From the IMG/VR virus record IMGVR_UViG_3300029951_000019: a DNA stretch of 64,000 bases; one strand, 5' to 3'. Source of the DNA: an uncultured virus (IMG/VR IMGVR_UViG_3300029951_000019). Taxonomy: Duplodnaviria; Heunggongvirae; Uroviricota; Caudoviricetes. The number at the start of each line of letters is the position of its first letter. Position 1 is the first letter of the stretch. Position numbers and translations under genes: made by a program. Of this stretch, positions 1 through 64,000 are shown one piece after another. The notes under the pieces are model-generated. The model saw only the letters and a program-made list of their open reading frames with translations, was not told the origin of the DNA and did not search any database.

Positions 1-60
1 TCCCCCGTGCAGCCCCTCAGGCGATCAGCCACCAACCCGCCAGCCGAAAGCGAGCCCGCC

Positions 61-588
61 ATGGCCACCGCCGATGAACTCGCCGCCAAAGCCGCCGCAG
101 CCCAGGCACGCGCGGACCGCCTCACCGCCGAAGCCGAGCGCAAGTCCGAGGGCGCCCACCACGGCTACGACCGTTTCGCCGGAGGCCAGCCCCTCCTCGT
201 CGGCCACCACTCCTACCGCTCCGCCGTGCGTGACCGTCGCCGCGCCGACGCCGCCTCAGACCGTGCCCTCGACGCCTACAAGGCCGCACAAGCAGCCCAA
301 CGCGAAGCCGCATACATCCGGGCCCGCGCCGAAGCCAAGGCCGAGATCACGAAGCTCACCAACGCCAAGTCCCGCCCATGGGAACCCGCCGACTTCCGGC
401 CCGGCGACATCGTGACCGTCCGCGTCTTCGAGACCAGCACCAGCACCTACCCCGTCAAGCGCGTCAACCAGAAGACGCTGACGCTCGACGGCGGAGGCGG
501 TGGCTTCGATGACCCGAAACGCACCTACGACCGGGTTCTGTCCCGGACCCGCGACGGGATCACCGTCACCGACCCCGCAGCCAACTGA
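61..588 (+). CDS. DUF3560-like protein
   Basis: GQPLLVGHHS motif followed by a helical RRxD region and a C-terminal FRPGDIV beta domain. Confidence 0.7.
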   Translation: MATADELAAKAAAAQARADRLTAEAERKSEGAHHGYDRFAGGQPLLVGHHSYRSAVRDRRRADAASDRALDAYKAAQAAQREAAYIRARAEAKAEITKLTNAKSRPWEPADFRPGDIVTVRVFETSTSTYPVKRVNQKTLTLDGGGGGFDDPKRTYDRVLSRTRDGITVTDPAAN

Positions 589-609
589 CAGCTGATCAAG
601 GAGGCCGCC

Positions 610-1814
610 GTGCCCGTCCCCGACATCACCGACGACAACGGTGTCGCCCACGCCATCGTCGCCGCAGCGCAGGACATCGCCAGCCAGGACATTCCCGGCC
701 ACGACCTGGAGACCGTGAAGCCCCGGCTCTCGGACAGTTTCACGATCGTTCGCGCCACCCTCGCCTACCAAGACGCCCGCAAAGCCGGCAAGCACCCGAA
801 AGCCGCGGCCCGCGACACCGCGATCACACTCGTCGCCCGCTACCGGGCACTGCACCGGATCTGACCACCCGCCCACGCACCGCCCGAAGGAGACCACCAT
901 GCCGTCCGAACCTTTCCGATTCGGCGTCAGCGAAATCGCAGCCACCCGCGCCTGGTGCGTCGAACGCAACCACCCGCTCATCACCTACAACCCCCAGTTC
1001 GACATCAGCCTGTGCCGCTGCGCCGAACGCCAACTGCCGGGCGAGCAGCCGATGGACTGGACCGCCATGCGCGAGACCTCCCACTCCTGCACGCCCGGCG
1101 ACCCCTGCACCTGCTACCTGCCCACGCACTGAACCCCACGACAGCCGAGGAGTACCGATGCCAATCCACCTCCGTGTCCCGGCCCACCGTCCCGGTGGTC
1201 CCGACGGTCAGGGCTGGAACCGGATCAGCCTCGGCTCCCTCGCCGGCGACGAATGCGCGCTCCGGCCCACCGACTACAGCCACTACCGCGAATCCCTCGA
1301 CACCCGCCGATCCCGCTACGGCGGCTACGGCTCCTGCATCCGGGACGGCAACTGCAACGGCTGCCCGGTCTTCGAACGGCGCGAGACCCTGCGTGCCTTC
1401 ACTGACCGTGTCCTCGTCCGCATCGACGGCACCGGCCGCCCGTGGCTGATGGACCACCCGGAGAAGGGCTGGGCGTCGATCGGCCTGCGGTGGACGTGGG
1501 AGCAGCTCACCGCCCTGTCCGGCTGGTATCCGGCCGAGAGGTACTCCGATGAGCACAGCGACGGTTTCTGGCTTGACCGCGCCGACGACAACCCTGCCCC
1601 CTCGGCCTGACCGGAGGTCACCATGTCCGATCCGCGCATCTTCCCGTCCGAGCTGCAGCCCGGCGATGTGGTCACCTCTGACCCGCGCCGCGACTACACC
1701 GTGCGGACCGTCGTACTGGACGACTTCGGCGACGTGCTGATCAACGACGGCGCGCCGGACCGCGTCCGGATCGACCGCGAGCAGACCGTCACGATCCGCC
1801 CGCGCACCACCTGA
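610..1814 (+). other. Four small hypothetical phage genes (610-864, 899-1132, 1158-1610, 1623-1814)
   Basis: Each is preceded by a GGAG/GAGG RBS; GC3-biased codons. Confidence 0.7.
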
Positions 1815-1818
1815 CCTC

Positions 1819-1848
1819 GCCGCCCGTCCCGCGCAGGGCGCGGGCGGC
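1819..1848 (+). terminator. GC-rich hairpin, possible terminator
   Basis: GCCGCCCG...CGGGCGGC stem directly after the stop at 1814. Confidence 0.4.
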
Positions 1849-1896
1849 ACCTATCAACCCCGTCCCGCCGCCAGCAGCACACCGAGGAGACGCACC

Positions 1897-2310
1897 GTGT
1901 CCAGCACCGCCGTGGCGACCCGCCTCTACGTCGACACGACCACCACCAGCCATGACGACATCGACCACATTGCGGTGGAGCGCGTCATCAACGACACGGG
2001 GCCGCGCCCGCATCTCACCGCGGCGGAGCGGGAGTTCGCGGCCCGGTTCCTCGCCGACCACGGCTTCGAGATCCCGGCGATCGCTGAACGTCTCGGCGTG
2101 AAGCCCGACACGGTCCGCAAACTCCTCGGCCTGCCCATTGAACCGCGTAGCCCGCGCGAACCCGCCCCGTGCGGTACTCGGCGCGGCTACCACCGGCACC
2201 GCCGATCAGGCGATCCGGCGTGTCCACCGTGCCGGGCAGCGAACGCTGCCGCTGATCGACGGCTGCGGACTGCTGGAACGACCGTCGAACCGACCACGAA
2301 GGAGTTGTGA
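1897..2310 (+). CDS. HTH DNA-binding protein with C-terminal Cys/His zinc motif
   Basis: IPAIAERLGVKPDTVRK HTH; CGTRRGYHRHRRSGDPACPPCRAANAA motif common in actinophage regulators. Confidence 0.65.
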   Translation: MSSTAVATRLYVDTTTTSHDDIDHIAVERVINDTGPRPHLTAAEREFAARFLADHGFEIPAIAERLGVKPDTVRKLLGLPIEPRSPREPAPCGTRRGYHRHRRSGDPACPPCRAANAAADRRLRTAGTTVEPTTKEL

Positions 2311-2312
2311 TC

Positions 2313-3916
2313 ATGTCCCGTACTGCTTCCCGTACCGATCTGACCGCCGCGATGCAGGCCGCCGCCGTGTACCTCCGCAGTGCCGCCGATCGTGCCGAGC
2401 GTGGTGTGCCGGTGGATCCGGTCACCGCCCGCCGGTCAGCGGCAGCGCTGGATGAACTCGCCGGCCTGGACGCGCCACCCGCCGAGGGTGTGCGGCTGCT
2501 GCTCGACCGCGCCGACCTGACGGAACTCGCGGCGATCCTCAGCAACGAGCGGTACCGCATGGACCGAGGCGACGGCCATCCGCTACCGCAGCCGCGGTGG
2601 GGCGCGAACGTCCGCATCTCGCAGGCCGTACAGGCGGCGCTCACCGCCCCCGCCTGCCTGTGCCCCGCACTCCGCATCCACCAGGCCGGATGTCCGGCCG
2701 ACAACACGGAGGCGTGACCCGTGGACGACACCTGCGACGGCTGCGCGGAGTGCCGCGACTCCGCGAACTGGTCGGAGTGCTGCGCCGCATGCCACTGCTG
2801 CCCGCCGGAACTGCTCTGCCCCGCCTGCCGACCCGACCCGAAGGACTGACCATGACCGAGCCCTTGTCCGATGAGCGCCTCGCTAAGATCCGCGCCGACA
2901 TCGCACTGTCCACCCAGGGTCCGCCGAGGCAGCAGCGTTTCGAGGCGTGGACCCGGCTCGCCGATACGCACGCCGAGACCCTCCTCGACGAGGTCGAGCG
3001 GCTGCGCGCCGAGCTGGCCGAGGAGGAGTACGTCAGCGCCGAACGCGGGCGCTACCTCGCCCAGGTCGACGCAGCGCTGGACGCGGCTGGCCAGGACGAG
3101 GGCGGCGGCTACCTCGCCTACGCGCGCCGCATCACGGAGGTGGCCAAGGAGCGCGACAAAGCCCGCGCCGAGCTGGAGCAGGCACGCGAGGCCGAACCAC
3201 TACGGCCGAGCCCCGACCACATGGCCATCTACCTCGACCAGGCTGGCTGCGTCTGGGCCGACTACCTCACGCTGCCCCCGGGCGATGACGTGCTGCCCCT
3301 GGTCTGGGCGGGCGAGCAAGCCCGATCGAAGGCCGACCTGGCGGCCGACGGGTTCGAGCTGCGCGTGATCGGCTGGTCCAAGTGATGCGCGCCGGCGACA
3401 CCCCGGCCGACCGCACGCCGTACTGCGTGGCGAAGGGCTGCGCCAGCCTCCCGCCCCGCGAGCACCTCGAAGCACACGCCCACTGGGGCTGCACCGGACC
3501 CGAGCAGACGGCCGAGCTCATCGACACGTTCGAGCAGCACATCCGCACCCAGGTCGCCGAGGAGATCGAGACGACCGCCGAGGCCAGCCGGCAGGGGCTA
3601 CTCGACAGGCCGAAGGCTGAACGCGGCCTCCACATCAACGACTTCCAGTGGGCCGCCGCGATCGCCCGGCAGGCCGACGACACCACCAGCAAGGAGGCGT
3701 GACGTGCACGTGTCCCAGACGATCACCGACGGTTACCCAATCCACGCCGCCCGCTTCAAGGGCGGCCGGGTCCACCATCGCGCCAACGACTTCGACTGGG
3801 GCGGCTACATGCACACCGCGTGCGGCAAGACCGGGCTGCCCGCGACCGGCTACCCGAATCGGCCGCCTACCGCCTGCCCGAAGTGCTACCCCGACGCAGC
3901 CACGAAGGAGTCCTGA
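2313..3916 (+). other. Small hypothetical genes (2313-2717, 2721-2849 Cys-rich, 2852-3385, 3385-3702, 3704-3916)
   Basis: Tandem ORFs with RBSs and tight spacing. Confidence 0.6.
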
Positions 3917-3918
3917 TC

Positions 3919-4572
3919 ATGCAGAGCCACGACGCCGAGTTCAGCGAGGCAGGCCGAGGCTTCGTGCCCGCGCCCAAGCAGGAGCCCGATGTCACCGTGC
4001 CTGTCGACGAGCCACCGTCCGCCCGTAGTCCCCTGCCGCGTCGGCTGATCCGGTACGGCCAACCTGAGGAGCAGCACATGAGCGACGACGCCAGCGACTG
4101 GCTTCGGTTCGGCGAGCACATGGCCGACGCCCGCCGCCGCGCAGGACTCACCCAAGCCGAACTCGCCGACCGGGTCCGCCTGCACCCCAACACCATCTCC
4201 AACTACGAGTCGGGGCGCGTGCCGCAGAAAGCGCCGCGCGTCCCCACCGGCTATTACGCCGTCGCGGAGGTCCTGGCCATGTCCGGGGCCGACGTTGAAC
4301 GGCTGCCGGGCGGCCCGAGTGGCACTGTTGATCCGCCCGCCCGCATGGTCACGAGCCGCATCACCCACATCGCCGACTGTCTCACCGCTGATGCCGAGGG
4401 TCTCGCCGAGGACTTGCAGCGGTTCGCTGCCCGCGCCGGGCAGGGCAAGTTCCTCGGTGATGAGGCCCGCAACCTGACCGAGCACATGGTGCGGCTGACA
4501 TGGCAGGCGTCCAAGTTGGACGGCATGCGGGAGATGGCCGAGATCTACAACGCCGAGGAGGCCCAGCGATGA
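3919..4572 (+). CDS. XRE-family HTH transcription regulator (alternative start 4078)
   Basis: RRRAGLTQAELADRVRLHPNTISNYESGR. Confidence 0.8.
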   Translation: MQSHDAEFSEAGRGFVPAPKQEPDVTVPVDEPPSARSPLPRRLIRYGQPEEQHMSDDASDWLRFGEHMADARRRAGLTQAELADRVRLHPNTISNYESGRVPQKAPRVPTGYYAVAEVLAMSGADVERLPGGPSGTVDPPARMVTSRITHIADCLTADAEGLAEDLQRFAARAGQGKFLGDEARNLTEHMVRLTWQASKLDGMREMAEIYNAEEAQR

Positions 4573-5814
4573 CCGAGCCGACCCACGTCCCGCAGCGCAT
4601 CGTCGATGTCGCTCTCGCCGCCATGGAGGGCGAGGAGCACTACAGCAGCCTGCCGCTGGAGCACATCGTCCGCGTCGTGATCGCGGCCGTCGCCGACGAC
4701 ATCAAGGACGACCTGACCCGTCTCCACGAGGAGCACGACCGGATGCGCATCGGCATCGGCCGGGCCCTGCACCAGATCGACATGGGGCCGCAGATGGTGT
4801 CCGAGCGTGTCGAGGAACACTGGTCCGTTGTCGCGATGCGGGCCGACAGCGTGCTGCGTAGCGCCGTGGACGGTGCGTGATGGCCGCCGTCCCGGTCGCG
4901 GTCCGCGTCACCCGCTACGCCTGCCCGACCTGCGGCCGAACCCACAGCAAGAAAGCCGGGTGCGCCGCGCACATCGCCCGCTGCTGGCAGAACCCGGAGG
5001 CGCGGGCATGCAAGACCTGCGTGCACTACTCGCCGCCGGAAGCCGGCCCGTATCCGGAGCATCCGGGATGGCCCGAGCAGTGCGGGGCCGACATCGAACT
5101 GACCGGCGGCCTGAAGGTCGGCTGCCCTGCATGGGAGGCACCTGATGCCTGACACCACCACCTCGGACCGCTGCCCGTCGTGCCTGTGCGAGGACTGCGG
5201 CGGCCGACTCGACCAGCACACCCCGGGCGGGTGCAGCTGCGAGGACTGCAAGCCCAGCCCCTACCTGGGCCCGCTGTCGTGCTCCCTAGCCAGCTTCAAG
5301 CCCCCGGCGCGAATCGCCTACCTCGCAGAGCAGTTGGCGCCGCTGCTGTCCGCGCACCTCAGCCCCAAGAAGCAGCGGCGGTGCCTCGCAGTTGCCCATG
5401 CCGCCCACCATGCACTGATCGACTACGACTACCCCGAGGGGCGCCCCGATGCCTGACCTCAACCCCGCCGACGAACTCCGCGCGGCCAGCGGTCGCCTGA
5501 AGTGGCTGCTGCACCCCGACGGCATGCCCGAGCAGATCCGCGCCGGCTGGACGCAGCAGCCGTTCCCGGCGCAGCAGGGCGTGATCACTGTGCCAGGCGA
5601 GGAAGTGCCGGTGGCGTTGGGATGCTGGGGTGGCGTCAGCGAGTACATGGTCGCGATGCAGCCCACCGTCGGGGAAGGGCTCGCGAAGTGGCTGGCCACG
5701 GAAGCCGACGTCCTCGATGAGCTGCTCGCCGCCGACCCGTTGTGGCGTCCGCATCCTGTGTTGTACCAGCCGCTGATCATTGCCCGCGCGATCCTCGCCA
5801 GCGGGGAGGCGTGA
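4569..5814 (+). other. Small hypothetical genes (4569-4880, 4880-5152, 5145-5456, 5449-5814), several with CxxC motifs
   Basis: Overlapping start/stop codons, RBSs. Confidence 0.65.
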
Positions 5815-6320
5815 TGGCCACCTACACCTGGGGCGAGACAATCGAACGCCGCCGCTGGTGGCAGGTTCCCTGCGAAGGCCCGTGGGGCGCAGCCGGAGCC
5901 GAGCTGTACAAGGCCATGCACGCCGCGAGCTGCTCGTTCCGGACGGCCCACGGCCTCGCGGACGATGCGGCGCTCCACGACAACGCCTTGCGGATCACCG
6001 TCACCGACGACGCCGTCGTCATCGCCTACAGCCTGGAAGAGGACGCCCCGGCCAGCAAGGAACTGCCCGGCGTCGCCGTGCTGCTGGCGGAGTCTCTCGC
6101 CGGGATGCGCATGTCTCAGGCCGACCTCGCCCGGACCGCCAACCTGTCCACCAAACACGTCTCGCAGCTCGCGACCGGCAAGGTCCCGCTCTCACCAGAC
6201 GTCGCCGTCCGCCTGGAACACGCCCTGGGCGTATCGGCCGTGGACTGGCTTCGGGCCGACGCGCCCCGACAGATCGCCGCGCACCACACTGCCCACAAGA
6301 CCGAGGAGTCGACCCGATGA
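5814..6320 (+). CDS. Protein with C-terminal HigA/XRE-like HTH
   Basis: MSQADLARTANLSTKHVSQLATGKVPLSPDVAVRLEHALGVSAVDWL. Confidence 0.75.
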   Translation: MATYTWGETIERRRWWQVPCEGPWGAAGAELYKAMHAASCSFRTAHGLADDAALHDNALRITVTDDAVVIAYSLEEDAPASKELPGVAVLLAESLAGMRMSQADLARTANLSTKHVSQLATGKVPLSPDVAVRLEHALGVSAVDWLRADAPRQIAAHHTAHKTEESTR

Positions 6321-7621
6321 CGACGTTCCCGAACCGCTACGACCCGCGCCTGATCCTCAAGGCCGCACCCGACCAGGACCTGTACATCGGCTGGTCCACC
6401 ATGTGCGAAGCCCCCGCCGGATCGTGGACTCGCGCCGAGGCCGCCGAGTGCGGCATCGACCCGGAACGCTTGGACCGGGCCGACAAGACCGGCACCAGCT
6501 TCATCGACTCCGCTGAGGGCGCATGGGACGACCGGGTGATGATCGCGGAGCAGCGCGGGCTACTCCCCCGCGTACACCTCGCGGCCTACGCCGAACTGTG
6601 GCTCAGCGGCGAGCAGGATAAGGCGTTCGACCTGCTGGAGCCGTTCGAGGACGAGACCGAGGTACGGCGATGACCGACCGCAGCTTGATCAAGGACGCGG
6701 CGGAGCACGCCCGCCGCAGCAACCCGCTGGCCGACACCGACCGGATCGCGCAGATCCGTTCCCTGCATGCCGCGCGCATCCTGCCGTGCACGCACGAGGA
6801 ACGCGGGATGCTGCTCACCGAGATCGACCGGCTCACCGCCGAGCGGGATGGCCACCAGTCCGGCCGTGAGCAGCTGCGCGCCATCTCCCGCGAGCACCGC
6901 GCCGAACGCGACCGCTACCGGGCGGCGTGGCAGTCCGCCCGACTTCGCGCCGAGGGCTCGCACCTGACCGCCGTCGCCAACGCCGAAGCCTGCGACCATG
7001 CCCGCCAGATCGGCAACCAGCTCCACGCCCGCGTCACCGCTCTCGCCGCCGACATGCGGACGTGGTGCTCCCCGCACGGCCTCGCCAACCACTACGCCGA
7101 CCAACTCGACCGCGCCATCGCCGGGCCGGGAGGCCAGCCGTGACGATCGTCGCCCGCTACTGGGTCCGGTGCGCCACCTGCCGAGCGTGGCTGAACCACG
7201 GCGGCGGCCACCCCTCGCCCGGCGAAGCCCGCCGCGAAGCCCAAGCCCAAGGCTGGACCGTCCAAGCGCCAGCCGACCCGAAGCAGCGGGACGTCGTCGA
7301 TACCTGCCCGAACTGCACACCGAAGGAGACCTCATGATCACCCGCTTTCGCAAGCTGCCCATCGAGATCGACGCCATCCAATGGACCGGCGACAACATCG
7401 CCGAGTGCGAAGCATTCGCCCCCGGCAAGTGGTGGACCGTCGAACCCGAGGACCGCACCGAGGACCCCGAAATCACCGCAGAGGTGTACGACGAGCTGCA
7501 CTCCACGTGGGTGGGGATGCACACCGGGCAGTGGATCATCCGGGGGATTCGGGGCGAGTTCTACCCGATCAACCAAGACGTACTTGCCGACACCTACGAG
7601 ATGGTCGAGGCCACACCGTGA
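6317..7621 (+). other. Hypothetical genes (6317-6673, 6670-7143, 7140-7337, 7334-7621)
   Basis: ATGA/GTGA coupling; the 7334 ORF has the widespread phage RKLPIEIDAIQWTGDN...GEFYP motif. Confidence 0.7.
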
Positions 7622-8001
7622 CCCGCACCCGCCTCATCGTCACCGGCTCCCGCGCTCTCGCCGACCGCGACCTCGTCTGGGACGCCCTCGCGCTCGCCCG
7701 CTGGGAACTCGGACCGCTCGTCGTCGCGCACGGCGCCGCGACCGGTGCAGATACCCTCGCCGCCCAGTGGGTCCGCGAGCATCCCGACCTCGGCTGCGTC
7801 GAGGAACGCCACCCGGCGGACTGGCGCGGCCTCGGCCGTGCCGCGGGGCCGATTCGCAACCAGGCGATGGTCGACGCCGGCGCCGCACTCGTCCTGGCGT
7901 TTCCGTTGCACCACTCCATCGGCACGCGGGACTGCATGTCACGCGCCGCAAAAGCATTGATTGAGGTCCGGGAGATCCGGGCGAAGGCGGCGGTGAAGTG
8001 A
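7618..8001 (+). CDS. DUF2493 / YspA-type SLOG family protein
   Basis: IVTGSR, HGAATGAD, ADWRGLGRAAGPIRNQAMV and GT motifs. Confidence 0.85.
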   Translation: MTRTRLIVTGSRALADRDLVWDALALARWELGPLVVAHGAATGADTLAAQWVREHPDLGCVEERHPADWRGLGRAAGPIRNQAMVDAGAALVLAFPLHHSIGTRDCMSRAAKALIEVREIRAKAAVK

Positions 8002-9697
8002 CTGCACTGATCATCTCCGTCGCTGTCCTCGCCTACCTTGCCGCGGCCGGACTCACGGCCCGCTCCCTGTTCGGGAGGTGGCGGGCGCACGCCATCGACT
8101 ACGAGGGCCCGTACGGCTTTCCCCATGCCGATCCCGTCGAGCGTCTGAGGCTCGCGAAGAAGCGGTATGCCCGCGGGGATCAGCGGGGCGACGCCGCTGT
8201 GGCTCTCTTCTGCGGCTTGATCTGGCCGCTGTCGCTGGCCGTCTGGGGTGCGGTCGCGGGCTACGGCTGGCTGGTGCGGACGATGCTCGACACTGCGCCT
8301 CACCGGTCCCGGCTGGAAGTCGAAGTGGCGAACGCCGCGATGGCGAAGCGGATCACCGACCTGGAGAAGGAGCTGAAGATCCGATGACTGCGCTGCGCCG
8401 TCCTGGTGGCCGCTGGCTCCTGCGCGTCCACCACTGGGCCGGTCGCGCCAGCGGCGAACGCGAAGGCGGATACGACAGGAGCCACACCGTCACCGCTGAT
8501 CCGGCGTTCGGCGGACGCACGCCCGACACGGACACGCACCGGACGCACGTCATCGAGGGCTGCGAGTTCGATGAGCTGGTCGTCGGCAGGTTCCTGCACG
8601 TCGAACAGGTGGGCATCGGCACCTGGTGGATCAACGTCGGCGGCGTCACCGTCCACGTCACCGCCGACCGCGACGGAAAGCCCAAGCGCGTCTGGGTCGC
8701 GGGCCCCGATGATTACGACGAACGCAAGCCCGGCTGCCAGTACCAGCTGACGTGGGGCTAACACCAGGAGGAGTCGGGTGCCTGACGTGCAGCGCGCCGA
8801 GGACCGGGTCATGTGCCTCGCCTGCTACAAGCCGACCCGGTTCGCGGATCTCGCGCTCGGCCCGGACGGCATACCCACCGACCTGTGCCGCTGGTGCGAC
8901 TTCGAGTTCGTACCGCTCGGCGACTGCGAACCCGCATGGGCGCCGCCCCGGCGCACGATAGACCTGCCCGACATTGACACCTGCCCGGTCAAGCTGGTCG
9001 ACACGGACTGCTTCACCGAGGGCGAGCCGTGGGTGTTCGTGATCGAGCCGGACATGACGGAGGACGACGATGAGTGACGGAATCGTGCGGGCGCCATTCA
9101 CGCCCGAGCAGGTCGACTCGCTGAACGACTTCCAGGAGACGGGCGTCATGCACCCGTTTATGTGCGGTCGGGACGGGTGCGACAGTCGGGGCGATGAGCT
9201 GCCGCTGGTCGCCGGGCCCGATGGATGGCACTGCCTGGACGAGCGGTGCGGCTACCAGCAGGACTGGGTGCACGCCTGGATGGCCGACGGAACGTGGCGG
9301 CAGGTGCAACTGCCCATCGCGGTCAAGCAGGCGGCGCTGCTGCGCAAGGAGACGATGGCGGCGATGACGGAGTTGCTGGACACGGCCGCCGGACTCCGGG
9401 GGAACGACGATGCCTGACCGCGCCCCGCTCGATGACCCGGCCTACGCCCCCGAGCATCCGCCGATCAACGGCATCATCCCGCCGGTCGTGGCCCGCTGGG
9501 GTCCGAAGTCGCAGCGGCGGTGGTTCAGGCGGTTCCGCGCCGAGTTGAAATGGCAGAGCCTGGACGGCTTCTACTGCGAGTCGGAGCACCACGTCGGCTC
9601 GTGCTGCGACTCGTGCGCGCAGGATGCGGCCATGGGCTACGGAGGCGACGTGGACGGCTACTGCTGCTGCCAGGACGAGAGGATGGGGCATGGCTGA
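7998..9697 (+). other. Hypothetical genes (7998-8387 membrane, 8384-8761, 8778-9077, 9070-9417, 9410-9697 Cys-rich)
   Basis: Coupled ORFs; hydrophobic segments in the first. Confidence 0.6.
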
Positions 9698-9839
9698 CAG
9701 GGACAAGCGGGAGACGCCCAGTTCCGCAGAACTGCGGGCGCGCGGGACCGTTGGCGGCCGTCGGGCGACCGGGAGGCCTCCAGCGGACACGAAGCCCATG
9801 CCTCCGCCCGGTCCCGGCTCTGCAACGACAGCAAGGTGA

Positions 9840-9875
9840 GCGGCGGTCGTCCCCGTGTGTCGGGACGGCCGCCGC
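9840..9875. terminator. Hairpin at the convergence of the + and - gene arrays
   Basis: GCGGCGGTCGTCCC / GGGACGGCCGCCGC stem. Confidence 0.55.
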
Positions 9876-9967
9876 CTGCGCGCGTTGTCCGGGGTCGACT
9901 GCCGTCGGCCGGGGTGCGCACGTCCGAAGCTACGGCGCGGCACTGACAACCTGCCGTGGCCTGCCGT

Positions 9968-10357
9968 TCAGCCTTTGAGGCGGCGTGTCGCTGTCCTGGC
10001 CGACGAGTGCAGGAGCTCCATCTCCACCAGCTCGACCTGTGCCTTGAGCGCGGTGAGCCGGGCGGCCTCAGCCTTGTGCCCGGCGAGGATGCGGCCGAGC
10101 GTGTCGGGGTCCATTCGTCGGCCGAAGGTTCCCATGTCGCGCCAGGATGCGCGGAGGCTGTTGATCTCGCGGCGCAGTGTCGCCGTGGCCATGAGGGCGA
10201 GCAGCCAGGGCTGGTCGGCGAGGATCTCGTGCCGCCAGCGGTCCGCCGGAACCTCGTCCCACAGCCAGCGGATGGCGGCGGCGGGCAGGTCGGGGCTGGA
10301 CGGCGCGGGGAGGCTGGCCGGCCAGTCGGCGGGAGTCGGATATCGCTGTTCGGGCAT
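9968..10357 (-). CDS. Conserved actinobacterial hypothetical protein
   Basis: WPASLPAP...WLWDEVP...HEILADQPWLLA pattern; likely start MPEQRY. Confidence 0.55.
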   Translation of the reverse strand: MPEQRYPTPADWPASLPAPSSPDLPAAAIRWLWDEVPADRWRHEILADQPWLLALMATATLRREINSLRASWRDMGTFGRRMDPDTLGRILAGHKAEAARLTALKAQVELVEMELLHSSARTATRRLKG

Positions 10358-10394
10358 TTGTTCGAAGCATTGCACTACGGGGCGCGCCGTACCA

Positions 10395-10580
10395 CTACAG
10401 CCCCGGCAACGCGTCCTGCTCGATGCCGCCGCGCCGGGCCGCGAACTCCTCCAACCTGCAGTGCTCGCCCCTGCCGTGCGCCCGCGCCTCGGCGGTGTAC
10501 AACGGCCGGTGGCAGTCAACGCAGCGGACCGGCGGGCGGTCCGTGTCTCCCTCGACAGGGAGCAGCGCGGGCTGCGTCAC
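10395..10580 (-). CDS. DUF6011-like zinc-finger mini-protein
   Basis: CVDCHRPL...ARAHGRGEHC. Confidence 0.6.
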   Translation of the reverse strand: MTQPALLPVEGDTDRPPVRCVDCHRPLYTAEARAHGRGEHCRLEEFAARRGGIEQDALPGL

Positions 10581-10827
10581 CGCTCGTCGACCTGCGCCGG
10601 ATCACCGAGGGCGTCCAGTCGGCAAGTCTGGCAAATCTGACCGTGCGAGAGGTCCAGCATGCCCCCCTCCCCGGGCTCCTGGTGCTCACGACCGCCACAC
10701 TCACGGCAGAGGACGAACCCGCCACAGCAACAGGCCAGACAGGAGCCGGCGACCTGATGCCAGTCGCTCCAATGCCGCTCCTCCATCTCATTGGGATCGG
10801 TCCGCATCCACCTGAACTCGGTCACGC

Positions 10828-11271
10828 TCACCCTGCCGCCTCCGTCTCGTCCGCCCCGGCCATCAGCTCCAGGTAGCCGCGGACCCGTTCGTCCCGGCCG
10901 CACTGGCATGCTGCGCTGGTGCCGCGCCTGGGGCACGGGTACGGCTCGTCTCCGTCGTCGACCAGGCCGTGCGGCTCGGCGAGGAGCCGGGCCAGCATTG
11001 CCCGCTTCATCGCGACGTCCGCCAGAACCCGGGCCGGGTCATGGCGGACGATGTGCGCCCCCTCTGCGGGGAACACGTCCCTGGCGTGGATCTCGCTGGC
11101 GGTGTCCACGATGCCCCGCCCGTTCCGTGCCTGCCTCCAGCGCGGGATCGGCTTACTGCGGCAGCTCCCGACGATGACGAGCGGGCTGAGCGTTGCGAGC
11201 GCCGCTCTTTCGTCTGCTGTCGCCTGCGTCTGGATTGCGCGCACCAACTCGTCGATACGGATCACGAGCAC
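10828..11271 (-). CDS. DUF6221-like protein
   Basis: HIVRHDPARVLADVAMKRAML motif. Confidence 0.65.
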   Translation of the reverse strand: MLVIRIDELVRAIQTQATADERAALATLSPLVIVGSCRSKPIPRWRQARNGRGIVDTASEIHARDVFPAEGAHIVRHDPARVLADVAMKRAMLARLLAEPHGLVDDGDEPYPCPRRGTSAACQCGRDERVRGYLELMAGADETEAAG

Positions 11272-12763
11272 GGGGTCTCCCCAGCGATGGCAGCCTGCAC
11301 TACGGCCAGCAGTTCGGGCAGTCGGTCCCGCTCCAAGCCGAACTCCAACGACCCGGCGCCCGCGTCCAGGTAGCCGACGAACGGCACGTAGAACAGCACC
11401 TCGTCCGGGTCGTCGGGCATTGGGGTGCAGCGGATCAGGTCAAGGTCATCGGTCATGCGGAGGTCTCCTCTTCAAAAGCGCGGATGGTGGGGCATGGCCA
11501 CGGCACCCGGTCGCCGGTTGGGGACTCGACCTCGCGGACCGTCGGGCAGAAGTACAAGCCGGTCAAAGCCGCACCCACCCGTACCGCTGTCCGGCCAGCG
11601 TCGCCGACATGTCGCCCTGCCCGTTGCCGGGCGGGTCCATCGGCCGCAGGTCCTCACGTCTGCGATCCTCGCCCAGCAGCTCCAGTGCGTCCCGGAGCGA
11701 CGGCAGGCTCACGGAGATCTGTGCGACCTCCTTGGTCGTCGTACTGCCGCCGCCTTCGGTGTAGTCCTCGACGGCCAGGAACGCCGTGTCGCCGACGACG
11801 GACACGGTCAGGACCCGTGCGGGTGGCTTCGCACCGTCAAGGCAGTCGGCGAGCATGATCTGGTGAATGGCCATCAGGACTCCGGAATGTCGGGGACTAT
11901 CGTGACCCGCTGCCTGCTGCGGGCCCTCTCGGTGGCGTACTCGCGGTAGTCGCCCTCGGTGTAGTCGGCAGGCCGGCTGCTAATGGCGTCGCCGAGCATT
12001 CGGTGCAGGGTGATCGCGTCGGCGAGTGGGATCTCGACCGGCATCGAGTACGTCCAGCTGGGTGCGCGGACGTCGACGTCGATGGTCCGCTGGGTGCCGC
12101 TGCCGTGGACAGCAACGACCTCGGTCCAGGTGAGGGCCTCGAAGTCAGCTGGCATCGGGCTCCTCCGCTTTGGCGATCGCGGCCCGTACCCGGTCCGCGG
12201 CGAGCCGGTACGTCACAGCGTGCCGCAGACCGTCCAGGACCCAGCACTCGTCGAGGACCGCCTTCAGCTGCGCCTCGGCCGTGAGGGCACGATGCTGCCA
12301 GTCGGTGGCGGGCGGGGCGTCGGCGACCGTCAAGGCGCCTCACCGCCGCACCGGCAGTCCTCCGCAGCGCCCTGCCCGATCTTGCAGGCGCACGCGGGCG
12401 TCAACGGCGGATCACCCGGGCCGGGGACGAACCCGGCGCAGTTGTCGCAGTCGCCTTCCTGCCACTCGCCGTCTTCCTCGTCGTCGAGGTAGTCGTCTTC
12501 GTCGTACAGCTCGTACTCGGTGCCGGTCTCAGCGTCGGTCACTGGATCTCGACCTTCACGGTGTCGCCGTTGCCGTCCAGGAGCAGCAGCGTGCCGCCCG
12601 CATCGACTTGCTCCGCCAGCCATGCGCACAGGATGACGGACTGGTTGACGGCGTCCGTCGCATTGAGGCCGCCGCGGGCCATGAGTGAGCGCAGGGCCGC
12701 GTCGGACTTCTCGGTGAACGCGATCGTGATGCGGCGGGCGATCGGCGGGGCGGTGTCCTTCAT
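11262..12763 (-). other. Small hypothetical genes (11262-11456, 11563-11874, 11874-12155, 12145-12333, 12330-12542, 12539-12763)
   Basis: Coupled leftward ORFs with RBSs; the last may be RHH-like. Confidence 0.55.
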
Positions 12764-12814
12764 GCGGATCTCCTGAGGGTTGGTGTCGGGGCCGCGCGTG
12801 CAGCCCCGGCGGCT

Positions 12815-12997
12815 CTAGATGCTGCTACTGAACGCCGCGACCGGCACATCGCCCCCGCCCACGGCAGGCCGCAGGACACGCCGCAGCATGACGCCCGGCC
12901 CGGCAGCGGCGAGACCACCCAGCGGGATACGGGCACGGGCCGGCGGGGTCGTGCGGCGCGGCGGGACGGCCGGGACCGGGAGCAGGACGGTGGACAT
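12815..12997 (-). CDS. FxSxx-COOH family peptide (RiPP-precursor-like)
   Basis: GGAGG RBS; RIPLGGLA...LRRVL...VAAFSSSI-stop C-terminus. Confidence 0.65.
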   Translation of the reverse strand: MSTVLLPVPAVPPRRTTPPARARIPLGGLAAAGPGVMLRRVLRPAVGGGDVPVAAFSSSI

Positions 12998-13119
12998 GCG
13001 GGCCTCCGAGTGGGCTGCGAAATATAGCGGTTCATACGGGTTTATTCACTCGATTGTCTCGCGCCAGGCCATGATCCCGGGCGGCTTCGACTTAACCTGA
13101 TGCGTAGACTTCGTGCAGG

Positions 13120-13566
13120 TCAGGTCGTGGATTGGCCCATCTTTGCCGGTGGCCAGTCAGCGACTTGAAACGACGCCAGGCCGAGCCCACGCCAGAGATC
13201 AACAAGGTCGCGTTTGTCTTCGAGGACCAAATCCACATCCCAGTACGGCTCGATCTCCCGTCGGTACAGCTCCTCCTTCACCTCCACGTCCGGCCTGCCG
13301 TCGCCGGGGCTGCGCATCGACAGCTGGTCGTAGTGGATGCCGTTCCAGAACAGCCACTGCTCCGTGGCATATCGGTGCGTGACCTTGAAGCCGCGCCCGG
13401 ACGCGAGCACGATCCCGTAGCCGTCCGCCCGCGCCCAGCCCGCGACCATGTGGACGGCCTCGTTCACCTCGTCCAGGCCGCACAGGTCGGCGTCGTACGG
13501 GGACCGGTCGCCGATCAGGGCGTAGCAGCCGTCGAGGTCGATCTGCAGGGCCTTGGGCAGGCTCAT
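13120..13566 (-). CDS. HAD-superfamily phosphatase of the polynucleotide kinase/3'-phosphatase type
   Basis: DLDG motif I, SGR, MRSPGDGRPDVEVKEELY, LEDK...LWRGLGLASFQVA. Confidence 0.85.
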   Translation of the reverse strand: MSLPKALQIDLDGCYALIGDRSPYDADLCGLDEVNEAVHMVAGWARADGYGIVLASGRGFKVTHRYATEQWLFWNGIHYDQLSMRSPGDGRPDVEVKEELYRREIEPYWDVDLVLEDKRDLVDLWRGLGLASFQVADWPPAKMGQSTT

Positions 13567-13718
13567 CCGAGACCCGTCCCGTTGCACATCCGGCACTCGT
13601 TGCTGCCGCAGCAGTCGTCGCATTCGGTGCCTCCGCAGCCTTCGCCCTCGCAGCCCTCGCACTCGCCGCTGCCGCTGCAGGCCGGGCAGGCGTCCCACGG
13701 GTCCACGCCGGGCTTCAC
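13563..13718 (-). CDS. Cys-rich CxxCxGxG (DnaJ-like zinc finger) mini-protein
   Basis: CPACSGSG, CEGCEGEG and CRMCNGTG repeats; coupled on both sides. Confidence 0.55.
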   Translation of the reverse strand: MKPGVDPWDACPACSGSGECEGCEGEGCGGTECDDCCGSNECRMCNGTGLG

Positions 13719-14374
13719 GCCGCCTCCTCCCAGTACGCCTTCCGGACCCGCCGCAGCCACGCCTCGGCCGCCGCAGTGTCCGGCTCGGCGGGCAGCACAC
13801 CAGGCCGGTCCAGGGCGGCCTCGGCCTTGGCGAGCAGCCGGTCCGCGACCTCCGGCCGTTCCGCGATCTCCTCGCCGAGCCGGCGCACCTCGTCGGGGTC
13901 GGCGAGGCGGATCGTCAACTGGCCTGTCGTGTGCAGCTCCTCCGCCTGGATCAGGAGTCGGACGAGGTGGCGTGCGTGCTTGGCCTGCCGGATACGGGAC
14001 TCCGGGCCATGCGACTTGATCTTGCGGAGCTGCTGGGTGGCATACCCGAGGTACGCGTTGCGGACTCCGGCTGCCGAGCGCAGGCCTTCGCGCAGGCCGA
14101 TCAGCTCCTCGCCGAGCAGCGTCAGGACCTGGTAGTCGTCCAACCAGAGCAGCTCGGAGGCGGTCGGGTTCGAACCCATGATCAGTTTCACGGCTTTCCG
14201 GGCCTCATGGAACGTCGAGTCCGGGTCCGTCGTCACCACCGACTCCGTGACCACGCTCAGGCCGTGCAGCTCGACCGTCGGCACCGCGAACATGCCGAGG
14301 ATGTCGACGTCCGAGCCGGCGTGGTTGAGGCCATAGGCGGTGCTGCCGACGATGCCGGAGAGCAAGACGTTCAT
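13715..14374 (-). CDS. Pol-beta superfamily nucleotidyltransferase (YcgL/RlaP-like)
   Basis: GSTAYGLNHAGSDVD, NPTASELLW, YLGYA and KHARHLVRLL motifs. Confidence 0.85.
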   Translation of the reverse strand: MNVLLSGIVGSTAYGLNHAGSDVDILGMFAVPTVELHGLSVVTESVVTTDPDSTFHEARKAVKLIMGSNPTASELLWLDDYQVLTLLGEELIGLREGLRSAAGVRNAYLGYATQQLRKIKSHGPESRIRQAKHARHLVRLLIQAEELHTTGQLTIRLADPDEVRRLGEEIAERPEVADRLLAKAEAALDRPGVLPAEPDTAAAEAWLRRVRKAYWEEAA

Positions 14375-15279
14375 TCGGCACCGCCGAAGACCTCACGCCG
14401 CGCCTCCGCCACCAGATCCGCACCGCCCTCCCACCGGTCCGCCACGCCCTCCATGAACTGGTCCAGCGCCGCCCGCACCTTCAGCGCCTGCGCGAGCGTC
14501 AGATGGGCGTTGTGGCCCGGAGTGAGGGCACTGTCGCCGACGGCCAGCCACACGCACGGGCCCTTCGCCGCCGACGACTCGTACACCTGCACGTCGTGGC
14601 CGTAGTCCGTCGGGATCGGACCGCCGTAGCCGAGGAACCCGCGGTCGCTCCGCTCGAACGGCTCGGCCAACACCGTCACCGCGGCCCGGTCCTGGACGCC
14701 AGCGAGCGCGTCCGCCCAGTCGGCGCTGGAGTGTTCGTCCATGTGCAGTTCGCGGTGCGTGGTCGCCGAGCTGTCGAGCATCTCCAGGACCTCGGGCGGC
14801 ACCGTGGCGTACGGGGTTGTCTCCGTCCAGGTGCAGGGCGGGAACGGGCAAGTGTGCAGGGTCATCGTGCTGCTCCTTCGGTTGGGCCGCCCGGCTGTGT
14901 GCCGGGCGGCAGTGGTTCAGCGGATCTGCGCGGAGGCGTTGACGGCGACGGCGATCTCCCAGGCGGCTGCGCTGGTCGAGGTGTGCTGGAACATGTCGCC
15001 CTCCTCCTCGGCGCTCCCGGCAACCTCGTCGAGGAGTTCCGCGACGGCCAGCCCGATGCCGGGGTGCATGAACCCGATCCAGTCGCCGTTGGCGCCGTTG
15101 CTCACGGGCTCATCGACCACGTAGATCGGGGCGTCCAGGTCGTGGCCGGGGTCGTGCACGATGCGGTCGCCGTGGTCCATCGACAGCCACGGCGGCGGCG
15201 TGATGCCGGGCGCGGAGGCGAAACGGCGCACGTGCTCAGCGGCGGTGCGCAGGTCGGCGGCAGGGTTCGGGTCGGACAC
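14371..15279 (-). other. Two hypothetical genes (14371-14865, 14917-15279)
   Basis: AAGGAG RBSs, codon bias. Confidence 0.6.
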
Positions 15280-15300
15280 GGTGATCTCCTTCGAGGTGGG

Positions 15301-16779
15301 TCAGCGGATCTGGTCGAGCTCGGCCGTGGTCTCCGCGCCATGCACGCGCTGCAGCGGGAGCTGGACGGTGTCGTCCGGGTCGAACAAGGCGTCGAGGGTC
15401 ACGGTGTCCGGGTCGGGGCCGGGCGGCGGACCGCCGAGGCCGACCTCCACGCCGTCACCGCGGGTACCCCAGCCGGTCTTCAGGCACGTCGCGATGGCAT
15501 ACCAGCGCAGCGCCCGGAGCACGAAGAACGACCACAGCGTCGCGACCGGCGCCAACGCGAACGTCAGCAACTGCGACCAGGCCGGCTCATCGGTACGCCG
15601 GAACGACAGGTAGCGCAGGGACTGCCCGTAGCCGACGAGGACCGGGATCAGGAGCAGCAGCGGGTTGAACGTGAGCGACTCGACGGGCCAGACCACGAAC
15701 AGCACCAGGAAGATCGTGCTCGACAGCGCCATCTGCACCCAGCCGAAGAAGTGACCCCAGTAGGCGTAGCCGTCGAGCTTCAGGTATTTGAACCGCCACC
15801 ATGATCGAATGAAGGCCCCGCGATCCCATCTCAGCATCTGCCGGACGTGATGACTGAGCGTCTCCGGCATGGCCGTGAACGCGAACGCCGACGGCTGCTG
15901 GACGCAGCGACCCCGCTCCAGCGCGTAGATCGTCAGCATGGAATCGTCGGAGAACTCGATACGCCGGCCGAAGAACGACTCGTTCAGGTAGCCGTCGAGG
16001 TTGTCGACGACCAGCGCGGCCCGATAGGCGGCCAGCACACCGGAGTTCACGAGGACCGCGCCCATCGTCGACGCCGCCGACCGGTCCACCAGCTGGCCGG
16101 TGACGAACCACAGGTCCGTGAACCGGGTCAGCAGGTTCTTGCGGTTGTTCTCCGCGAGCACGATCCCCGCCACCGACTGTGCGCGGGCGTCCGCCAGCGG
16201 CTTCAGCAACTCCTCGACTGCGTTGGTCGCGAGGTTCGCATCGGAGTCGACGGTGATGTACACGTCCGTCACATCTGCGGTCGCCCGCACGACATGGCCC
16301 TGGGCCTGCCGCTTGCCGCCGTTCTCGGTCCGCAGCCACGTCGCCTTCACCCCGGCCTGCCGCGCCGTGGTCAGGAACCACGCCTCGATGACGGTGTAGT
16401 CCACGGTGGAGCCGTCGTCGACGACGAACACCCACTGCGGCCGTCGCGACTGGGCCAGGATCGATTCCAGGCACGCCCGGATGTACTCCGGTGCCTCATT
16501 GAACAGCGGAACCGGCACCGTGCAGAACAGCTTGTCGAGTTGCCGGGCCTGACGGGGCGTGACCTTCTTCGGGCGTTCCAGCGAGTACAGGCACACCTGC
16601 CACACCAGGATCACGAACGCGAGAGTGTAGATCGTGGCGAACCGGCCGCCGTGGCCCTGCCACGTCGAGATCGACGAGGCGACGTGCCGGAACGCCCACA
16701 CCGAGACCGCGCCCAGCGTCAGGCCAGCGCCGGTGAGGATGCGCAGGGTGCGGCGGGAAGCGGACAGCGGGGCGTTCAT
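15301..16779 (-). CDS. Processive GT2 glycosyltransferase, hyaluronan synthase/NodC-like, multi-pass membrane
   Basis: DDGS, GKRQA, VDSD, SG, SDDSMLT, QMLRW (QxxRW) and GWGTR motifs; N- and C-terminal TM helices. Confidence 0.88.
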   Translation of the reverse strand: MNAPLSASRRTLRILTGAGLTLGAVSVWAFRHVASSISTWQGHGGRFATIYTLAFVILVWQVCLYSLERPKKVTPRQARQLDKLFCTVPVPLFNEAPEYIRACLESILAQSRRPQWVFVVDDGSTVDYTVIEAWFLTTARQAGVKATWLRTENGGKRQAQGHVVRATADVTDVYITVDSDANLATNAVEELLKPLADARAQSVAGIVLAENNRKNLLTRFTDLWFVTGQLVDRSAASTMGAVLVNSGVLAAYRAALVVDNLDGYLNESFFGRRIEFSDDSMLTIYALERGRCVQQPSAFAFTAMPETLSHHVRQMLRWDRGAFIRSWWRFKYLKLDGYAYWGHFFGWVQMALSSTIFLVLFVVWPVESLTFNPLLLLIPVLVGYGQSLRYLSFRRTDEPAWSQLLTFALAPVATLWSFFVLRALRWYAIATCLKTGWGTRGDGVEVGLGGPPPGPDPDTVTLDALFDPDDTVQLPLQRVHGAETTAELDQIR

Positions 16780-16952
16780 CGGTCGCCCGCAGACTTGCCG
16801 CGACGCCATGCGACCCGGGCCAGGACCGCGCCGAGGGCGACGATGCCGACCGCGAGACCCAGCAGCCACAGCTGCCCGAACGCGATGCCGCCGATCGTGA
16901 CGGTGCCCGCGCCGGTCGCTGCCAGAGTGCCGCGGTTGGAGAAGTAGTTCAC
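16776..16952 (-). CDS. 58-aa membrane peptide coupled to the GT2 gene
   Basis: GTG start with GAAGGA RBS; LAATG + hydrophobic helix + WRRGK; ATGA overlap with GT2. Confidence 0.7.
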   Translation of the reverse strand: MNYFSNRGTLAATGAGTVTIGGIAFGQLWLLGLAVGIVALGAVLARVAWRRGKSAGDR

Positions 16953-17578
16953 GATGATCCTTCGATGGGTGAGGTGCGCTTGGCTAGGTAGCGATCGTGC
17001 TCGCAGGGTCGGCATGCTTTGCTGCCGTCTCGATTGACCCGAATGTTCTCGGGTGTGCGTGCATGGCCTCGCTTGCACGTCGGACTCAAGGAAGTTGTCC
17101 GATTGGCCTGCTGTTCGACACCGGTCGCCCACCGGACGTTCCCCGGTTCGTAGTTCCCGTCGTTGTCGATCCGGTCGATGGTGTGGTTCTTGGAGGGCCG
17201 CTCGCCGACGTCGGCAAGGAACGTCTCGAACGAGTTGCGCCATTGGTCGCACATGGTGATGCCGCGACCGCCGTAGCGGGCCCACGCAGTGTGGTTCTCG
17301 TTGAAGCAGCGCTGCTTGATGCCAACCCAGATGTTGTACTCGGTAGAGTTGGTCCTGCCGTGGGTCGTGCCCATCGCTGCATTGCGTAGCGCGATCTCGC
17401 TCAGAATGCAGCCGCAGGACAGCGTCTTGCCGAGCGACCACACTGCGATCGTCTTCTCGGTCCCGCAGTCGCAGCGCACGGGAATGCGGTGGGTTCCTCG
17501 GTCGTCTCGGAATCGGCCGCCGGTGACGACGAGCCGGCCTGAGCGCTCCCCGTTCGGGATTTCACGCATCTTCGGCAT
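16949..17578 (-). CDS. HNH homing-endonuclease-like protein
   Basis: CDCG...SCGC, YGGRGITMC, TIDRIDNDGNYEPGNVRWAT; C-terminal CKRGH..TPEN..CRPC. Confidence 0.88.
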   Translation of the reverse strand: MPKMREIPNGERSGRLVVTGGRFRDDRGTHRIPVRCDCGTEKTIAVWSLGKTLSCGCILSEIALRNAAMGTTHGRTNSTEYNIWVGIKQRCFNENHTAWARYGGRGITMCDQWRNSFETFLADVGERPSKNHTIDRIDNDGNYEPGNVRWATGVEQQANRTTSLSPTCKRGHARTPENIRVNRDGSKACRPCEHDRYLAKRTSPIEGSS

Positions 17579-17759
17579 GGCCGCTCACCTCCGCGGCGTT
17601 CGTGATGCCGAGCGCCAGACCCCAGAGGGACAGTGCGGCGCCGGCGGTGGAGACGGGTGCGTGAGACACGAGGTTCCTTGATCGGTAGGTGAGTTGGTGA
17701 CGCGGGCTTCGGGCGGTGGTGGCCCAATCCTTCCGGAAGATCGGATCGGGCCAGGATGG

Positions 17760-18581
17760 TCAGGCGCCGGGTTCGGGCGGCGGCGGTTCGCCCATGACGT
17801 CCAGCAGCCGTTCGGGCAGCGAGTTGGGTCCGAGCAGCGGGTTGACGCAGGCGACGTTGCCGTCGAGCCAGCCGAACGGCACCATGCCGTCGACCTCCAG
17901 CCACAGGGCGGTGCGGGCGAGGTCGATCGCGACGGGGTCGATGTCCATGCCGTAGACGCATTCGAACGTGACCATCGGCAGGACCAGCGCGACCAGTTCG
18001 GGCGGTGCGCTGCCGTCGACGGTCAGCCTCGACACGTAGGCCTGCGAGATCTTCCGCGCCGCCTCGACCATGAACACCCCGGCGCCGCACGCCGGATCGA
18101 CCGCCCGCAGCCGCAGAATCTGCTCCGGATCATCGGCTTTCAGGCACTGCCCGATCGCGACGTCCAGTGCGAACCGGGTCATCTCCCGGGCGAGCGGCTG
18201 CGGCGTGTACCAGGAGCCCTGCACGTCCCGCTGCGACGTGCCCGCAGGCTTCGCGACCTCTAGCGTCCGGCCGTCGGTGACCAGGTGCAGGCGCAGCAGC
18301 TGCTGGTTGACGTCACCGAGGTCGTGGATCGTCCAGTCCGTGAGCTTCCCGACCGCATCCAACTCCCGCTCGGCTTCGGCGTCGCTGCAGTACGGCAGTT
18401 CCGGCCGGCGAAGTCCGCGGGCCTCAACCAGGCGGCAGATCAGGGACCTTACGGTGTGCTGGATTGCGTCCTGCCACAGCTGCGGACGGCCGCCGATGTG
18501 GTGGGCGGTCACGACGGCCGCGCGCATCGCCGCATCGACCACAGCGTCGGAGACGCGCACTGGCGTCTTGACGGCGCTCAT
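17760..18581 (-). CDS. N6-adenine DNA methyltransferase-like protein, SAM-binding part only
   Basis: GSWYTP, DPACGAGVF and YGMDIDP present; ORF ends without an NPPY motif. Confidence 0.75.
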   Translation of the reverse strand: MSAVKTPVRVSDAVVDAAMRAAVVTAHHIGGRPQLWQDAIQHTVRSLICRLVEARGLRRPELPYCSDAEAERELDAVGKLTDWTIHDLGDVNQQLLRLHLVTDGRTLEVAKPAGTSQRDVQGSWYTPQPLAREMTRFALDVAIGQCLKADDPEQILRLRAVDPACGAGVFMVEAARKISQAYVSRLTVDGSAPPELVALVLPMVTFECVYGMDIDPVAIDLARTALWLEVDGMVPFGWLDGNVACVNPLLGPNSLPERLLDVMGEPPPPEPGA

Positions 18582-19729
18582 GACGCGTCCGGGGCCGGAT
18601 GGCGGGTGCCGTTCAGCAGCCGGTACAGGTACGGGTCGCGGACACCGAACTCCAACGCCATGGCCTTCACCGACTCGCCAGCCTCCTTGCGTGCGCGGAT
18701 CGCGGCGAGCTGCGAGACGGTGATGCGGGTCCGGGGCTTCGCGCCGTTCGCCCGGCTGCGTTCCCGGGCGTGCGTGCTCGCGGCCTGCGTGCACGGCCCG
18801 CAGCGGCAGGCGTGGTTGGAGTACGTCGACGCCTTCCCGTGCACAAGGTCGCGCTGAGGACGACCCGCGCGTCGCAGCACGGCACCGGTCGCGGGACGGC
18901 GCCTCGACGCCGCTGGAGCGGTTGCCGAGCGGGAGCCGACGCGCCGGTCCGTACCCCAGACCCGGGACGGCTTCTCGCCCTCATGCCACCACAGCAGGAA
19001 CCTCTGCCGCGCCTTGGAAATCAAGACGTTGAACGTTCCACCGGTAACACCGAGGGCGCCCGCGGCCTGCTGGTAGTCGCCGGTCGCAGCGAGGGCTGTC
19101 AGCGCCTCCTGCTGGCGCAGGGTGAGCTGCGGCCAGATCTGGTGCAGGGCCGCGCGCTCGACGACGCCGCGTTCCGGGGACTGCGGCAGGATCGGGTTCC
19201 AGTACATGGCGTAGCGCGGCATGCCGTCGCCGTAGCTGCTTGTGGACCGGCCGTGGGTACGCATGCCGTCCTTGACGAGAGCGTCGGAGGCGGCGATGCC
19301 GACCCAGAACAGGTCACCGCCCGTCGGCGCCACCTCGGCTTGCAGGATGTGCTGGACCAGCGCGAACCAGACGGCGTCGCGGCGTTCCTCGACGTCTCCG
19401 GCGAGGTGCCAGCGGTCGCGCTTGAGGATCGTGTTGGTGAGTCGGTTGAGGTCGTTGAGGGTCCAGTCGTGCATCGGATCTCGGTGGTTGTCGGGTGGGG
19501 CGTCGGGTTGCTGGTCCTCGACGGCTACGGAGAATTCGCCGACGAGGCTGGTTCCGAGCCGGATCTCGCCGCGGTCGCCGTCGAGGGTGACGCCGACCGA
19601 GCGGGATCCGAGGATGGCGCGGGCGTGGTGGTGGACGGCCTCGGCGAGTTGCTCCGGAGTGGCGGCTTCGGTGTGCAGCGGGCGGACGTGCCGGTCGCTG
19701 CCGATGTGGTCGAACGTGATTGTGGGCAT
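18578..19729 (-). CDS. Sigma-70 region-4-like/HTH regulator with zinc motif
   Basis: LTLRQQEAL...YQQAAGALGV HTH; HGKASTYSNHACRCGPC; C-terminal HTH. Confidence 0.6.
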   Translation of the reverse strand: MPTITFDHIGSDRHVRPLHTEAATPEQLAEAVHHHARAILGSRSVGVTLDGDRGEIRLGTSLVGEFSVAVEDQQPDAPPDNHRDPMHDWTLNDLNRLTNTILKRDRWHLAGDVEERRDAVWFALVQHILQAEVAPTGGDLFWVGIAASDALVKDGMRTHGRSTSSYGDGMPRYAMYWNPILPQSPERGVVERAALHQIWPQLTLRQQEALTALAATGDYQQAAGALGVTGGTFNVLISKARQRFLLWWHEGEKPSRVWGTDRRVGSRSATAPAASRRRPATGAVLRRAGRPQRDLVHGKASTYSNHACRCGPCTQAASTHARERSRANGAKPRTRITVSQLAAIRARKEAGESVKAMALEFGVRDPYLYRLLNGTRHPAPDAS

Positions 19730-20873
19730 CAGAACCGCCACCACCCGTCATGCGACGCCGGACACAACGGGTACCCGTCGAGCATCGGCCGCAGCAACGC
19801 CAGGTGCTCCGCGACGGCGTCCGGGGCTTCCGCGCCCCAGTACCCGCTGCCGTCCCAGCGTGCCTCGCATCGCCCGCCGTAGCGCCCGTCGGTGTGCTGG
19901 CGGAGGAACTGGGCGGCGTCGGTCGGCTCCGGGTGCTGGAGGTCCCACAGGGTGCCGATGCAGGCGACCGTGACGCCCTTCTTGCGCCGGAACCAGACGG
20001 CGTTGATCTGGCCGTCGAAGTAGTACGGGTGCTGGCCCTGCGGGCTAGGCGTGCACTTGCCGCGCAGGCTGCCCAGGTCGACGGCGTACGGCTTGCGCGA
20101 GATCAGGAACCGGTCGTCGCGGATCATGACTGCACGGCTTCCCCGCCGGGCCACGTCAGCTGAGCCTGCTGCCGCTCGACCCAGCGGCTCCGCACGACGT
20201 ATCGCCACGGCAGGCCGTCCGGGTCCTCGGGCTTCGCGGTGATGATCCCGGCGAACTCGTGGTCGGGGAACGCCGTGAGAAGGTTCGTCAGGTCGGCTGC
20301 GATCTCGCTGCCGTTGTATGGCGAGGTGATGCGCGGCTCCACGGCGACGGCGGTCGTGGTCGTCGTGCGGCCCGTGTCGCTGTCCTCGTGAGTCTCCTCG
20401 AGGACGAGTTGCACGTCGTGCAGGCCGGGGCCCGAGCGGATCTGCGCCCAGGACAGCGGCGGTGTGATCGTGACGGTGCCGGTTACGCGGGTGGGGCTGG
20501 ACATGAGGGTTGCCTTTCGAGGGTTGATGAGGGGGCGGAGGCGCGGTCAGTTGCCGAGGTCGAGCAGCAGGTTGGAGAGATCGCTGCGGGTGCCGTCGGA
20601 CATGTCGCCGTGCTTGACGACCAGACGCAGCGCCCGAACGGCACCGCGCAACTGCTGGGCCTCGGCGACGGCTTCGGCCGCATGGTCGGCGGCGGGCTTC
20701 CAGCCCTCGGCAACATGCCGCAGGACATAGGCGGCGGCTTCCTTGGACATGCCGGACGATGCCGCTTCGATCACGACACCGCCCGCGTCCTTCTCGCCGG
20801 GCCGGATGATGACGTAGGCGAGAGCATCGGTGCCGTCGACGGCGACCATGGTTACGTTCTCGGGGACGGGCAT
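19729..20873 (-). other. Hypothetical genes (19729-20127, 20124-20504, 20547-20873)
   Basis: Coupled ORFs with RBSs. Confidence 0.6.
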
Positions 20874-20923
20874 TGGGGCTCCTTCGGGGAGTTGACGGAC
20901 GGGAAGGGCTCGGGCCGGACGGT

Positions 20924-21364
20924 TCAGGCGTCGGCTTCGGCCACGGTGATGTTGAACCCGTAGCCGTAGTAGAACGGGTTGCCGCACGATCAGCTCACCG
21001 TCAGTTCCAGCACGTCGCCCATGTCCGCGAAGACATGCCACTGAGTGAAGCCCTCGGTCGTACCCACGCCCGTGATCACGTGGTCGATCAGTTCCGGGTG
21101 CAGCAGGAACGCCTCAAGTTCGGTGTAGGCGCAGCAGTCGTCCGTGTCGACGAGGAACACCCGCTTGCCGCTGTCCAGCGTCAGGGCAGTGCCGGTGGAG
21201 GTGCGCCAGCTGCGGGCGGACTCGGGGACCTGGACGTCCTTCTCGACGCTCACGATCCGGTGGCCGACGACCGCGTTGGCGAGCACGGCGACGTTCTCCG
21301 GCATGGTGCCGTTGTCGTCGTCCTCGTGCAGCGTCTCGGGCTCGTAGTTCAGCTTGTCGGTCAC
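20924..21364 (-). pseudogene. Conserved phage protein with in-frame TGA at 20990-20992
   Basis: Frame continues past TGA as SCGNPFYYGYGFNITVAEADA with normal codon bias. Confidence 0.6.
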
Positions 21365-21418
21365 GGTGTTCTCCCTGGTGGTTGGTTGACGGGATTGGCG
21401 GGACAGGGACGGGAGGCG

Positions 21419-22162
21419 TCAGGTCGGCAGGTCGATGGCGAGGACTTCCGGGTGCCGGTAGGTGACACGGTCCAACTCGATGCGGACCTCGACTTGCTGG
21501 CGGTCCAGGCGGCGCAGCACCAGCAGAGTGCGGCAGAAGTCGGTCATGATCCCGCCGGGCGAGTTCACGCCGGCCCAGTCGAGGATGCGCCGACTCAGGT
21601 CGGGCTCGCGCTCGGTGGTGGTCGTGTACAGGCAGGGCACGTCCACGCCGTTGGGGCTGACATCGATCTCGTGGGCGCAGCGCTCGATCTCGTCGAACCG
21701 CCGGTCGCCTACGGGGCGCTCCTCGAGCCGGAGCCGCTCGTATCGCTCGATCACGATGAGCACGGGCCGGACCCCAGCGCGGACGAGCCGCCTCACCGCC
21801 GCGTTGACATGCTCCGGGGTGAGCATCATCTCCGGTTCGACGTGCAGCCGTTCGGGCATCGGGTCAGGCGGGAAACTGGTGCACAGCAGAACATGGCCCT
21901 GAGTCTCGGCGACGTGGATCGCGATGCGGCGGCCGACGGTGGCTTCGCGGGTTCCGCGCTGCGCGACGATGCCGACACGGCGGCGCTCCTCGAGCCCTAC
22001 GAGGTCGTCGAGGTCAGGCCACGGGGTCTTGAGGTGCGTCACCCGTCCGGACTGCAGATCCTCAAGCCACGGCTCATACCGGTCAGCCACGGAGCCGACG
22101 TGCGGGGCGTCTCCACCGGGTTCTTTCACTTCTTTCACTGCCTTCGAGGAGTTGGGTAACAC
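21419..22162 (-). CDS. Degenerate DnaB-like ATPase-fold protein
   Basis: LKTPWPDLDDLVG resembles the DnaB TG..DLD segment; Walker A is eroded (AQRGTREAT). Confidence 0.5.
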   Translation of the reverse strand: MLPNSSKAVKEVKEPGGDAPHVGSVADRYEPWLEDLQSGRVTHLKTPWPDLDDLVGLEERRRVGIVAQRGTREATVGRRIAIHVAETQGHVLLCTSFPPDPMPERLHVEPEMMLTPEHVNAAVRRLVRAGVRPVLIVIERYERLRLEERPVGDRRFDEIERCAHEIDVSPNGVDVPCLYTTTTEREPDLSRRILDWAGVNSPGGIMTDFCRTLLVLRRLDRQQVEVRIELDRVTYRHPEVLAIDLPT

Positions 22163-22165
22163 GGG

Positions 22166-23527
22166 TCAGCCCTGCGCCATGTCGACGAACCGGCTGTAGT
22201 GGCCCTGGAATGCGGTCGTGATCGTCGAGGTCGGGCCCGACCGGTTCTTGGCGACAATGAAGTCGGCCTCGCCCGCGCGCTCGTGCTCCGGCTCGTAGGA
22301 GTCGGGTCGGTGGAGCAGCAGAATCAGGTCCGAGTCCTGCTCGAGCGCCCCCGACTCGCGAAGGTCCGACGCGACGGGCCGCCTGTCCGTACGCTGCTCC
22401 GGGCCACGGTTCAGCTGCGAGAGCGCGATCACCGGGAGCTTGAGCTCCTTCGCGAGGAGCTTCACCGACCTCGAGATCTCCGAGACTTCCTGCTGCCGCG
22501 ACTCGTACCGCTGGCCGCCGCCGGAGCGCAGCAGCTGCATGTAGTCGATGACGATGAGCTTCAGGTCCTGCTCGGAGGCCATCTGACGGGCCTTCGTGCG
22601 GATCGAGGTGAGCGTCAGGTCCGGCGAGTCGTCGAGGTATAGCGGCGAACTGGTGATCCGCGCGACTGTCCGGCCCATGCGCTCCCGGTCCTCCGGGGTC
22701 AGCGCACCCTTCGTCTGCAGGTGGTGGTGGGCGATCCGCCCCTCGGCGGAGATCAGCCGCTTGAGGATGTCGGTGCAGGACATCTCGAGACTGAAGAACG
22801 CCACACCCATCTGGTGATTGATCGCGGCGCAGCGGGCGACGTCGAGACCGAACGTGCTCTTGCCCTGCCCCGGACGCCCGGCCACGATCACCATCTGTCC
22901 CGGGTGCAGGCCGCCTGTGAGCGCGTCCAGGTCGGCGAACCCGGTCGGCACGCCTGCGGGCCCGATGCCGAGCTGGACGGCTTCGATGTCCTCGAGCGCA
23001 GCGGGGAACAGCGCGCCGATCGGCAGCAGGCCGCTGGCCGACTCGGCGTCGGGCATTCCTGCGGCCTCGAGGATGCGGTCCTGGATCGCCTCGATCGTCC
23101 CGGCAGTGTCGCCCTGCCCGCTGTCGATCTCCTGCAGGCCCTGGTAGAGCGCGACGACGAGGCGGCGCTTGCGGGCCTTCTCCCGGATGATCTGCGCATA
23201 CCACTCGGCGCTGCCGGGAGTGGGGCAGCCGACGATCAGGCCGTGGAGGTAGACCGGGCCGCCGCAGCGCACCAGCTGGCCGGCCTTCTCGAGGTCGTCG
23301 GCGACGGTGATGGGGTCGGCCGGCTCGCCTGCCGCATACAGGTCGATGATCGTGTCGTGGATCGTCTCGTGTGCCGGGCGGTAGTACTCGCCGCCTTTCA
23401 GGCCGGACCCGAGGACCTCCGGGATGGCCTCCTTCGCGCAGAGCATCGCGCCGAGGACCGCGCGCTCGGCGAGGAGGTCTTGAGGCGGGGTGCGCTCGAG
23501 GGTCGGGCTTTCGGTGTGGTCGGTCAT
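22166..23527 (-). CDS. dnaB: Replicative DNA helicase
   Basis: AERAVLGAML, GRPGQGKS, FSLEM, IDYMQL, LSQLNR, DLRESGALEQDSD, KNRSGP. Confidence 0.97.
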   Translation of the reverse strand: MTDHTESPTLERTPPQDLLAERAVLGAMLCAKEAIPEVLGSGLKGGEYYRPAHETIHDTIIDLYAAGEPADPITVADDLEKAGQLVRCGGPVYLHGLIVGCPTPGSAEWYAQIIREKARKRRLVVALYQGLQEIDSGQGDTAGTIEAIQDRILEAAGMPDAESASGLLPIGALFPAALEDIEAVQLGIGPAGVPTGFADLDALTGGLHPGQMVIVAGRPGQGKSTFGLDVARCAAINHQMGVAFFSLEMSCTDILKRLISAEGRIAHHHLQTKGALTPEDRERMGRTVARITSSPLYLDDSPDLTLTSIRTKARQMASEQDLKLIVIDYMQLLRSGGGQRYESRQQEVSEISRSVKLLAKELKLPVIALSQLNRGPEQRTDRRPVASDLRESGALEQDSDLILLLHRPDSYEPEHERAGEADFIVAKNRSGPTSTITTAFQGHYSRFVDMAQG

Positions 23528-24423
23528 GGTCGGGTTCCGTTCTGGCGTCGGGCTCGGGCGCGGCCGGTCTTGTGGCAGATGGAGCAGAAGTCGATGTCGC
23601 CGTTGGGCAGGGTGACCATGTGCGTCACCGGGTCGCAGTCCGGGTTGTTGCAGCGGGGCTCGCCGGGTTCTTCGCTTCGAATGGGCGGGAGTTTGTCGGT
23701 GAGGCGCGTGCGGACGAGTCCGGCCGGGTTGCCGATCTGCATCGGCAGTCCGGCGGTGAGCGCCTGCTCGAGTTGCGATTCGGATGCTCGCTCGAGCCAC
23801 GGGACGACGAGTGGTACGAGCTTGGTGATCTCTTTCTCGCCGAGGGCGAGCCGTGAGTGGCGGCTGATGATCCGGGCGAGCATGTCGTGCGCTGTCTGCT
23901 GTTGCAGCGAAGCGTCTCCCCCGCCCGCCCGCCCAGTTGCCTGCTCCTCCTGCGACCCGCGCGATTCGTGGGAGGTGGGTGGTTGAGGTGTCTGGGGAGT
24001 AGGGGGGGCTTTTTTCGCCCGCCTACTTGGCGGATTACGCCCCCCTACGCCGTCCGTAGGGGGGCTTTTTTCGGTCGACGGGCCCGCTGGCTCATCGCCG
24101 GCCCCGTCTGCGTAGGGGGGCGTTTTACGCCCGTCTACTTCATCGCTCAGATCAAGGAACCGGAACTTGAGGACCTTGCCGTTGTGGCCGCCTTCGTGCT
24201 TCTCGATCACCTTCTCGTTGAGGGGCACGCCGAGGACGCGGCGCATCTCACGGTCGGTCTTGATCATGCACATCTCCATGATTGCGGCGTCGTAGGGGCT
24301 GTTCCAGGTGATCCAGGTCTTCTCGTCCGCGTCGTCAGCGAGCACCATCGCAACCAGCTTTTCCCGATGGGTCAGACCCGCCAGGGCATGCTTCTTGACG
24401 CTCCGGTAGACGTCGTGACCCAT
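23524..24423 (-). CDS. Phage replication initiator (N-terminal wHTH)
   Basis: REKLVAMVLADDA N-terminus; directly upstream of dnaB; internal repeats. Confidence 0.7.
   Translation of the reverse strand: MGHDVYRSVKKHALAGLTHREKLVAMVLADDADEKTWITWNSPYDAAIMEMCMIKTDREMRRVLGVPLNEKVIEKHEGGHNGKVLKFRFLDLSDEVDGRKTPPYADGAGDEPAGPSTEKSPPTDGVGGRNPPSRRAKKAPPTPQTPQPPTSHESRGSQEEQATGRAGGGDASLQQQTAHDMLARIISRHSRLALGEKEITKLVPLVVPWLERASESQLEQALTAGLPMQIGNPAGLVRTRLTDKLPPIRSEEPGEPRCNNPDCDPVTHMVTLPNGDIDFCSICHKTGRARARRQNGTRP
23999..24129. repeat. Iteron-like repeats (probable origin) inside the initiator gene
   Basis: GTAGGGGGG(G)C-N5-6-CG at 23999, 24056 and 24112, and inverted at 24031-24048. Confidence 0.7.
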
Positions 24424-24527
24424 CAGCCCACCGCCGGGCGGCACGCGTCAGAGCAGTACGGGGTCACGCGGATCTCCAACTGGCGCACAGGTACAGGGCG
24501 GTGCTTCTTCTTGCTCGTCGGCAAGGT

Positions 24528-24746
24528 TCAACTTCGTGGTGCTGCGCCGGTCAGTTCATCGACCTGGACTCCGTAGGCCCTGGCGATGCGTGCGGCTCGC
24601 GTGAGGCCGGGCTGCCGCTTGCGGGCCAGGTAGCGGGAGATGGAGCCCGCGTCGATGCCGGTACGTGCAGCGATGGCGTTCTGATCTTCGTCGCCGTGTT
24701 CGGCGGCGAGGTCTCGGAGTCTTTGAACGTTGAAGGTGAAGGGCAT
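24528..24746 (-). CDS. Cro-like XRE HTH protein
   Basis: QNAIAARTGIDAGSISRYLARKRQPG; first gene of the leftward operon. Confidence 0.85.
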   Translation of the reverse strand: MPFTFNVQRLRDLAAEHGDEDQNAIAARTGIDAGSISRYLARKRQPGLTRAARIARAYGVQVDELTGAAPRS

Positions 24747-24766
24747 GAGTCACCTCCCTCCCTGAA

Positions 24767-24947
24767 TGCTAGGGGGCAATTTGCCAATGAGCACATACTA
24801 TCCAAGTCGAATGCTCATAAGCAAATAGTGGCCCGTCGGACGGCTCCCCGATGGCCGGAGGTGGGGTGATGTACTCGACAAGATCGCCCTGACCACTATG
24901 GTTGCTCTCTAGCAACATGCAGACGGGCAGCAGCCCGCTCACTAGCA
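24767..24947. promoter_or_regulatory. Lysis/lysogeny switch operators TGCT-N4-AGCA (five boxes)
   Basis: Boxes at 24767-24778, 24782-24793, 24812-24823, 24903-24914 and 24936-24947 between divergent HTH genes. Confidence 0.7.
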
Positions 24948-24969
24948 TCGAGACGTGGACGGGACGGGC

Positions 24970-25503
24970 ATGGACGGCGCAGCAGCAGCGGAACGCCTCG
25001 CCGCCTATGTCAAGACCGTCGCCCCCCGCGCCAACTACGACATCGCCAGCCCTCGAGGCGACCGCATGCGCCTCGCCAAGGACGCCGGGATGTCCACCAC
25101 CACCTTCAGCCGCATGCTCTCCGGCGACCGAGTCCCCGACGCCCGCAGCCTCGTCGGCCTCGCCCGCGCACTCGGCATCGGGCTCGAGGAGTTCTTCACC
25201 GAGTCCGGCATCGCCGAACCTGTCCGGCCGGCCGAAGCAGTCCCATCGGTCGGCGCGGCCCTGGACGCCGTCGCCGGACGCCTCGGCGTTCCGCCCGAGC
25301 AGCACGAGAACTTCGTCGACCTGGTCGAGAGCGTCGCCACCCTCACCAACAGCCTGAACGCGGACGAGGCCCTGCCGCATATCAAGTCCCTGGTGGCGCT
25401 GCTCAACACGTCCGCCAAGTTCCGGGCGATCCCTGGCGCGATCGTCATCGGTGACCCGGACGCCACGCCGACCGACGAACCGGTCGAGCACGACGCCGAG
25501 TAG
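24970..25503 (+). CDS. CI-like immunity repressor (XRE HTH)
   Basis: LAKDAGMSTTTFSRMLSGDRVPDARSLVGLARALG; divergent from cro. Confidence 0.8.
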   Translation: MDGAAAAERLAAYVKTVAPRANYDIASPRGDRMRLAKDAGMSTTTFSRMLSGDRVPDARSLVGLARALGIGLEEFFTESGIAEPVRPAEAVPSVGAALDAVAGRLGVPPEQHENFVDLVESVATLTNSLNADEALPHIKSLVALLNTSAKFRAIPGAIVIGDPDATPTDEPVEHDAE

Positions 25504-25711
25504 CCGCCCGCGCTGCTCCCGCTCCCCGCGCAGCCCCCGCCGCGACTCGGGTGGGCGGGTGCACGTCGGGCACGGGCTGACAGTTCCTGACAGCAGAGGA
25601 CGCGGGCGTACGATCCTCCAGGCGCGCGCCAGCACAGTGGAGAGACCGGCGCGCGCCCACTGTTTTCCCGATTCCGCCCGTTGGCCGCAGCCCGCGCGAG
25701 ACGATCAGCCC

Positions 25712-26578
25712 ATGACTGAGGATGAGCTGACCGCCGACGAGCAACTCCGCGCCCTGGCCGCACTGGAAGCCGTCACCGCCAACGACGACAATGCGCTGGC
25801 TGTCCTCGCCGCACCGGGTGAACGCCCACTCCCAGAGCTGCTCGCGGTGTACGGCGAGCACAACCTGCAGCGGATCATGCTCGCGGCGTTCGGCATCAAT
25901 GCCGCCACCCGCCCGGACGAGATGAACGAGCTGCTCGCGGAGATGAACTCTGCCCAGCAGTTCCGACTGGTGTTCATCCTGATCAGCACGCTGCGTCAGG
26001 TCGCCGACCAAGCCGGCGGCGACCTCGCCACCGCGAAGATCATCGGGTCGGCGGTCGTCAACGCCATCGGCACTTTCATCGCGGAAGGCGACACCGCAGT
26101 CGAGGTCGTCCTGCAGGCGCTGCGGCAGGAAGTACTCAAGGCCGGGTAGCGCGCCCGACCGGACCTGTCCGACGCGCCCGATAGCGTGTCCGCCATGCGC
26201 CCCGACCGTTTCCTGCAACTCGCCATCACCGCCGCCCGCACCATCCCCGGCGTCACCCGCGCCGACACCGTGCCCATCGAGGAGGACGGGCGTTCCAAGC
26301 GGCCGTACCTGTTCGCGGTCGAGACCGGCGGGAAGACCACCCGCTGGCAGGTCACAGCGGCCTCCGCGCCCGGGGACGTGTACAGCCAGCCGGAGCGGGA
26401 GCCCGTCCTCGGCGACAAGCCCGTACCGCCCGAGACCGGGCCGGCCACGGCGGGCAGCCCCGAGCACGTCGAGAGCGTGGATCCGTACTCGCGCAGGGCG
26501 CAGGCGGGGGCGATCGCGCACGGGGCGACGATCTTGTTTCATGACGGGTCGCGGGTGTTCCTGAACTCCGCGCGGTAG
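25712..26578 (+). other. Two hypothetical genes (25712-26149, 26195-26578), apparently leaderless
   Basis: GACGAT / TAGCGT hexamers 6-7 nt before each ATG. Confidence 0.55.
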
Positions 26579-26586
26579 ACGCGACG

Positions 26587-26617
26587 AAGGCCCCGGCCAT
26601 CCCGGCCGGGGCCTTTT
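26587..26617 (+). terminator. Intrinsic terminator
   Basis: AAGGCCCCGGCC-ATCCC-GGCCGGGGCCTTTT. Confidence 0.8.
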
Positions 26618-26747
26618 GCATGCCGTGCTCCGGTGCGTGCGCAGAACGGTTGGACAGGATCGTCCTACTTTCCTACTCTTAGAAAGTTGGAAATCCGGGT
26701 ACTGTGGTAGTGAACGCAGACAGCGACCACAGACCCAGGAAGCACTC

Positions 26748-27059
26748 ATGCCGACCCGCGACCGCACCAAGCCGCACCGGCTCCGCGCGCGCCTCCGCGC
26801 AAAGGGCCAGGTGACACTACCCGCACCCATCCGGGAAGCCCTACACATCGACACCGGGGACGACATCGCATTCGAGGTCATCGACGGCCAGGTCATACTG
26901 CGAGGCCTCCGCGCCATGCCAGCAGACCAGGCATGGTTCTGGACCCCCGAATGGCAGGCCGGCGAGCAGGAGGCCGACGACGAGATCGCCAACGGCGAGG
27001 GCACCGTCTACAAGAGCGCCGACGCGATGTTCGACGCATTGGAGAACGAGAGCGACTGA
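26748..27059 (+). CDS. AbrB/MazE-type antitoxin
   Basis: KGQVTLPAPIREALHIDTGDDIAFEV plus DQAWFWTPEWQAGEQEAD. Confidence 0.88.
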   Translation: MPTRDRTKPHRLRARLRAKGQVTLPAPIREALHIDTGDDIAFEVIDGQVILRGLRAMPADQAWFWTPEWQAGEQEADDEIANGEGTVYKSADAMFDALENESD

Positions 27060-27062
27060 CCC

Positions 27063-27359
27063 GTGCCAACGTTCGAGAAGCTCCCGCGCTTCCAGAAGGA
27101 CTGGAAGACGCTCGAACCTGACCTGCAGGTCAGGTTCAGGGACAAGGTGAAGAAAGAGTTCGTCCCAGCGATCAACGAAGGCTTCCCGTATCCCGGCGGC
27201 CTGCGCATGAAGGGCATCCAGGGTGCCACCGGCATCTGGGAGATGACCTGGGCACCCAACGGCCGCGCGACGTGGCAGTTCGGCGAGGAGATAACGAAGG
27301 GTGACCCGCACGTCATCTGGCGGCGGATCGGCAACCACGAGATCTTCAACTTGCCGTAG
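27063..27359 (+). CDS. RelE/ParE-superfamily toxin
   Basis: RFQKDWKTL...GIWEMTWAPNGRATWQ...WRRIGNHEIF; directly follows the antitoxin. Confidence 0.8.
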   Translation: MPTFEKLPRFQKDWKTLEPDLQVRFRDKVKKEFVPAINEGFPYPGGLRMKGIQGATGIWEMTWAPNGRATWQFGEEITKGDPHVIWRRIGNHEIFNLP

Positions 27360-27498
27360 AACCCGGCACTGAACGATGCAGCCCGGCCCGCACAAACCGG
27401 GCCGGGCTGCTGTCGCGTCGAGGCTACTGCGGCAGCGCCTGGTCGAGGTATTGCTGCACGACAGGGAACAACCCCGGCCGCAGGCGCATCATGGTGCC

Positions 27499-28059
27499 AT
27501 GACCCTGTACGACCGACTAGCTGCGACCGACGACGGCTCCCGCGCCCTCGCGCAGGGCCGCCTGCGCCGTGAGGCCCTGCGCCGCCTCCACCGAGCACAG
27601 ACCGCGTCCGGGCTCGCGCCCGACGAGATCGCCGCCAGGCTCAGCGTCCGCGCCAAGACCGTACGCCGGGCCTTCGACGGCGACCGGGACATCACCGTCG
27701 GCGCCCTCGCCGAATACCTGCACGCCCTGAGATTCGAGCTGGACCTGCGCCTCGTTCCGGCCGGGGAGCCACGGCGGGCAGTCGTCGAACAGCGGGACGT
27801 GGAGCGGGAGCGGGTCGCAGAGCATCGGGCCGCTGCGCAGCCGACACCCGAGCGCGACGGCTACACCATCGGCGTGTTCATCCCGGCCTGCGCCACCGAG
27901 GAAGAACGCGACCGCATGTACAACCGCATCGCCGAAGCCGCGCACGGTGCCGAAGGAGGCAGCTGGGACGCGCATGTGGTCGGGGAGCCAGGGGATCCAC
28001 TCGCGATCGTCCACGACCCGCGCTGCATCGGATGCTCATACTGCCAAGGCCGACGCTAG
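27499..28059 (+). CDS. HTH-containing protein
   Basis: EIAARLSVRAKTVRRAFDGDRDITVGALAEYLHAL. Confidence 0.65.
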   Translation: MTLYDRLAATDDGSRALAQGRLRREALRRLHRAQTASGLAPDEIAARLSVRAKTVRRAFDGDRDITVGALAEYLHALRFELDLRLVPAGEPRRAVVEQRDVERERVAEHRAAAQPTPERDGYTIGVFIPACATEEERDRMYNRIAEAAHGAEGGSWDAHVVGEPGDPLAIVHDPRCIGCSYCQGRR

Positions 28060-28119
28060 GCGGGAGCAGCATGGCGAAGGCCCCGACCGGGTGACCGGCG
28101 GGGCCCGTCGCATGTCCGC

Positions 28120-28785
28120 CTACAGCTTGGCCAGCGGTGACCGCTGTCCTTTCCCGAGCCCGCGCAGCTGCTCCCAGTCGACCGCCTTACGCCGACGCGG
28201 GATCGCGTCCACGTCGCCGCTCCGGTAGACCGGCACGTCGACGGCCCCGGCTTTGCTGCTGCCGAACTGGACTTTCTGCCAGTCGACGGGCTTGGCCCAG
28301 CCGAGCCGGACGATGTGGTCCCAGTCGGAGCGCCGGATGCCGAGCCGGGCTGCGGACTGGTCGGGGCCGAGCGGGGTTTCCTCGTCCACCAGGCGCCGAA
28401 GGGTGGTGCGGCGGCACAGCCGGTCGAGCTGCCCGGGGTGCACGCACGCCCGGTCCCAGGACAGGGCGACGAGCAGGCCGCGGCCGATGAATCGCCGCAC
28501 GGTGAACGCTTTGACGTGGTCGGGGCCGCCGGGCGGGTTCGGGGTGCCGAGCGCGGCTGCGATGCGGCTGGCGGCCTCGTAGTTGCCGATGGGTCCGTCG
28601 GGCAGTTCGCGCCTGATCTTGGCGGTGTCGATGGCTTCGACGGTCGCGCGCAGCCACCGGCCCTCGGTGGCGTCGGGCGCCGGGATGAGCCGGCGGTGCT
28701 CGGCCCAGCGCCAGTGCGCTTCGGTGATCTTCAGGCGGTTGATCGCCTGGCGTGAGTCGTACTCGGCGAGACGGCCAGCGGCCAT
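28120..28785 (-). CDS. Hypothetical protein with repeated wHTH-like segments
   Basis: GAAGGAG RBS; upstream TTGACA promoter overlapped by a TGACA...TGTCA inverted repeat. Confidence 0.6.
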   Translation of the reverse strand: MAAGRLAEYDSRQAINRLKITEAHWRWAEHRRLIPAPDATEGRWLRATVEAIDTAKIRRELPDGPIGNYEAASRIAAALGTPNPPGGPDHVKAFTVRRFIGRGLLVALSWDRACVHPGQLDRLCRRTTLRRLVDEETPLGPDQSAARLGIRRSDWDHIVRLGWAKPVDWQKVQFGSSKAGAVDVPVYRSGDVDAIPRRRKAVDWEQLRGLGKGQRSPLAKL

Positions 28786-29151
28786 GACGGGACTCCTTCG
28801 GTCGGGGTGCTGCCGAAGGTGACACAAGATCTGAAAGTATGTCAAGACGGTGCAGATGATGATGAATTGGACAGGGCAGCTCTACTGCGGGCGCGCGGGA
28901 CGTGATCAACAGGGCTGCGAAGCGGTCGAAATGCGGCGCGATCCGGTCGGATTCGATCACCATTCGTGAAGCTCACGTGATGACGTGACGGTCCGTCTGA
29001 CCTGCGCATACTGGAAGTAGTTGGGCCGATTCCGGAGAGATTCGGGGACGTCATTCGTTCAAGGGGTGGGGGCGGATTCCGCCTCCGCCGGACAGCCTCA
29101 AGGGGCAGTTCCGGCAACCCCATTGGCGAACGGACCGCCCCGGAGGCGCCC

Positions 29152-30126
29152 GTGAAAGTCACCACCCTGCCCATCCGCCAGATCCGCATCGGCGAACGAG
29201 CCCGCCAAGATCTCGGCGACCTCACCATGCTGGTCGACTCGATCCGTGACCGCGGACTCCTGCAGCCGATCGTCGTGCGCCCGGACGGCGACGGCTACAC
29301 GCTCGTCGCCGGAGGCCGGCGCATCGAAGCGCACCACCTCCTCGGCCACGACCAGATCCCGGCGCACATCGCCGAGTCGCTCGCCGACGAGCTCGAGGCC
29401 CTGCATGCCGAGGACGATGAGAACACCTGCCGGAAGAACTTCACGCCCACCGAGGCGGTCCGTCATGCGGACCGCGTGCGGTCGGTCCTGCAGTCGCAGG
29501 CGAAGGAGCGCATGGCTGCGGCCGGCCGGAAGGCGGCACCCAACCGCCCGGCGGCAACGGAAAGGGTGGGAAACTTGCCCACCCTTTTCCTCGAGCCCGA
29601 GACCGCAGAGGAAGCCCCCGCGGCGTCCGATTCGGAGTCGATCGCCACTCCGAAGACTCGAGTGCGGGATCAGGAGGCCAGGGGCAGCGGCCTCTCCGGT
29701 CGCACGCTCGAGAAGGCCCGGCATGTCGTCCAGGCCGCCAGGGATCCCGAGGCCCCGGCTCCCGTCCGCGCAGCGGCGCTCGAGGCGCAACGCGTCATGG
29801 ACCGCACCGGCAAGATCGACCCCGCCTTCAAGAAGGTCGTCCAGGCCGAGACTGCGGTTCTGACCGCGCCCGTGGCCGAGTATCTCGAGGCCTCCGGCGG
29901 TGCCGACGAGCTCCGACTCCTCAAGTGGCGCGCGGCCTTCCAGAAGGAACTGGCGAAGGGCTTCGGCCTGATGGGGATGTTCCGCCCCGAGCAGGTGGCC
30001 TCGAGTGCCGACGAGGACGGAATGAACGAACTCCGAACCATGGCTGCCAGGTTGACGACCTATGTGGAGCAGATCGATTCCCTGCGGGAGCGTCCCGCCG
30101 GGCTGTCACTGATCGTTGGAGGTTGA
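29152..30126 (+). CDS. ParB/Spo0J-family protein
   Basis: LVDSIRDRGLLQPIVV, LVAGGRR, ENTCRKNFTPTE. Confidence 0.9.
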   Translation: MKVTTLPIRQIRIGERARQDLGDLTMLVDSIRDRGLLQPIVVRPDGDGYTLVAGGRRIEAHHLLGHDQIPAHIAESLADELEALHAEDDENTCRKNFTPTEAVRHADRVRSVLQSQAKERMAAAGRKAAPNRPAATERVGNLPTLFLEPETAEEAPAASDSESIATPKTRVRDQEARGSGLSGRTLEKARHVVQAARDPEAPAPVRAAALEAQRVMDRTGKIDPAFKKVVQAETAVLTAPVAEYLEASGGADELRLLKWRAAFQKELAKGFGLMGMFRPEQVASSADEDGMNELRTMAARLTTYVEQIDSLRERPAGLSLIVGG

Positions 30127-30646
30127 TGTGCGCAAGGTCGGCTGGGCTCCCGAGTGGGTCGCCGAGTACAGCGAGATGATGGAGGAGGTCGTGCTGAGCA
30201 CGCCCGACTCCGCGCTGCGGATCGCGGCGTTCCTCTCGAAGCTCCACGACGCCGTCCAGGCGCAGCGTCCGTGGGCGTTCGACCTCGAGGCCGACATTCG
30301 CCGCCGGGGAGCCGCGGGCGAGGTCTCGAGCTACGCGAAGTCCCGCGTCGCGCCCGCGCTGATCTCCTTCGACGGACGGCTGCTCACCAAGCCCGCGGTC
30401 GCCGGCTTCAAGCGCATCCGGGGCGACGGGCAGAAGTGGATCGCCCAGGAGCTGATCACGGTCGCGCCGTGGGAGGAGCTGCGGGCGAAGCGCTCCGAGC
30501 ACCTGACGCTCGAGAAGACGTACGGCTCGAACGTGGCGCTCTACGACAAGCTGCTCGCTCTCGAGACCATGGCACCCGGCTCTGCGAACCCGGTCCAGGC
30601 GAGCAAGCAGCTGGGCATCGACCTCGAGGAGTACCTCGCGGCCTGA
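30116..30646 (+). CDS. Hypothetical protein coupled to ParB
   Basis: Overlaps the parB stop; good codon bias; start uncertain. Confidence 0.55.
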   Translation: MEVDVRKVGWAPEWVAEYSEMMEEVVLSTPDSALRIAAFLSKLHDAVQAQRPWAFDLEADIRRRGAAGEVSSYAKSRVAPALISFDGRLLTKPAVAGFKRIRGDGQKWIAQELITVAPWEELRAKRSEHLTLEKTYGSNVALYDKLLALETMAPGSANPVQASKQLGIDLEEYLAA

Positions 30647-30657
30647 GGTTGACCGCA

Positions 30658-30698
30658 GCGAAGGACCGCGCCCGCAGGTGACAGGCGCGGTCCTTCTG
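30658..30698. terminator. Bidirectional terminator hairpin
   Basis: GAAGGACCGCGCC / GGCGCGGTCCTTC between convergent genes. Confidence 0.7.
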
Positions 30699-30708
30699 CA
30701 TGTGGAGG

Positions 30709-31008
30709 CTACTCGGCGGGAGGGTCGTCGGCCTTCTTTGGCCCCTTCCCGCCGCGGATGCCCTTGGCGATCTGCTGGGCGCGCGTGAAGTGGATGCCCA
30801 TGGAGTCTCCGATCTCCTGCCAGGTCTTACCCTCGCCTTTCATCCGGCGGACGCGTTCCTGGCGGATCTCGCGGAGCCGGGCGTGATTCTCCGGCCAGTC
30901 CTTCAAGACCTTGGTGATGGCCTGGGCACAGGCGGCATCGTCTTCGATCTCTTCCAGGGCCTTGATGGCGTCCAAGAACCTCACCACCTCCTCGGGCTGC
31001 TGTGTCAC
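30709..31008 (-). CDS. Small HTH repressor divergent from the transfer operon
   Basis: GKTWQEIGDSMGIHFTRAQQIAKG. Confidence 0.75.
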   Translation of the reverse strand: MTQQPEEVVRFLDAIKALEEIEDDAACAQAITKVLKDWPENHARLREIRQERVRRMKGEGKTWQEIGDSMGIHFTRAQQIAKGIRGGKGPKKADDPPAE

Positions 31009-31052
31009 TCCGCGCTCCCTTTCCCTCGCGAGAGCGTGGCCAATACGGATGC

Positions 31053-31091
31053 TAGACCCCCGGTCTTGCGCTCGGCTAGACCGGGGGTCTA
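31053..31091. promoter_or_regulatory. Two TAGACC-N3-GGTCT(A) operator boxes
   Basis: 31053-31066 and 31077-31091; each palindromic and mutually inverted. Confidence 0.7.
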
Positions 31092-31453
31092 AGTTGCTAT
31101 GAGTGGCCACGCGCCACTGATCAACAAATGACCCCGACCGACGCTCGCAACGTCATGTGGTCGGGGTCAGACCACCCTCAAGCCGCTAAGCCACAGAGGA
31201 AGGTCCAAGTGGAGACTACCGATCTGGCCCGCACCTGCACAGATGCCCCACGGGTGACGGATCCGAGCCCGCGCCCAGCCCCGCCGAAGCAGCGCCTCAC
31301 CGCCCGCCCGCTGAGCCACGACCTGCCGACCGCCCCGTACGGCCCGCGCTCGTTCACCCGCGCCGACCTGAACGCGGCGATGGTCGCCGAGGGCCTGCGC
31401 CCGGTCGGGATCGGCGAACCCGCCGCATGGCGCGCATTCAGGGACGACGCCTG

Positions 31454-31681
31454 ATGGCCGCCGACCAGCTGCTCTACGACGCCGCGATCCTCGTCACCAC
31501 CAGCCGCTTCGCCGCCCCCGACCGTCTCCAGCGCCGCCTGCACGTCAGCATGGGCGACGCCGTCGACCTCCTCGACGAGCTGGAGGAGTACGGCATCGTC
31601 GGACCCTCCCAGGGCAGCCTGCCGCGCAACGTCCTCGTGAAGGCCGAGGACGTCGACGAACTGCTCGGCGGTGCATCGTGA
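31454..31681 (+). CDS. Stand-alone FtsK gamma (wHTH) domain protein
   Basis: LQRRLHVSMGDAVDLLDELEEYGIVGPSQGSLPRNVLV. Confidence 0.85.
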   Translation: MAADQLLYDAAILVTTSRFAAPDRLQRRLHVSMGDAVDLLDELEEYGIVGPSQGSLPRNVLVKAEDVDELLGGAS

Positions 31682-32604
31682 CCACGATCAGCGTCCCCGG
31701 CCCGAACCCGCAGGGCAGCCACCACTGGGTCATGACGATCAGCTGGCAGACGACACCCGGATCCGAACGTCGAGGCACCTGGCGCTCCACCATCACCCCG
31801 GAGCCCGGCCAGACCCGCGCCGACATCTACGAGATCCTCCGCGCGTTCGTGATGCGCGACGCCAGCTGCGGCATCCCGCCCACCGTCCTGTTCTTCGCCC
31901 TGGAACCGAACGCCCTCGGCGGTGCGCGATGACCCGCCCCGACTGGATCTACGGCCCCGACGGTGTCCTCGCCAAACCTGAAGCATGGGCCGCACAGGCC
32001 AGCCCGAGCGAGCACGTCGCCCCGTGGCCCGGCGGCGTCCTCATGCGGTTCACCACCCTCGGCGGATCCCACGTCGACGTCACTGGCAGCGGCGACCACA
32101 CCGAGGACAACGCGTGGCACTGCCGCGGATGCCTGCTCGACTCCGAGCGCCCCGCGAAGGACTTCCTCTTCCGGATCCGCACCAGGGCCAACGACCACGC
32201 CAGCATCTGCCGGGCCGTGCCCAAGCCGGAGGGGACCGCATGAACGGCGAACCCACGCTCTTCGACCGCGACGGCTCCAGCCGCCCGGCGACCGACGACG
32301 AGATCCGCGCCGTCCTCACCGGCGACCTCTACGCCGCATGGCAGGACTGCCAGGACGACGACGACGAGGACGGCGACCAGTGAACACCCCCGACGACGAG
32401 CCCTACGTCTGCGCCCGCGACATCGGCCTCGTCCACGCCTGGATGGCCTGGGAAGCCGCAACCGAAACCAGCGAACCGCTCACCGGCGACATCAGCACCA
32501 CCACCGAGACCGGCACCTACGGCGTCGGGCTCACCGACTACCGCACCGAACGGCTCACCCGGGTGCTGCTCGCCGACGCGCACAGCCAGCCCGGACAGGG
32601 CTGA
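31678..32604 (+). other. Small hypothetical genes (31678-31932, 31929-32243, 32240-32383, 32380-32604)
   Basis: ATGA/GTGA coupling. Confidence 0.65.
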
Positions 32605-32680
32605 CCCAGACGCAGCCCGGTCCGGTGCCCCCGCGACGGGCCGGGCTGCCAGCACCCCGAACATCCACCCGGAGGACACC

Positions 32681-32794
32681 ATGCTCAGCACTCTCATCCA
32701 CCACCTAGCCAACCTCACCTGGACGTGCACCAGGTGCGGCACCAACAATCCCGACGACGCCGGAACCTGCGGAAACTGCCACGCCGACTGGTAA
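32681..32794 (+). CDS. 37-aa RanBP2-type zinc-finger peptide
   Basis: GGAGG RBS; WTCTRCGTNNPDDAGTCGNC. Confidence 0.6.
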   Translation: MLSTLIHHLANLTWTCTRCGTNNPDDAGTCGNCHADW

Positions 32795-33123
32795 CCCCCA
32801 CTCGCGGCCAGATCACCGAACCCACGCCGGGCGACAGCAGCCGCCCGGCATCACCACCCACGGAAGGAGAGCACCATGCACCCCACATCGCTGATCACCG
32901 CGCTCCTCGCCCTCACGTTCGGGGCATGGCTCGCCGTCCGCACCGGTGACGGGGCCGGGGCGTTCGCCGTCGGCTACACGGCCGCAGCCTTCACCGGGCA
33001 CCGGCTCTTCCGCGTCCACCACCACGACACGCACCGGCACGCGCTGATCGTCGCGTTCGCGGCATTGCTCCTCATCCCCAGCATTCGACACCGCCTCGTC
33101 CGCTTCGCCTGAAAGGCAGACCA

Positions 33124-34482
33124 GTGACCGACCCTCTCGACCAGCCGTGGCAGGACCTTCGCAGCATCCTCGCTGCGCCTGTCGACGCGCCCGAGAAGGC
33201 CCCGGCTCGACCCCCTCTCACGCGAGCCCAGAAGTGGCTCGTCGGCATGGTCTCCGGATTCGTCACGATCATCGCTGGCATCGGCTTCGCCGGGTCGTAC
33301 ACCGCAGTCACGAAGCTCGCCGCAGCCAAGGGCTTCGGCTGGTTCGCCTGGGCGTTCCCCGCCGGCGTCGACTCTGGCATCGGCGGGTTCCTCGCCCTGG
33401 ACCTGCTCCTCACGTGGCTGCGGATCCCGTACCCGCTGCTGCGTCAGATCGCCTGGTGCCTGACCGCCGCGACGATCTGCTTCAACGCGTCCTCGGCCTG
33501 GCCCGACCCGCTCGCCGTCGGCATGCACGCCACCATCCCGCTGCTCTTCATCGCCGCCGTCGAAGGCGCCCGACACGCAGTCGGTCGGATCGCGGACATC
33601 ACCGCCGACCAGCACATGGAGTCGCCGCCGCTGATCCGCTGGATCATCGCGCCGTGGCCGACGTTCCGGATCTGGCGACGAATGCGACTGTGGCACCTGC
33701 CGTCCTACACCGCAGTTATCGAGCAGCAGAAGGAACTGAAGATCTACCGCGCCAGACTCCGCAGCGACTACGGGCGCCGTTGGCGTCGGGACGCGCCTGC
33801 GGACAGGTTGCTCGTCTTCGAGCTGGCTCACTTCGGGACTTCGGTTTCGGATGCCCTCGCGGCACCCGAAGCGGAAGCCGAAGCGCATCGCGCGGCCGAA
33901 GTTGAGCGGCGGGCCGAAGCCCTGCGGCAGGCAGAGGCCGAAACCGAAGCCGCCCGCGAAGCCGAAGAGCGCCAGCGGGCCGAAGCCGAAGCGCGGCGGA
34001 TCTCCGAAGCCGAAGCCGAAGCAAAGCTCGCCGGGATCGCCCGCGCGCAGAGAATCGCCGACGCCGAAACCGAAGCCCGCATCGCCGCAGTCGAAGCCGA
34101 GCGGCACCGTGCCTTCCAGGCGCAGCAGGCCCAGGAAGCCGAAGCGAAGTTGCAGCGCGAACAGGAGATGCTTCGCGTCGCCCAGGAGCGCAGTCGCCTC
34201 GAAGCCGAAGCGGCGAAGCCGAAACCGAAACGGGGAGCCGAAGCGGCCCGAAGCCCGAAGCCGAAGCCGACGCCCGGAGCCGAAGCGAAATCGAAGCCCG
34301 CGGCCATCGGCGGCAAACGCACCCAGGTGGAAACCGAAGTCGAAGCCGTCCTCGCGCTCATCCAGACCGACGGCTATGACGCCGTCGGCCTGGAGCGTGT
34401 GAAGGCCGACTTCGGGTTGAAGCACGCCGCCGCCTACGACCGGCTACTCAAAGCCCGTGACCGCTACCGCAAGAGCGCCTGA
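33124..34482 (+). CDS. DUF2637-type (Spd-like) plasmid spread membrane protein
   Basis: GFAGSY...FPAGVD...TICFNA...MHATIPLLF four-TM domain; RWIIAPWPTFRIWRRM; coiled coil; C-terminal HTH. Confidence 0.85.
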   Translation: MTDPLDQPWQDLRSILAAPVDAPEKAPARPPLTRAQKWLVGMVSGFVTIIAGIGFAGSYTAVTKLAAAKGFGWFAWAFPAGVDSGIGGFLALDLLLTWLRIPYPLLRQIAWCLTAATICFNASSAWPDPLAVGMHATIPLLFIAAVEGARHAVGRIADITADQHMESPPLIRWIIAPWPTFRIWRRMRLWHLPSYTAVIEQQKELKIYRARLRSDYGRRWRRDAPADRLLVFELAHFGTSVSDALAAPEAEAEAHRAAEVERRAEALRQAEAETEAAREAEERQRAEAEARRISEAEAEAKLAGIARAQRIADAETEARIAAVEAERHRAFQAQQAQEAEAKLQREQEMLRVAQERSRLEAEAAKPKPKRGAEAARSPKPKPTPGAEAKSKPAAIGGKRTQVETEVEAVLALIQTDGYDAVGLERVKADFGLKHAAAYDRLLKARDRYRKSA

Positions 34483-34502
34483 ATCCGGAGACCGAGAGAC
34501 CG

Positions 34503-35048
34503 ATGAACGAGTCCCCCTTCACCAACCCCTACAACATCACGACGGTCCCGCCGTGGAAGAACCCGGAGCCGGAGTCGCCCCCACCAGCGAAGTTGTCGCC
34601 GCGCGCCAAGGCCGGTCTCGGTCTTGGCTTCGCTGTCGTGGCGGCGGCGGGGATGTGGACGTGGTCGCAGTACGAGACGTCGCAGGCCAACGCGCACGTC
34701 CAGCAGGAGCAGCTCGCCCTGGACACCGCGAAGGTGAACCTGGCCAGCCAGCAGCAGGCCGCGGCTCTGGCGCAGGCCGCAGCGCAGGAAACCCCAGCTG
34801 AGAAGGCCCGTCGTCTCGCCGTGGAGGCCTGTATCGCGGAGGCCGGGAGTAACTACGGCGCGGTGTCGGAGTGCGGGCAGATCTACCCGGTGGTGAGTTC
34901 CCCGGCGCTGACGGACACCTCCAGTACTTCCAGCGTGAGCAACGGGTCCGGGTCGGGCTCGGGCATCGGGCTGGTCGTGCTGGTCTCCGTCGGCGGTGTG
35001 CTGACGTTCGGCGCGGTGAAGAAGCGCTTCCCTGTCCGTAGTTCGTGA
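34503..35048 (+). CDS. Membrane protein of the transfer module
   Basis: Two TM segments, CxxxxxxxxxxxxC. Confidence 0.6.
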   Translation: MNESPFTNPYNITTVPPWKNPEPESPPPAKLSPRAKAGLGLGFAVVAAAGMWTWSQYETSQANAHVQQEQLALDTAKVNLASQQQAAALAQAAAQETPAEKARRLAVEACIAEAGSNYGAVSECGQIYPVVSSPALTDTSSTSSVSNGSGSGSGIGLVVLVSVGGVLTFGAVKKRFPVRSS

Positions 35049-35185
35049 CCTCCTCCCACCCACCCCCCGCCCGCCGGGAAAGACCCGCAAGGGCCCTCCC
35101 GTGCAGGTCAGAGCCCTGGTCCCGTGTTCTGGGGGTCGGGTGGGGGGGTGGGTGGGAGACCCATCTGAGCGAGAGGAGTGCGGTG

Positions 35186-36727
35186 ATGGCGACAGCGACT
35201 GAAGCGACCGAGGCAACCGCTCCGGGCGAGGAGCACGGCCCGGCGAGCGGGCCCGAGGCAGCTGCCCCGACTGCTGGCCCGGGGCCGCTCGCGAAGCTCC
35301 TCACCCCGGTGGAGCCCGCCCGCCCGGTCCGGCCGCTCGGAACGACGGCGGCCATGAAGCAGGCCGCCGACGCTACAAGCAGCAAGGACGCTACGGGCAA
35401 TGCCGACTCGGTCAAGGCCGGCGGGCGTGGCAGTGTCGTGGCCGCGCTCGGCCACGCCCTGGCCGAGCGGATCCGCCGCGGCGGCACCAGCGTCAAGCGC
35501 ACCCACACTATCGCCGAGACCCGGGCCTCCGGCGGCACCAACACCGCCAGCAGCACGAACAGCGCTGGACGCCTCGCCAAGCAGGACGGCCAGAGCCGCA
35601 CCAGCCGCGACGCCAAGGTCGCAGACCTCAACAACAAGGTGCAGCAGCGCCACGGCCGGACGGGCAGCGACGTCAAGAAGGCTGCCACGACCGACGCGAA
35701 GTCCACGCGCACCAAAGCGTCGAAGGGCGACACCTCACCCAAGGGCCCGGCCGCCAAGGCCACCCGGCCCGGGGGCGCGAAGGACAGCGCCGCAGCCAAG
35801 ACGCCGGGACCCTCGACACCGGCCGCTGCCGCGCGCCCCTCCGGCCCGGACCTGGCGAAGAAGCCCGACCCGAAGAGCCCGGCCGACCCGAACGGCAAGA
35901 CCGCGGCCACCAAACCTGCCGGCACGCCGCCCGGCGGACCGGCGAAGGACACCCAGACTGCGGGCGGCACCGGCCCGGCCACGCCAGCCGCGCCGGCCGG
36001 ACCCACGCTGCGGACCAAGCCCGCGCGCGAGGCCGGATACCGCGACGGCACCCGGGTTGCTGCCGTCACCGGCCACGCGAGGGCCTACCGTGATGGCGCC
36101 CTCGACGGCTGGGACGACCGTACGGCCACCGACAAGGCCGAAGGCCGAACCATGACCGACACGCGGGCACGCAACGCCTCCCGGCCCCAGCAGAAAGCCG
36201 CACCGAAGATGGCCCCGGCCGCCGGATCGACCGTCGACCTCGCGAAGAAGCCCGCCGCCGCGGTGCCCGTGCAGGTGACTGCCGTCAACGACAAGGCCGT
36301 CGCGTTCACCGCCGCCGGTGGCGAGCAGCACACCATGAGCCGCGGCGAAGTCCGCACCCTCAAGGCATTCGAGCGGCGCCTCGCGGAGAAGAAGGCGGCG
36401 CTGGGCCGGATCGCGGAGCGCAGCAAGGACACCCGTGTGCAGGCCGTCGACCTGGCGTCGCGGGCGCAGCGCCTGTCCGAGGACGCGAAGACAGTCAAGG
36501 GCGGCGACAGGATCGTCGCCCTGTTGGGGCGTCTCGCCGAGCGGGCCCAGGTGCTGCGCGGCCGCGCCGAGGACATCGAGAAGAACGCGCAGCGCGGCAG
36601 CGAGGCCGTGAACACCTTGGCAGCCAATGCCGAGACCCGGCACGGCGGCATCTACCGCGCGGTCGTCGACTCGCCGCTGACCGCGCCCGCCGAACGCGAG
36701 TTCTACCAGGACAAGGCGGGGAGCTGA
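35186..36727 (+). CDS. Transfer-module protein (Ala/Pro/Lys-rich, helical C-terminus)
   Basis: GAGGAG RBS; C-terminal RHGGIYRAVVDSP...FYQD. Confidence 0.65.
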   Translation: MATATEATEATAPGEEHGPASGPEAAAPTAGPGPLAKLLTPVEPARPVRPLGTTAAMKQAADATSSKDATGNADSVKAGGRGSVVAALGHALAERIRRGGTSVKRTHTIAETRASGGTNTASSTNSAGRLAKQDGQSRTSRDAKVADLNNKVQQRHGRTGSDVKKAATTDAKSTRTKASKGDTSPKGPAAKATRPGGAKDSAAAKTPGPSTPAAAARPSGPDLAKKPDPKSPADPNGKTAATKPAGTPPGGPAKDTQTAGGTGPATPAAPAGPTLRTKPAREAGYRDGTRVAAVTGHARAYRDGALDGWDDRTATDKAEGRTMTDTRARNASRPQQKAAPKMAPAAGSTVDLAKKPAAAVPVQVTAVNDKAVAFTAAGGEQHTMSRGEVRTLKAFERRLAEKKAALGRIAERSKDTRVQAVDLASRAQRLSEDAKTVKGGDRIVALLGRLAERAQVLRGRAEDIEKNAQRGSEAVNTLAANAETRHGGIYRAVVDSPLTAPAEREFYQDKAGS

Positions 36728-36729
36728 CC

Positions 36730-37098
36730 ATGGCAATCACCTACCGTGAGCTGCTGCGTGAGGCGCGGGCCCTGGCCTCGGACGTGCGCCGCGCCACCGC
36801 CGCCCACAAGAAGATCGCGACCGCGATGAACGACCACGCCAAGGACACCGGCCGTGTCGCCGAACAGATCTCGACCCTTCACGTCGACACCGCCACGGTT
36901 GCCGAGACCCGCGAGGTCGCCCGCATCATGCAGGGCCTGTCCACCGCCGCGATCGCCTACGCCAACGCCGCCGACGAGGCATCCCGGGTCGCGGCGGCCG
37001 CCGAGCGGGAGACCGTCGCCACGCACGGCGGCATCAAGGAAGCCGCCGACCGGTCCCCCGCCCCCATGGCCGCCCGCGGCTGGTACACGCAGGATTGA
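36730..37098 (+). CDS. Small helical transfer-module protein
   Basis: C-terminal THGGIKEAADRSP...WYTQD, paralogous to the upstream gene. Confidence 0.7.
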   Translation: MAITYRELLREARALASDVRRATAAHKKIATAMNDHAKDTGRVAEQISTLHVDTATVAETREVARIMQGLSTAAIAYANAADEASRVAAAAERETVATHGGIKEAADRSPAPMAARGWYTQD

Positions 37099-39365
37099 TG
37101 ATGGCCACCAACGAGACCGCGCCTGCCGCCGTGCACATGCCGAACCCGCGCGCGGAGAAGCGCTTCGCCATCGCCCAGGTCGCCGCACCACTGGCAACGG
37201 CCCTCACCATGCCGCTGCTGGACACCTCGGCCGCGAGCACCGTCAGCATCCTCCTCGCCGTCCCCGCGCTCGCCGCCGGCGCGAACTTCATGCGGCTGCT
37301 GCCCGACGACGCCCTGGACGCCATGCCCGGCGGCGACGTGCTGCGCGCCCACCGGCAACCGTTCCTCGTCTCGGCGATCGCGACCGCCACGGCAGCAGCA
37401 ACAGCGACCTTGAACGGCTGGCCCGGCATCGACGCCCTGGCCGCCGGATGGATGGCACTGCCGTCGGTATCCGGGCTGGTCTCGCTGGCGTGGTGGGGCG
37501 CGACCGGGCATGTCGCGTTCTCGCTGCGCCGCGTCCTGCGCGGCCACCACCACGCCGCCGCCTACCAGGCACCCGCCAGCCCCGGGCCAGCCGCGCCCCC
37601 GACGCCTGGCGATGACGTCCTGATGCCCTGGCACATTCACATCTCCCGCGAGGACGGCGCCCACCCCGGCAACCACCTCACCCTGACCGGCCGCAGCCCC
37701 GAGGCGTGGGAGGGCACGATCGAGGCCGAGCCGGGCCGCCCGGTGTCCGTGACCGCCGAGACCGTGTCCGGCGTCTACCGCATTCCCATCGAGCAGGTCC
37801 TCATCACCGAGGGCCCGCACACCAGTGCCCGCCGCATCCTGGTCCACATGGTTGCCCCCGTCGTTGACGAACCCCAGTACAGCGCCCTGGACGCACTGTG
37901 GCTGCGCCGGGTGGGTCACCGGGGCGGCTGCATGCCCGGCACCCACCTCGAAGGCACCGTGCCCGACCCGGCGACCGGGGGTGTCGCAGCGTGGATCGTC
38001 GCCGACGAGGACACCGATGCCATCACCATGCCCGACGCCTGGCGCATCGCCGGGGCACTGCGCACCACCACCCTGCTGGCATCGGTCGAGGCGACCCGCA
38101 ACCCCCGCCGGGCCAAACTGCGGCTCATGGACCGCTCGCCACTCGAAGAGGGCATGCCCCTGCCCGGCCCGGCCGCCCTGGTCGCCAACAGGAACGGCTA
38201 CGTGGAACTGGGCACCGGGATCTCCGGCCGCCCCGCTCGCATCCAGCTCTACGACGACAAGGGCGGCGCCCGCCACGTCCTGGGCGCAGGCGTCACCGGC
38301 TCCGGCAAGGGCGGCGTCCTGCAACTCCTCGGCCTGAGCTACCACGTCAACGGCGTCGCGATCATCTACGCCGACCCGAAGGGCTCCTCCAACCCCGACG
38401 TCGAGGACATGGCCGCCTACCCCGGCTGCGGCATCGACGGCGCGATGGGTGCGCTGCGCCTGGCCTATGCGATCCTTCTGCACCGCGTCGCACAGTCCCA
38501 GCGGCTGAGGATGAAGAACTTCCAGGCCACTGCGGAGCGCCCGTTCGTGGCCGTCATCCTGGACGAGTTCGCGCAGCTGCTCGGCGACAAGGCGATCAAC
38601 CGGGCCGAGGCCGGGTTCATCGTCGCCGCTATCGCCGAGCAGGGCCGCTCGCTCGGCATGTGCCTGGTCCTGTTCGGGCAGATCATCAACCTGGACAAGA
38701 TGGCCGGGGACACGGCGATCCGCGACAACGTGTTCTACGGCGGTGCTCTGATCCTGCTGCGCTCCGACGGCGCGCAGAAGAACCGCGTCGACCTGCCCGA
38801 CAGCTTCGAGGGCGTCGACCCGTCCAAGATCCCGGCGTTCTGGGCGAGTGACGACGAGTCCCTGATCTACGACCCGGACATGCCCGAGGACGACCCGCGC
38901 CGTACCTTCGGCGTCGGCTACGTCGTCGGCCCCGACGAGCGCGCCGAGATGATGCGCGCCTGGATCCTGGAATCCGCGGCCGGCCACTTCGACCCCGAGC
39001 GCATCACGATCCCGGCGGACTTCCCCGACTGGGATGACCGCGACGAGATCGCCCTGGTCTCCGTCGGCCCGGCTGCCGAGGACGAGGAGGACGGCACGTC
39101 GAAGTGGGCACCCGCCCGGCCGGGCCCCGTTCTCGCCAAGGAACCGACCGCGCAGGAGAAGATCCTCCGTGTCCTCGCCGAGCGCCGCGACCCCCTCGAC
39201 TTGGACGTCGGCTATCTGCATCTGGACCAGATCACCGAGATGACCGGCGTGGCCCGTAAGACTGTCGAGAACACCCTCAGCCGCCTCGCCAAGGACGGGG
39301 CTGTCACCCGCAACCCCGGTGCCGGTGGCGAGTACGGACTGCCCGTCACCGGAGGCGAATCATGA
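37098..39365 (+). CDS. FtsK/SpoIIIE-type conjugative DNA translocase (TraB-like)
   Basis: N-terminal TMs; GVTGSGKG Walker A; ADPKG; VILDEF Walker B; QGRSLG; C-terminal wHTH. Confidence 0.85.
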   Translation: MMATNETAPAAVHMPNPRAEKRFAIAQVAAPLATALTMPLLDTSAASTVSILLAVPALAAGANFMRLLPDDALDAMPGGDVLRAHRQPFLVSAIATATAAATATLNGWPGIDALAAGWMALPSVSGLVSLAWWGATGHVAFSLRRVLRGHHHAAAYQAPASPGPAAPPTPGDDVLMPWHIHISREDGAHPGNHLTLTGRSPEAWEGTIEAEPGRPVSVTAETVSGVYRIPIEQVLITEGPHTSARRILVHMVAPVVDEPQYSALDALWLRRVGHRGGCMPGTHLEGTVPDPATGGVAAWIVADEDTDAITMPDAWRIAGALRTTTLLASVEATRNPRRAKLRLMDRSPLEEGMPLPGPAALVANRNGYVELGTGISGRPARIQLYDDKGGARHVLGAGVTGSGKGGVLQLLGLSYHVNGVAIIYADPKGSSNPDVEDMAAYPGCGIDGAMGALRLAYAILLHRVAQSQRLRMKNFQATAERPFVAVILDEFAQLLGDKAINRAEAGFIVAAIAEQGRSLGMCLVLFGQIINLDKMAGDTAIRDNVFYGGALILLRSDGAQKNRVDLPDSFEGVDPSKIPAFWASDDESLIYDPDMPEDDPRRTFGVGYVVGPDERAEMMRAWILESAAGHFDPERITIPADFPDWDDRDEIALVSVGPAAEDEEDGTSKWAPARPGPVLAKEPTAQEKILRVLAERRDPLDLDVGYLHLDQITEMTGVARKTVENTLSRLAKDGAVTRNPGAGGEYGLPVTGGES

Positions 39366-40033
39366 CCGCACCTGCCCGCGCCCGTCGCCGTCCGGCCCGT
39401 CGTATGCGTCGTCGCCGCCGCCATCCGCTGACGGTGGTCGTGGTCGTCGCGGTGCTGGCGTGGTGCGCGGTGGCGCTGTACCGGCTGGTCGTTGCGCACG
39501 CGGAGGTGAGCATCACCGTCGCCGTCCTGCTGCTGGCCGCCGCAGGCCTCGCGGCCGGTGTGCGCCGGCAGGTGCGGCGTCGCCGCGAGCAGCAGCGTGT
39601 CCAGCGGACCCATGCCCTCGCGGACTTCCTGCGCATGGACGACGTCCAGTTCGAGTACGCCCTCGCCGACCTGTGCCGCCGTGACGGCTGCACCAACGTC
39701 GTGCGTGTCGGTGGCGCCAACGACCATGCTGCGGACGTCCTCGCGACGCTGCCGGATCGGCGGTGGTGGCAGGCGTGGCTGCCTCGCAACCGGCGGATCC
39801 TGATTCAGGCGAAGCGGTACCAGCTCGGTAATCGTGTCGCGTCGGGTGTGGTCCAGGCCGTCAACGGCATGTACCGGGATGTGCATCGCACGCAGCTCGC
39901 GGCCGTGGTTACGACGTCGGATTTCACGCGCGACGCGGTCAGGCTCAACGGCAAGCTGCCGGTGCCGCTGCGGCTGGTGAACGGCGACCAGCTCGGGGCG
40001 TGGGCTGCGGGCGGTGCGCCGCCGTGGCGGTGA
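39362..40033 (+). CDS. Membrane-anchored Mrr-like restriction endonuclease domain protein
   Basis: Two TMs; FE...L; VGGANDHAADV; IQAKRY; VTTSDFT. Confidence 0.85.
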   Translation: MTAPARARRRPARRMRRRRRHPLTVVVVVAVLAWCAVALYRLVVAHAEVSITVAVLLLAAAGLAAGVRRQVRRRREQQRVQRTHALADFLRMDDVQFEYALADLCRRDGCTNVVRVGGANDHAADVLATLPDRRWWQAWLPRNRRILIQAKRYQLGNRVASGVVQAVNGMYRDVHRTQLAAVVTTSDFTRDAVRLNGKLPVPLRLVNGDQLGAWAAGGAPPWR

Positions 40034-40036
40034 GGG

Positions 40037-40252
40037 TCAGGCGTCGGGCTTGGGTGGCCGTCCGCCCGTGTTGCTCCGGTCCCAGGTCTCGCCCCATGCC
40101 GCGACTGCGCCCTTCTCCCAGACGCGGCCGGTGCTGAGTGTGCTGACGGGTTCGGGGAATCCGCGCTTCTTGGCGAGGGCGTAGGCGCGCTGTCGGGAGA
40201 TGTTGAACATCTGCCCGATTTCGGTGAGGCCGACGAGTTCGGTCGTGGTCAT
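40037..40252 (-). CDS. AlpA/excisionase-like HTH
   Basis: VGLTEIGQMFNISRQRAYAL...FPEPV...GRVW. Confidence 0.75.
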   Translation of the reverse strand: MTTTELVGLTEIGQMFNISRQRAYALAKKRGFPEPVSTLSTGRVWEKGAVAAWGETWDRSNTGGRPPKPDA

Positions 40253-40378
40253 GGTCCGATCATTGCGGTTCCCATTTCCCTAGTCAACATGTTCTGCGCT
40301 GTAAACCTGTTGACAGAGTACCTAGCTATCCGCCATGCTGGAAGCAGAAGGAAAGCCCGAGCAGCCAGGGAGACCAAG

Positions 40379-41442
40379 ATGTCGAACGCGGTGACCGTCA
40401 CAGTCCGCAAGCGCTGCGCCGGCTCCTATGACATCGACACCCCGGCTGGTACCTACCAGCTCCAGAACTGCCCCGTCGACACCAGCGACGACTTCCTAAA
40501 GGGCCTGCCGCGCGGACCCCGCTGGATGCTCACCAGCCCCGGCGAATACCACGCCGACAGTGAGTTCACCACCAAGCGCGAAGCCGTCGAATACGTCCGC
40601 ACCATCCAGCAGGAGCAGGCCGACCAGGCCGCCAAGGAGGCAACCGCCATGACCGAGACCACTACCCCGCAGCAGGCATACGGCGTCTTCGCCGACGGCG
40701 ACCTCACCGAGGACGGCTTCCGGGGCGACTACGGCCGCATCGCCGCCGGGGCCACCGCCGCGAACTACACCAGCGACCCCGCCAACGAGGGCATCACCTT
40801 CACGGTCAAGCCCATCTGCATCGGCCACCACGTGACCGACGAGCGCGGCGCGCACGCCGACGCGCTGCCCGTCCCCGCGTGCGAGTCCGGTGTCACCTAC
40901 GGCATCTGGAACGAGAACGACGGCGGCTTCGTCCACTCCCGCGACTGCGCCCTGAAGGCCGCCAACGACGCCGCCGAATTCCTCGCCGAAGACGCGGACG
41001 GGGACTACCGGATTGTCGCGGTCTGCCGCGAGCACGAGGACCAGCCAGCCGGGACCTGCGCAGACTGCAACACCGAGGCCGACGAGGACGAGAACTGATG
41101 GCCGGTCGCATGAAGCCGTGGCTCGCCAGCTGGCGCAAGATCGACACCCGCATGGTGATCGGCGGCAGCACCGTCGTCACAGTCACCGTGGTTGTGACCA
41201 CTCCCGGAAGCAGCGCCGGACGCGAGATCGAGATTGAGCTCACGCCGACCATGGCTCGCCACCTCGCGGACCGCCTGGAGCGCAACGCCTTGGAAGCCGA
41301 CGAGCACAACGACCGCAGGCCGGGGGCGAAGAACTCCAGTCGCTGTGGTGCCGTACCGCCGGACGACAACGCGACCTGTGGCCTGCTGTCAGGCCACGAC
41401 GGCCAGCACTGGAGCGACGACCTCAACATCGACCCCTGGTAG
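40379..41442 (+). other. Hypothetical genes (40379-41098, 41098-41442) behind a TTGACA promoter with GTCAACA/TGTTGAC inverted repeat
   Basis: AT-richer intergenic stretch 40275-40340. Confidence 0.6.
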
Positions 41443-41476
41443 AAGCCCGCCACCCGACCCGATCAAGGAGCCCGCC

Positions 41477-42076
41477 GTGACCCGCCAGACCATCACCCCG
41501 CTCGAACATACGAGCCTCAACCCGTCGTTCCAGGGCGCCAACTGGCTGGCCCGCCGCGTCCGGGACGGCGAGATCAACATCGACCCGCCCTACCAGCGCG
41601 GCAAGGTCTGGACTGGCGACCAGCGCATCGCCCTCGTCGAGAGCTGGATGCGCGGCCTGCCCGCCGGGGTCGTCATCCTCGCCGACCGCTGCAACACCGC
41701 CTGGGCCAAGGCCAACCCCGGCCGCGACCCCTACGAGACCGGCGAGTCGCTGTGGGCGTGCGTCGACGGCAAGCAGCGCCTCACCACCGCCGTCGCCTGG
41801 TTCGACAGCGAGTTCGCAGTCCCCGCCAGCTGGTTCCCCGCAGATCACGTCGCAACCACCGAGGGCACCGGCGACGGGCCCTTCGTCCGCCACAGCGGCC
41901 TCACCCTCAAGGGCCAGCGGTTCATGGAGCGCTACTGCTCGCTCCTCGTCGCCGAGACGAAGGACTGCGCCACCGAGGCCGACGAAGCCGCGTTCTACCT
42001 GCTCGTCAACGGCGGCGGCACCCCGCAGACGGATGCGGACATGGACAACGCCGCCCGTGTCGCAGCCGAGCAGTAA
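41477..42076 (+). CDS. DUF262 (ParB-like, GmrS-type) domain protein
   Basis: PPYQRGKVW, LVES, VDGKQRLTT, FYLLVNGGGTP. Confidence 0.85.
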   Translation: MTRQTITPLEHTSLNPSFQGANWLARRVRDGEINIDPPYQRGKVWTGDQRIALVESWMRGLPAGVVILADRCNTAWAKANPGRDPYETGESLWACVDGKQRLTTAVAWFDSEFAVPASWFPADHVATTEGTGDGPFVRHSGLTLKGQRFMERYCSLLVAETKDCATEADEAAFYLLVNGGGTPQTDADMDNAARVAAEQ

Positions 42077-42127
42077 CCGCCGGGCACCGTCCGGCGTCTC
42101 ACCCAGTAACCCTCGAAGGAGCCCGCA

Positions 42128-42316
42128 ATGCCGTTCCGTTTCCGCAGGTCTTTCAAGATCTTCCCTGGCGTCAAGCTCAACCTCAACGGCAAGTCCCGGT
42201 CGATCACCCTCGGCTCCGGCCGCGTCCACGAGACGCTGAGCAGCACCGGCCGCCGGACCACCTCCGTGCGGATCGGCGACGGGCTCTCTTGGCGCAAAAG
42301 CAGCAAGCGCCGGTGA
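42128..42316 (+). CDS. DUF4236-like protein
   Basis: MPFRFRRSFKIFPGVKLNLNGKSRSITLG. Confidence 0.8.
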   Translation: MPFRFRRSFKIFPGVKLNLNGKSRSITLGSGRVHETLSSTGRRTTSVRIGDGLSWRKSSKRR

Positions 42317-43580
42317 GCGCCCGCTTCGAGGTCGTCAGCTGGCCGCCCGCCGGTCTCGGCCGCACGGAGACGACCTACCACGTCCGCGACAACCAGACCC
42401 GCAGCGAAGTACTCGGCCGCTGGGACACCCGCGTCGACGCCGAAGCCCACGCCGCCCGCTGCAACGAACACCAACCAGACGCGGACTGACGCACACTGGT
42501 CCCGGCGGAGGAAGACCGCCAGCAACCCGGCCCCGCCGTCCCCTCGGCGGGGCTGTGGCATGTCCGCCTCCAATGGCATCCTGATCGCATGGCCGACGCC
42601 ACCGGAACCCTCTGGAACTACACCGCCACCGCCTACGAGAACACCCGCCTGCCGCTGAACCCCAGGACGCCGCTGCTACCCAACCCCGACATCGGATTCG
42701 TCGGCCGCGCCCGGCGAGACGGCGACGAGCAGCGCTACGCCACCCCGTGGACCGAGATCCGGCAACTCGACCCGATCATCCCGGAAGAGAGCCCCCAGCC
42801 GCCCCGACAATGGAGCGTCAACGCGGTCGGGCTCACCCCGGCCGCGACGCACGCTGCACTGCTCGCGGCCGTGGAAGAACTCAGGCAGCGGATCCGGGAA
42901 GAGCGCGCATCATGGTCGGCATGACTCTCGCCGCGCGCATGACCGCGCTCGCCGACCAGTTGGAAGCCGACGCCGTGGGTTTCGGTGGCGGCAAGTTCGA
43001 GGGCTGGCGGGAAGCCGCAGAGCTGATCCGGGCCGAAGTCGCCGCCGAAGGGCCGCAGACGGTGTGGGCTGTCCACGCCACCGAGTACGAGGACAACGGT
43101 GTCCGTGCGATCCTCGCGACCCCGGAGCTCGCCGAGCAGCACCGCGTCCAGCTCGGCGGACCCCAGCAGTACAGCGGCTACGGCATCGAAGAGTACGACG
43201 TCCTCAGCGTGCTCCCCCGGCGCATCCAGTATCAGAGCCTGTGGGTGACCGTCTATCCGGAGGGGACCGTCGAACGGCACCCCGGCGGCGGTGCGGACAG
43301 CAGGTGGGACTACGAAGTCGCCAGCGGCACGCACATCGACCGCCCGGGTGAACGCACCGTGGTCAACTCCTATGGCGAAAACCCCGAACCGGCACTACGC
43401 GAACAGGTCGCGTCGGTGATCAGCGGATACGCCGCTGATCAGGGATGGTCGCCAGGGCGGCTGCAATGGACGCTCGGCCGGGAGTGGGTGTCGCGTCGGC
43501 CGCAGGTAGTGGAGCGGCGCTGCTATGAGGCTTCGTTCGGGATGGTGCACGTCCGGTCGTCGTGCCGCTGCGCGCGCTGA
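42313..43580 (+). other. Hypothetical genes (42313-42489, 42589-42924, 42921-43580)
   Basis: Coupled ORFs; 42589 has a leaderless-type TGGCATCCT-N6-ATG. Confidence 0.55.
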
Positions 43581-43984
43581 GCCTCTGGTGCGCGGGCCCG
43601 GATCAGCCACCGCCCGTCACCGGACACGGCAGGCGAGTTGGACGGGCGGCCGACGTCCAGGCCGAGGGTCCGCAGCACCGTCACCCACGCCTGGGCCTCG
43701 GGCTCCGTGTCGACTTTCAGCAGCACCGTCGTCCCCATGAACATCAGAGTGACGCACTGTCACCTGCTACGCACGCGAAACAGCCTGATTCGCCTGCGCG
43801 GACGAACAGGTCCGGCGCATGCTGGTTGTACGCCGATCCGCGTCGGCAAGACTCCGGCCCCGGCCGCCCTCCCCCCGGCGACCGGGGCCGAAGTACGCTC
43901 CGCGCAGGTCACGCACGTGATCCGCCGCATCAGGCGCATACTGGGCTCATTCCTGCCGCTCCTGACCCACCGGGAGTCTGTCTC

Positions 43985-44758
43985 GTGCCTGCCCTCACGC
44001 CGTGCCCTGGAACCCACAACAACGCCTGGCGGAAAGCCGAACTCGCCGACCTGCCCCACGAACTCAGCCCAGTCTGGGGAACGCCCGTGCACTGCTTGAG
44101 CTGCATGGGTCGCGCCTACCACCAGCTCGCCGAACTCCCCGAACTCCTCGCCGCAGTCTGGCTCGAAGCCGTCAACGGCACCCGCGCCGGCGACAAGGTC
44201 GGCACGATCGGCCGCGCACCCGAAGCCGTCTGGCCAGGGCAGGCAGCCCGGCTCATGACCGACCTGATCGTCGGTGGCCTCACCGAGCTGGAGGACGACA
44301 TCCGCCAGTTGCGGCACCTCAACTTCCGCCCGGACCGTGGGCGCGAAGGCCAGACCGCGACCGGCGCAGTGACGTTCCTTCTGACCCACCTCGACTGGTC
44401 GCTGACCTTCCACCCCGCCGCGACCGAAGCCCACGACCGGGACTCCGCGAACCCGGCCTCCCAGATCTCGTACTGGCACCGGGCGGCGACACGGTTCACC
44501 CGGCGGGACGCCAGACTGGAGCAGCGATCTGCGCCGTGTCCCAAGTGCGACTGGCGGGCCCTGTTCTACGGCGACGGCGAAGACTACGTCGAGTGCAGAA
44601 ACGTCGCCTGCGGGAACCTCATGACCGAGGCCGAGTACATGGCCTGGTCGAAGGAACTCACCGAGAAGCACCGGATTGCCGAGCGGGCTAGCGCCGAAGA
44701 TCGGTTTGCCGTAATCTCAGCCGCGGCGGAGTGTGTCCAAGAGACCACCGCCGCATAA
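43985..44758 (+). CDS. Zinc-ribbon protein, candidate late transcription regulator
   Basis: CPG..HCLSC N-terminal motif; CPKC...CRNVAC; position before the tRNA/late region. Confidence 0.55.
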   Translation: MPALTPCPGTHNNAWRKAELADLPHELSPVWGTPVHCLSCMGRAYHQLAELPELLAAVWLEAVNGTRAGDKVGTIGRAPEAVWPGQAARLMTDLIVGGLTELEDDIRQLRHLNFRPDRGREGQTATGAVTFLLTHLDWSLTFHPAATEAHDRDSANPASQISYWHRAATRFTRRDARLEQRSAPCPKCDWRALFYGDGEDYVECRNVACGNLMTEAEYMAWSKELTEKHRIAERASAEDRFAVISAAAECVQETTAA

Positions 44759-44765
44759 GCGCCCC

Positions 44766-44803
44766 GAAGCCCCGTCAGCCCTCACCGGTCGGCGGGGCTT
44801 TTC
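44766..44803 (+). terminator. Intrinsic terminator
   Basis: GAAGCCCCG...CGGGGCTTTT. Confidence 0.75.
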
Positions 44804-44838
44804 GCATGCACGGAAGGCGGTGGCCTTCCGTGCAGACG

Positions 44839-45072
44839 ATGGACGACGAGCCCGTGTCGATCACCGGGAGCCTTGAAGCGACGCTCTGGAATCCTCAGGA
44901 AGCCGCGCGGGCCGCCAGGGTGGACCCGGGCCGGATTGCCGTGTGGGCGAGCCGCGGCTACCTCAAGCGGGTCAACCCCGGCGTGCGCACCCCGCTCTAC
45001 CGGGCGCTCGACGTACTGAAGGCCGAGCACGACGTGCGGATACGGCGAGAGCGAATCACCACCGCCGCCTGA
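44839..45072 (+). CDS. MerR-like HTH protein
   Basis: EAARAARVDPGRIAVWASRGYL...PLYRALDV. Confidence 0.7.
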   Translation: MDDEPVSITGSLEATLWNPQEAARAARVDPGRIAVWASRGYLKRVNPGVRTPLYRALDVLKAEHDVRIRRERITTAA

Positions 45073-45325
45073 CCATCGACTCCCCGCCGCGTTCCGTGCC
45101 CATCCCCCGGCCGGCGGGGCTGCCGCCCGGCCCAAGTCCCCGGGCCGGGCGGCTCACCAGACCAGCGGCGTGCGTCTGCTCCGCGCACCGTTGGGGCTCG
45201 TCGAGATGCCGAGGGTCATCGCTGACGCGGGTCTGCTCGCGGCCCTGCGCTACCTCCGCACGGTGTCGGGGCCGCGAGCCCAAAACCCGGTCGCCCGGAC
45301 GGCGGCCGGTTCGTAGGATCGACGC

Positions 45326-45397
45326 AGCGGGATGGCGCAGCGGTAGCGCGAGGGCCCCATAAGCCTTAGGTCGCGGGTTCAATCCCCGCTCCCGCTA
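45326..45397 (+). tRNA. tRNA-Met (CAT)
   Basis: AGCGGGA/TCCCGCT acceptor; GCGC D-stem; AGGGC-CCCATAA-GCCTT; GCGGG-TTCAATC-CCCGC. Confidence 0.9.
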
Positions 45398-45399
45398 CT

Positions 45400-45472
45400 G
45401 TGACCGCAGCTCAACTGGTCGAGCGCCGCGTTGTGGTCGCGGTGGTTGCGGGTTCGAACCCCGTCGGTCACC
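45400..45472 (+). tRNA. tRNA-His (GTG)
   Basis: GTGACCG/CGGTCAC acceptor; CCGCG-TTGTGGT-CGCGG; TTCGAAC T-loop; C73. Confidence 0.9.
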
Positions 45473-45475
45473 TGA

Positions 45476-45548
45476 TGGCTCGTAGCTCAGTAGGCAGAGC
45501 GTCCCGCTGTTAACGGGAGCGTCGCAGGTTCGATTCCTGCCGGGCCAG
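45476..45548 (+). tRNA. tRNA-Asn (GTT)
   Basis: TGGCTCG/CGGGCCA acceptor; TCCCG-CTGTTAA-CGGGA; G73. Confidence 0.93.
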
Positions 45549-45552
45549 CGTA

Positions 45553-45629
45553 GGGAGAATGGCGCGGGTTCGAATCCCGCCGTCGCGGCCGGATGGCTGC
45601 GGCGAAGCTCAGCTTGGCGAGCACCTCCC
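45553..45629 (+). ncRNA. Circularly permuted tRNA-like RNA (T arm - closed acceptor stem - D arm; YrlA-like topology)
   Basis: GGGAG(45553-57) pairs CTCCC(45625-29); T arm GCGGG-TTCGAAT-CCCGC; 10-bp stem closed by GGAT; D arm GCTC-AGCTTGGC-GAGC. Confidence 0.75.
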
Positions 45630-45680
45630 GGGCACTGCCGGTGAGTCGCGGATCTTCGCACCGCGCACCGGCGGTCGCTT

Positions 45681-45754
45681 GCCTCGGTAGCTCAGTTTGG
45701 CAGAGCGCCGTCTTCGTAATTCGGAGGTCACAGGTTCAATTCCTGTCCGGGGCT
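45681..45754 (+). tRNA. tRNA-Thr (CGT), anticodon stem partly mismatched
   Basis: GCCTCGG/CCGGGGC acceptor; canonical D and T arms; CCGTC-TTCGTAA-TTCGG. Confidence 0.8.
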
Positions 45755-45896
45755 CAACATGTGGGGGCGATGCTGTGCTCCGCGTCTGGTCCTTCCTCGA
45801 CACCTTCTGGCATTCCCTCGCCTGCCGGGCGGCTGGGTGTGCGACCGCTACGACCTGGCGCTCGGGGTGACCCGGGACGAGCTGAGGCGGTGACCA

Positions 45897-46400
45897 TGCC
45901 CGCCTCTGACGCTCTGCGCTGGTGTTCCTGCGCCCACGTGTACGACAAGCACCTCAACGGCGGTACCTGCCGGGATCGGTCGCTGGACGGCTGGCCGTGT
46001 GAGTGCGAGCAGTTCGACGGCGACGACGAAGGCGAGGCGTGATGGCCAGCCTCGACCCGATCACGGTGATCTGCCCGGAGTGCGACATCCCCATCGTCAT
46101 CCCGGTGAGTGCAACGCCGGGCGACTGGGTCGGGCTGCGCACCGTTGAGGTTCACGTCGGCATCGACCGGGAGCCGATTGACGCCCACGTCGCCGAGCAC
46201 CAGACGGAGTCCACGGCTTGACCGACGATCATCCTCTCCGGCATCTCGACGCGCCGTTCACGCCGCCCGACCTGTGGACCTGCATCCCGGGCCGCTGCAG
46301 TCGCTGCCAGCAGCCCGCGCTACTCGGCGAGACCCGCTGGCAGCACGTCGGCGAGTCATGCCCGGCGAACGGGCCGACCGCCGAGTTCCTGCCCGACTGA
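45897..46400 (+). other. Small CxxC-containing genes (45897-46042, 46042-46221, 46218-46400)
   Basis: Coupled ORFs. Confidence 0.55.
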
Positions 46401-46428
46401 TCAACCCTCACCCTCGAAGGACCCTCGC

Positions 46429-46683
46429 ATGCCCGAGCACGACGACGCCCCGAATCCGCCCATGGCACTCCAGCTCTCCGAGCGGCATCCGTCCACGCAG
46501 CAACTGATGAAGCACTTCGCCTACAGCCACCTGCCGACGCACCTTCAGGTCATCTCGCGGCCGGTCTGCCAGCTCGCAGGGCAGATGGTGATCGCACTCC
46601 CGGACGGCCCGGAGCTCACCGCCGGGCTGCGGAAGCTCCTGGAGGCGAAGGACTGCCTGGTAAGGGCGGCACTCGATGGCTGA
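46429..46683 (+). CDS. Conserved small helical phage protein (possibly Acb2/Tad1-like hairpin)
   Basis: HFAYSHLP..LQ..S...LPDGPELTAGLRKLLEAKDCLVRA. Confidence 0.65.
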   Translation: MPEHDDAPNPPMALQLSERHPSTQQLMKHFAYSHLPTHLQVISRPVCQLAGQMVIALPDGPELTAGLRKLLEAKDCLVRAALDG

Positions 46684-48132
46684 CAGCTGCCACGGCTGCG
46701 ACGTCTGCGGGATCTCCGTCTGCCAGGGCGGTTGCCGCGACTATCGCGCCTACGACGGCGACACCGCCGACTTCACCATCGCGCGCCACGGCTGCGACGA
46801 CGACGCGGCCTGCCTCGAAGCGTGGAAGCGCGCCGGGCGGCCGGAGATCCGCGTCACCACCTGATCAACCCTCACCCCCACTGCTCACACCCTCGGAGCA
46901 CCTGCATGTCCACCCTCGCTTTCCCGTGGCCGCGCGCTCAGCGTCGTGCCGTATCCCGTGACCAGGCCCGCAAGTTCGCGCACTACAACGGGCCCGCGCC
47001 GCGCTACGAACCCGCGCGGGACCCGTCCTGCCACGTGCACCACCGGCAACTGCCCTGCAAGAGGTGCACGGGAGTGACGTCGTGAGCCGCCACACCGCGA
47101 TCGTCCGCCTCGCCTGCCCGAACGAGCAGCACGAGCACATCCCCTGCGACGGCGTTCACGTCGACCAGGGCGGCGACCTCCACATCCAGGCCACACGCCA
47201 CGGCGACGTGCAGACCGTGGCCCGGTTCCAGCACGGGCACTGGGCCAGCTACGCGCTGGAGGAGACTCCCGGCCCCGACGTCGACGAGTGGCTGCGCGAG
47301 GGCGTCGTCACCCGCGAGGAGTTCCTCGGCCGAGTGCGGGGCGAGTTCGCTGACGACAGCGCCGAGGCCCCGGTCAAGGCCGAGCGGCTGCCCGAGGTCG
47401 GCGAGATGGTGCACATCTGGCGCCCGGACGACGTGCTCGGCGGCTGCGCGCCGCTCCGCGTAGCCGAACACCGGGCCACCCCGCCGGGCGTGGACACCGT
47501 TCTCATCCTGGACGGCCCGCTGCCCTGGACCGACGACGTCGTGCAGTGGCTGACGCAGACCCATGACGAGACCTGTACCGAGGTCGGGTCCTGGCACTGG
47601 CCCTGCGGCGACGACCAGGACGCCGCGCCCGAGCCCGAGAAGCCCGCCCCGCTGACCATGACGATCAACGTCTCCGGCAGTGTCCTCAGCCAACGCGACC
47701 TGCGCGACGAGATCCAGAAGCAGATGCTGCGCCTCGCCCAGCTCAACCCGATCTACTTCCGCCGCTGAACCACCCTCACCCTCAAGGAGTCCCACCATGT
47801 CGTTCCTCACCGAGTTCCACGAGATCGTCACCAAGCTCGAAGCCGAAGGCCACGAACTCGCCGCGAAGGCATCCGGTCTGTTCGGCGAGGCCGAGAAGAT
47901 CGTGTCTGGGCTCGTCGGCGAACTCGCCCCCGCCCTCGCGCAGGTCCGCGCCGACGTCACCGCCGACATCACCAAGCTCCTCGCCCAGGCCGAGGTCGAC
48001 GGCACGCAGCTCGCGACCGAGGCGGTCGGCGACCTCAAGACCGAGTTCGAGGCGCTCAAGACCGCCATCGAAGCCTTCCTCGGACAGACCCCCGCAGCGC
48101 CGGCCGAGCCTGCGGCTCCGGCTGCCGAGTAG
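46676..48132 (+). other. Hypothetical genes (46676-46864, 46906-47085, 47082-47768, 47797-48132)
   Basis: RBSs and coupling. Confidence 0.6.
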
Positions 48133-48165
48133 TCAGACCCACCACAACCGACAGGAGGCGCGTCG

Positions 48166-48651
48166 ATGGCTGTGACCGCTTACGTCTTCCCTTCGTTCAT
48201 CGACGCGTTGAACTCGAAAACTGTCAACGTCACCACGGACACGCTCGAATGCCTGCTGGTGGCGTCGGGCACGTACACGTGGAACTCGACGGCCAACGCC
48301 GCTGTCCACGTCCACGACTTCCTCACGGCGAACGGCACGCTCACCGAGGTGTCGGGTGGCGGGTACTCCCGCCAGACACTGACGTCGGTCAGCACCTCGG
48401 ACACGTTCAGCTCGCCGCACAACTACACGTCGCTGGTCGTCGGCGCGAACCCGTCGTGGACGTCCGCGAGCTTCTCCGCGGTGTACGCCCTGTTCTTCGA
48501 CAACACCGTCGGCGGCTCCGACACCACCAACCAGGTGATCGCGTACTGGGACCTCGGGGGAACGCAGACCGTCACCGCGTCGACGTTCACGTTGTCCATG
48601 CCTACCGCGAACGCTGTGTCCAACGTGCTTGTGCAGTGGCAGGAGAACTAG
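48166..48651 (+). CDS. Probable virion structural protein
   Basis: EVSGGGYSRQTL, YALFFD, IAYWDLGG..T..TFTL pattern of actinophage minor structural proteins. Confidence 0.65.
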   Translation: MAVTAYVFPSFIDALNSKTVNVTTDTLECLLVASGTYTWNSTANAAVHVHDFLTANGTLTEVSGGGYSRQTLTSVSTSDTFSSPHNYTSLVVGANPSWTSASFSAVYALFFDNTVGGSDTTNQVIAYWDLGGTQTVTASTFTLSMPTANAVSNVLVQWQEN

Positions 48652-48683
48652 CCTCCCCGCACGACCAAAAGGGGCGCTGACCT

Positions 48684-49229
48684 GTGCCAATCATGGGCAA
48701 CCAATTCTCGTACGCGGACGAATCGGTCGAGTCGGGCGTCGGCGACTGGGCAGCATCAGGTACCACGACACCGACGATCGCGTCGTCCACAGCGTTCGCC
48801 CTGGACGGCACGCACTCGATCCAAGTCACCTCGGCGGGCACGAGCTTCGCCGGACTTGCCTGGAACACGACGCGCCTGCCGGTGACCGTGGGTGTCGTCT
48901 ACACGTTCAGCTTTTGGATCTACACGGCCCTGGTCGGCCGGACCGCTACCGCAGAGATCAACTGGTACACCTCCGGTGGCACGTACCTGTCGGACTCGGC
49001 GACCGGGCAGGCCGCCAACTCGGGCACCTGGACATTGATCAGCACGCAGGCAGCCGCCCCCGCAACTGCCGCATCCGCGCTGCCGCTGCCGCTCGCCATC
49101 GCCTCCGCGTCCGGCCAGGTCTTCTACATGGACGAGTTCTATTTCGGCGTGCTGCCCGACATTCCCGGCGGCGCCGTCAACCCGATCCACAACACAGCTC
49201 AGGCCCTCTCCCGCGCGCATCTCTGGTAG
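48684..49229 (+). CDS. Carbohydrate-binding-module-like virion protein
   Basis: GN..SVESGVGDW, DGTHS, VYTFSFWI, FYMDE beta-sandwich pattern. Confidence 0.6.
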   Translation: MPIMGNQFSYADESVESGVGDWAASGTTTPTIASSTAFALDGTHSIQVTSAGTSFAGLAWNTTRLPVTVGVVYTFSFWIYTALVGRTATAEINWYTSGGTYLSDSATGQAANSGTWTLISTQAAAPATAASALPLPLAIASASGQVFYMDEFYFGVLPDIPGGAVNPIHNTAQALSRAHLW

Positions 49230-49238
49230 GAGGCGACC

Positions 49239-49757
49239 TTGGCTGGCTCCCAGTTCATGTGCTGGAACTCGGCACTGTCCACCACAACCACAATCAACGC
49301 CGGTACTCAGTACACCGCCGCCGCCCTCTTGGCTCTGCAGCTCGCCGTGCCGTCCGGCGGCCTGATCCAACTCGTCGAGTGGGGTGTCTCCTTCAATACG
49401 GTGCAGGCCACCGCCGCGATCGTGGAGGTCGCGACGACCGCGACGGCCACGACCGGATTGACGGCGCACACCACCACCACGGTGTTCCCGGCGATCAACG
49501 TCCTCAACGGCGCCACCACCAGGCTGACCCTGGGCACCGGTGCGACGGCCTACGGCGCGGTCGCGATCACCAGCAACACGACGCTACGACCCGTCGACCG
49601 GCAGGAAGTCTTCAGCGCCTACTCCAAGATCTGGCCGCTGGAGGACTATCCGCAGGTCGGAAACGCCAGCGCGGCCCAATACCTCCAGTTCCGGATCCAG
49701 CCCCAGGCGACCATCACCTCCGCCCTGATCTACGCCCGCTGGATCGAGATGATCTGA
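49239..49757 (+). CDS. Probable virion structural protein
   Basis: GGAGG RBS; Thr/Ala-rich; EWGVSF. Confidence 0.55.
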   Translation: MAGSQFMCWNSALSTTTTINAGTQYTAAALLALQLAVPSGGLIQLVEWGVSFNTVQATAAIVEVATTATATTGLTAHTTTTVFPAINVLNGATTRLTLGTGATAYGAVAITSNTTLRPVDRQEVFSAYSKIWPLEDYPQVGNASAAQYLQFRIQPQATITSALIYARWIEMI

Positions 49758-49769
49758 CCGGGGGTCAGT

Positions 49770-51945
49770 GATGGCGCGTCTCGGCCGGTCAATCCCGGAC
49801 CAGGTACGGCTGAGCCGGGACCTCCCCTCCGCCGCAGTCCCGGTCACCGTCAACGGCGTCGCCGCCACCGTTGCCGTCAAGGCTGCTGCGGGCTCGACGT
49901 CGGTCACGGTCCCCGGCGCCGCGGCAACCATCAAGGTCACTGCGCCTGCAGGCACGGTCAAGGTCACCGTCGGCGGCACCGTCGCGACGGTCGCGGTCAA
50001 GGCTGCTGCGGGCATCGTGCATGCGGGTTGCACAGCTGCGGGAAGTGTCGCGGCCGTCAAGGTCACTGCAGTGCCGGGGACTGTTCACGCAGGTTGCACG
50101 ATCGCCGGCGCGGTCGCCACGGTCGCGGTGAAGGCTCCGACCGGTACGCCGGCCGTGCGCAGTCCGGGTGCTGCGGCCAGCATCAAGACAGCAGCGCCTG
50201 GCGGTACCGCTCAGGTCACGGTCCCGGGTGCCGCCGCGCACGTCACGGTGACCGCCCTAGCTGGCACGGTCCACGCCGGATGCGTGCTCACCGGCGCAAC
50301 GGCCACCGTGAAGACGACGGCCCCGGCTGGGGCCGTTCACGCCGGTGCCGTGATCGCCGGTCAGGCCGGGCACGTCGCCACCGCTGCCGTAGCGGGCACG
50401 GTCGGGATCGCGACCAGCGGAGCAGCGGGCAGCGCCAAGGTTTTGGCCCCGGCCGGTAGCGTCCACCTCGCGGCGGCGGTCACCGGGGCGGCTGCCGCGG
50501 TCCAGGTACTCGCGCCCGCGGGCTCGGTCCACGCTGGCTGCACGATTACCGGAGCCGTTCCCAGTCTCGCAGTCACCGGCTGCCCCGGTGTTCCGGTCGT
50601 CGCCACGACCGGTGCCACCGGGACAGTCACGGTCCACGCACCCGCCGGGACCGTGCACGTCAGCGTCCCCGGCAGCAGCGCCGCCGTCAAGGTCACGGCC
50701 GCAGCAGGTACCGTCCACGCTGGGACCGTCATCGCGGGCGCCCCCGCTCTCGTCGAGGTCACCTCGCCCGCAGGTACTGCCCACGGCGGAGCAACCGTCA
50801 CCGGCACAGTGGCGACCGTCGCAACTGCGGCCTCGGCCGGCCATGCAGGCGTCACCGCCGCCGGGCAGGCCACCCAGATCAGCGTCACCGCAGTCCCGGG
50901 GGCCGTCGAGGTCTCCGCGCCGGGCGCATCTGCCCATGTCGTAGTCGCCGCACCCACTGGCAGCTTCCAGGCCGGGACCGATGTCACCGGTACAGCGGCC
51001 CGCATCTCAGTGACCGCCCCGGCTGGCAACGTGCTCACGGGCGCCGGAGTCATCGGCGCAGCAGCCACCGTCGCCGTCATCGCACCCGCGGGCTCCATCC
51101 GCGCCGGCTGCACCGTGGCAGGCGCGTCCGCCCTCGCTGCGGTCACGGCTGTCCCGGGCAGCGTCGGTATCGGCGCCACCGTGCCGGGCGTGGTCGCCCA
51201 AGTCTCGGTCGCGGCCCCGGCTGGAACAGTCCACGCGGGTTGCACGGTTGCCGGTGCCGCACCAGTGGCCCAGGTCAGCGCGCCGCCCGGCACTGTCCAA
51301 GCTGGCATGTCGGTCAACGTCACCGGCGCACCGGCCACGATCGCCGTGGTCGCGCCGCCCGGCCAGGTCCACGCCGGCGCTCTCATTGCCGGAGCCGCTG
51401 CCACCACCACCGTTACGGCCCGCGCGGGCAGCATCCACGCCGGTGCAGTCATCACGGGCAGCACGGCAACCGTCACCGCTAGGGCTACGCCTGGCACGGC
51501 GTCGGTCTCTGCCACCGGAGCGCCTGTAGTCGTTGCGGTCACCGCGCCGCGCGGCGAGTCCGTCGTCACCGCCGAAGGCACTGTTCCCGCGCTCACCGTC
51601 ACAGCCGTCGCCGGTACGGTCCGCATCGGCCGCAACCTCATCGGCGTCGCCGTCACGATCACCGTCGGTGCACCCGGCGGAACCGTCGTCGTCGGGCAGA
51701 TCGTTGCCGGTGTCGTCGCCCGCGTGAGTGTCACCGCACCGCCCGGCAGCGTCGACGTCGCAGCCCCGCTCTACCCGGTGTTCGCCGTCGCCGCCGCTGG
51801 GCCGAGCTGGAGCGCCTCCGACCCGGAGTACGCCGACTGGTCGGCCGCCGACTGCGGCTCGACCTGGACGGCCCGGGGTGACGAACCCGCCTGGCGGGCA
51901 GCAGAGATCCCGGCCGGCTGGAGTGCACGCGACGCAGGCGGATAG
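49770..51945 (+). CDS. Ala/Val/Thr/Gly repeat fibre protein
   Basis: Roughly 30 imperfect 21-24 aa repeats of type GAAATVAVTAPAGTVHAG; Trp-spaced C-terminus. Confidence 0.75.
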
Positions 51946-51953
51946 GGGGACCA

Positions 51954-52271
51954 GTGGCGCATTCCCAGTCCCAGGCGTCCAGGCAGTACGTGCGGGCCGT
52001 CGTCACGCCGACGGCCCCGTACAACCCCACGGCTGACGTCGTCCAATTCGCGTTCACGGAGCCCGGCACATCAGTGCTCGGGGCGCAGTGGTGGACCGGG
52101 TCGTGGGTCAGCAGCGAAAGCACCGGCGCAGGCGGCTACCTCGCGCAGTGCCTGGTCGGGCCGGGCGGCACCACGCAACTCGCACCCGGCTCCTACCAGG
52201 TATGGGTGCAGGTCACGGACAACCCCGAGATCCCCGTCCTTCCCGCCTATCTGCTGACGATCACCTGCTGA
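51954..52271 (+). CDS. Small Ig-like virion protein
   Basis: CLVGPGG...LAPGSYQVWVQVTDNPEIPV. Confidence 0.6.
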   Translation: MAHSQSQASRQYVRAVVTPTAPYNPTADVVQFAFTEPGTSVLGAQWWTGSWVSSESTGAGGYLAQCLVGPGGTTQLAPGSYQVWVQVTDNPEIPVLPAYLLTITC

Positions 52272-52280
52272 CGGGGGGCG

Positions 52281-54773
52281 ATGATGCCGCTGCCCGGCAA
52301 CCTCACGGGAGTCACGCTCACCGGCACGTACGTCACCGCTGTCGGCACGCCCTGCGCGGGCACGGTGACGTTCAGCCTCGACTACGTGATCGCCGATGCC
52401 ACCGGCTCGGTCATCCTCTATCCGTCGGCGACCGTCGCGACCCTCGACACCAACGGGCACTTCTCGATCGAGCTCCCGGCGACGGACGACACGCACCTGT
52501 ACCCGGAGCCGTTCACCTACCGGGTCCTGGAGAAGCTGGCCGGCGCGCAACCGCGCACCTACTCGATTTCGCTGCCCGGCAGCCTCGCGCCGACGGTCGA
52601 TCTGTCCGCGATTACTCCGACGCAGCCCCTGACCCCCGTCGGCGTCACGATCTCGGGTACCCCGACCACGGGCCAGGTCCCGACCGCGACCGGGCCGAAC
52701 ACGGCGGACTGGCAGACACCGTCGGGCGGCGGCAGCGGTGACCTGCTCGCGGCGAACAACCTCTCCGATATCGACTCAGCGAGCGCAGCCCGCACCAACC
52801 TGGGGCTCGGCAGCGCAGCCACTCAGGCCAGCAGCGCCTTCGATGCAGCAGGCACCGCCGCGACCGCACAGAGCAACGCCGAGGCCTACACCACCAGCGA
52901 GATCGCCGCCGAGGTGTCCCGCGCCAACGCCGCATACCCGGCTCTGGCCAACAACCTCTCGGACCTGCCGTCCGAGAGCACCGCCCGCGCCAACCTCGGA
53001 TTGGCCTCCGGTGCCACGGCCGCAGCCGCGACCACCGTCGTTGCCGAGAGCAGCTATGGCCAGATGTCGGTCGTGGGTACCGACCTCACCTACGCCCGCG
53101 AGGACCACAGCCACGGCACCCTGTCACTGGCCGGCAGCGCACCGGCCACTACCGAGGGCGTCGGCCAGGCGGCCGCGCTCGGCTCGGCGACACTGCCGGC
53201 CCGCGCGGACCACGTCCACCCGCTCGCAGCGGCTGGCGCACCCGCGGCCTCGGCGGTGACTAGTACCCAGACCACTGGCGTGGCCAGTACGTTCGCGGCG
53301 TCCGATCACGTCCACGCGCGCGAGGGCTGGGGCGCGCCCACCGCGCAGACGAGCTTCGGTGCGTCCTCCGCGACGGGGAGTGCCTCCACCGTCCCGCATT
53401 CCGACCACACCCACGGCACGCCGACGCTCCCCACCGCGTCAACATCGGTCGCCGGGGTCGTGCAGCTCGACGGAACCGCGAGCGACATCCAGGCCCTGGG
53501 TGCGCAGGCCGCTGGGTCGTCCGGCCTCGCGGCCGACGCGAAGCACGTCCACCCCACCACTGGCCTGGTGCTGGGCGTGACCGCGGCCGACACGTCCATC
53601 GTGGTCGGCGGCACCAGCGGAGCGCCGACCGTCCGGACCGCGACGCTCGACGTCATCGCCACCCAACACCCCGCAGCAGCGGCCTGGTCCAACGGCGGGC
53701 AGAAGATCACCGGCGGTGCCAATGGCGTCTCCGGGACCGACTTCGCGCTCGTCCAGCAACTCCCCGCCGCCGCCACCAGCGGTGCCGAGGGGACCATCCA
53801 GCTCGCGGGCGACATCGGCGGCACCGCGACATCCCCGACCGTCGTCTCCACCCACCTCGCCTCCGCGCTGCCCGTCGCGCAGGGCGGCACCGGGCAGGCC
53901 AGCACGAGCGCCGCCTACAACGCTCTCGCGCCGACCACCACGCTCGGCGACATCGCCTACGCCAACGGGACGGGCACCAACACCCGCCTCCCGGGATCCA
54001 CGTCGGCGACCAAGCAGTACCTGCAGCAGACCGGCAACGGGTCCGCCTCGGCCGCGCCCGCCTGGGGCACCATCGCGGCCGGTGACCTGCCCGCAGCGAC
54101 GACCTCGGCGGTCGGCGGCATGCAGTTCGATGGCACCGCCACGGACATCAACTTCCTCGGCGTGCAGGCCGCAGGCTCAACGGGTAAGGCGGCCGATGCC
54201 GGGCACGTGCACCCGGCCTACGAGTGGATGCCCTCCGATCAGGGCCTCATCGCCTGGAACTACGACCCGTCCAGTGCCGGGACCACGTGGGTACCGACGT
54301 CGACGACCAACGGCTACCTGTTCCTGACCGCGATGATCCTGCGGCAGTCCGCCACGCTGACGAACATCGTCTACGGCCTGTCCGGGGCCCAGACGAGCGG
54401 CCTGACCAGCGGCGAGAACCTGATCGGCCTCTACAACAGCAGCGGCACCCTGCTGACGCAGACCGCCGACCAGACCACCATCTGGTCCACCACGGCCGAC
54501 CAGAAGGTCAACACCGTCCCCTGGACGACCCAGCAGACGAACCTCGCGGCAGGCAAGTACTACGTGGGCTTCCTCTACAACGGGGTCATGACCGGTGCCG
54601 CCCTCAATTTCAAGGCGTCCGGCGCGGGCACCACCGCCAACGCCGGTCAGACTGGCGCGAACCTGCGCTACGGCGTCATCACCGGAACCGCCACCTCCCT
54701 GCCGAGCAGCATCACCCTGTCCAGCATGGCCACACCGTCGCCGTTCAACAGCCAGTGGCTCGGCTTCAGCTGA
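52281..54773 (+). CDS. Tail/head fibre protein
   Basis: N-terminal LDTNGHFSIELPATDD anchor; NNLSD repeats; six HxH motifs; C-terminal beta domain. Confidence 0.8.
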   Translation: MMPLPGNLTGVTLTGTYVTAVGTPCAGTVTFSLDYVIADATGSVILYPSATVATLDTNGHFSIELPATDDTHLYPEPFTYRVLEKLAGAQPRTYSISLPGSLAPTVDLSAITPTQPLTPVGVTISGTPTTGQVPTATGPNTADWQTPSGGGSGDLLAANNLSDIDSASAARTNLGLGSAATQASSAFDAAGTAATAQSNAEAYTTSEIAAEVSRANAAYPALANNLSDLPSESTARANLGLASGATAAAATTVVAESSYGQMSVVGTDLTYAREDHSHGTLSLAGSAPATTEGVGQAAALGSATLPARADHVHPLAAAGAPAASAVTSTQTTGVASTFAASDHVHAREGWGAPTAQTSFGASSATGSASTVPHSDHTHGTPTLPTASTSVAGVVQLDGTASDIQALGAQAAGSSGLAADAKHVHPTTGLVLGVTAADTSIVVGGTSGAPTVRTATLDVIATQHPAAAAWSNGGQKITGGANGVSGTDFALVQQLPAAATSGAEGTIQLAGDIGGTATSPTVVSTHLASALPVAQGGTGQASTSAAYNALAPTTTLGDIAYANGTGTNTRLPGSTSATKQYLQQTGNGSASAAPAWGTIAAGDLPAATTSAVGGMQFDGTATDINFLGVQAAGSTGKAADAGHVHPAYEWMPSDQGLIAWNYDPSSAGTTWVPTSTTNGYLFLTAMILRQSATLTNIVYGLSGAQTSGLTSGENLIGLYNSSGTLLTQTADQTTIWSTTADQKVNTVPWTTQQTNLAAGKYYVGFLYNGVMTGAALNFKASGAGTTANAGQTGANLRYGVITGTATSLPSSITLSSMATPSPFNSQWLGFS

Positions 54774-54784
54774 AAGGAGCGGCC

Positions 54785-55231
54785 ATGGACCTCGCCAAGC
54801 CCACCCCGCCACCTGCCCCGGTCCGGACCGCGAAGCCGCCCGCGCCGCGCCCGGGCTGCCACGGCACCGGCTGCACCACGGTGCCGCTCGTGCAGTGGCG
54901 ACGCCGCCTCACCGCGGCCGAACTCGACACCGAGCAGGCCGCGGAGACCGGCCGCCGGGCCGAGCGGTACCTGCTCCGCGACGTGCAGAAGCCGCCGCCC
55001 GTCGAAGGCCCCATGCCCGACACCAGCGACTACACGCACGCCGTGTACGCCTGCGGCGGCCACGCCATCGCCATGGACGCCGCCGCGCTCGTCCACGCCG
55101 CAGACTGCGCCGGACCCAACTCGGCGACACTCCCCGACTGCGGGTGCACACCCGAACCCGCGGTGCCGACAGTGCTGCCCGTGCAGGAACTGCCAGCGCA
55201 CTGGACCGCCGCCCCGGTAGGGAGCAGCTGA
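54785..55231 (+). CDS. Hypothetical Cys/His-containing protein
   Basis: GAAAGGAG RBS; coupled to terS. Confidence 0.6.
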   Translation: MDLAKPTPPPAPVRTAKPPAPRPGCHGTGCTTVPLVQWRRRLTAAELDTEQAAETGRRAERYLLRDVQKPPPVEGPMPDTSDYTHAVYACGGHAIAMDAAALVHAADCAGPNSATLPDCGCTPEPAVPTVLPVQELPAHWTAAPVGSS

Positions 55232-55998
55232 TGACGAGGCGCCGGCCGCGGCCGGGCGACCATCCTTGCGCCGGGACGTACAGCGACAAGTACAAGCGGC
55301 GCCCGGATCTGGTCGGCCAGCCCTGCCGGCAGCCCGCACTACCCGGCGAGGAGTTCTGCTCGCGGCACCGCCCCATCCCGGACGAGAAACGCTGCACCGC
55401 GCACCTGTCGAAGAACCATCCGAAGGACCCCGGGGGCCGGTGTCCGTGCCCGGCGCTTCCTGGGCAGCGGGTCTGCGGGTTCCACGGCGGCAAGACGCCG
55501 CAGGCCCTCAAGGTCGCGAAGACTCGGGTCGCCGAGGAGAGAGCGAGGAAACTCGTGGCCACCTACGGCCTGAAGATCGAGACGACCGCCGTCGAGGCGC
55601 TCCTCGACGAAGTCCAGTGGACGGCCGGGCATGTCGCGTGGCTTCGCGGTCGCGTCCAGGAAATCGAGGCGGAAGCGCCCGACGGCGACGGTGAGAACCC
55701 GCTCATCTGGGGTCGCACGAGGCGTAAGGAGGGCGGCGAGGACTGGGGTGAGACCCATGAGGCCGTCGCCAGTATCTGGCTGCGCCTCTATCAGCAGGAG
55801 CGCACCCACCTGGTGCGCGTCTGTGCCGAGGCCATCAAGGCGGGCATCGAGGAGCGCCGCGTCAAGTTGGCGGAGAGCCAGGGCGAGCAGGTTGCTCAGG
55901 CAATCAGGGGAATTCTCAACGACCTGAACCTGACGCCGGAGCAGCTCGCCCGAGTCCCCGACATCGTGCCGCGTCACCTGCGGGCTCTGATCAGCTGA
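55231..55998 (+). CDS. Terminase small subunit (HGGxSTG-like zinc motifs)
   Basis: CGFHGGKTP motif; directly upstream of terL. Confidence 0.7.
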   Translation: MTRRRPRPGDHPCAGTYSDKYKRRPDLVGQPCRQPALPGEEFCSRHRPIPDEKRCTAHLSKNHPKDPGGRCPCPALPGQRVCGFHGGKTPQALKVAKTRVAEERARKLVATYGLKIETTAVEALLDEVQWTAGHVAWLRGRVQEIEAEAPDGDGENPLIWGRTRRKEGGEDWGETHEAVASIWLRLYQQERTHLVRVCAEAIKAGIEERRVKLAESQGEQVAQAIRGILNDLNLTPEQLARVPDIVPRHLRALIS

Positions 55999-56013
55999 GC
56001 CGAGGGGGCGGCA

Positions 56014-58551
56014 ATGACCGCCACCATGGACTGGGCCGAGTACGCGGCCCGGGAGTTCGAGAAGCCCGACACGCTGACGGTGCTGGGCTTCGAACCGGTC
56101 TGCAAGCCGCGGGTCCTCGCCCGACTGGCCGGGACCCCCGAGGCCGACTTGCCGCCGATGTGCGGGACTTGCCCGCAGGAGCGGTTCCTTGCCCTGCCCG
56201 ACGAAGACCTCGACGTGCTCTACGGCGGGGCTGGCGGCGGCGGCAAGTCCCAGAGCTTGCTGGCCCTGGTCATCCGCACCTGCGTCCGCTTCCCCGGCAT
56301 CCAGATCTTCTGGTTCCGCAAGACGTTCCCGCAGCTGAACCAGTCGGTGCTGCGGAACCTGGCGCGATACAACTACGCCAAGGCGGTCGGCGGAATCTGG
56401 AACGGCTCGAAGTACGAGCTGCGGTTCCCCGGCAACTCGATCCTGACGTTCGCGCACGCGAAGAACATGGAAGAGGCCGCCGCGCTCAGTAGCGCGGAGA
56501 TCAACATGCTCGTCATCGATGAGCGCACCACGATGCCGCCTGAAGTCGTGGACTTCCTCTACACGCGCATCCGCTCCGGCGTCGAAGGCGTGCCCTGCCT
56601 CGGCGCACGCTCCGCCAGCAACCCCGGCCACATCGGGCACGGCGTCGTCAAGGACGACTACGTCGACGCCACCGACTACGGCACCAAGGAGATCGTCGAC
56701 AGGGCCGGGCGGCGCCGGATCTTCATCCCCGCGAAGGCGTCCGACAATCCGTACGTCGGCGACTACGAGAAGAGCCTCGAAGGCATCGCTGACCCGGACC
56801 TGCGTGCACGCATCAAGGACGGGGACTGGTCCGCGATGCCTGACGCCGCGTTCCCGGACTGGAAGCGCGACCGGATCGTCGTCCCGCCGTGCGAGCTGCC
56901 CGCATCGTGGCAGCGGCGCGGCGGCATGGACTACGGCTGGGCAGCGCCGTCGGTGTACCTGGCCGCGGCGAAGGACGGCGACGGGCGGCTGTGGTTCTAC
57001 CGCGAGCTGACGATGGTCCAGACACCGGAGCGCGAGCAGGCCCGGCAGATCCTCGACGCCAACGCCGGCCATCATGTGCTGGCGATCGCGGCCGACCCCG
57101 CCATGTGGGGCAAGACGGGGTCCTCGCTCCCGCCGGCCGATCAGATGGCGACCGAGGGCCTGCACCTGACGAAGGCCGACACCGACCGGCTCGGCGGCAA
57201 GGCCCGCATGCACACCTACCTCGCCGAAGCGCCAGCGTGCGCCTACCACCGCGAACTCGGTTGGGCGACCTGCCCGCTGCTGCATATCCTCGACGGCGCC
57301 TGCCCGCAGTTCACGAAGACCATGGGCGAGCTGCCGCGCGATCCGCACCGGCCGGAGGACGTCGACACCGATGGCCCAGACCATTGGTACGACGCCTGCT
57401 TCGTTGCCGGGACGCTGATCTCCACGAGCCGCGGCGACGTCCCCATCGAGGACGTCCGCGTCGGCGACGAAGTGATGACCCGACAGGGGTGGCGACGGGT
57501 GCGCGACTCAGCTCGCACTGGCATTGCGCAGCCCGTACTCAAGGTCTCAATGAGCAACGGACGCGAGCTGATTGGAACCGGGAATCATCCCGTCTTCGTG
57601 CAGGGGGAAGGCTTCGTTCGGCTCGATTCCCTGAGATACCTTGATAGAATTCAGACATGCCACGCAAGCGCCCAAGGGTTGAATCTGTCGTCTTCAACGG
57701 CATCACTTTCCGCCGCTATCCGGACGCCAAGCGCAGAACTGAACAGGTCTACTTCACGCCAGGCGGGAGTCATCGCGCGCGCGGCGTCGGCCGCCTCCAT
57801 CAGGAAATCTGGAAGGCTGCACACGGCCCGATACCCGAGGGCTTCGATACCCATCATCGGGACCACGATCCAGACAACAACTCGATCGACAATCTCGTCT
57901 GTGTGCCCAACGAGGTCCACCGCTCTCATCACGGGGATCAGCCGCGGAGCGATGCTCAGCGCACGGCATGGGCGGCTAACCAGCAGCTGGCCGCAGAATG
58001 GCACCGCAGCGACGAGGGGCGTGCCTGGCACTCCGAGAACGGAAGGCGAGCTTGGATCGGGCGCGAGCCGCGCACGCTGGCGTGCGCGCATTGCGGCGAG
58101 GTGTTCGAAACTACCGACCGCAACGAATCGACGCGGTTTTGTTCTGGGAAGTGCCGCGCCTATGCCCGAAAGGCGAGCGGAATCGACGACGTGGACCGCA
58201 CGTGCGAGGGCTGCGGCGAGACGTTCCGCATCAATCGCTACGCCTCGACCCGAAATTGCTCCCGCGCATGTTCTTGGACTGTCCGACGCCGGACGGGCTG
58301 ACGTATACAACCTTTCCGTCGAAGACGTCGAGGAGTACTTCGCCAACGGCGTCCTGGTGCACAACTGCCGCTACCTGATCATGTCGATCGGTGGTGAGTC
58401 CCGCTGGCACTTCCCTGGCGAAGAGCCTGAGACAACCCACGTCGACCCGCAGGCCCAACCCGCGGTCACCGTTCCTCTCCCTCCGGCGCAGCTGCCGACG
58501 AGCTTCGGCGGTTTCCCCGTCGCGACGGGGGGCGGTGGACCGTGGGGCTAG
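56014..58551 (+). CDS. terL: Terminase large subunit containing an intein
   Basis: YGGAGGGGKS Walker A; VIDE Walker B; SNPG; GMDYG; DHWYDA|intein|CRY. Confidence 0.95.
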   Translation: MTATMDWAEYAAREFEKPDTLTVLGFEPVCKPRVLARLAGTPEADLPPMCGTCPQERFLALPDEDLDVLYGGAGGGGKSQSLLALVIRTCVRFPGIQIFWFRKTFPQLNQSVLRNLARYNYAKAVGGIWNGSKYELRFPGNSILTFAHAKNMEEAAALSSAEINMLVIDERTTMPPEVVDFLYTRIRSGVEGVPCLGARSASNPGHIGHGVVKDDYVDATDYGTKEIVDRAGRRRIFIPAKASDNPYVGDYEKSLEGIADPDLRARIKDGDWSAMPDAAFPDWKRDRIVVPPCELPASWQRRGGMDYGWAAPSVYLAAAKDGDGRLWFYRELTMVQTPEREQARQILDANAGHHVLAIAADPAMWGKTGSSLPPADQMATEGLHLTKADTDRLGGKARMHTYLAEAPACAYHRELGWATCPLLHILDGACPQFTKTMGELPRDPHRPEDVDTDGPDHWYDACFVAGTLISTSRGDVPIEDVRVGDEVMTRQGWRRVRDSARTGIAQPVLKVSMSNGRELIGTGNHPVFVQGEGFVRLDSLRYLDRIQTCHASAQGLNLSSSTASLSAAIRTPSAELNRSTSRQAGVIARAASAASIRKSGRLHTARYPRASIPIIGTTIQTTTRSTISSVCPTRSTALITGISRGAMLSARHGRLTSSWPQNGTAATRGVPGTPRTEGELGSGASRARWRARIAARCSKLPTATNRRGFVLGSAAPMPERRAESTTWTARARAAARRSASIATPRPEIAPAHVLGLSDAGRADVYNLSVEDVEEYFANGVLVHNCRYLIMSIGGESRWHFPGEEPETTHVDPQAQPAVTVPLPPAQLPTSFGGFPVATGGGGPWG
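57642..57650 (+). promoter_or_regulatory. Extended -10 promoter for a leaderless internal transcript
   Basis: TGaTAGAAT followed by 6 nt and the ATG at 57657. Confidence 0.65.
57657..58301 (+). CDS. HNH endonuclease overprinted in an alternative frame inside the intein
   Basis: LHQEIW..AHGPIPEG..THHRDHDPDNNSIDNL; C-terminal CAHC/FCSGKC/CEGC/CSRAC zinc ribbons. Confidence 0.9.
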   Translation: MPRKRPRVESVVFNGITFRRYPDAKRRTEQVYFTPGGSHRARGVGRLHQEIWKAAHGPIPEGFDTHHRDHDPDNNSIDNLVCVPNEVHRSHHGDQPRSDAQRTAWAANQQLAAEWHRSDEGRAWHSENGRRAWIGREPRTLACAHCGEVFETTDRNESTRFCSGKCRAYARKASGIDDVDRTCEGCGETFRINRYASTRNCSRACSWTVRRRTG

Positions 58552-60149
58552 GAGCACGTATCCGCGATGCCTTCCGCCGGACCCCGGTAGCCGAGGCCGC
58601 CCCGGCCGGTCCGTCGGCTTCGGCTGCGGCGGGCGCGCAGCGTATCGGCTACGAGTACGGCACGGCGCTCATGCCGACGACGTCGCGCACCGCGGCAGCG
58701 TACAGCCAGGAACGCCAGCAGGTCATGACGCAGCTGTACCAGGCGTACCTGACGTGCCCGTGGGTGGCCGCGCCGATCGATCTGATCGCACGCACGGTCA
58801 CTGCGGGCGGCCTGCAGGTGGTGTCGGATGCGCTGTCGGACGACGGGACAGTGCCGCCGGACACGCCCGAGGTGACACGGCTGCGCCGCCTGATGCGGTA
58901 TGTGAACCCGCGCCAGGACATGGTGCAGCTCCTGCGGTCCGCTGTGATCGACCTGAACTTGTTCGGGGACGCGTACATCGAGATCGTGACGCTGCTGGGC
59001 GAGCCGGTCGCGCTGTACACCCTGGACTCGACGACGATGACGGTCGTCGCGGACGCGCACGGCGAGGTCACCGGGTACATCCAGGTTGTGGACGGCCTGG
59101 GCGGCACGCGGACGGCCGAGTTCACTCCGGAGCAGGTCATCCACATCTCGCTGGACGCGCCGCGGGGTGGCTCCTACGGGGTGGGTCCGACGCAGAAGGC
59201 ACTGCTGCCGGTGACGGCGTGGCTGTTCACCGAAGCGACGATCAAGGAGTGTTTCCGCCGGGGCGACCCGCCGCGGATCCACGTCGACCTCGGGCACCTG
59301 TCCGACACTGAGGTGCAGCGGTGGCGCGAGCAGTACATGGTCTTCAATCTGGGGCCGAAGGCGGTCGGCAACCCCACGATCACGACCGGCGACGGCAAGG
59401 TCGAGGTCCTGGACCCGCGCAAGGTCACCGACTACCTGGCCGCCAGCAAGCAACTGCGCGACGAGATCATCGCCACGTTTGGTGTCCCGCCGGGCAAGCT
59501 GGGGATCATCGAGTCCGGCAACCTGGGCGGCGGCACTGGGGAGTCTCAGGACAAAACGCTGCGAATCAACACCATCATCCCGGTGCAGTCCCTCGTCCTG
59601 GAGAAGATCAACTTTCATCTGCTGCAGCAGGGCTTCGGCATCGAGGACTGGCACCTCGAATTCCCCGAGATCGACTACCGCGACTCGACGACCGTTGAGA
59701 ACATCCGCGACACCCGCCTGCGCAACGGCTCCTACACCCTGAACCGCGTCCGCGACGAGATCGGCGAACCCCCCGTCGACGGCGGCGACGACCCGGTCCT
59801 GGTCGACCGCCAGAACCTCGTCAAGTGGTCCGACATGGACGCCATGTCCAAGGCCGGCATTGCCATGAAGCTCAAGGGCACCTCCCTGGAGCCCGACGCC
59901 CCGACACCCGGCACCCCGGTGACGCTCAGCAAGCCGGATCCCGTTGAGCCGCCCGTTGTCCAGCCCGTCCCGTTCGACGCGTCGCCGCTCGGCCCCGAGG
60001 ACGGCCCCGGCCTGGCCGGCGACCTGCCGCAAGGCACGGGGCCCCGCGAGAGCCTCGACGAGGAATGGCGGCGCACCTACCGGGCGCGCCGCACCCAGGC
60101 CCTCGCCGAACTCCCGCCTGCCCGCGAACTCGTAGGAGCAGGGAGGTGA
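58542..60149 (+). CDS. Portal protein (HK97-like)
   Basis: DLNLFGDAYIE, FTPEQVIHI, YGVGP, IIATFGVPP, TLNRVRDEIGEPPVDGGD. Confidence 0.92.
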   Translation: MGLGARIRDAFRRTPVAEAAPAGPSASAAAGAQRIGYEYGTALMPTTSRTAAAYSQERQQVMTQLYQAYLTCPWVAAPIDLIARTVTAGGLQVVSDALSDDGTVPPDTPEVTRLRRLMRYVNPRQDMVQLLRSAVIDLNLFGDAYIEIVTLLGEPVALYTLDSTTMTVVADAHGEVTGYIQVVDGLGGTRTAEFTPEQVIHISLDAPRGGSYGVGPTQKALLPVTAWLFTEATIKECFRRGDPPRIHVDLGHLSDTEVQRWREQYMVFNLGPKAVGNPTITTGDGKVEVLDPRKVTDYLAASKQLRDEIIATFGVPPGKLGIIESGNLGGGTGESQDKTLRINTIIPVQSLVLEKINFHLLQQGFGIEDWHLEFPEIDYRDSTTVENIRDTRLRNGSYTLNRVRDEIGEPPVDGGDDPVLVDRQNLVKWSDMDAMSKAGIAMKLKGTSLEPDAPTPGTPVTLSKPDPVEPPVVQPVPFDASPLGPEDGPGLAGDLPQGTGPRESLDEEWRRTYRARRTQALAELPPARELVGAGR

Positions 60150-60225
60150 CCATGCCTACCGGACATCCCACCAGGGCGCAGGACGTGCTTCCCCTGATCC
60201 AGAAGGAGATCGGCTGACCGGGCCC

Positions 60226-60816
60226 CTACAGGCCGAGCAGCCGGGCCTTCGCCGCAGCGAACTCCTCGGGCGACAGTACGCCCGACGCGGCCAGCTGCTG
60301 CAGCTTTCCGAGCTCATCCGCGACAGAGCCGACACCAGGCTGAGCAACTGGCTGCTGGAACCGCGCCCGGATGCCGCGGGCTTGTAGCAGGTCGTTGAAC
60401 TCGGCGGCACGCTTGGCCTGGGTGGTGATGTTGAAGCCGGTGAGCATCTCCAGGCGGAGCACGATCGCGGCACCGGTGTCGTCGGTGTAGTGGATGTGGA
60501 TGTTGTTGTTCTGTTCCAGGCCGCGTGTCCCGTTGCGGGAGCCCGCCGACAGGAGTGCCTCGGCGCCGGTGACCTGCCGGCGGACGATCTGCACGTCGCT
60601 GATCGCGGCGTAGGGGATCCTGAGCGGCGGCCAGAACTTCTTGCTGCCGATGGTGGGGCTGAGGCCGAAGCGGTCGTCCCAGGTCCGCAGGATAATCTCG
60701 CCGACCTTCGCCTTCGGTAGCGCGGCGAGGCCGCCCCGGTAGCTGACCTTGTACTCGGCGATCGGCACCGGCGCCCCGTCGACCGGCGTCGGCTTGCTGC
60801 TCTTGAACAGTCCCAT
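60226..60816 (-). CDS. PH-like plus SHOCT domain protein (moron on opposite strand)
   Basis: SVADELGKLQQLAASGVLSPEEFAAAKARLL. Confidence 0.85.
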   Translation of the reverse strand: MGLFKSSKPTPVDGAPVPIAEYKVSYRGGLAALPKAKVGEIILRTWDDRFGLSPTIGSKKFWPPLRIPYAAISDVQIVRRQVTGAEALLSAGSRNGTRGLEQNNNIHIHYTDDTGAAIVLRLEMLTGFNITTQAKRAAEFNDLLQARGIRARFQQPVAQPGVGSVADELGKLQQLAASGVLSPEEFAAAKARLLGL

Positions 60817-60978
60817 GGTGTCCCCCTGGGGTTCGGTGGGCGGCCAGCTTCGCAGCGCCACATGATCCACCGTCAGCACGTTACGCAACGGTGACGCACG
60901 GTTCGATATCCGCGCGCGCCGATGGACGGCGGCGCCCTTCACGACCGGCCACCCGGCAAATCCCACGAGCGGAGCATC

Positions 60979-61722
60979 ATGGCCCAGGCAGGCGAGCAGG
61001 AACCCGTCGTCACCGGACGCGTCAACACCGACATCACCGTTGACCACCTGACCGTCAACCGGGGCGCGAACCTGACCAATCAGACCACTGCCCCCGCGAC
61101 CCCGTCCGGTGGTGCTGTCGTCTACTCCCAGTACGGCGTCGCCGTGTTCATGGACACCTCCGGCAATGTCACCTCGCTGAAGAACCCGGACCCGACGGCC
61201 GCGGACTCCGGTCTGATCGCCTGGTCCTTCGACCCGGCCGCAGCGGCATCGACGTTCCTGACCACCGCGGGGGTCGTGTACCTCTCGAAGGTCATCGTGA
61301 CGCAGCAGCAGACCCTCACCAACGGACTCGTCGAGGTATCTACGGCAGGTGGCACACTGACCGCGTCCGAGAACTACCTGGCGCTGTTCAACTCGACCGG
61401 CACGCAGATCGCGATCTCGGCTGACCAGAGCACGGCCTTCGCCAGCGCTGGCCTGATCACCGCTGCCTGGGCGAGCCCCGTAGTGAGCGCCGCCCCGGGT
61501 GCCTACTACGTTGGGGTGCTGTGCAACGGCGGCACCGCGATCACCCTGGCCTCAGGGTCGGCGCTCAAGCCCGGCGGCGTCTCGATCGGCAACGCCGGCC
61601 TGGCCACGGCGACGGGCCGGTTCCTGTCCTCGGGTACGTCGCAGACGGCGATGCCGCAGTCGGTGACGCTGGGCTCGGCGTCGGGCAACCTCGCCGCGAC
61701 GATCTGGGCAGCGATCAGCTAG
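60979..61722 (+). CDS. Virion protein paralogous to the C-terminal domain of the fibre at 52281
   Basis: GLIAWSFDP vs GLIAWNYDP; ENYLALFNSTGT vs ENLIGLYNSSGT; GAYYVG vs GKYYVG. Confidence 0.75.
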   Translation: MAQAGEQEPVVTGRVNTDITVDHLTVNRGANLTNQTTAPATPSGGAVVYSQYGVAVFMDTSGNVTSLKNPDPTAADSGLIAWSFDPAAAASTFLTTAGVVYLSKVIVTQQQTLTNGLVEVSTAGGTLTASENYLALFNSTGTQIAISADQSTAFASAGLITAAWASPVVSAAPGAYYVGVLCNGGTAITLASGSALKPGGVSIGNAGLATATGRFLSSGTSQTAMPQSVTLGSASGNLAATIWAAIS

Positions 61723-61791
61723 GGCCACCTGCGGGGCAGATGGCGACTTCAACTCCGCAGGTCTCGCTCAACGCACGGCGGGGGGCGATGG

Positions 61792-63255
61792 GTGAACGGC
61801 AGCATGATCGCCCTGTATCCGCCGCTTGACCTCGCCGAGCAGCTTGCCGTCCCTGGCGGCATCTTGCCCGAGTCCATGCATTGCACGATTGCCTACACGG
61901 GCCCGGCGGTCGGCGTCGACCGGGACACGCTGCGCAAGGTCGCGGCGAGCCTCGCCGACCGGCCACCGATCCAGGCAAGCATCTCCGGCCATGCCCGGTT
62001 CACCGGCGGCGAACTGGATGTCATCGTTGCCCTCGTCGACGGGCCCGGAATCGAGGACCTGCGCCGCGACACCCTTGATGTACTCGCCGCGCACGGCATA
62101 GACGTCCCGCGCGAGCACGGCCACACCGCGCACATCTCGATCGCATTCATCGACCCGGACGCCGAGTCGCCCATCGACCGCATCCCGTGCACGCCCGTCC
62201 TGTTCACCACGGTCAACGCCGTCCACGCAGGCGACCGCACCGGCTACACCCTCGCCAGTGAGACCGCCAGCAGTCTGCGCGAGGACGCCCGGACCGCATT
62301 CGCCACGGGCTGGGCCAGCGTCCGCGACGCCCCGATGACCGACGAGGTCCGCGCAGCCTCGATCGCCGCAGTCGAATGGGCGTGCGGGCATCCCGATGCC
62401 CCGGCCGTCCTCGAAGCCACCATCAAGATCGGGCAGCTTGAAGGGACCTGGGCGCTGATCTACCAGCGCCGCGAGAAGCGCGAGAAGCAGCACCAGGCCG
62501 CAGTCCTCGCCGCCTGGGCCAAGTGCCTGCAACTCATCTCCCTCGACGAACTCGTCGGAAGCTTCCACGCCCAAGCACCCAATCTGCCCGACCAGTCGCC
62601 GCAGGCCATCAGGATGCAGGCCCTCGCCATCGCACGCCAAGCATTCATTGGCGCCAACATGGCCGACCCCGCCTACCAGAAGTTCCTCGACAGCATCACC
62701 ACTGCGCTGGGTGATGCCCAGGCTGAAGGTGCAGCGGCAGGGCGTGCCATCAGCGGCAGCAAGCACGACATGGCCGCCGCCTACGACTCAGCCCGCGACG
62801 ACATCAGCGACCTCACGACCTGGGGGCAGGCACCACCCGTCGCAGCGAAAATCATGTCCGGCGCGGCTTCGACACTCGCGCGACTCCTCGCCAAGGGCTT
62901 CGCCGCGAAGCTGACCCTCGCAGCGCTCCTCGCCGCCGTCCGCGCCGCACTCACCGGCGACGGCGCCACCCCGGTCACCGCCCCCCTCGACATGGCCATG
63001 GGCCAGGCATGGAGCAGCGGCGCGGTCGGCACATTCACTGACGGCGGCGTCACCATGCTCAACTACTGGACCGCCGGCGGCAACAACGTCTGCGCGGCCT
63101 GCCAGGACGCCGAGAGCGGCAGCCCGTACGCCATCGCCGACGCGCCCGTGCCGCCGCTTCACCCGAACTGTCGCTGTGTGCTTTCGCCGGCGGATGCCGA
63201 TGTCCCCGGCGCTCCCCCGCCGTCAACCGCGATCCCCGACGAAGGCGAGGAGTAG
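61792..63255 (+). CDS. 2H phosphoesterase fused to MuF/SPP1 gp7-like minor head protein
   Basis: HCTIAY and HISIAF HxT/S motifs; C-terminal VCAAC...PPLHPNCRC. Confidence 0.82.
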   Translation: MNGSMIALYPPLDLAEQLAVPGGILPESMHCTIAYTGPAVGVDRDTLRKVAASLADRPPIQASISGHARFTGGELDVIVALVDGPGIEDLRRDTLDVLAAHGIDVPREHGHTAHISIAFIDPDAESPIDRIPCTPVLFTTVNAVHAGDRTGYTLASETASSLREDARTAFATGWASVRDAPMTDEVRAASIAAVEWACGHPDAPAVLEATIKIGQLEGTWALIYQRREKREKQHQAAVLAAWAKCLQLISLDELVGSFHAQAPNLPDQSPQAIRMQALAIARQAFIGANMADPAYQKFLDSITTALGDAQAEGAAAGRAISGSKHDMAAAYDSARDDISDLTTWGQAPPVAAKIMSGAASTLARLLAKGFAAKLTLAALLAAVRAALTGDGATPVTAPLDMAMGQAWSSGAVGTFTDGGVTMLNYWTAGGNNVCAACQDAESGSPYAIADAPVPPLHPNCRCVLSPADADVPGAPPPSTAIPDEGEE

Positions 63256-63257
63256 CT

Positions 63258-63629
63258 GTGGCGATCTATCCGTACGGCCGCAAGGTCTGGTCCCTGGACG
63301 GCGCCTCCCTCATTGGGGCGTCCAGCACCTCCTCCGTGGTTCTGGACATCCACGACGTCACCGACCTGTGGCTCGCCGCCTTCGTCGCGAACGCCCCCAG
63401 CGGCACGACCCCGACACTCACCGTCCAGGTCGACCTCCTCGACCAGGACGCCAACGTCTACCCTGCCGCCCTGGCACTGACCGCGCTCACGGCAGCTGGC
63501 CATCAGTCCGGGTCCTGCGGCCTGCACACCTCGAACCTGGTCCTGCCGATGCTGTGCCAGGTCACGTGGACGCTCGGCGGCACCACCCCCGCGTTCACTG
63601 GTGTGACGCTCAGCCTGTACGGCAGGTGA
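63258..63629 (+). CDS. Small beta-rich virion protein
   Basis: GAGGAG RBS; SGTTPTLTV...WTLGGTTPAFT. Confidence 0.65.
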   Translation: MAIYPYGRKVWSLDGASLIGASSTSSVVLDIHDVTDLWLAAFVANAPSGTTPTLTVQVDLLDQDANVYPAALALTALTAAGHQSGSCGLHTSNLVLPMLCQVTWTLGGTTPAFTGVTLSLYGR

Positions 63630-63846
63630 CCGTGTACATGCGACCGGCCAGGGCGCCGGGACGGCACCACGACGAAGCCACCGCTGAGGTCGAGTTCCGC
63701 GACTGGCTGATCACCGCCATCGACGAGGATTCGCGTGTCCGCGAGGCGATCCTGCGGCTGTTCGCCGCCGACCGGGCCCGCAAGAAGCCCGCACCTCCCC
63801 CTGCAGCCACGGCGCGCGCCGCCCGGACCCGCCGAGGAGGTAGCTG

Positions 63847-64000
63847 ATGGCCGCCGCTGCGCTCAAGCCATTCACCGGCACATTCCTGTACCCAGGCGTC
63901 AGCCTCAACCGGTGTCTGTACACCAAGGAGCTGATCGGTAAGGCCGTCGCTCGGATGCAGGAGCGCATCGCAGATCCCGACGCCCTACCGATTGTGATGC
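63847..64000 (+). CDS. Probable capsid maturation protease (5' part, truncated by window edge)
   Basis: GGAGG RBS; PGVSLNRCLYTKELI motif; position after portal/MuF. Confidence 0.5.
   Translation, partial: MAAAALKPFTGTFLYPGVSLNRCLYTKELIGKAVARMQERIADPDALPIVM

Follow-up and report, generated by a model that had tools for sequence, protein, structure and literature searches.

Non-canonical inteins are said to have been treated by Gorbalenya in 1998, in a work cited by Phillips et al. The layout considered here, an intein whose endonuclease gene lies in another reading frame, is already in print. Out-of-frame HNH genes within the TerL inteins of brucellaphages were noted in 2015 (PMC4422536), and preprints of 2025-26 describe a class of non-canonical inteins with out-of-frame endonucleases. 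The original prediction for the present locus had left it undecided whether such an architecture was described, and a literature check for alternative-frame intein endonucleases found these earlier descriptions (2015; 2025-26). Gosselin et al. (2025) propose that the elements originate when a free-standing homing gene invades an intein. For a published overprinted HNH gene in a host gene lacking an intein, leaderless initiation was proposed by those who described it, with no promoter identified in their account. Dassa et al. (NAR 2009, PMC2677866) described fractured genes, in which a free-standing homing gene lies between the halves of a split intein. In the locus described here, a TerL intein with an overlapping out-of-frame HNH gene is confirmed to be real and kept by selection.

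Anatomy of the terminase gene, its intein and the nuclease gene

The window, the whole stretch of 64,000 nucleotides that was analysed, carries the following features.

56014..58551, + strand: TerL (terminase large subunit) precursor ORF, 845 aa, no stop through the intein
56014..57396, + strand: N-extein of TerL, ending ...GPDHWYDA
57397..58365, + strand: class-1 intein, 323 aa in the TerL frame, Cys1 ... His-Asn, then Cys+1
57397..57654, + strand: N-terminal splicing subdomain, blocks A and B (HMM match E 4e-39; pLDDT 97)
57642..57650, + strand: putative extended -10 element TGATAGAAT, hexamer TAGAAT at 57645-57650, 6 nt before ATG 57657
57657..58301, + strand: predicted HNH homing-endonuclease gene, 214 aa plus TGA, offset +2 (= -1) relative to TerL
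57658..58299, + strand: TerL-frame read-through over the nuclease gene, a stop-free S/T/R/A-rich linker of ~195 aa
57795..57920, + strand: HNH catalytic core, nuclease residues 47-88 (Pfam stretch)
58083..58271, + strand: two C-terminal zinc ribbons, C143, C146, C162, C166 and C183, C186, C201, C205
58290..58365, + strand: C-terminal splicing subdomain, blocks F and G, ...VYNLSVEDVEEYFANGVLVHN (HMM match E 2e-16; pLDDT 94-98)
58366..58551, + strand: C-extein of TerL, beginning CRYLIMS...
58542-60149: portal gene downstream of TerL (phrog_12, E 1e-40)

The N-extein matches phrog_2 (E 8e-25) and phrog_979 (E 8e-24), both annotated as 'terminase large subunit'. The intein opens with Cys1 (TGC, 57397-57399) and closes with His-Asn (CAC AAC, 58360-58365) before Cys+1 (TGC, 58366-58368), and the extein junction reads ...DHWYDA/C...HN/CRY... 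Searched alone against Pfam, the intein matches Hint_2 (38.8 bits, cut-off 28.4) and Intein_splicing (38.0 bits, cut-off 35.8). The T-x-x-H motif of block B is present as T61-G-N-H64 at 57577-57588. None of 43 relatives deviates at C1, H64 or N323, at least 90% retain T61, and the +1 residue is C, S or T in the listed intein relatives (one ends at its locus edge). Since the motifs are intact and the terminase is essential, the intein probably splices. In the AF2 model of the intein, residues 1-92 and 290-323 form beta-rich Hint halves with pLDDT of 94-98, and residues 95-285 stay below 50; the TerL-frame middle is thus predicted to be disordered between two confident Hint halves.

The nuclease gene lies wholly between splicing blocks B and F, and the C-terminal splicing subdomain overlaps its final codons. 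Its product matches HNH_3 (PF13392, E 1.2e-13, 50.9 bits, cut-off 24.8) and phrog_15471 'HNH endonuclease' (E 3.5e-36); no Endonuclease_7 match was obtained in Pfam at E <= 0.01. Across 49 nuclease homologs H48, H66, H67, N75, N79, H88 and H92 are invariant, as are seven of the eight zinc-ribbon cysteines, the eighth, C205, being kept in at least 90%. The AF2 model has a pLDDT of 96.1 and shows beta-hairpins at 139-152 and 178-193. By profile search and VIA-align the nearest solved structure is I-HmuI (1u3e), with a profile E of 0.0033 over residues 37-121, a Foldseek E of 0.17 and a modest VIA Z of 6.4 (rmsd 6.9 over 109 residues). Foldseek of the elongated model against PDB gave no match at E <= 0.001, and the intein itself had no blastn match in the phage collection.

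The original prediction had placed an intein at 57397-58365 in the DHWYDA-RY motif of TerL, a stop-free, featureless S/T/R/A-rich linker in its middle and a complete HNH nuclease with zinc ribbons in another frame at 57657-58301. All these coordinates hold by sequence and Pfam. The linker is open in translation and has the low pLDDT given above, and the completeness of the nuclease is borne out by HNH_3, phrog_15471 and the conserved cysteines.

Relatives and selection on the two frames

The same arrangement, with an offset of +2 and an open TerL frame, was found in Tetrasphaera phage TJE1, Acinetobacter phage Highwayman, Clostridium phage phiCDHM19, Rhodobacteraceae phage LS06-2018-MD07 and IMG/VR locus L013, with whose TerL inteins the N-terminal splicing subdomain of the window aligns. 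Among 80 IMG/VR relatives, 65 keep the intein frame free of stops where it runs across the nuclease ORF, which lies at offset +2; in these loci, with GC contents from 0.28 to 0.63, the intein frame contains 0 stops and the third frame 1010. In another five of the 80 (L028, L067, L083, L086, L087) the nuclease separates the N half of the intein from the C half and the TerL frame contains 8-17 stops, and Vibrio phage 1.245.O is likewise fractured. Ten of 52 genome-contig loci share the layout of the window, in bins labelled Chloroflexia, Bacteroides, Acidobacteria, Planctomycetales, Patescibacteria, Rhizobiales and a Halobacteriales archaeon; among genomes, the nuclease most similar to that of the window comes from a Chloroflexia bin. 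That both frames stay open in homologous TerL inteins, which the original prediction had proposed to check, is seen in the 65 IMG/VR and 10 genome-contig loci.

Free-standing homologs lie directly downstream of terL in PAE1, L011 and L012 and upstream of terS in Acinetobacter phage BP10, and three of the free-standing forms (L011, L020, L053) keep a remnant of the intein motif upstream. The nuclease is sporadically distributed, and related terminases such as those of Arthrobacter phages and the BP10 TerL are without it. The TerL of the window is only ~33% identical to the Arthrobacter phage terminases; some of these seemed to align into the intein and proved intein-less on inspection. In a quick nuclease tree with weak support, free-standing forms are scattered among embedded ones, and the well-supported branches force only at least two changes of state. 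For intein evolution, three forms of a single nuclease family, contiguous, fractured and free-standing, occur alongside each other, which fits the model of a free-standing homing gene invading a mini-intein. For annotation, gene callers give either TerL or the nuclease, or split TerL. Examples are phiCD119, Vibrio phage 1.245.O, and BP10 versus Highwayman.

Selection on the two frames was assessed by synonymous shuffling, codon-position counts and pairwise scores. In the window alone, the TerL frame also stays open in 28% of synonymous shuffles of the HNH ORF, so that in this GC-rich sequence the open frame by itself is unremarkable. In AT-rich phages only 3e-4 and 2.5e-4 of the shuffles keep it open, and across relatives the open TerL frame is, on this sequence evidence, clearly selected. 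Differences by codon position in the splicing blocks are 12082/10251/19622 in the TerL frame. In the intein middle they are 8242/12487/8820 in the TerL frame, corresponding to 10039/9504/14463 in the HNH frame, with substitutions peaking at HNH-frame third positions; these counts are from pairs of at least 50% identity, where saturation blunts the signal, and the de-duplicated nuclease alignment held no pairs at 70-99.5% identity. Pairwise BLOSUM62 scores over the middle range from 168 to 394 in the HNH frame and from -101 to 56 in the TerL frame.

In these comparisons the selected frame switches inside the intein. They show purifying selection in the nuclease frame, and in the overlapping TerL frame selection against stops with otherwise relaxed constraint. 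Purifying selection in the HNH rather than the intein frame had been named as a check, and codon-position counts, pairwise scores and the shuffle test agree on it. Likewise, the ~645 nt that had been proposed to be dual-coding show both frames open and selection on both across relatives.

Expression of the nuclease and competing explanations

The reading we favour, at a probability of about 80%, is that terL carries a two-part selfish element, composed of a Hint intein and an overprinted HNH gene with an independent start. The element occupies the conserved HxxDA-(L)RY motif near the terminase C-terminus. Its first part is a class-1 intein of the Hint fold, its halves joined by a disordered loop of ~195 residues which in the TerL frame may be required only to stay stop-free; after translation the intein would excise itself and restore TerL. 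The second part is a complete gene of free-standing type in the -1 frame of the loop, encoding an I-HmuI-like HNH nuclease with two zinc ribbons, and it would be started independently of TerL. The most likely route here would be the extended -10 in the final codons of the N-terminal half, from which a leaderless mRNA would begin at ATG 57657. The nuclease would nick or cut the intein-less terL of co-infecting relatives, and repair would then carry over the intein along with the nuclease gene. In this scheme we infer protein splicing, the activity of the promoter, the specificity of cleavage, and homing itself. No intein-less allele or joint was seen among the contigs of four other metagenome runs, and contigs cannot show absence.

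A more far-reaching account is put forward tentatively, as possible rather than probable. In it, the nuclease gene may be a self-contained cassette in a loose, ancient alliance with the intein, with its promoter in the codons of the N-terminal half and switching repeatedly among three states. The L-R-Y-x-D-x-I of the last strand of that half would be read as a ...GATAnnAT promoter; the transcript would be leaderless in some hosts, and in others would have a leader with a Shine-Dalgarno sequence. In one state the gene would be overprinted on a contiguous intein, in another it would split the intein, and in the third it would stand free next to terL. Intein and nuclease, rather than forming a single fused element, would be partners in phages of many lineages of bacteria and in archaeal bins. 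If this is true, the nuclease would be timed by a promoter of its own and not by late terminase expression.

For the two-part element as a whole, comparison shows start signals that are conserved among relatives, and a leaderless promoter of the nuclease's own is a candidate with good comparative and codon-usage support. An extended -10 exactly 6 nt before the ATG had been predicted; it is found at 57642-57650 and is the sole such site in the window, TGNTANNNT-N6-RTG having a single match in 64 kb on both strands (expected 0.37), exactly at the nuclease start. The element sits inside intein codons for L-D-R-I and is encoded by AGA, CTT, GAT, AGA and ATT. Such codons are rare in the exteins and portal gene, where AGA accounts for 0/74 Arg, ATT for 1/46 Ile and CTT for 1/92 Leu. 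A -10 box 5-8 nt before the start occurs in 19 of 84 relatives, 17 of them at exactly 6 nt, against a background of 2.6% per position; the 84 share phylogeny, and binomial P values overstate their independence. A box (at least 5 of 6 positions) lies 12-40 nt upstream in 29 others, mostly with a Shine-Dalgarno sequence, and 36 loci have neither geometry by the rules applied. The prediction had further tied the leaderless geometry to actinobacteria, and no such link could be shown, the genome-contig loci with that geometry coming from Acidobacteria and Patescibacteria bins.

The layout may also be right with no dedicated promoter behind it, the nuclease being made by internal initiation on late terL mRNA and the box being a by-product of conserved codons, which we judge rather unlikely. 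The box overlaps the conserved intein motif L-R-Y-x-D-x-I of the N-terminal half, so that part of its conservation could be coding constraint. A Shine-Dalgarno sequence precedes the nuclease start in 21 of 32 relatives with GC below 0.45, making internal initiation possible there on any transcript. A generic sigma-70 scan, which needs a -35 box, and a terminator scan of 55800-58800 returned 0 promoters and 0 terminators. The window, however, has no Shine-Dalgarno sequence within 4-18 nt of ATG 57657, and its box is made of the codons that the phage otherwise avoids. The exact 6-nt spacing in 17/19 relatives with a close box also argues against a by-product, none of the 19 having a Shine-Dalgarno sequence, as does the same 6-nt geometry in the free-standing homologs L011, L020 and L053. 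In a single GC-rich control (n=1), Mycobacterium phage Colt lacks such a box at the corresponding position of its in-frame LAGLIDADG portal intein. The two-part element offers a testable answer to the question left by the 2025 papers of how a hidden nuclease gets expressed: from a -10 box in intein codons 6 nt before the start, or from one farther upstream together with a Shine-Dalgarno sequence.

It is improbable that the HNH protein is instead a domesticated accessory nuclease aiding terminase DNA cutting in packaging, like the HNH proteins encoded beside the terminase genes of HK97-like phages. HK97 gp74-like proteins are short HNH proteins needed with the terminase for cos cleavage, and packaging HNH proteins are ~100-130 aa and of the PF01844 type. 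The present protein, at 214 aa with HNH_3 and DNA-binding zinc ribbons, is of another family and size. In favour of a packaging role, every homolog lies within or next to a terminase gene; for its own nested HNH the 2015 brucellaphage paper put forward this idea (PMC4422536), and packaging roles of terminase-linked HNH nickases are discussed by Xu and Gupta (2012). Against it stand the sporadic distribution among related terminases, the best solved relative, which is an intron homing nickase, and the position between the splicing halves, the classic slot of homing endonucleases. The fractured-gene relatives, moreover, fit the homing-gene invasion model (Dassa 2009, PMC2677866).

Programmed -1 frameshifting that fuses N-extein, N-intein and HNH is very improbable. 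It would account for a nuclease frame of -1 relative to TerL in every embedded relative, a constancy that common descent of the composite element explains as well. TGA and TAG stand directly before the ATG in the HNH frame and make a long frameshift fusion impossible, and the stop-to-start distance is 3-15 nt in many relatives. In addition, either a -10 box or a Shine-Dalgarno sequence lies ahead of the nuclease starts, and no slippery heptamer was seen in 57620-57700.

An assembly or sequencing artefact, with a pair of mutually compensating frameshift errors in an ordinary in-frame HNH intein, had been named as a hazard by the original prediction. No evidence in its favour was found and its chance is negligible, since contigs of the four other runs (urban, peat twice, soil) bridge both ends of the nuclease ORF without indels, a second IMG/VR contig is identical to the locus, the ORF has its own stop and its own start right after in-frame stops, and a contiguous in-frame HNH version occurs in 0 of the 80 IMG/VR relatives against 65 open at offset +2. 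In this comparison a 99% identical virus record (G001) stood in for the window's own assembly.

Comparison with known systems

I-HmuI of Bacillus phage SPO1, an HNH homing nickase encoded in a group I intron, shares ~14% identity with the window nuclease and is without the two C-terminal zinc ribbons. The fractured layout of Dassa et al. is seen with the window's own nuclease family in the 5/80 IMG/VR loci and Vibrio phage 1.245.O. As described there, however, the host gene lies in two ORFs, whereas the TerL frame of the window is contiguous, so that its gene is not fractured. Phillips et al. (bioRxiv 10.64898/2026.09.14.751524) report a cyanobacterial dnaX intein whose overlapping-frame homing endonuclease is under purifying selection, with the extein-frame overlap relaxed, as here; according to the preprint it differs in its cellular host gene, LAGLIDADG nuclease and frame offset. 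The published overprinted case without an intein also has an HNH with zinc fingers in the third frame and an open host gene frame, but its host gene is a different one, and tblastn found no similarity to the window at E 1e-5.

Gosselin et al. (2025) describe, as type D, the same design class, in which the nuclease occupies the third frame on the same strand, the in-frame middle is reported without a recognisable fold, as here, and the host genes include terL. The type D nuclease is given as endonuclease VII family (IPR004211), whereas that of the window is HNH_3 and I-HmuI-like; tblastn with the nuclease or N-intein did not find the phages of that study. Unlike type D, the family to which the window's nuclease belongs occurs in many lineages of bacteria and in some archaeal bins.

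In brucellaphage Tb/Pr (Perisivirus; JN939331, ORF07/ORF08), a complete HNH with zinc ribbons is likewise described as nested on the same strand in a terL intein, with the TerL frame open across it. The offset there is +1 instead of +2, the intein sits in the ATPase half (TerL residues ~181-506), and the nuclease has N-terminal zinc ribbons and a C-terminal PF01844 HNH. Only a 34-residue HNH core aligns between the two nucleases (hhalign 90.8%, BLASTP E 0.001). Offset, site, domain order and core-only alignment together suggest an independent origin. Nuclease family and insertion site differ here from those of the published cases compared. The layout of a hidden out-of-frame homing endonuclease extends beyond a few brucellaphages and actinophages to one I-HmuI-like HNH family in the terL inteins of hundreds of viral contigs (GC 28% to 63%), with bins from bacteria and archaea and a frame offset that is always the same.

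The terL intein and the gene nested in it

The large terminase subunit gene (terL) carries an intein, inside which an HNH nuclease is encoded in another frame. The features are as follows.

56014..58551, + strand: TerL ORF, 845 aa, stop-free
57397 (Cys1), 58360-58365 (His-Asn) and 58366 (Cys+1), + strand: intein landmarks, read from the sequence
57642-57650, + strand: putative extended -10 element, TGATAGAAT, followed by 6 nt and then ATG
57657..58301, + strand: nuclease ORF, offset +2 (= -1) from TerL; HNH_3 E 1.2e-13, phrog_15471 E 3.5e-36

The N-extein matches terminase large subunit families (phrog_2, E 8e-25; phrog_979, E 8e-24), and a portal gene (phrog_12) lies downstream of the TerL ORF. 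Both Hint_2 and Intein_splicing exceeded their Pfam cut-offs on the intein. Its motifs are Cys1, a T-x-x-H in which H64 is invariant, a His-Asn in which N323 is invariant, and Cys+1; by this set it is class 1 and predicted to splice. Each element of the original prediction was found at the coordinates given for it. The nuclease has the invariant residues H48, H66, H67, N75, N79, H88 and H92, and eight Cys forming two C-terminal ribbons. Among solved structures the best match is I-HmuI, an intron homing nickase (profile E 0.0033; VIA Z 6.4 over 109 residues); Foldseek alone found no significant match for the nuclease model. The insertion points of related inteins lie close together, a few residues at most from a single conserved motif in TerL, with junctions ...NH|C.DALRY, ...HDDx|CD.. 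and ...LDA|CVWA.. in relatives and ...DHWYDA|CRY in the window. This H-x-x-D motif we take to be part of the RNase H-like nuclease domain of TerL. GC content dips locally to 0.56 near 57525-57750.

A virus record of 76,321 bp (G001; CheckV 82% complete) has 99% of the window's sampled words in common and a 100% identical nuclease gene, and peat, urban and soil metagenomes all contain the window sequence. A 7.8-kb contig from an urban metagenome (X5) has 13 differences from the window, all in the N-extein at 56643-57182, and none in the intein or the following 1.8 kb (57183-59000), a pattern suggestive of recombination with its boundary 5' of the intein. Short contigs from two further runs (X10 and X11) match only the block F/G stretch 58332-58368, with 3 differences and unrelated flanks, and there seems to be a second, related intein in the same peat communities. 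Immediately 5' of terL, the ORF 54595-55998 could be the small terminase subunit, judged from its position; its last 190 residues match phrog_3678 (unknown function, E 1e-51).

Dual coding and the frame under selection

In the GC-rich window alone, the open TerL frame is unremarkable, as 28% of nuclease ORFs shuffled synonymously also keep it open, and the relatives decide. A tblastn search of 50,697 phage records with the nuclease matched 54 records, 4 of them under a terL annotation (Tetrasphaera phage TJE1, Acinetobacter phage Highwayman, Clostridium phage phiCDHM19 and Rhodobacteraceae phage LS06-2018-MD07). In all four the nuclease ORF is at offset +2 and the terL frame is without stops. 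Two of the four are AT-rich; in these, synonymous shuffling leaves the terL frame open at frequencies of just 3e-4 and 2.5e-4, and stops in the third frame number 25 and 33.

Using a pattern scan of IMG/VR with the nuclease alignment, at least 237 relatives were confirmed among 594 candidates, and the best 80 of these were sorted by HMMs, made from six seeds, for the two splicing halves (N and C). A further 52 loci came from genome contigs.

Table. State of the intein in relatives of the window locus
IMG/VR, best 80 of at least 237
Both halves in one frame, 0 stops between, nuclease offset +2: 65
Both halves in one frame, 8-17 stops between: 5
Free-standing, without intein halves: 4
One half detected only: 4
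Halves in different frames: 2
Genome contigs, 52 loci
Open intein frame, nuclease offset +2: 10
Single stop (Methanimicrococcus bin): 1
One half, or halves in different frames: 17
Free-standing: 6
Without full-length nuclease match: 18

The 65 open IMG/VR loci span a GC content of 0.28 to 0.63 and together hold 0 stops in the intein frame vs 1010 in the third frame. The 10 open genome-contig loci carry bin labels, unreliable as host assignments for viral contigs, of Chloroflexia, Bacteroides, Ignavibacteriaceae, Sodaliphilus, Acidobacteria, Planctomycetales, Rhizobiales, Patescibacteria, Roseomonas and a Halobacteriales archaeon. Assembly error is ruled out by contigs from four other metagenome runs, which bridge both intein junctions without insertions or deletions relative to the window.

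The frame under selection was read from differences by codon position and from comparison of the two translations.

Table. Differences at codon positions 1 / 2 / 3, in pairs with at least 50% nucleotide identity
Splicing blocks, TerL frame: 12082 / 10251 / 19622, excess at third
Middle, TerL frame: 8242 / 12487 / 8820, excess at second
Middle, nuclease frame: 10039 / 9504 / 14463, excess at third

Because TerL position 2 is nuclease position 3, these counts indicate that the selected frame switches inside the intein: purifying selection passes from the TerL frame to the nuclease frame. When the same DNA is compared pairwise between five phages, global BLOSUM62 scores run from 168 to 394 in the nuclease frame vs -101 to 56 in the TerL frame. 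The nuclease model, with 49 homologs, has a mean pLDDT of 96.1, and the TerL-frame intein model, with 43 homologs, has a pLDDT of 94-98 at residues 1-92 and 290-323 and below 50 at 95-285. From the codon-position excess and the folds, the TerL-frame middle is therefore a spacer, constrained to avoid stops alone. The outcomes envisaged in the original prediction were borne out, with both frames open in most of the homologous TerL inteins sorted in IMG/VR and purifying selection on the HNH frame, not the intein frame; compensating frameshift errors were not found, and a contiguous in-frame nuclease version occurred in none of the best 80 of at least 237 IMG/VR relatives.

Putative start signals within intein codons

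The motif TGNTANNNT-N6-RTG has its sole match on both strands of the window before the nuclease, with 0.37 expected anywhere. The -10-like element is spelled by the codons AGA-TAC-CTT-GAT-AGA-ATT and, as a caveat, overlaps the conserved intein residues L-R-Y-x-D-x-I; in the exteins and the portal gene, AGA accounts for 0/74 Arg, ATT for 1/46 Ile, CTT for 1/92 Leu and GAT for 8/76 Asp codons. The in-frame LAGLIDADG intein in the portal gene of Mycobacterium phage Colt, a single GC-rich control, has no box at the aligned position, and a sigma-70 scan around the locus found no promoter.

Among 84 distinct relatives, a -10-like hexamer lies 5-8 nt 5' of the start in 19, at exactly 6 nt in 17 of these, vs a background of 2.6% per position, and a hexamer with at least 5/6 matches lies 12-40 nt upstream in 29 (background 6.2%), although significance is overstated, as the loci are mutually related. 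A Shine-Dalgarno sequence precedes none of the 19 and most of the 29, which are mostly low-GC; 36 relatives have neither geometry. The 6-nt geometry is common to three free-standing homologs (L011, L020 and L053). Frameshift fusion of the TerL frame with the nuclease is disfavoured, since TGA TAG closes the nuclease frame directly 5' of its start. A dedicated promoter with a leaderless start is somewhat better than an even bet for the nuclease (roughly 0.55-0.6). Of the extended -10 with actinobacterial leaderless geometry originally proposed, the element and its 6-nt spacing are present, and a -10-like hexamer at this spacing recurs in some relatives; the comparisons gave no evidence of an actinobacterial host.

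A looser scan of the window (TAnnnT with at least 4/6 matches, 6 nt, A/GTG, ORF length 60 aa or more) gave one further site, at 24955. There TAGCAT, 6 nt and GTG (24937-24957) precede an ORF of 182 aa with GC3 0.89, a possible second leaderless start.

Fractured and free-standing relatives and published cases

In Vibrio phage 1.245.O (L006, NC_055736, 2250-3374) and five IMG/VR loci among the best 80 of at least 237 (L028, L067, L083, L086 and L087), the nuclease lies between intein halves and the TerL frame is broken, by many stops in the former and 8-17 in the latter. The gene is therefore split, and these inteins presumably trans-splice; this is the same state as the 'fractured gene' of Dassa 2009 (PMC2677866). 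The RefSeq record of L006 leaves the nuclease ORF without annotation. Free-standing members of the family are also found, immediately after terL in Pseudomonas phage PAE1, L011 and L012, and upstream of terS in Acinetobacter phage BP10, a phage with an intein-less terL. A quick tree built from 87 nucleases requires 8 changes for its 8 free-standing rows, of which well-supported branches force only at least 2, and split forms mostly cluster together.

Beside terL in IMG/VR, L011 (141-815), L020 (2396-3136) and L053 (2468-3115) retain an intein N-half remnant just 5' of the start (LDATRYAVL, DACRYNI and DALVWDDIL, respectively), which suggests either an escape from an intein or a cassette that takes in this piece. 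In Clostridium phage phiCD119 (L007, AY855346, 778-2595), the annotation divides terL into a short 'ter2' and a separate ORF3; 3 TerL-frame stops lie within the intein, and interruptions occur in the nuclease frame as well, not so in its relative phiCDHM19, and either decay or early sequencing errors would account for this. Related terL inteins occur in archaea-assigned viral or proviral DNA, namely H88/H89 (Caudoviricetes sp. vir335, given host Methanomassiliicoccales), L108 and L128, the last two with the nuclease besides.

Inteins were also seen in helicase or helicase-like genes. Vibrio phage 1.194.O (L098, MG592563, 1501-2900) has a related one in a gene that is helicase-like but bears the annotation 'coil containing protein', with a featureless in-frame middle and a 263-aa ORF with CxxC pairs at offset +1; the HNH profile used here did not match this ORF, which may be an out-of-frame nested nuclease of another family. 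In Salmonella phage CF-SP2 (L100, 811-3279), a 295-aa ORF lies between intein N and C halves and uvsW is annotated as uvsW_1 and uvsW_2, so uvsW is another fractured gene.

A literature search for alternative-frame intein endonucleases, as originally proposed, found prior cases. In the brucellaphage record JN939331, ORF07 (terL) bears the annotation 'intein present' and has an HNH gene, ORF08, nested inside. ORF08 differs in being at offset +1 (the window nuclease is at +2) and in the ATPase half of TerL, with PF01844 at its C-terminus and just a 34-residue core alignable to the window nuclease; it appears to share the kind of layout but not the origin. Gosselin et al. (bioRxiv 2025) report 63 non-canonical inteins among 784, with endonuclease VII-like nucleases 'in reading frame 3' of terL and other genes, and propose invasion by free-standing homing genes. 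Arsenault et al. (2025) report an out-of-frame HNH inside a methylase gene and speculate on leaderless initiation, and Phillips et al. (2026; bioRxiv 10.64898/2026.09.14.751524) report a dnaX out-of-frame case, citing Gorbalenya 1998. Beyond these cases, a search exclusive of the Gosselin supplementary tables found nothing on the window's nuclease family.

The overprinted intein-nuclease is confirmed and its original interpretation supported. The window copy is one of a large family, constant in its -1 offset, that occurs across phages of many lineages and differs from the brucellaphage and actinophage cases in print. The main additions to these are comparative evidence for putative start signals within intein codons and the finding that overprinted, fractured and free-standing states coexist in one nuclease family.
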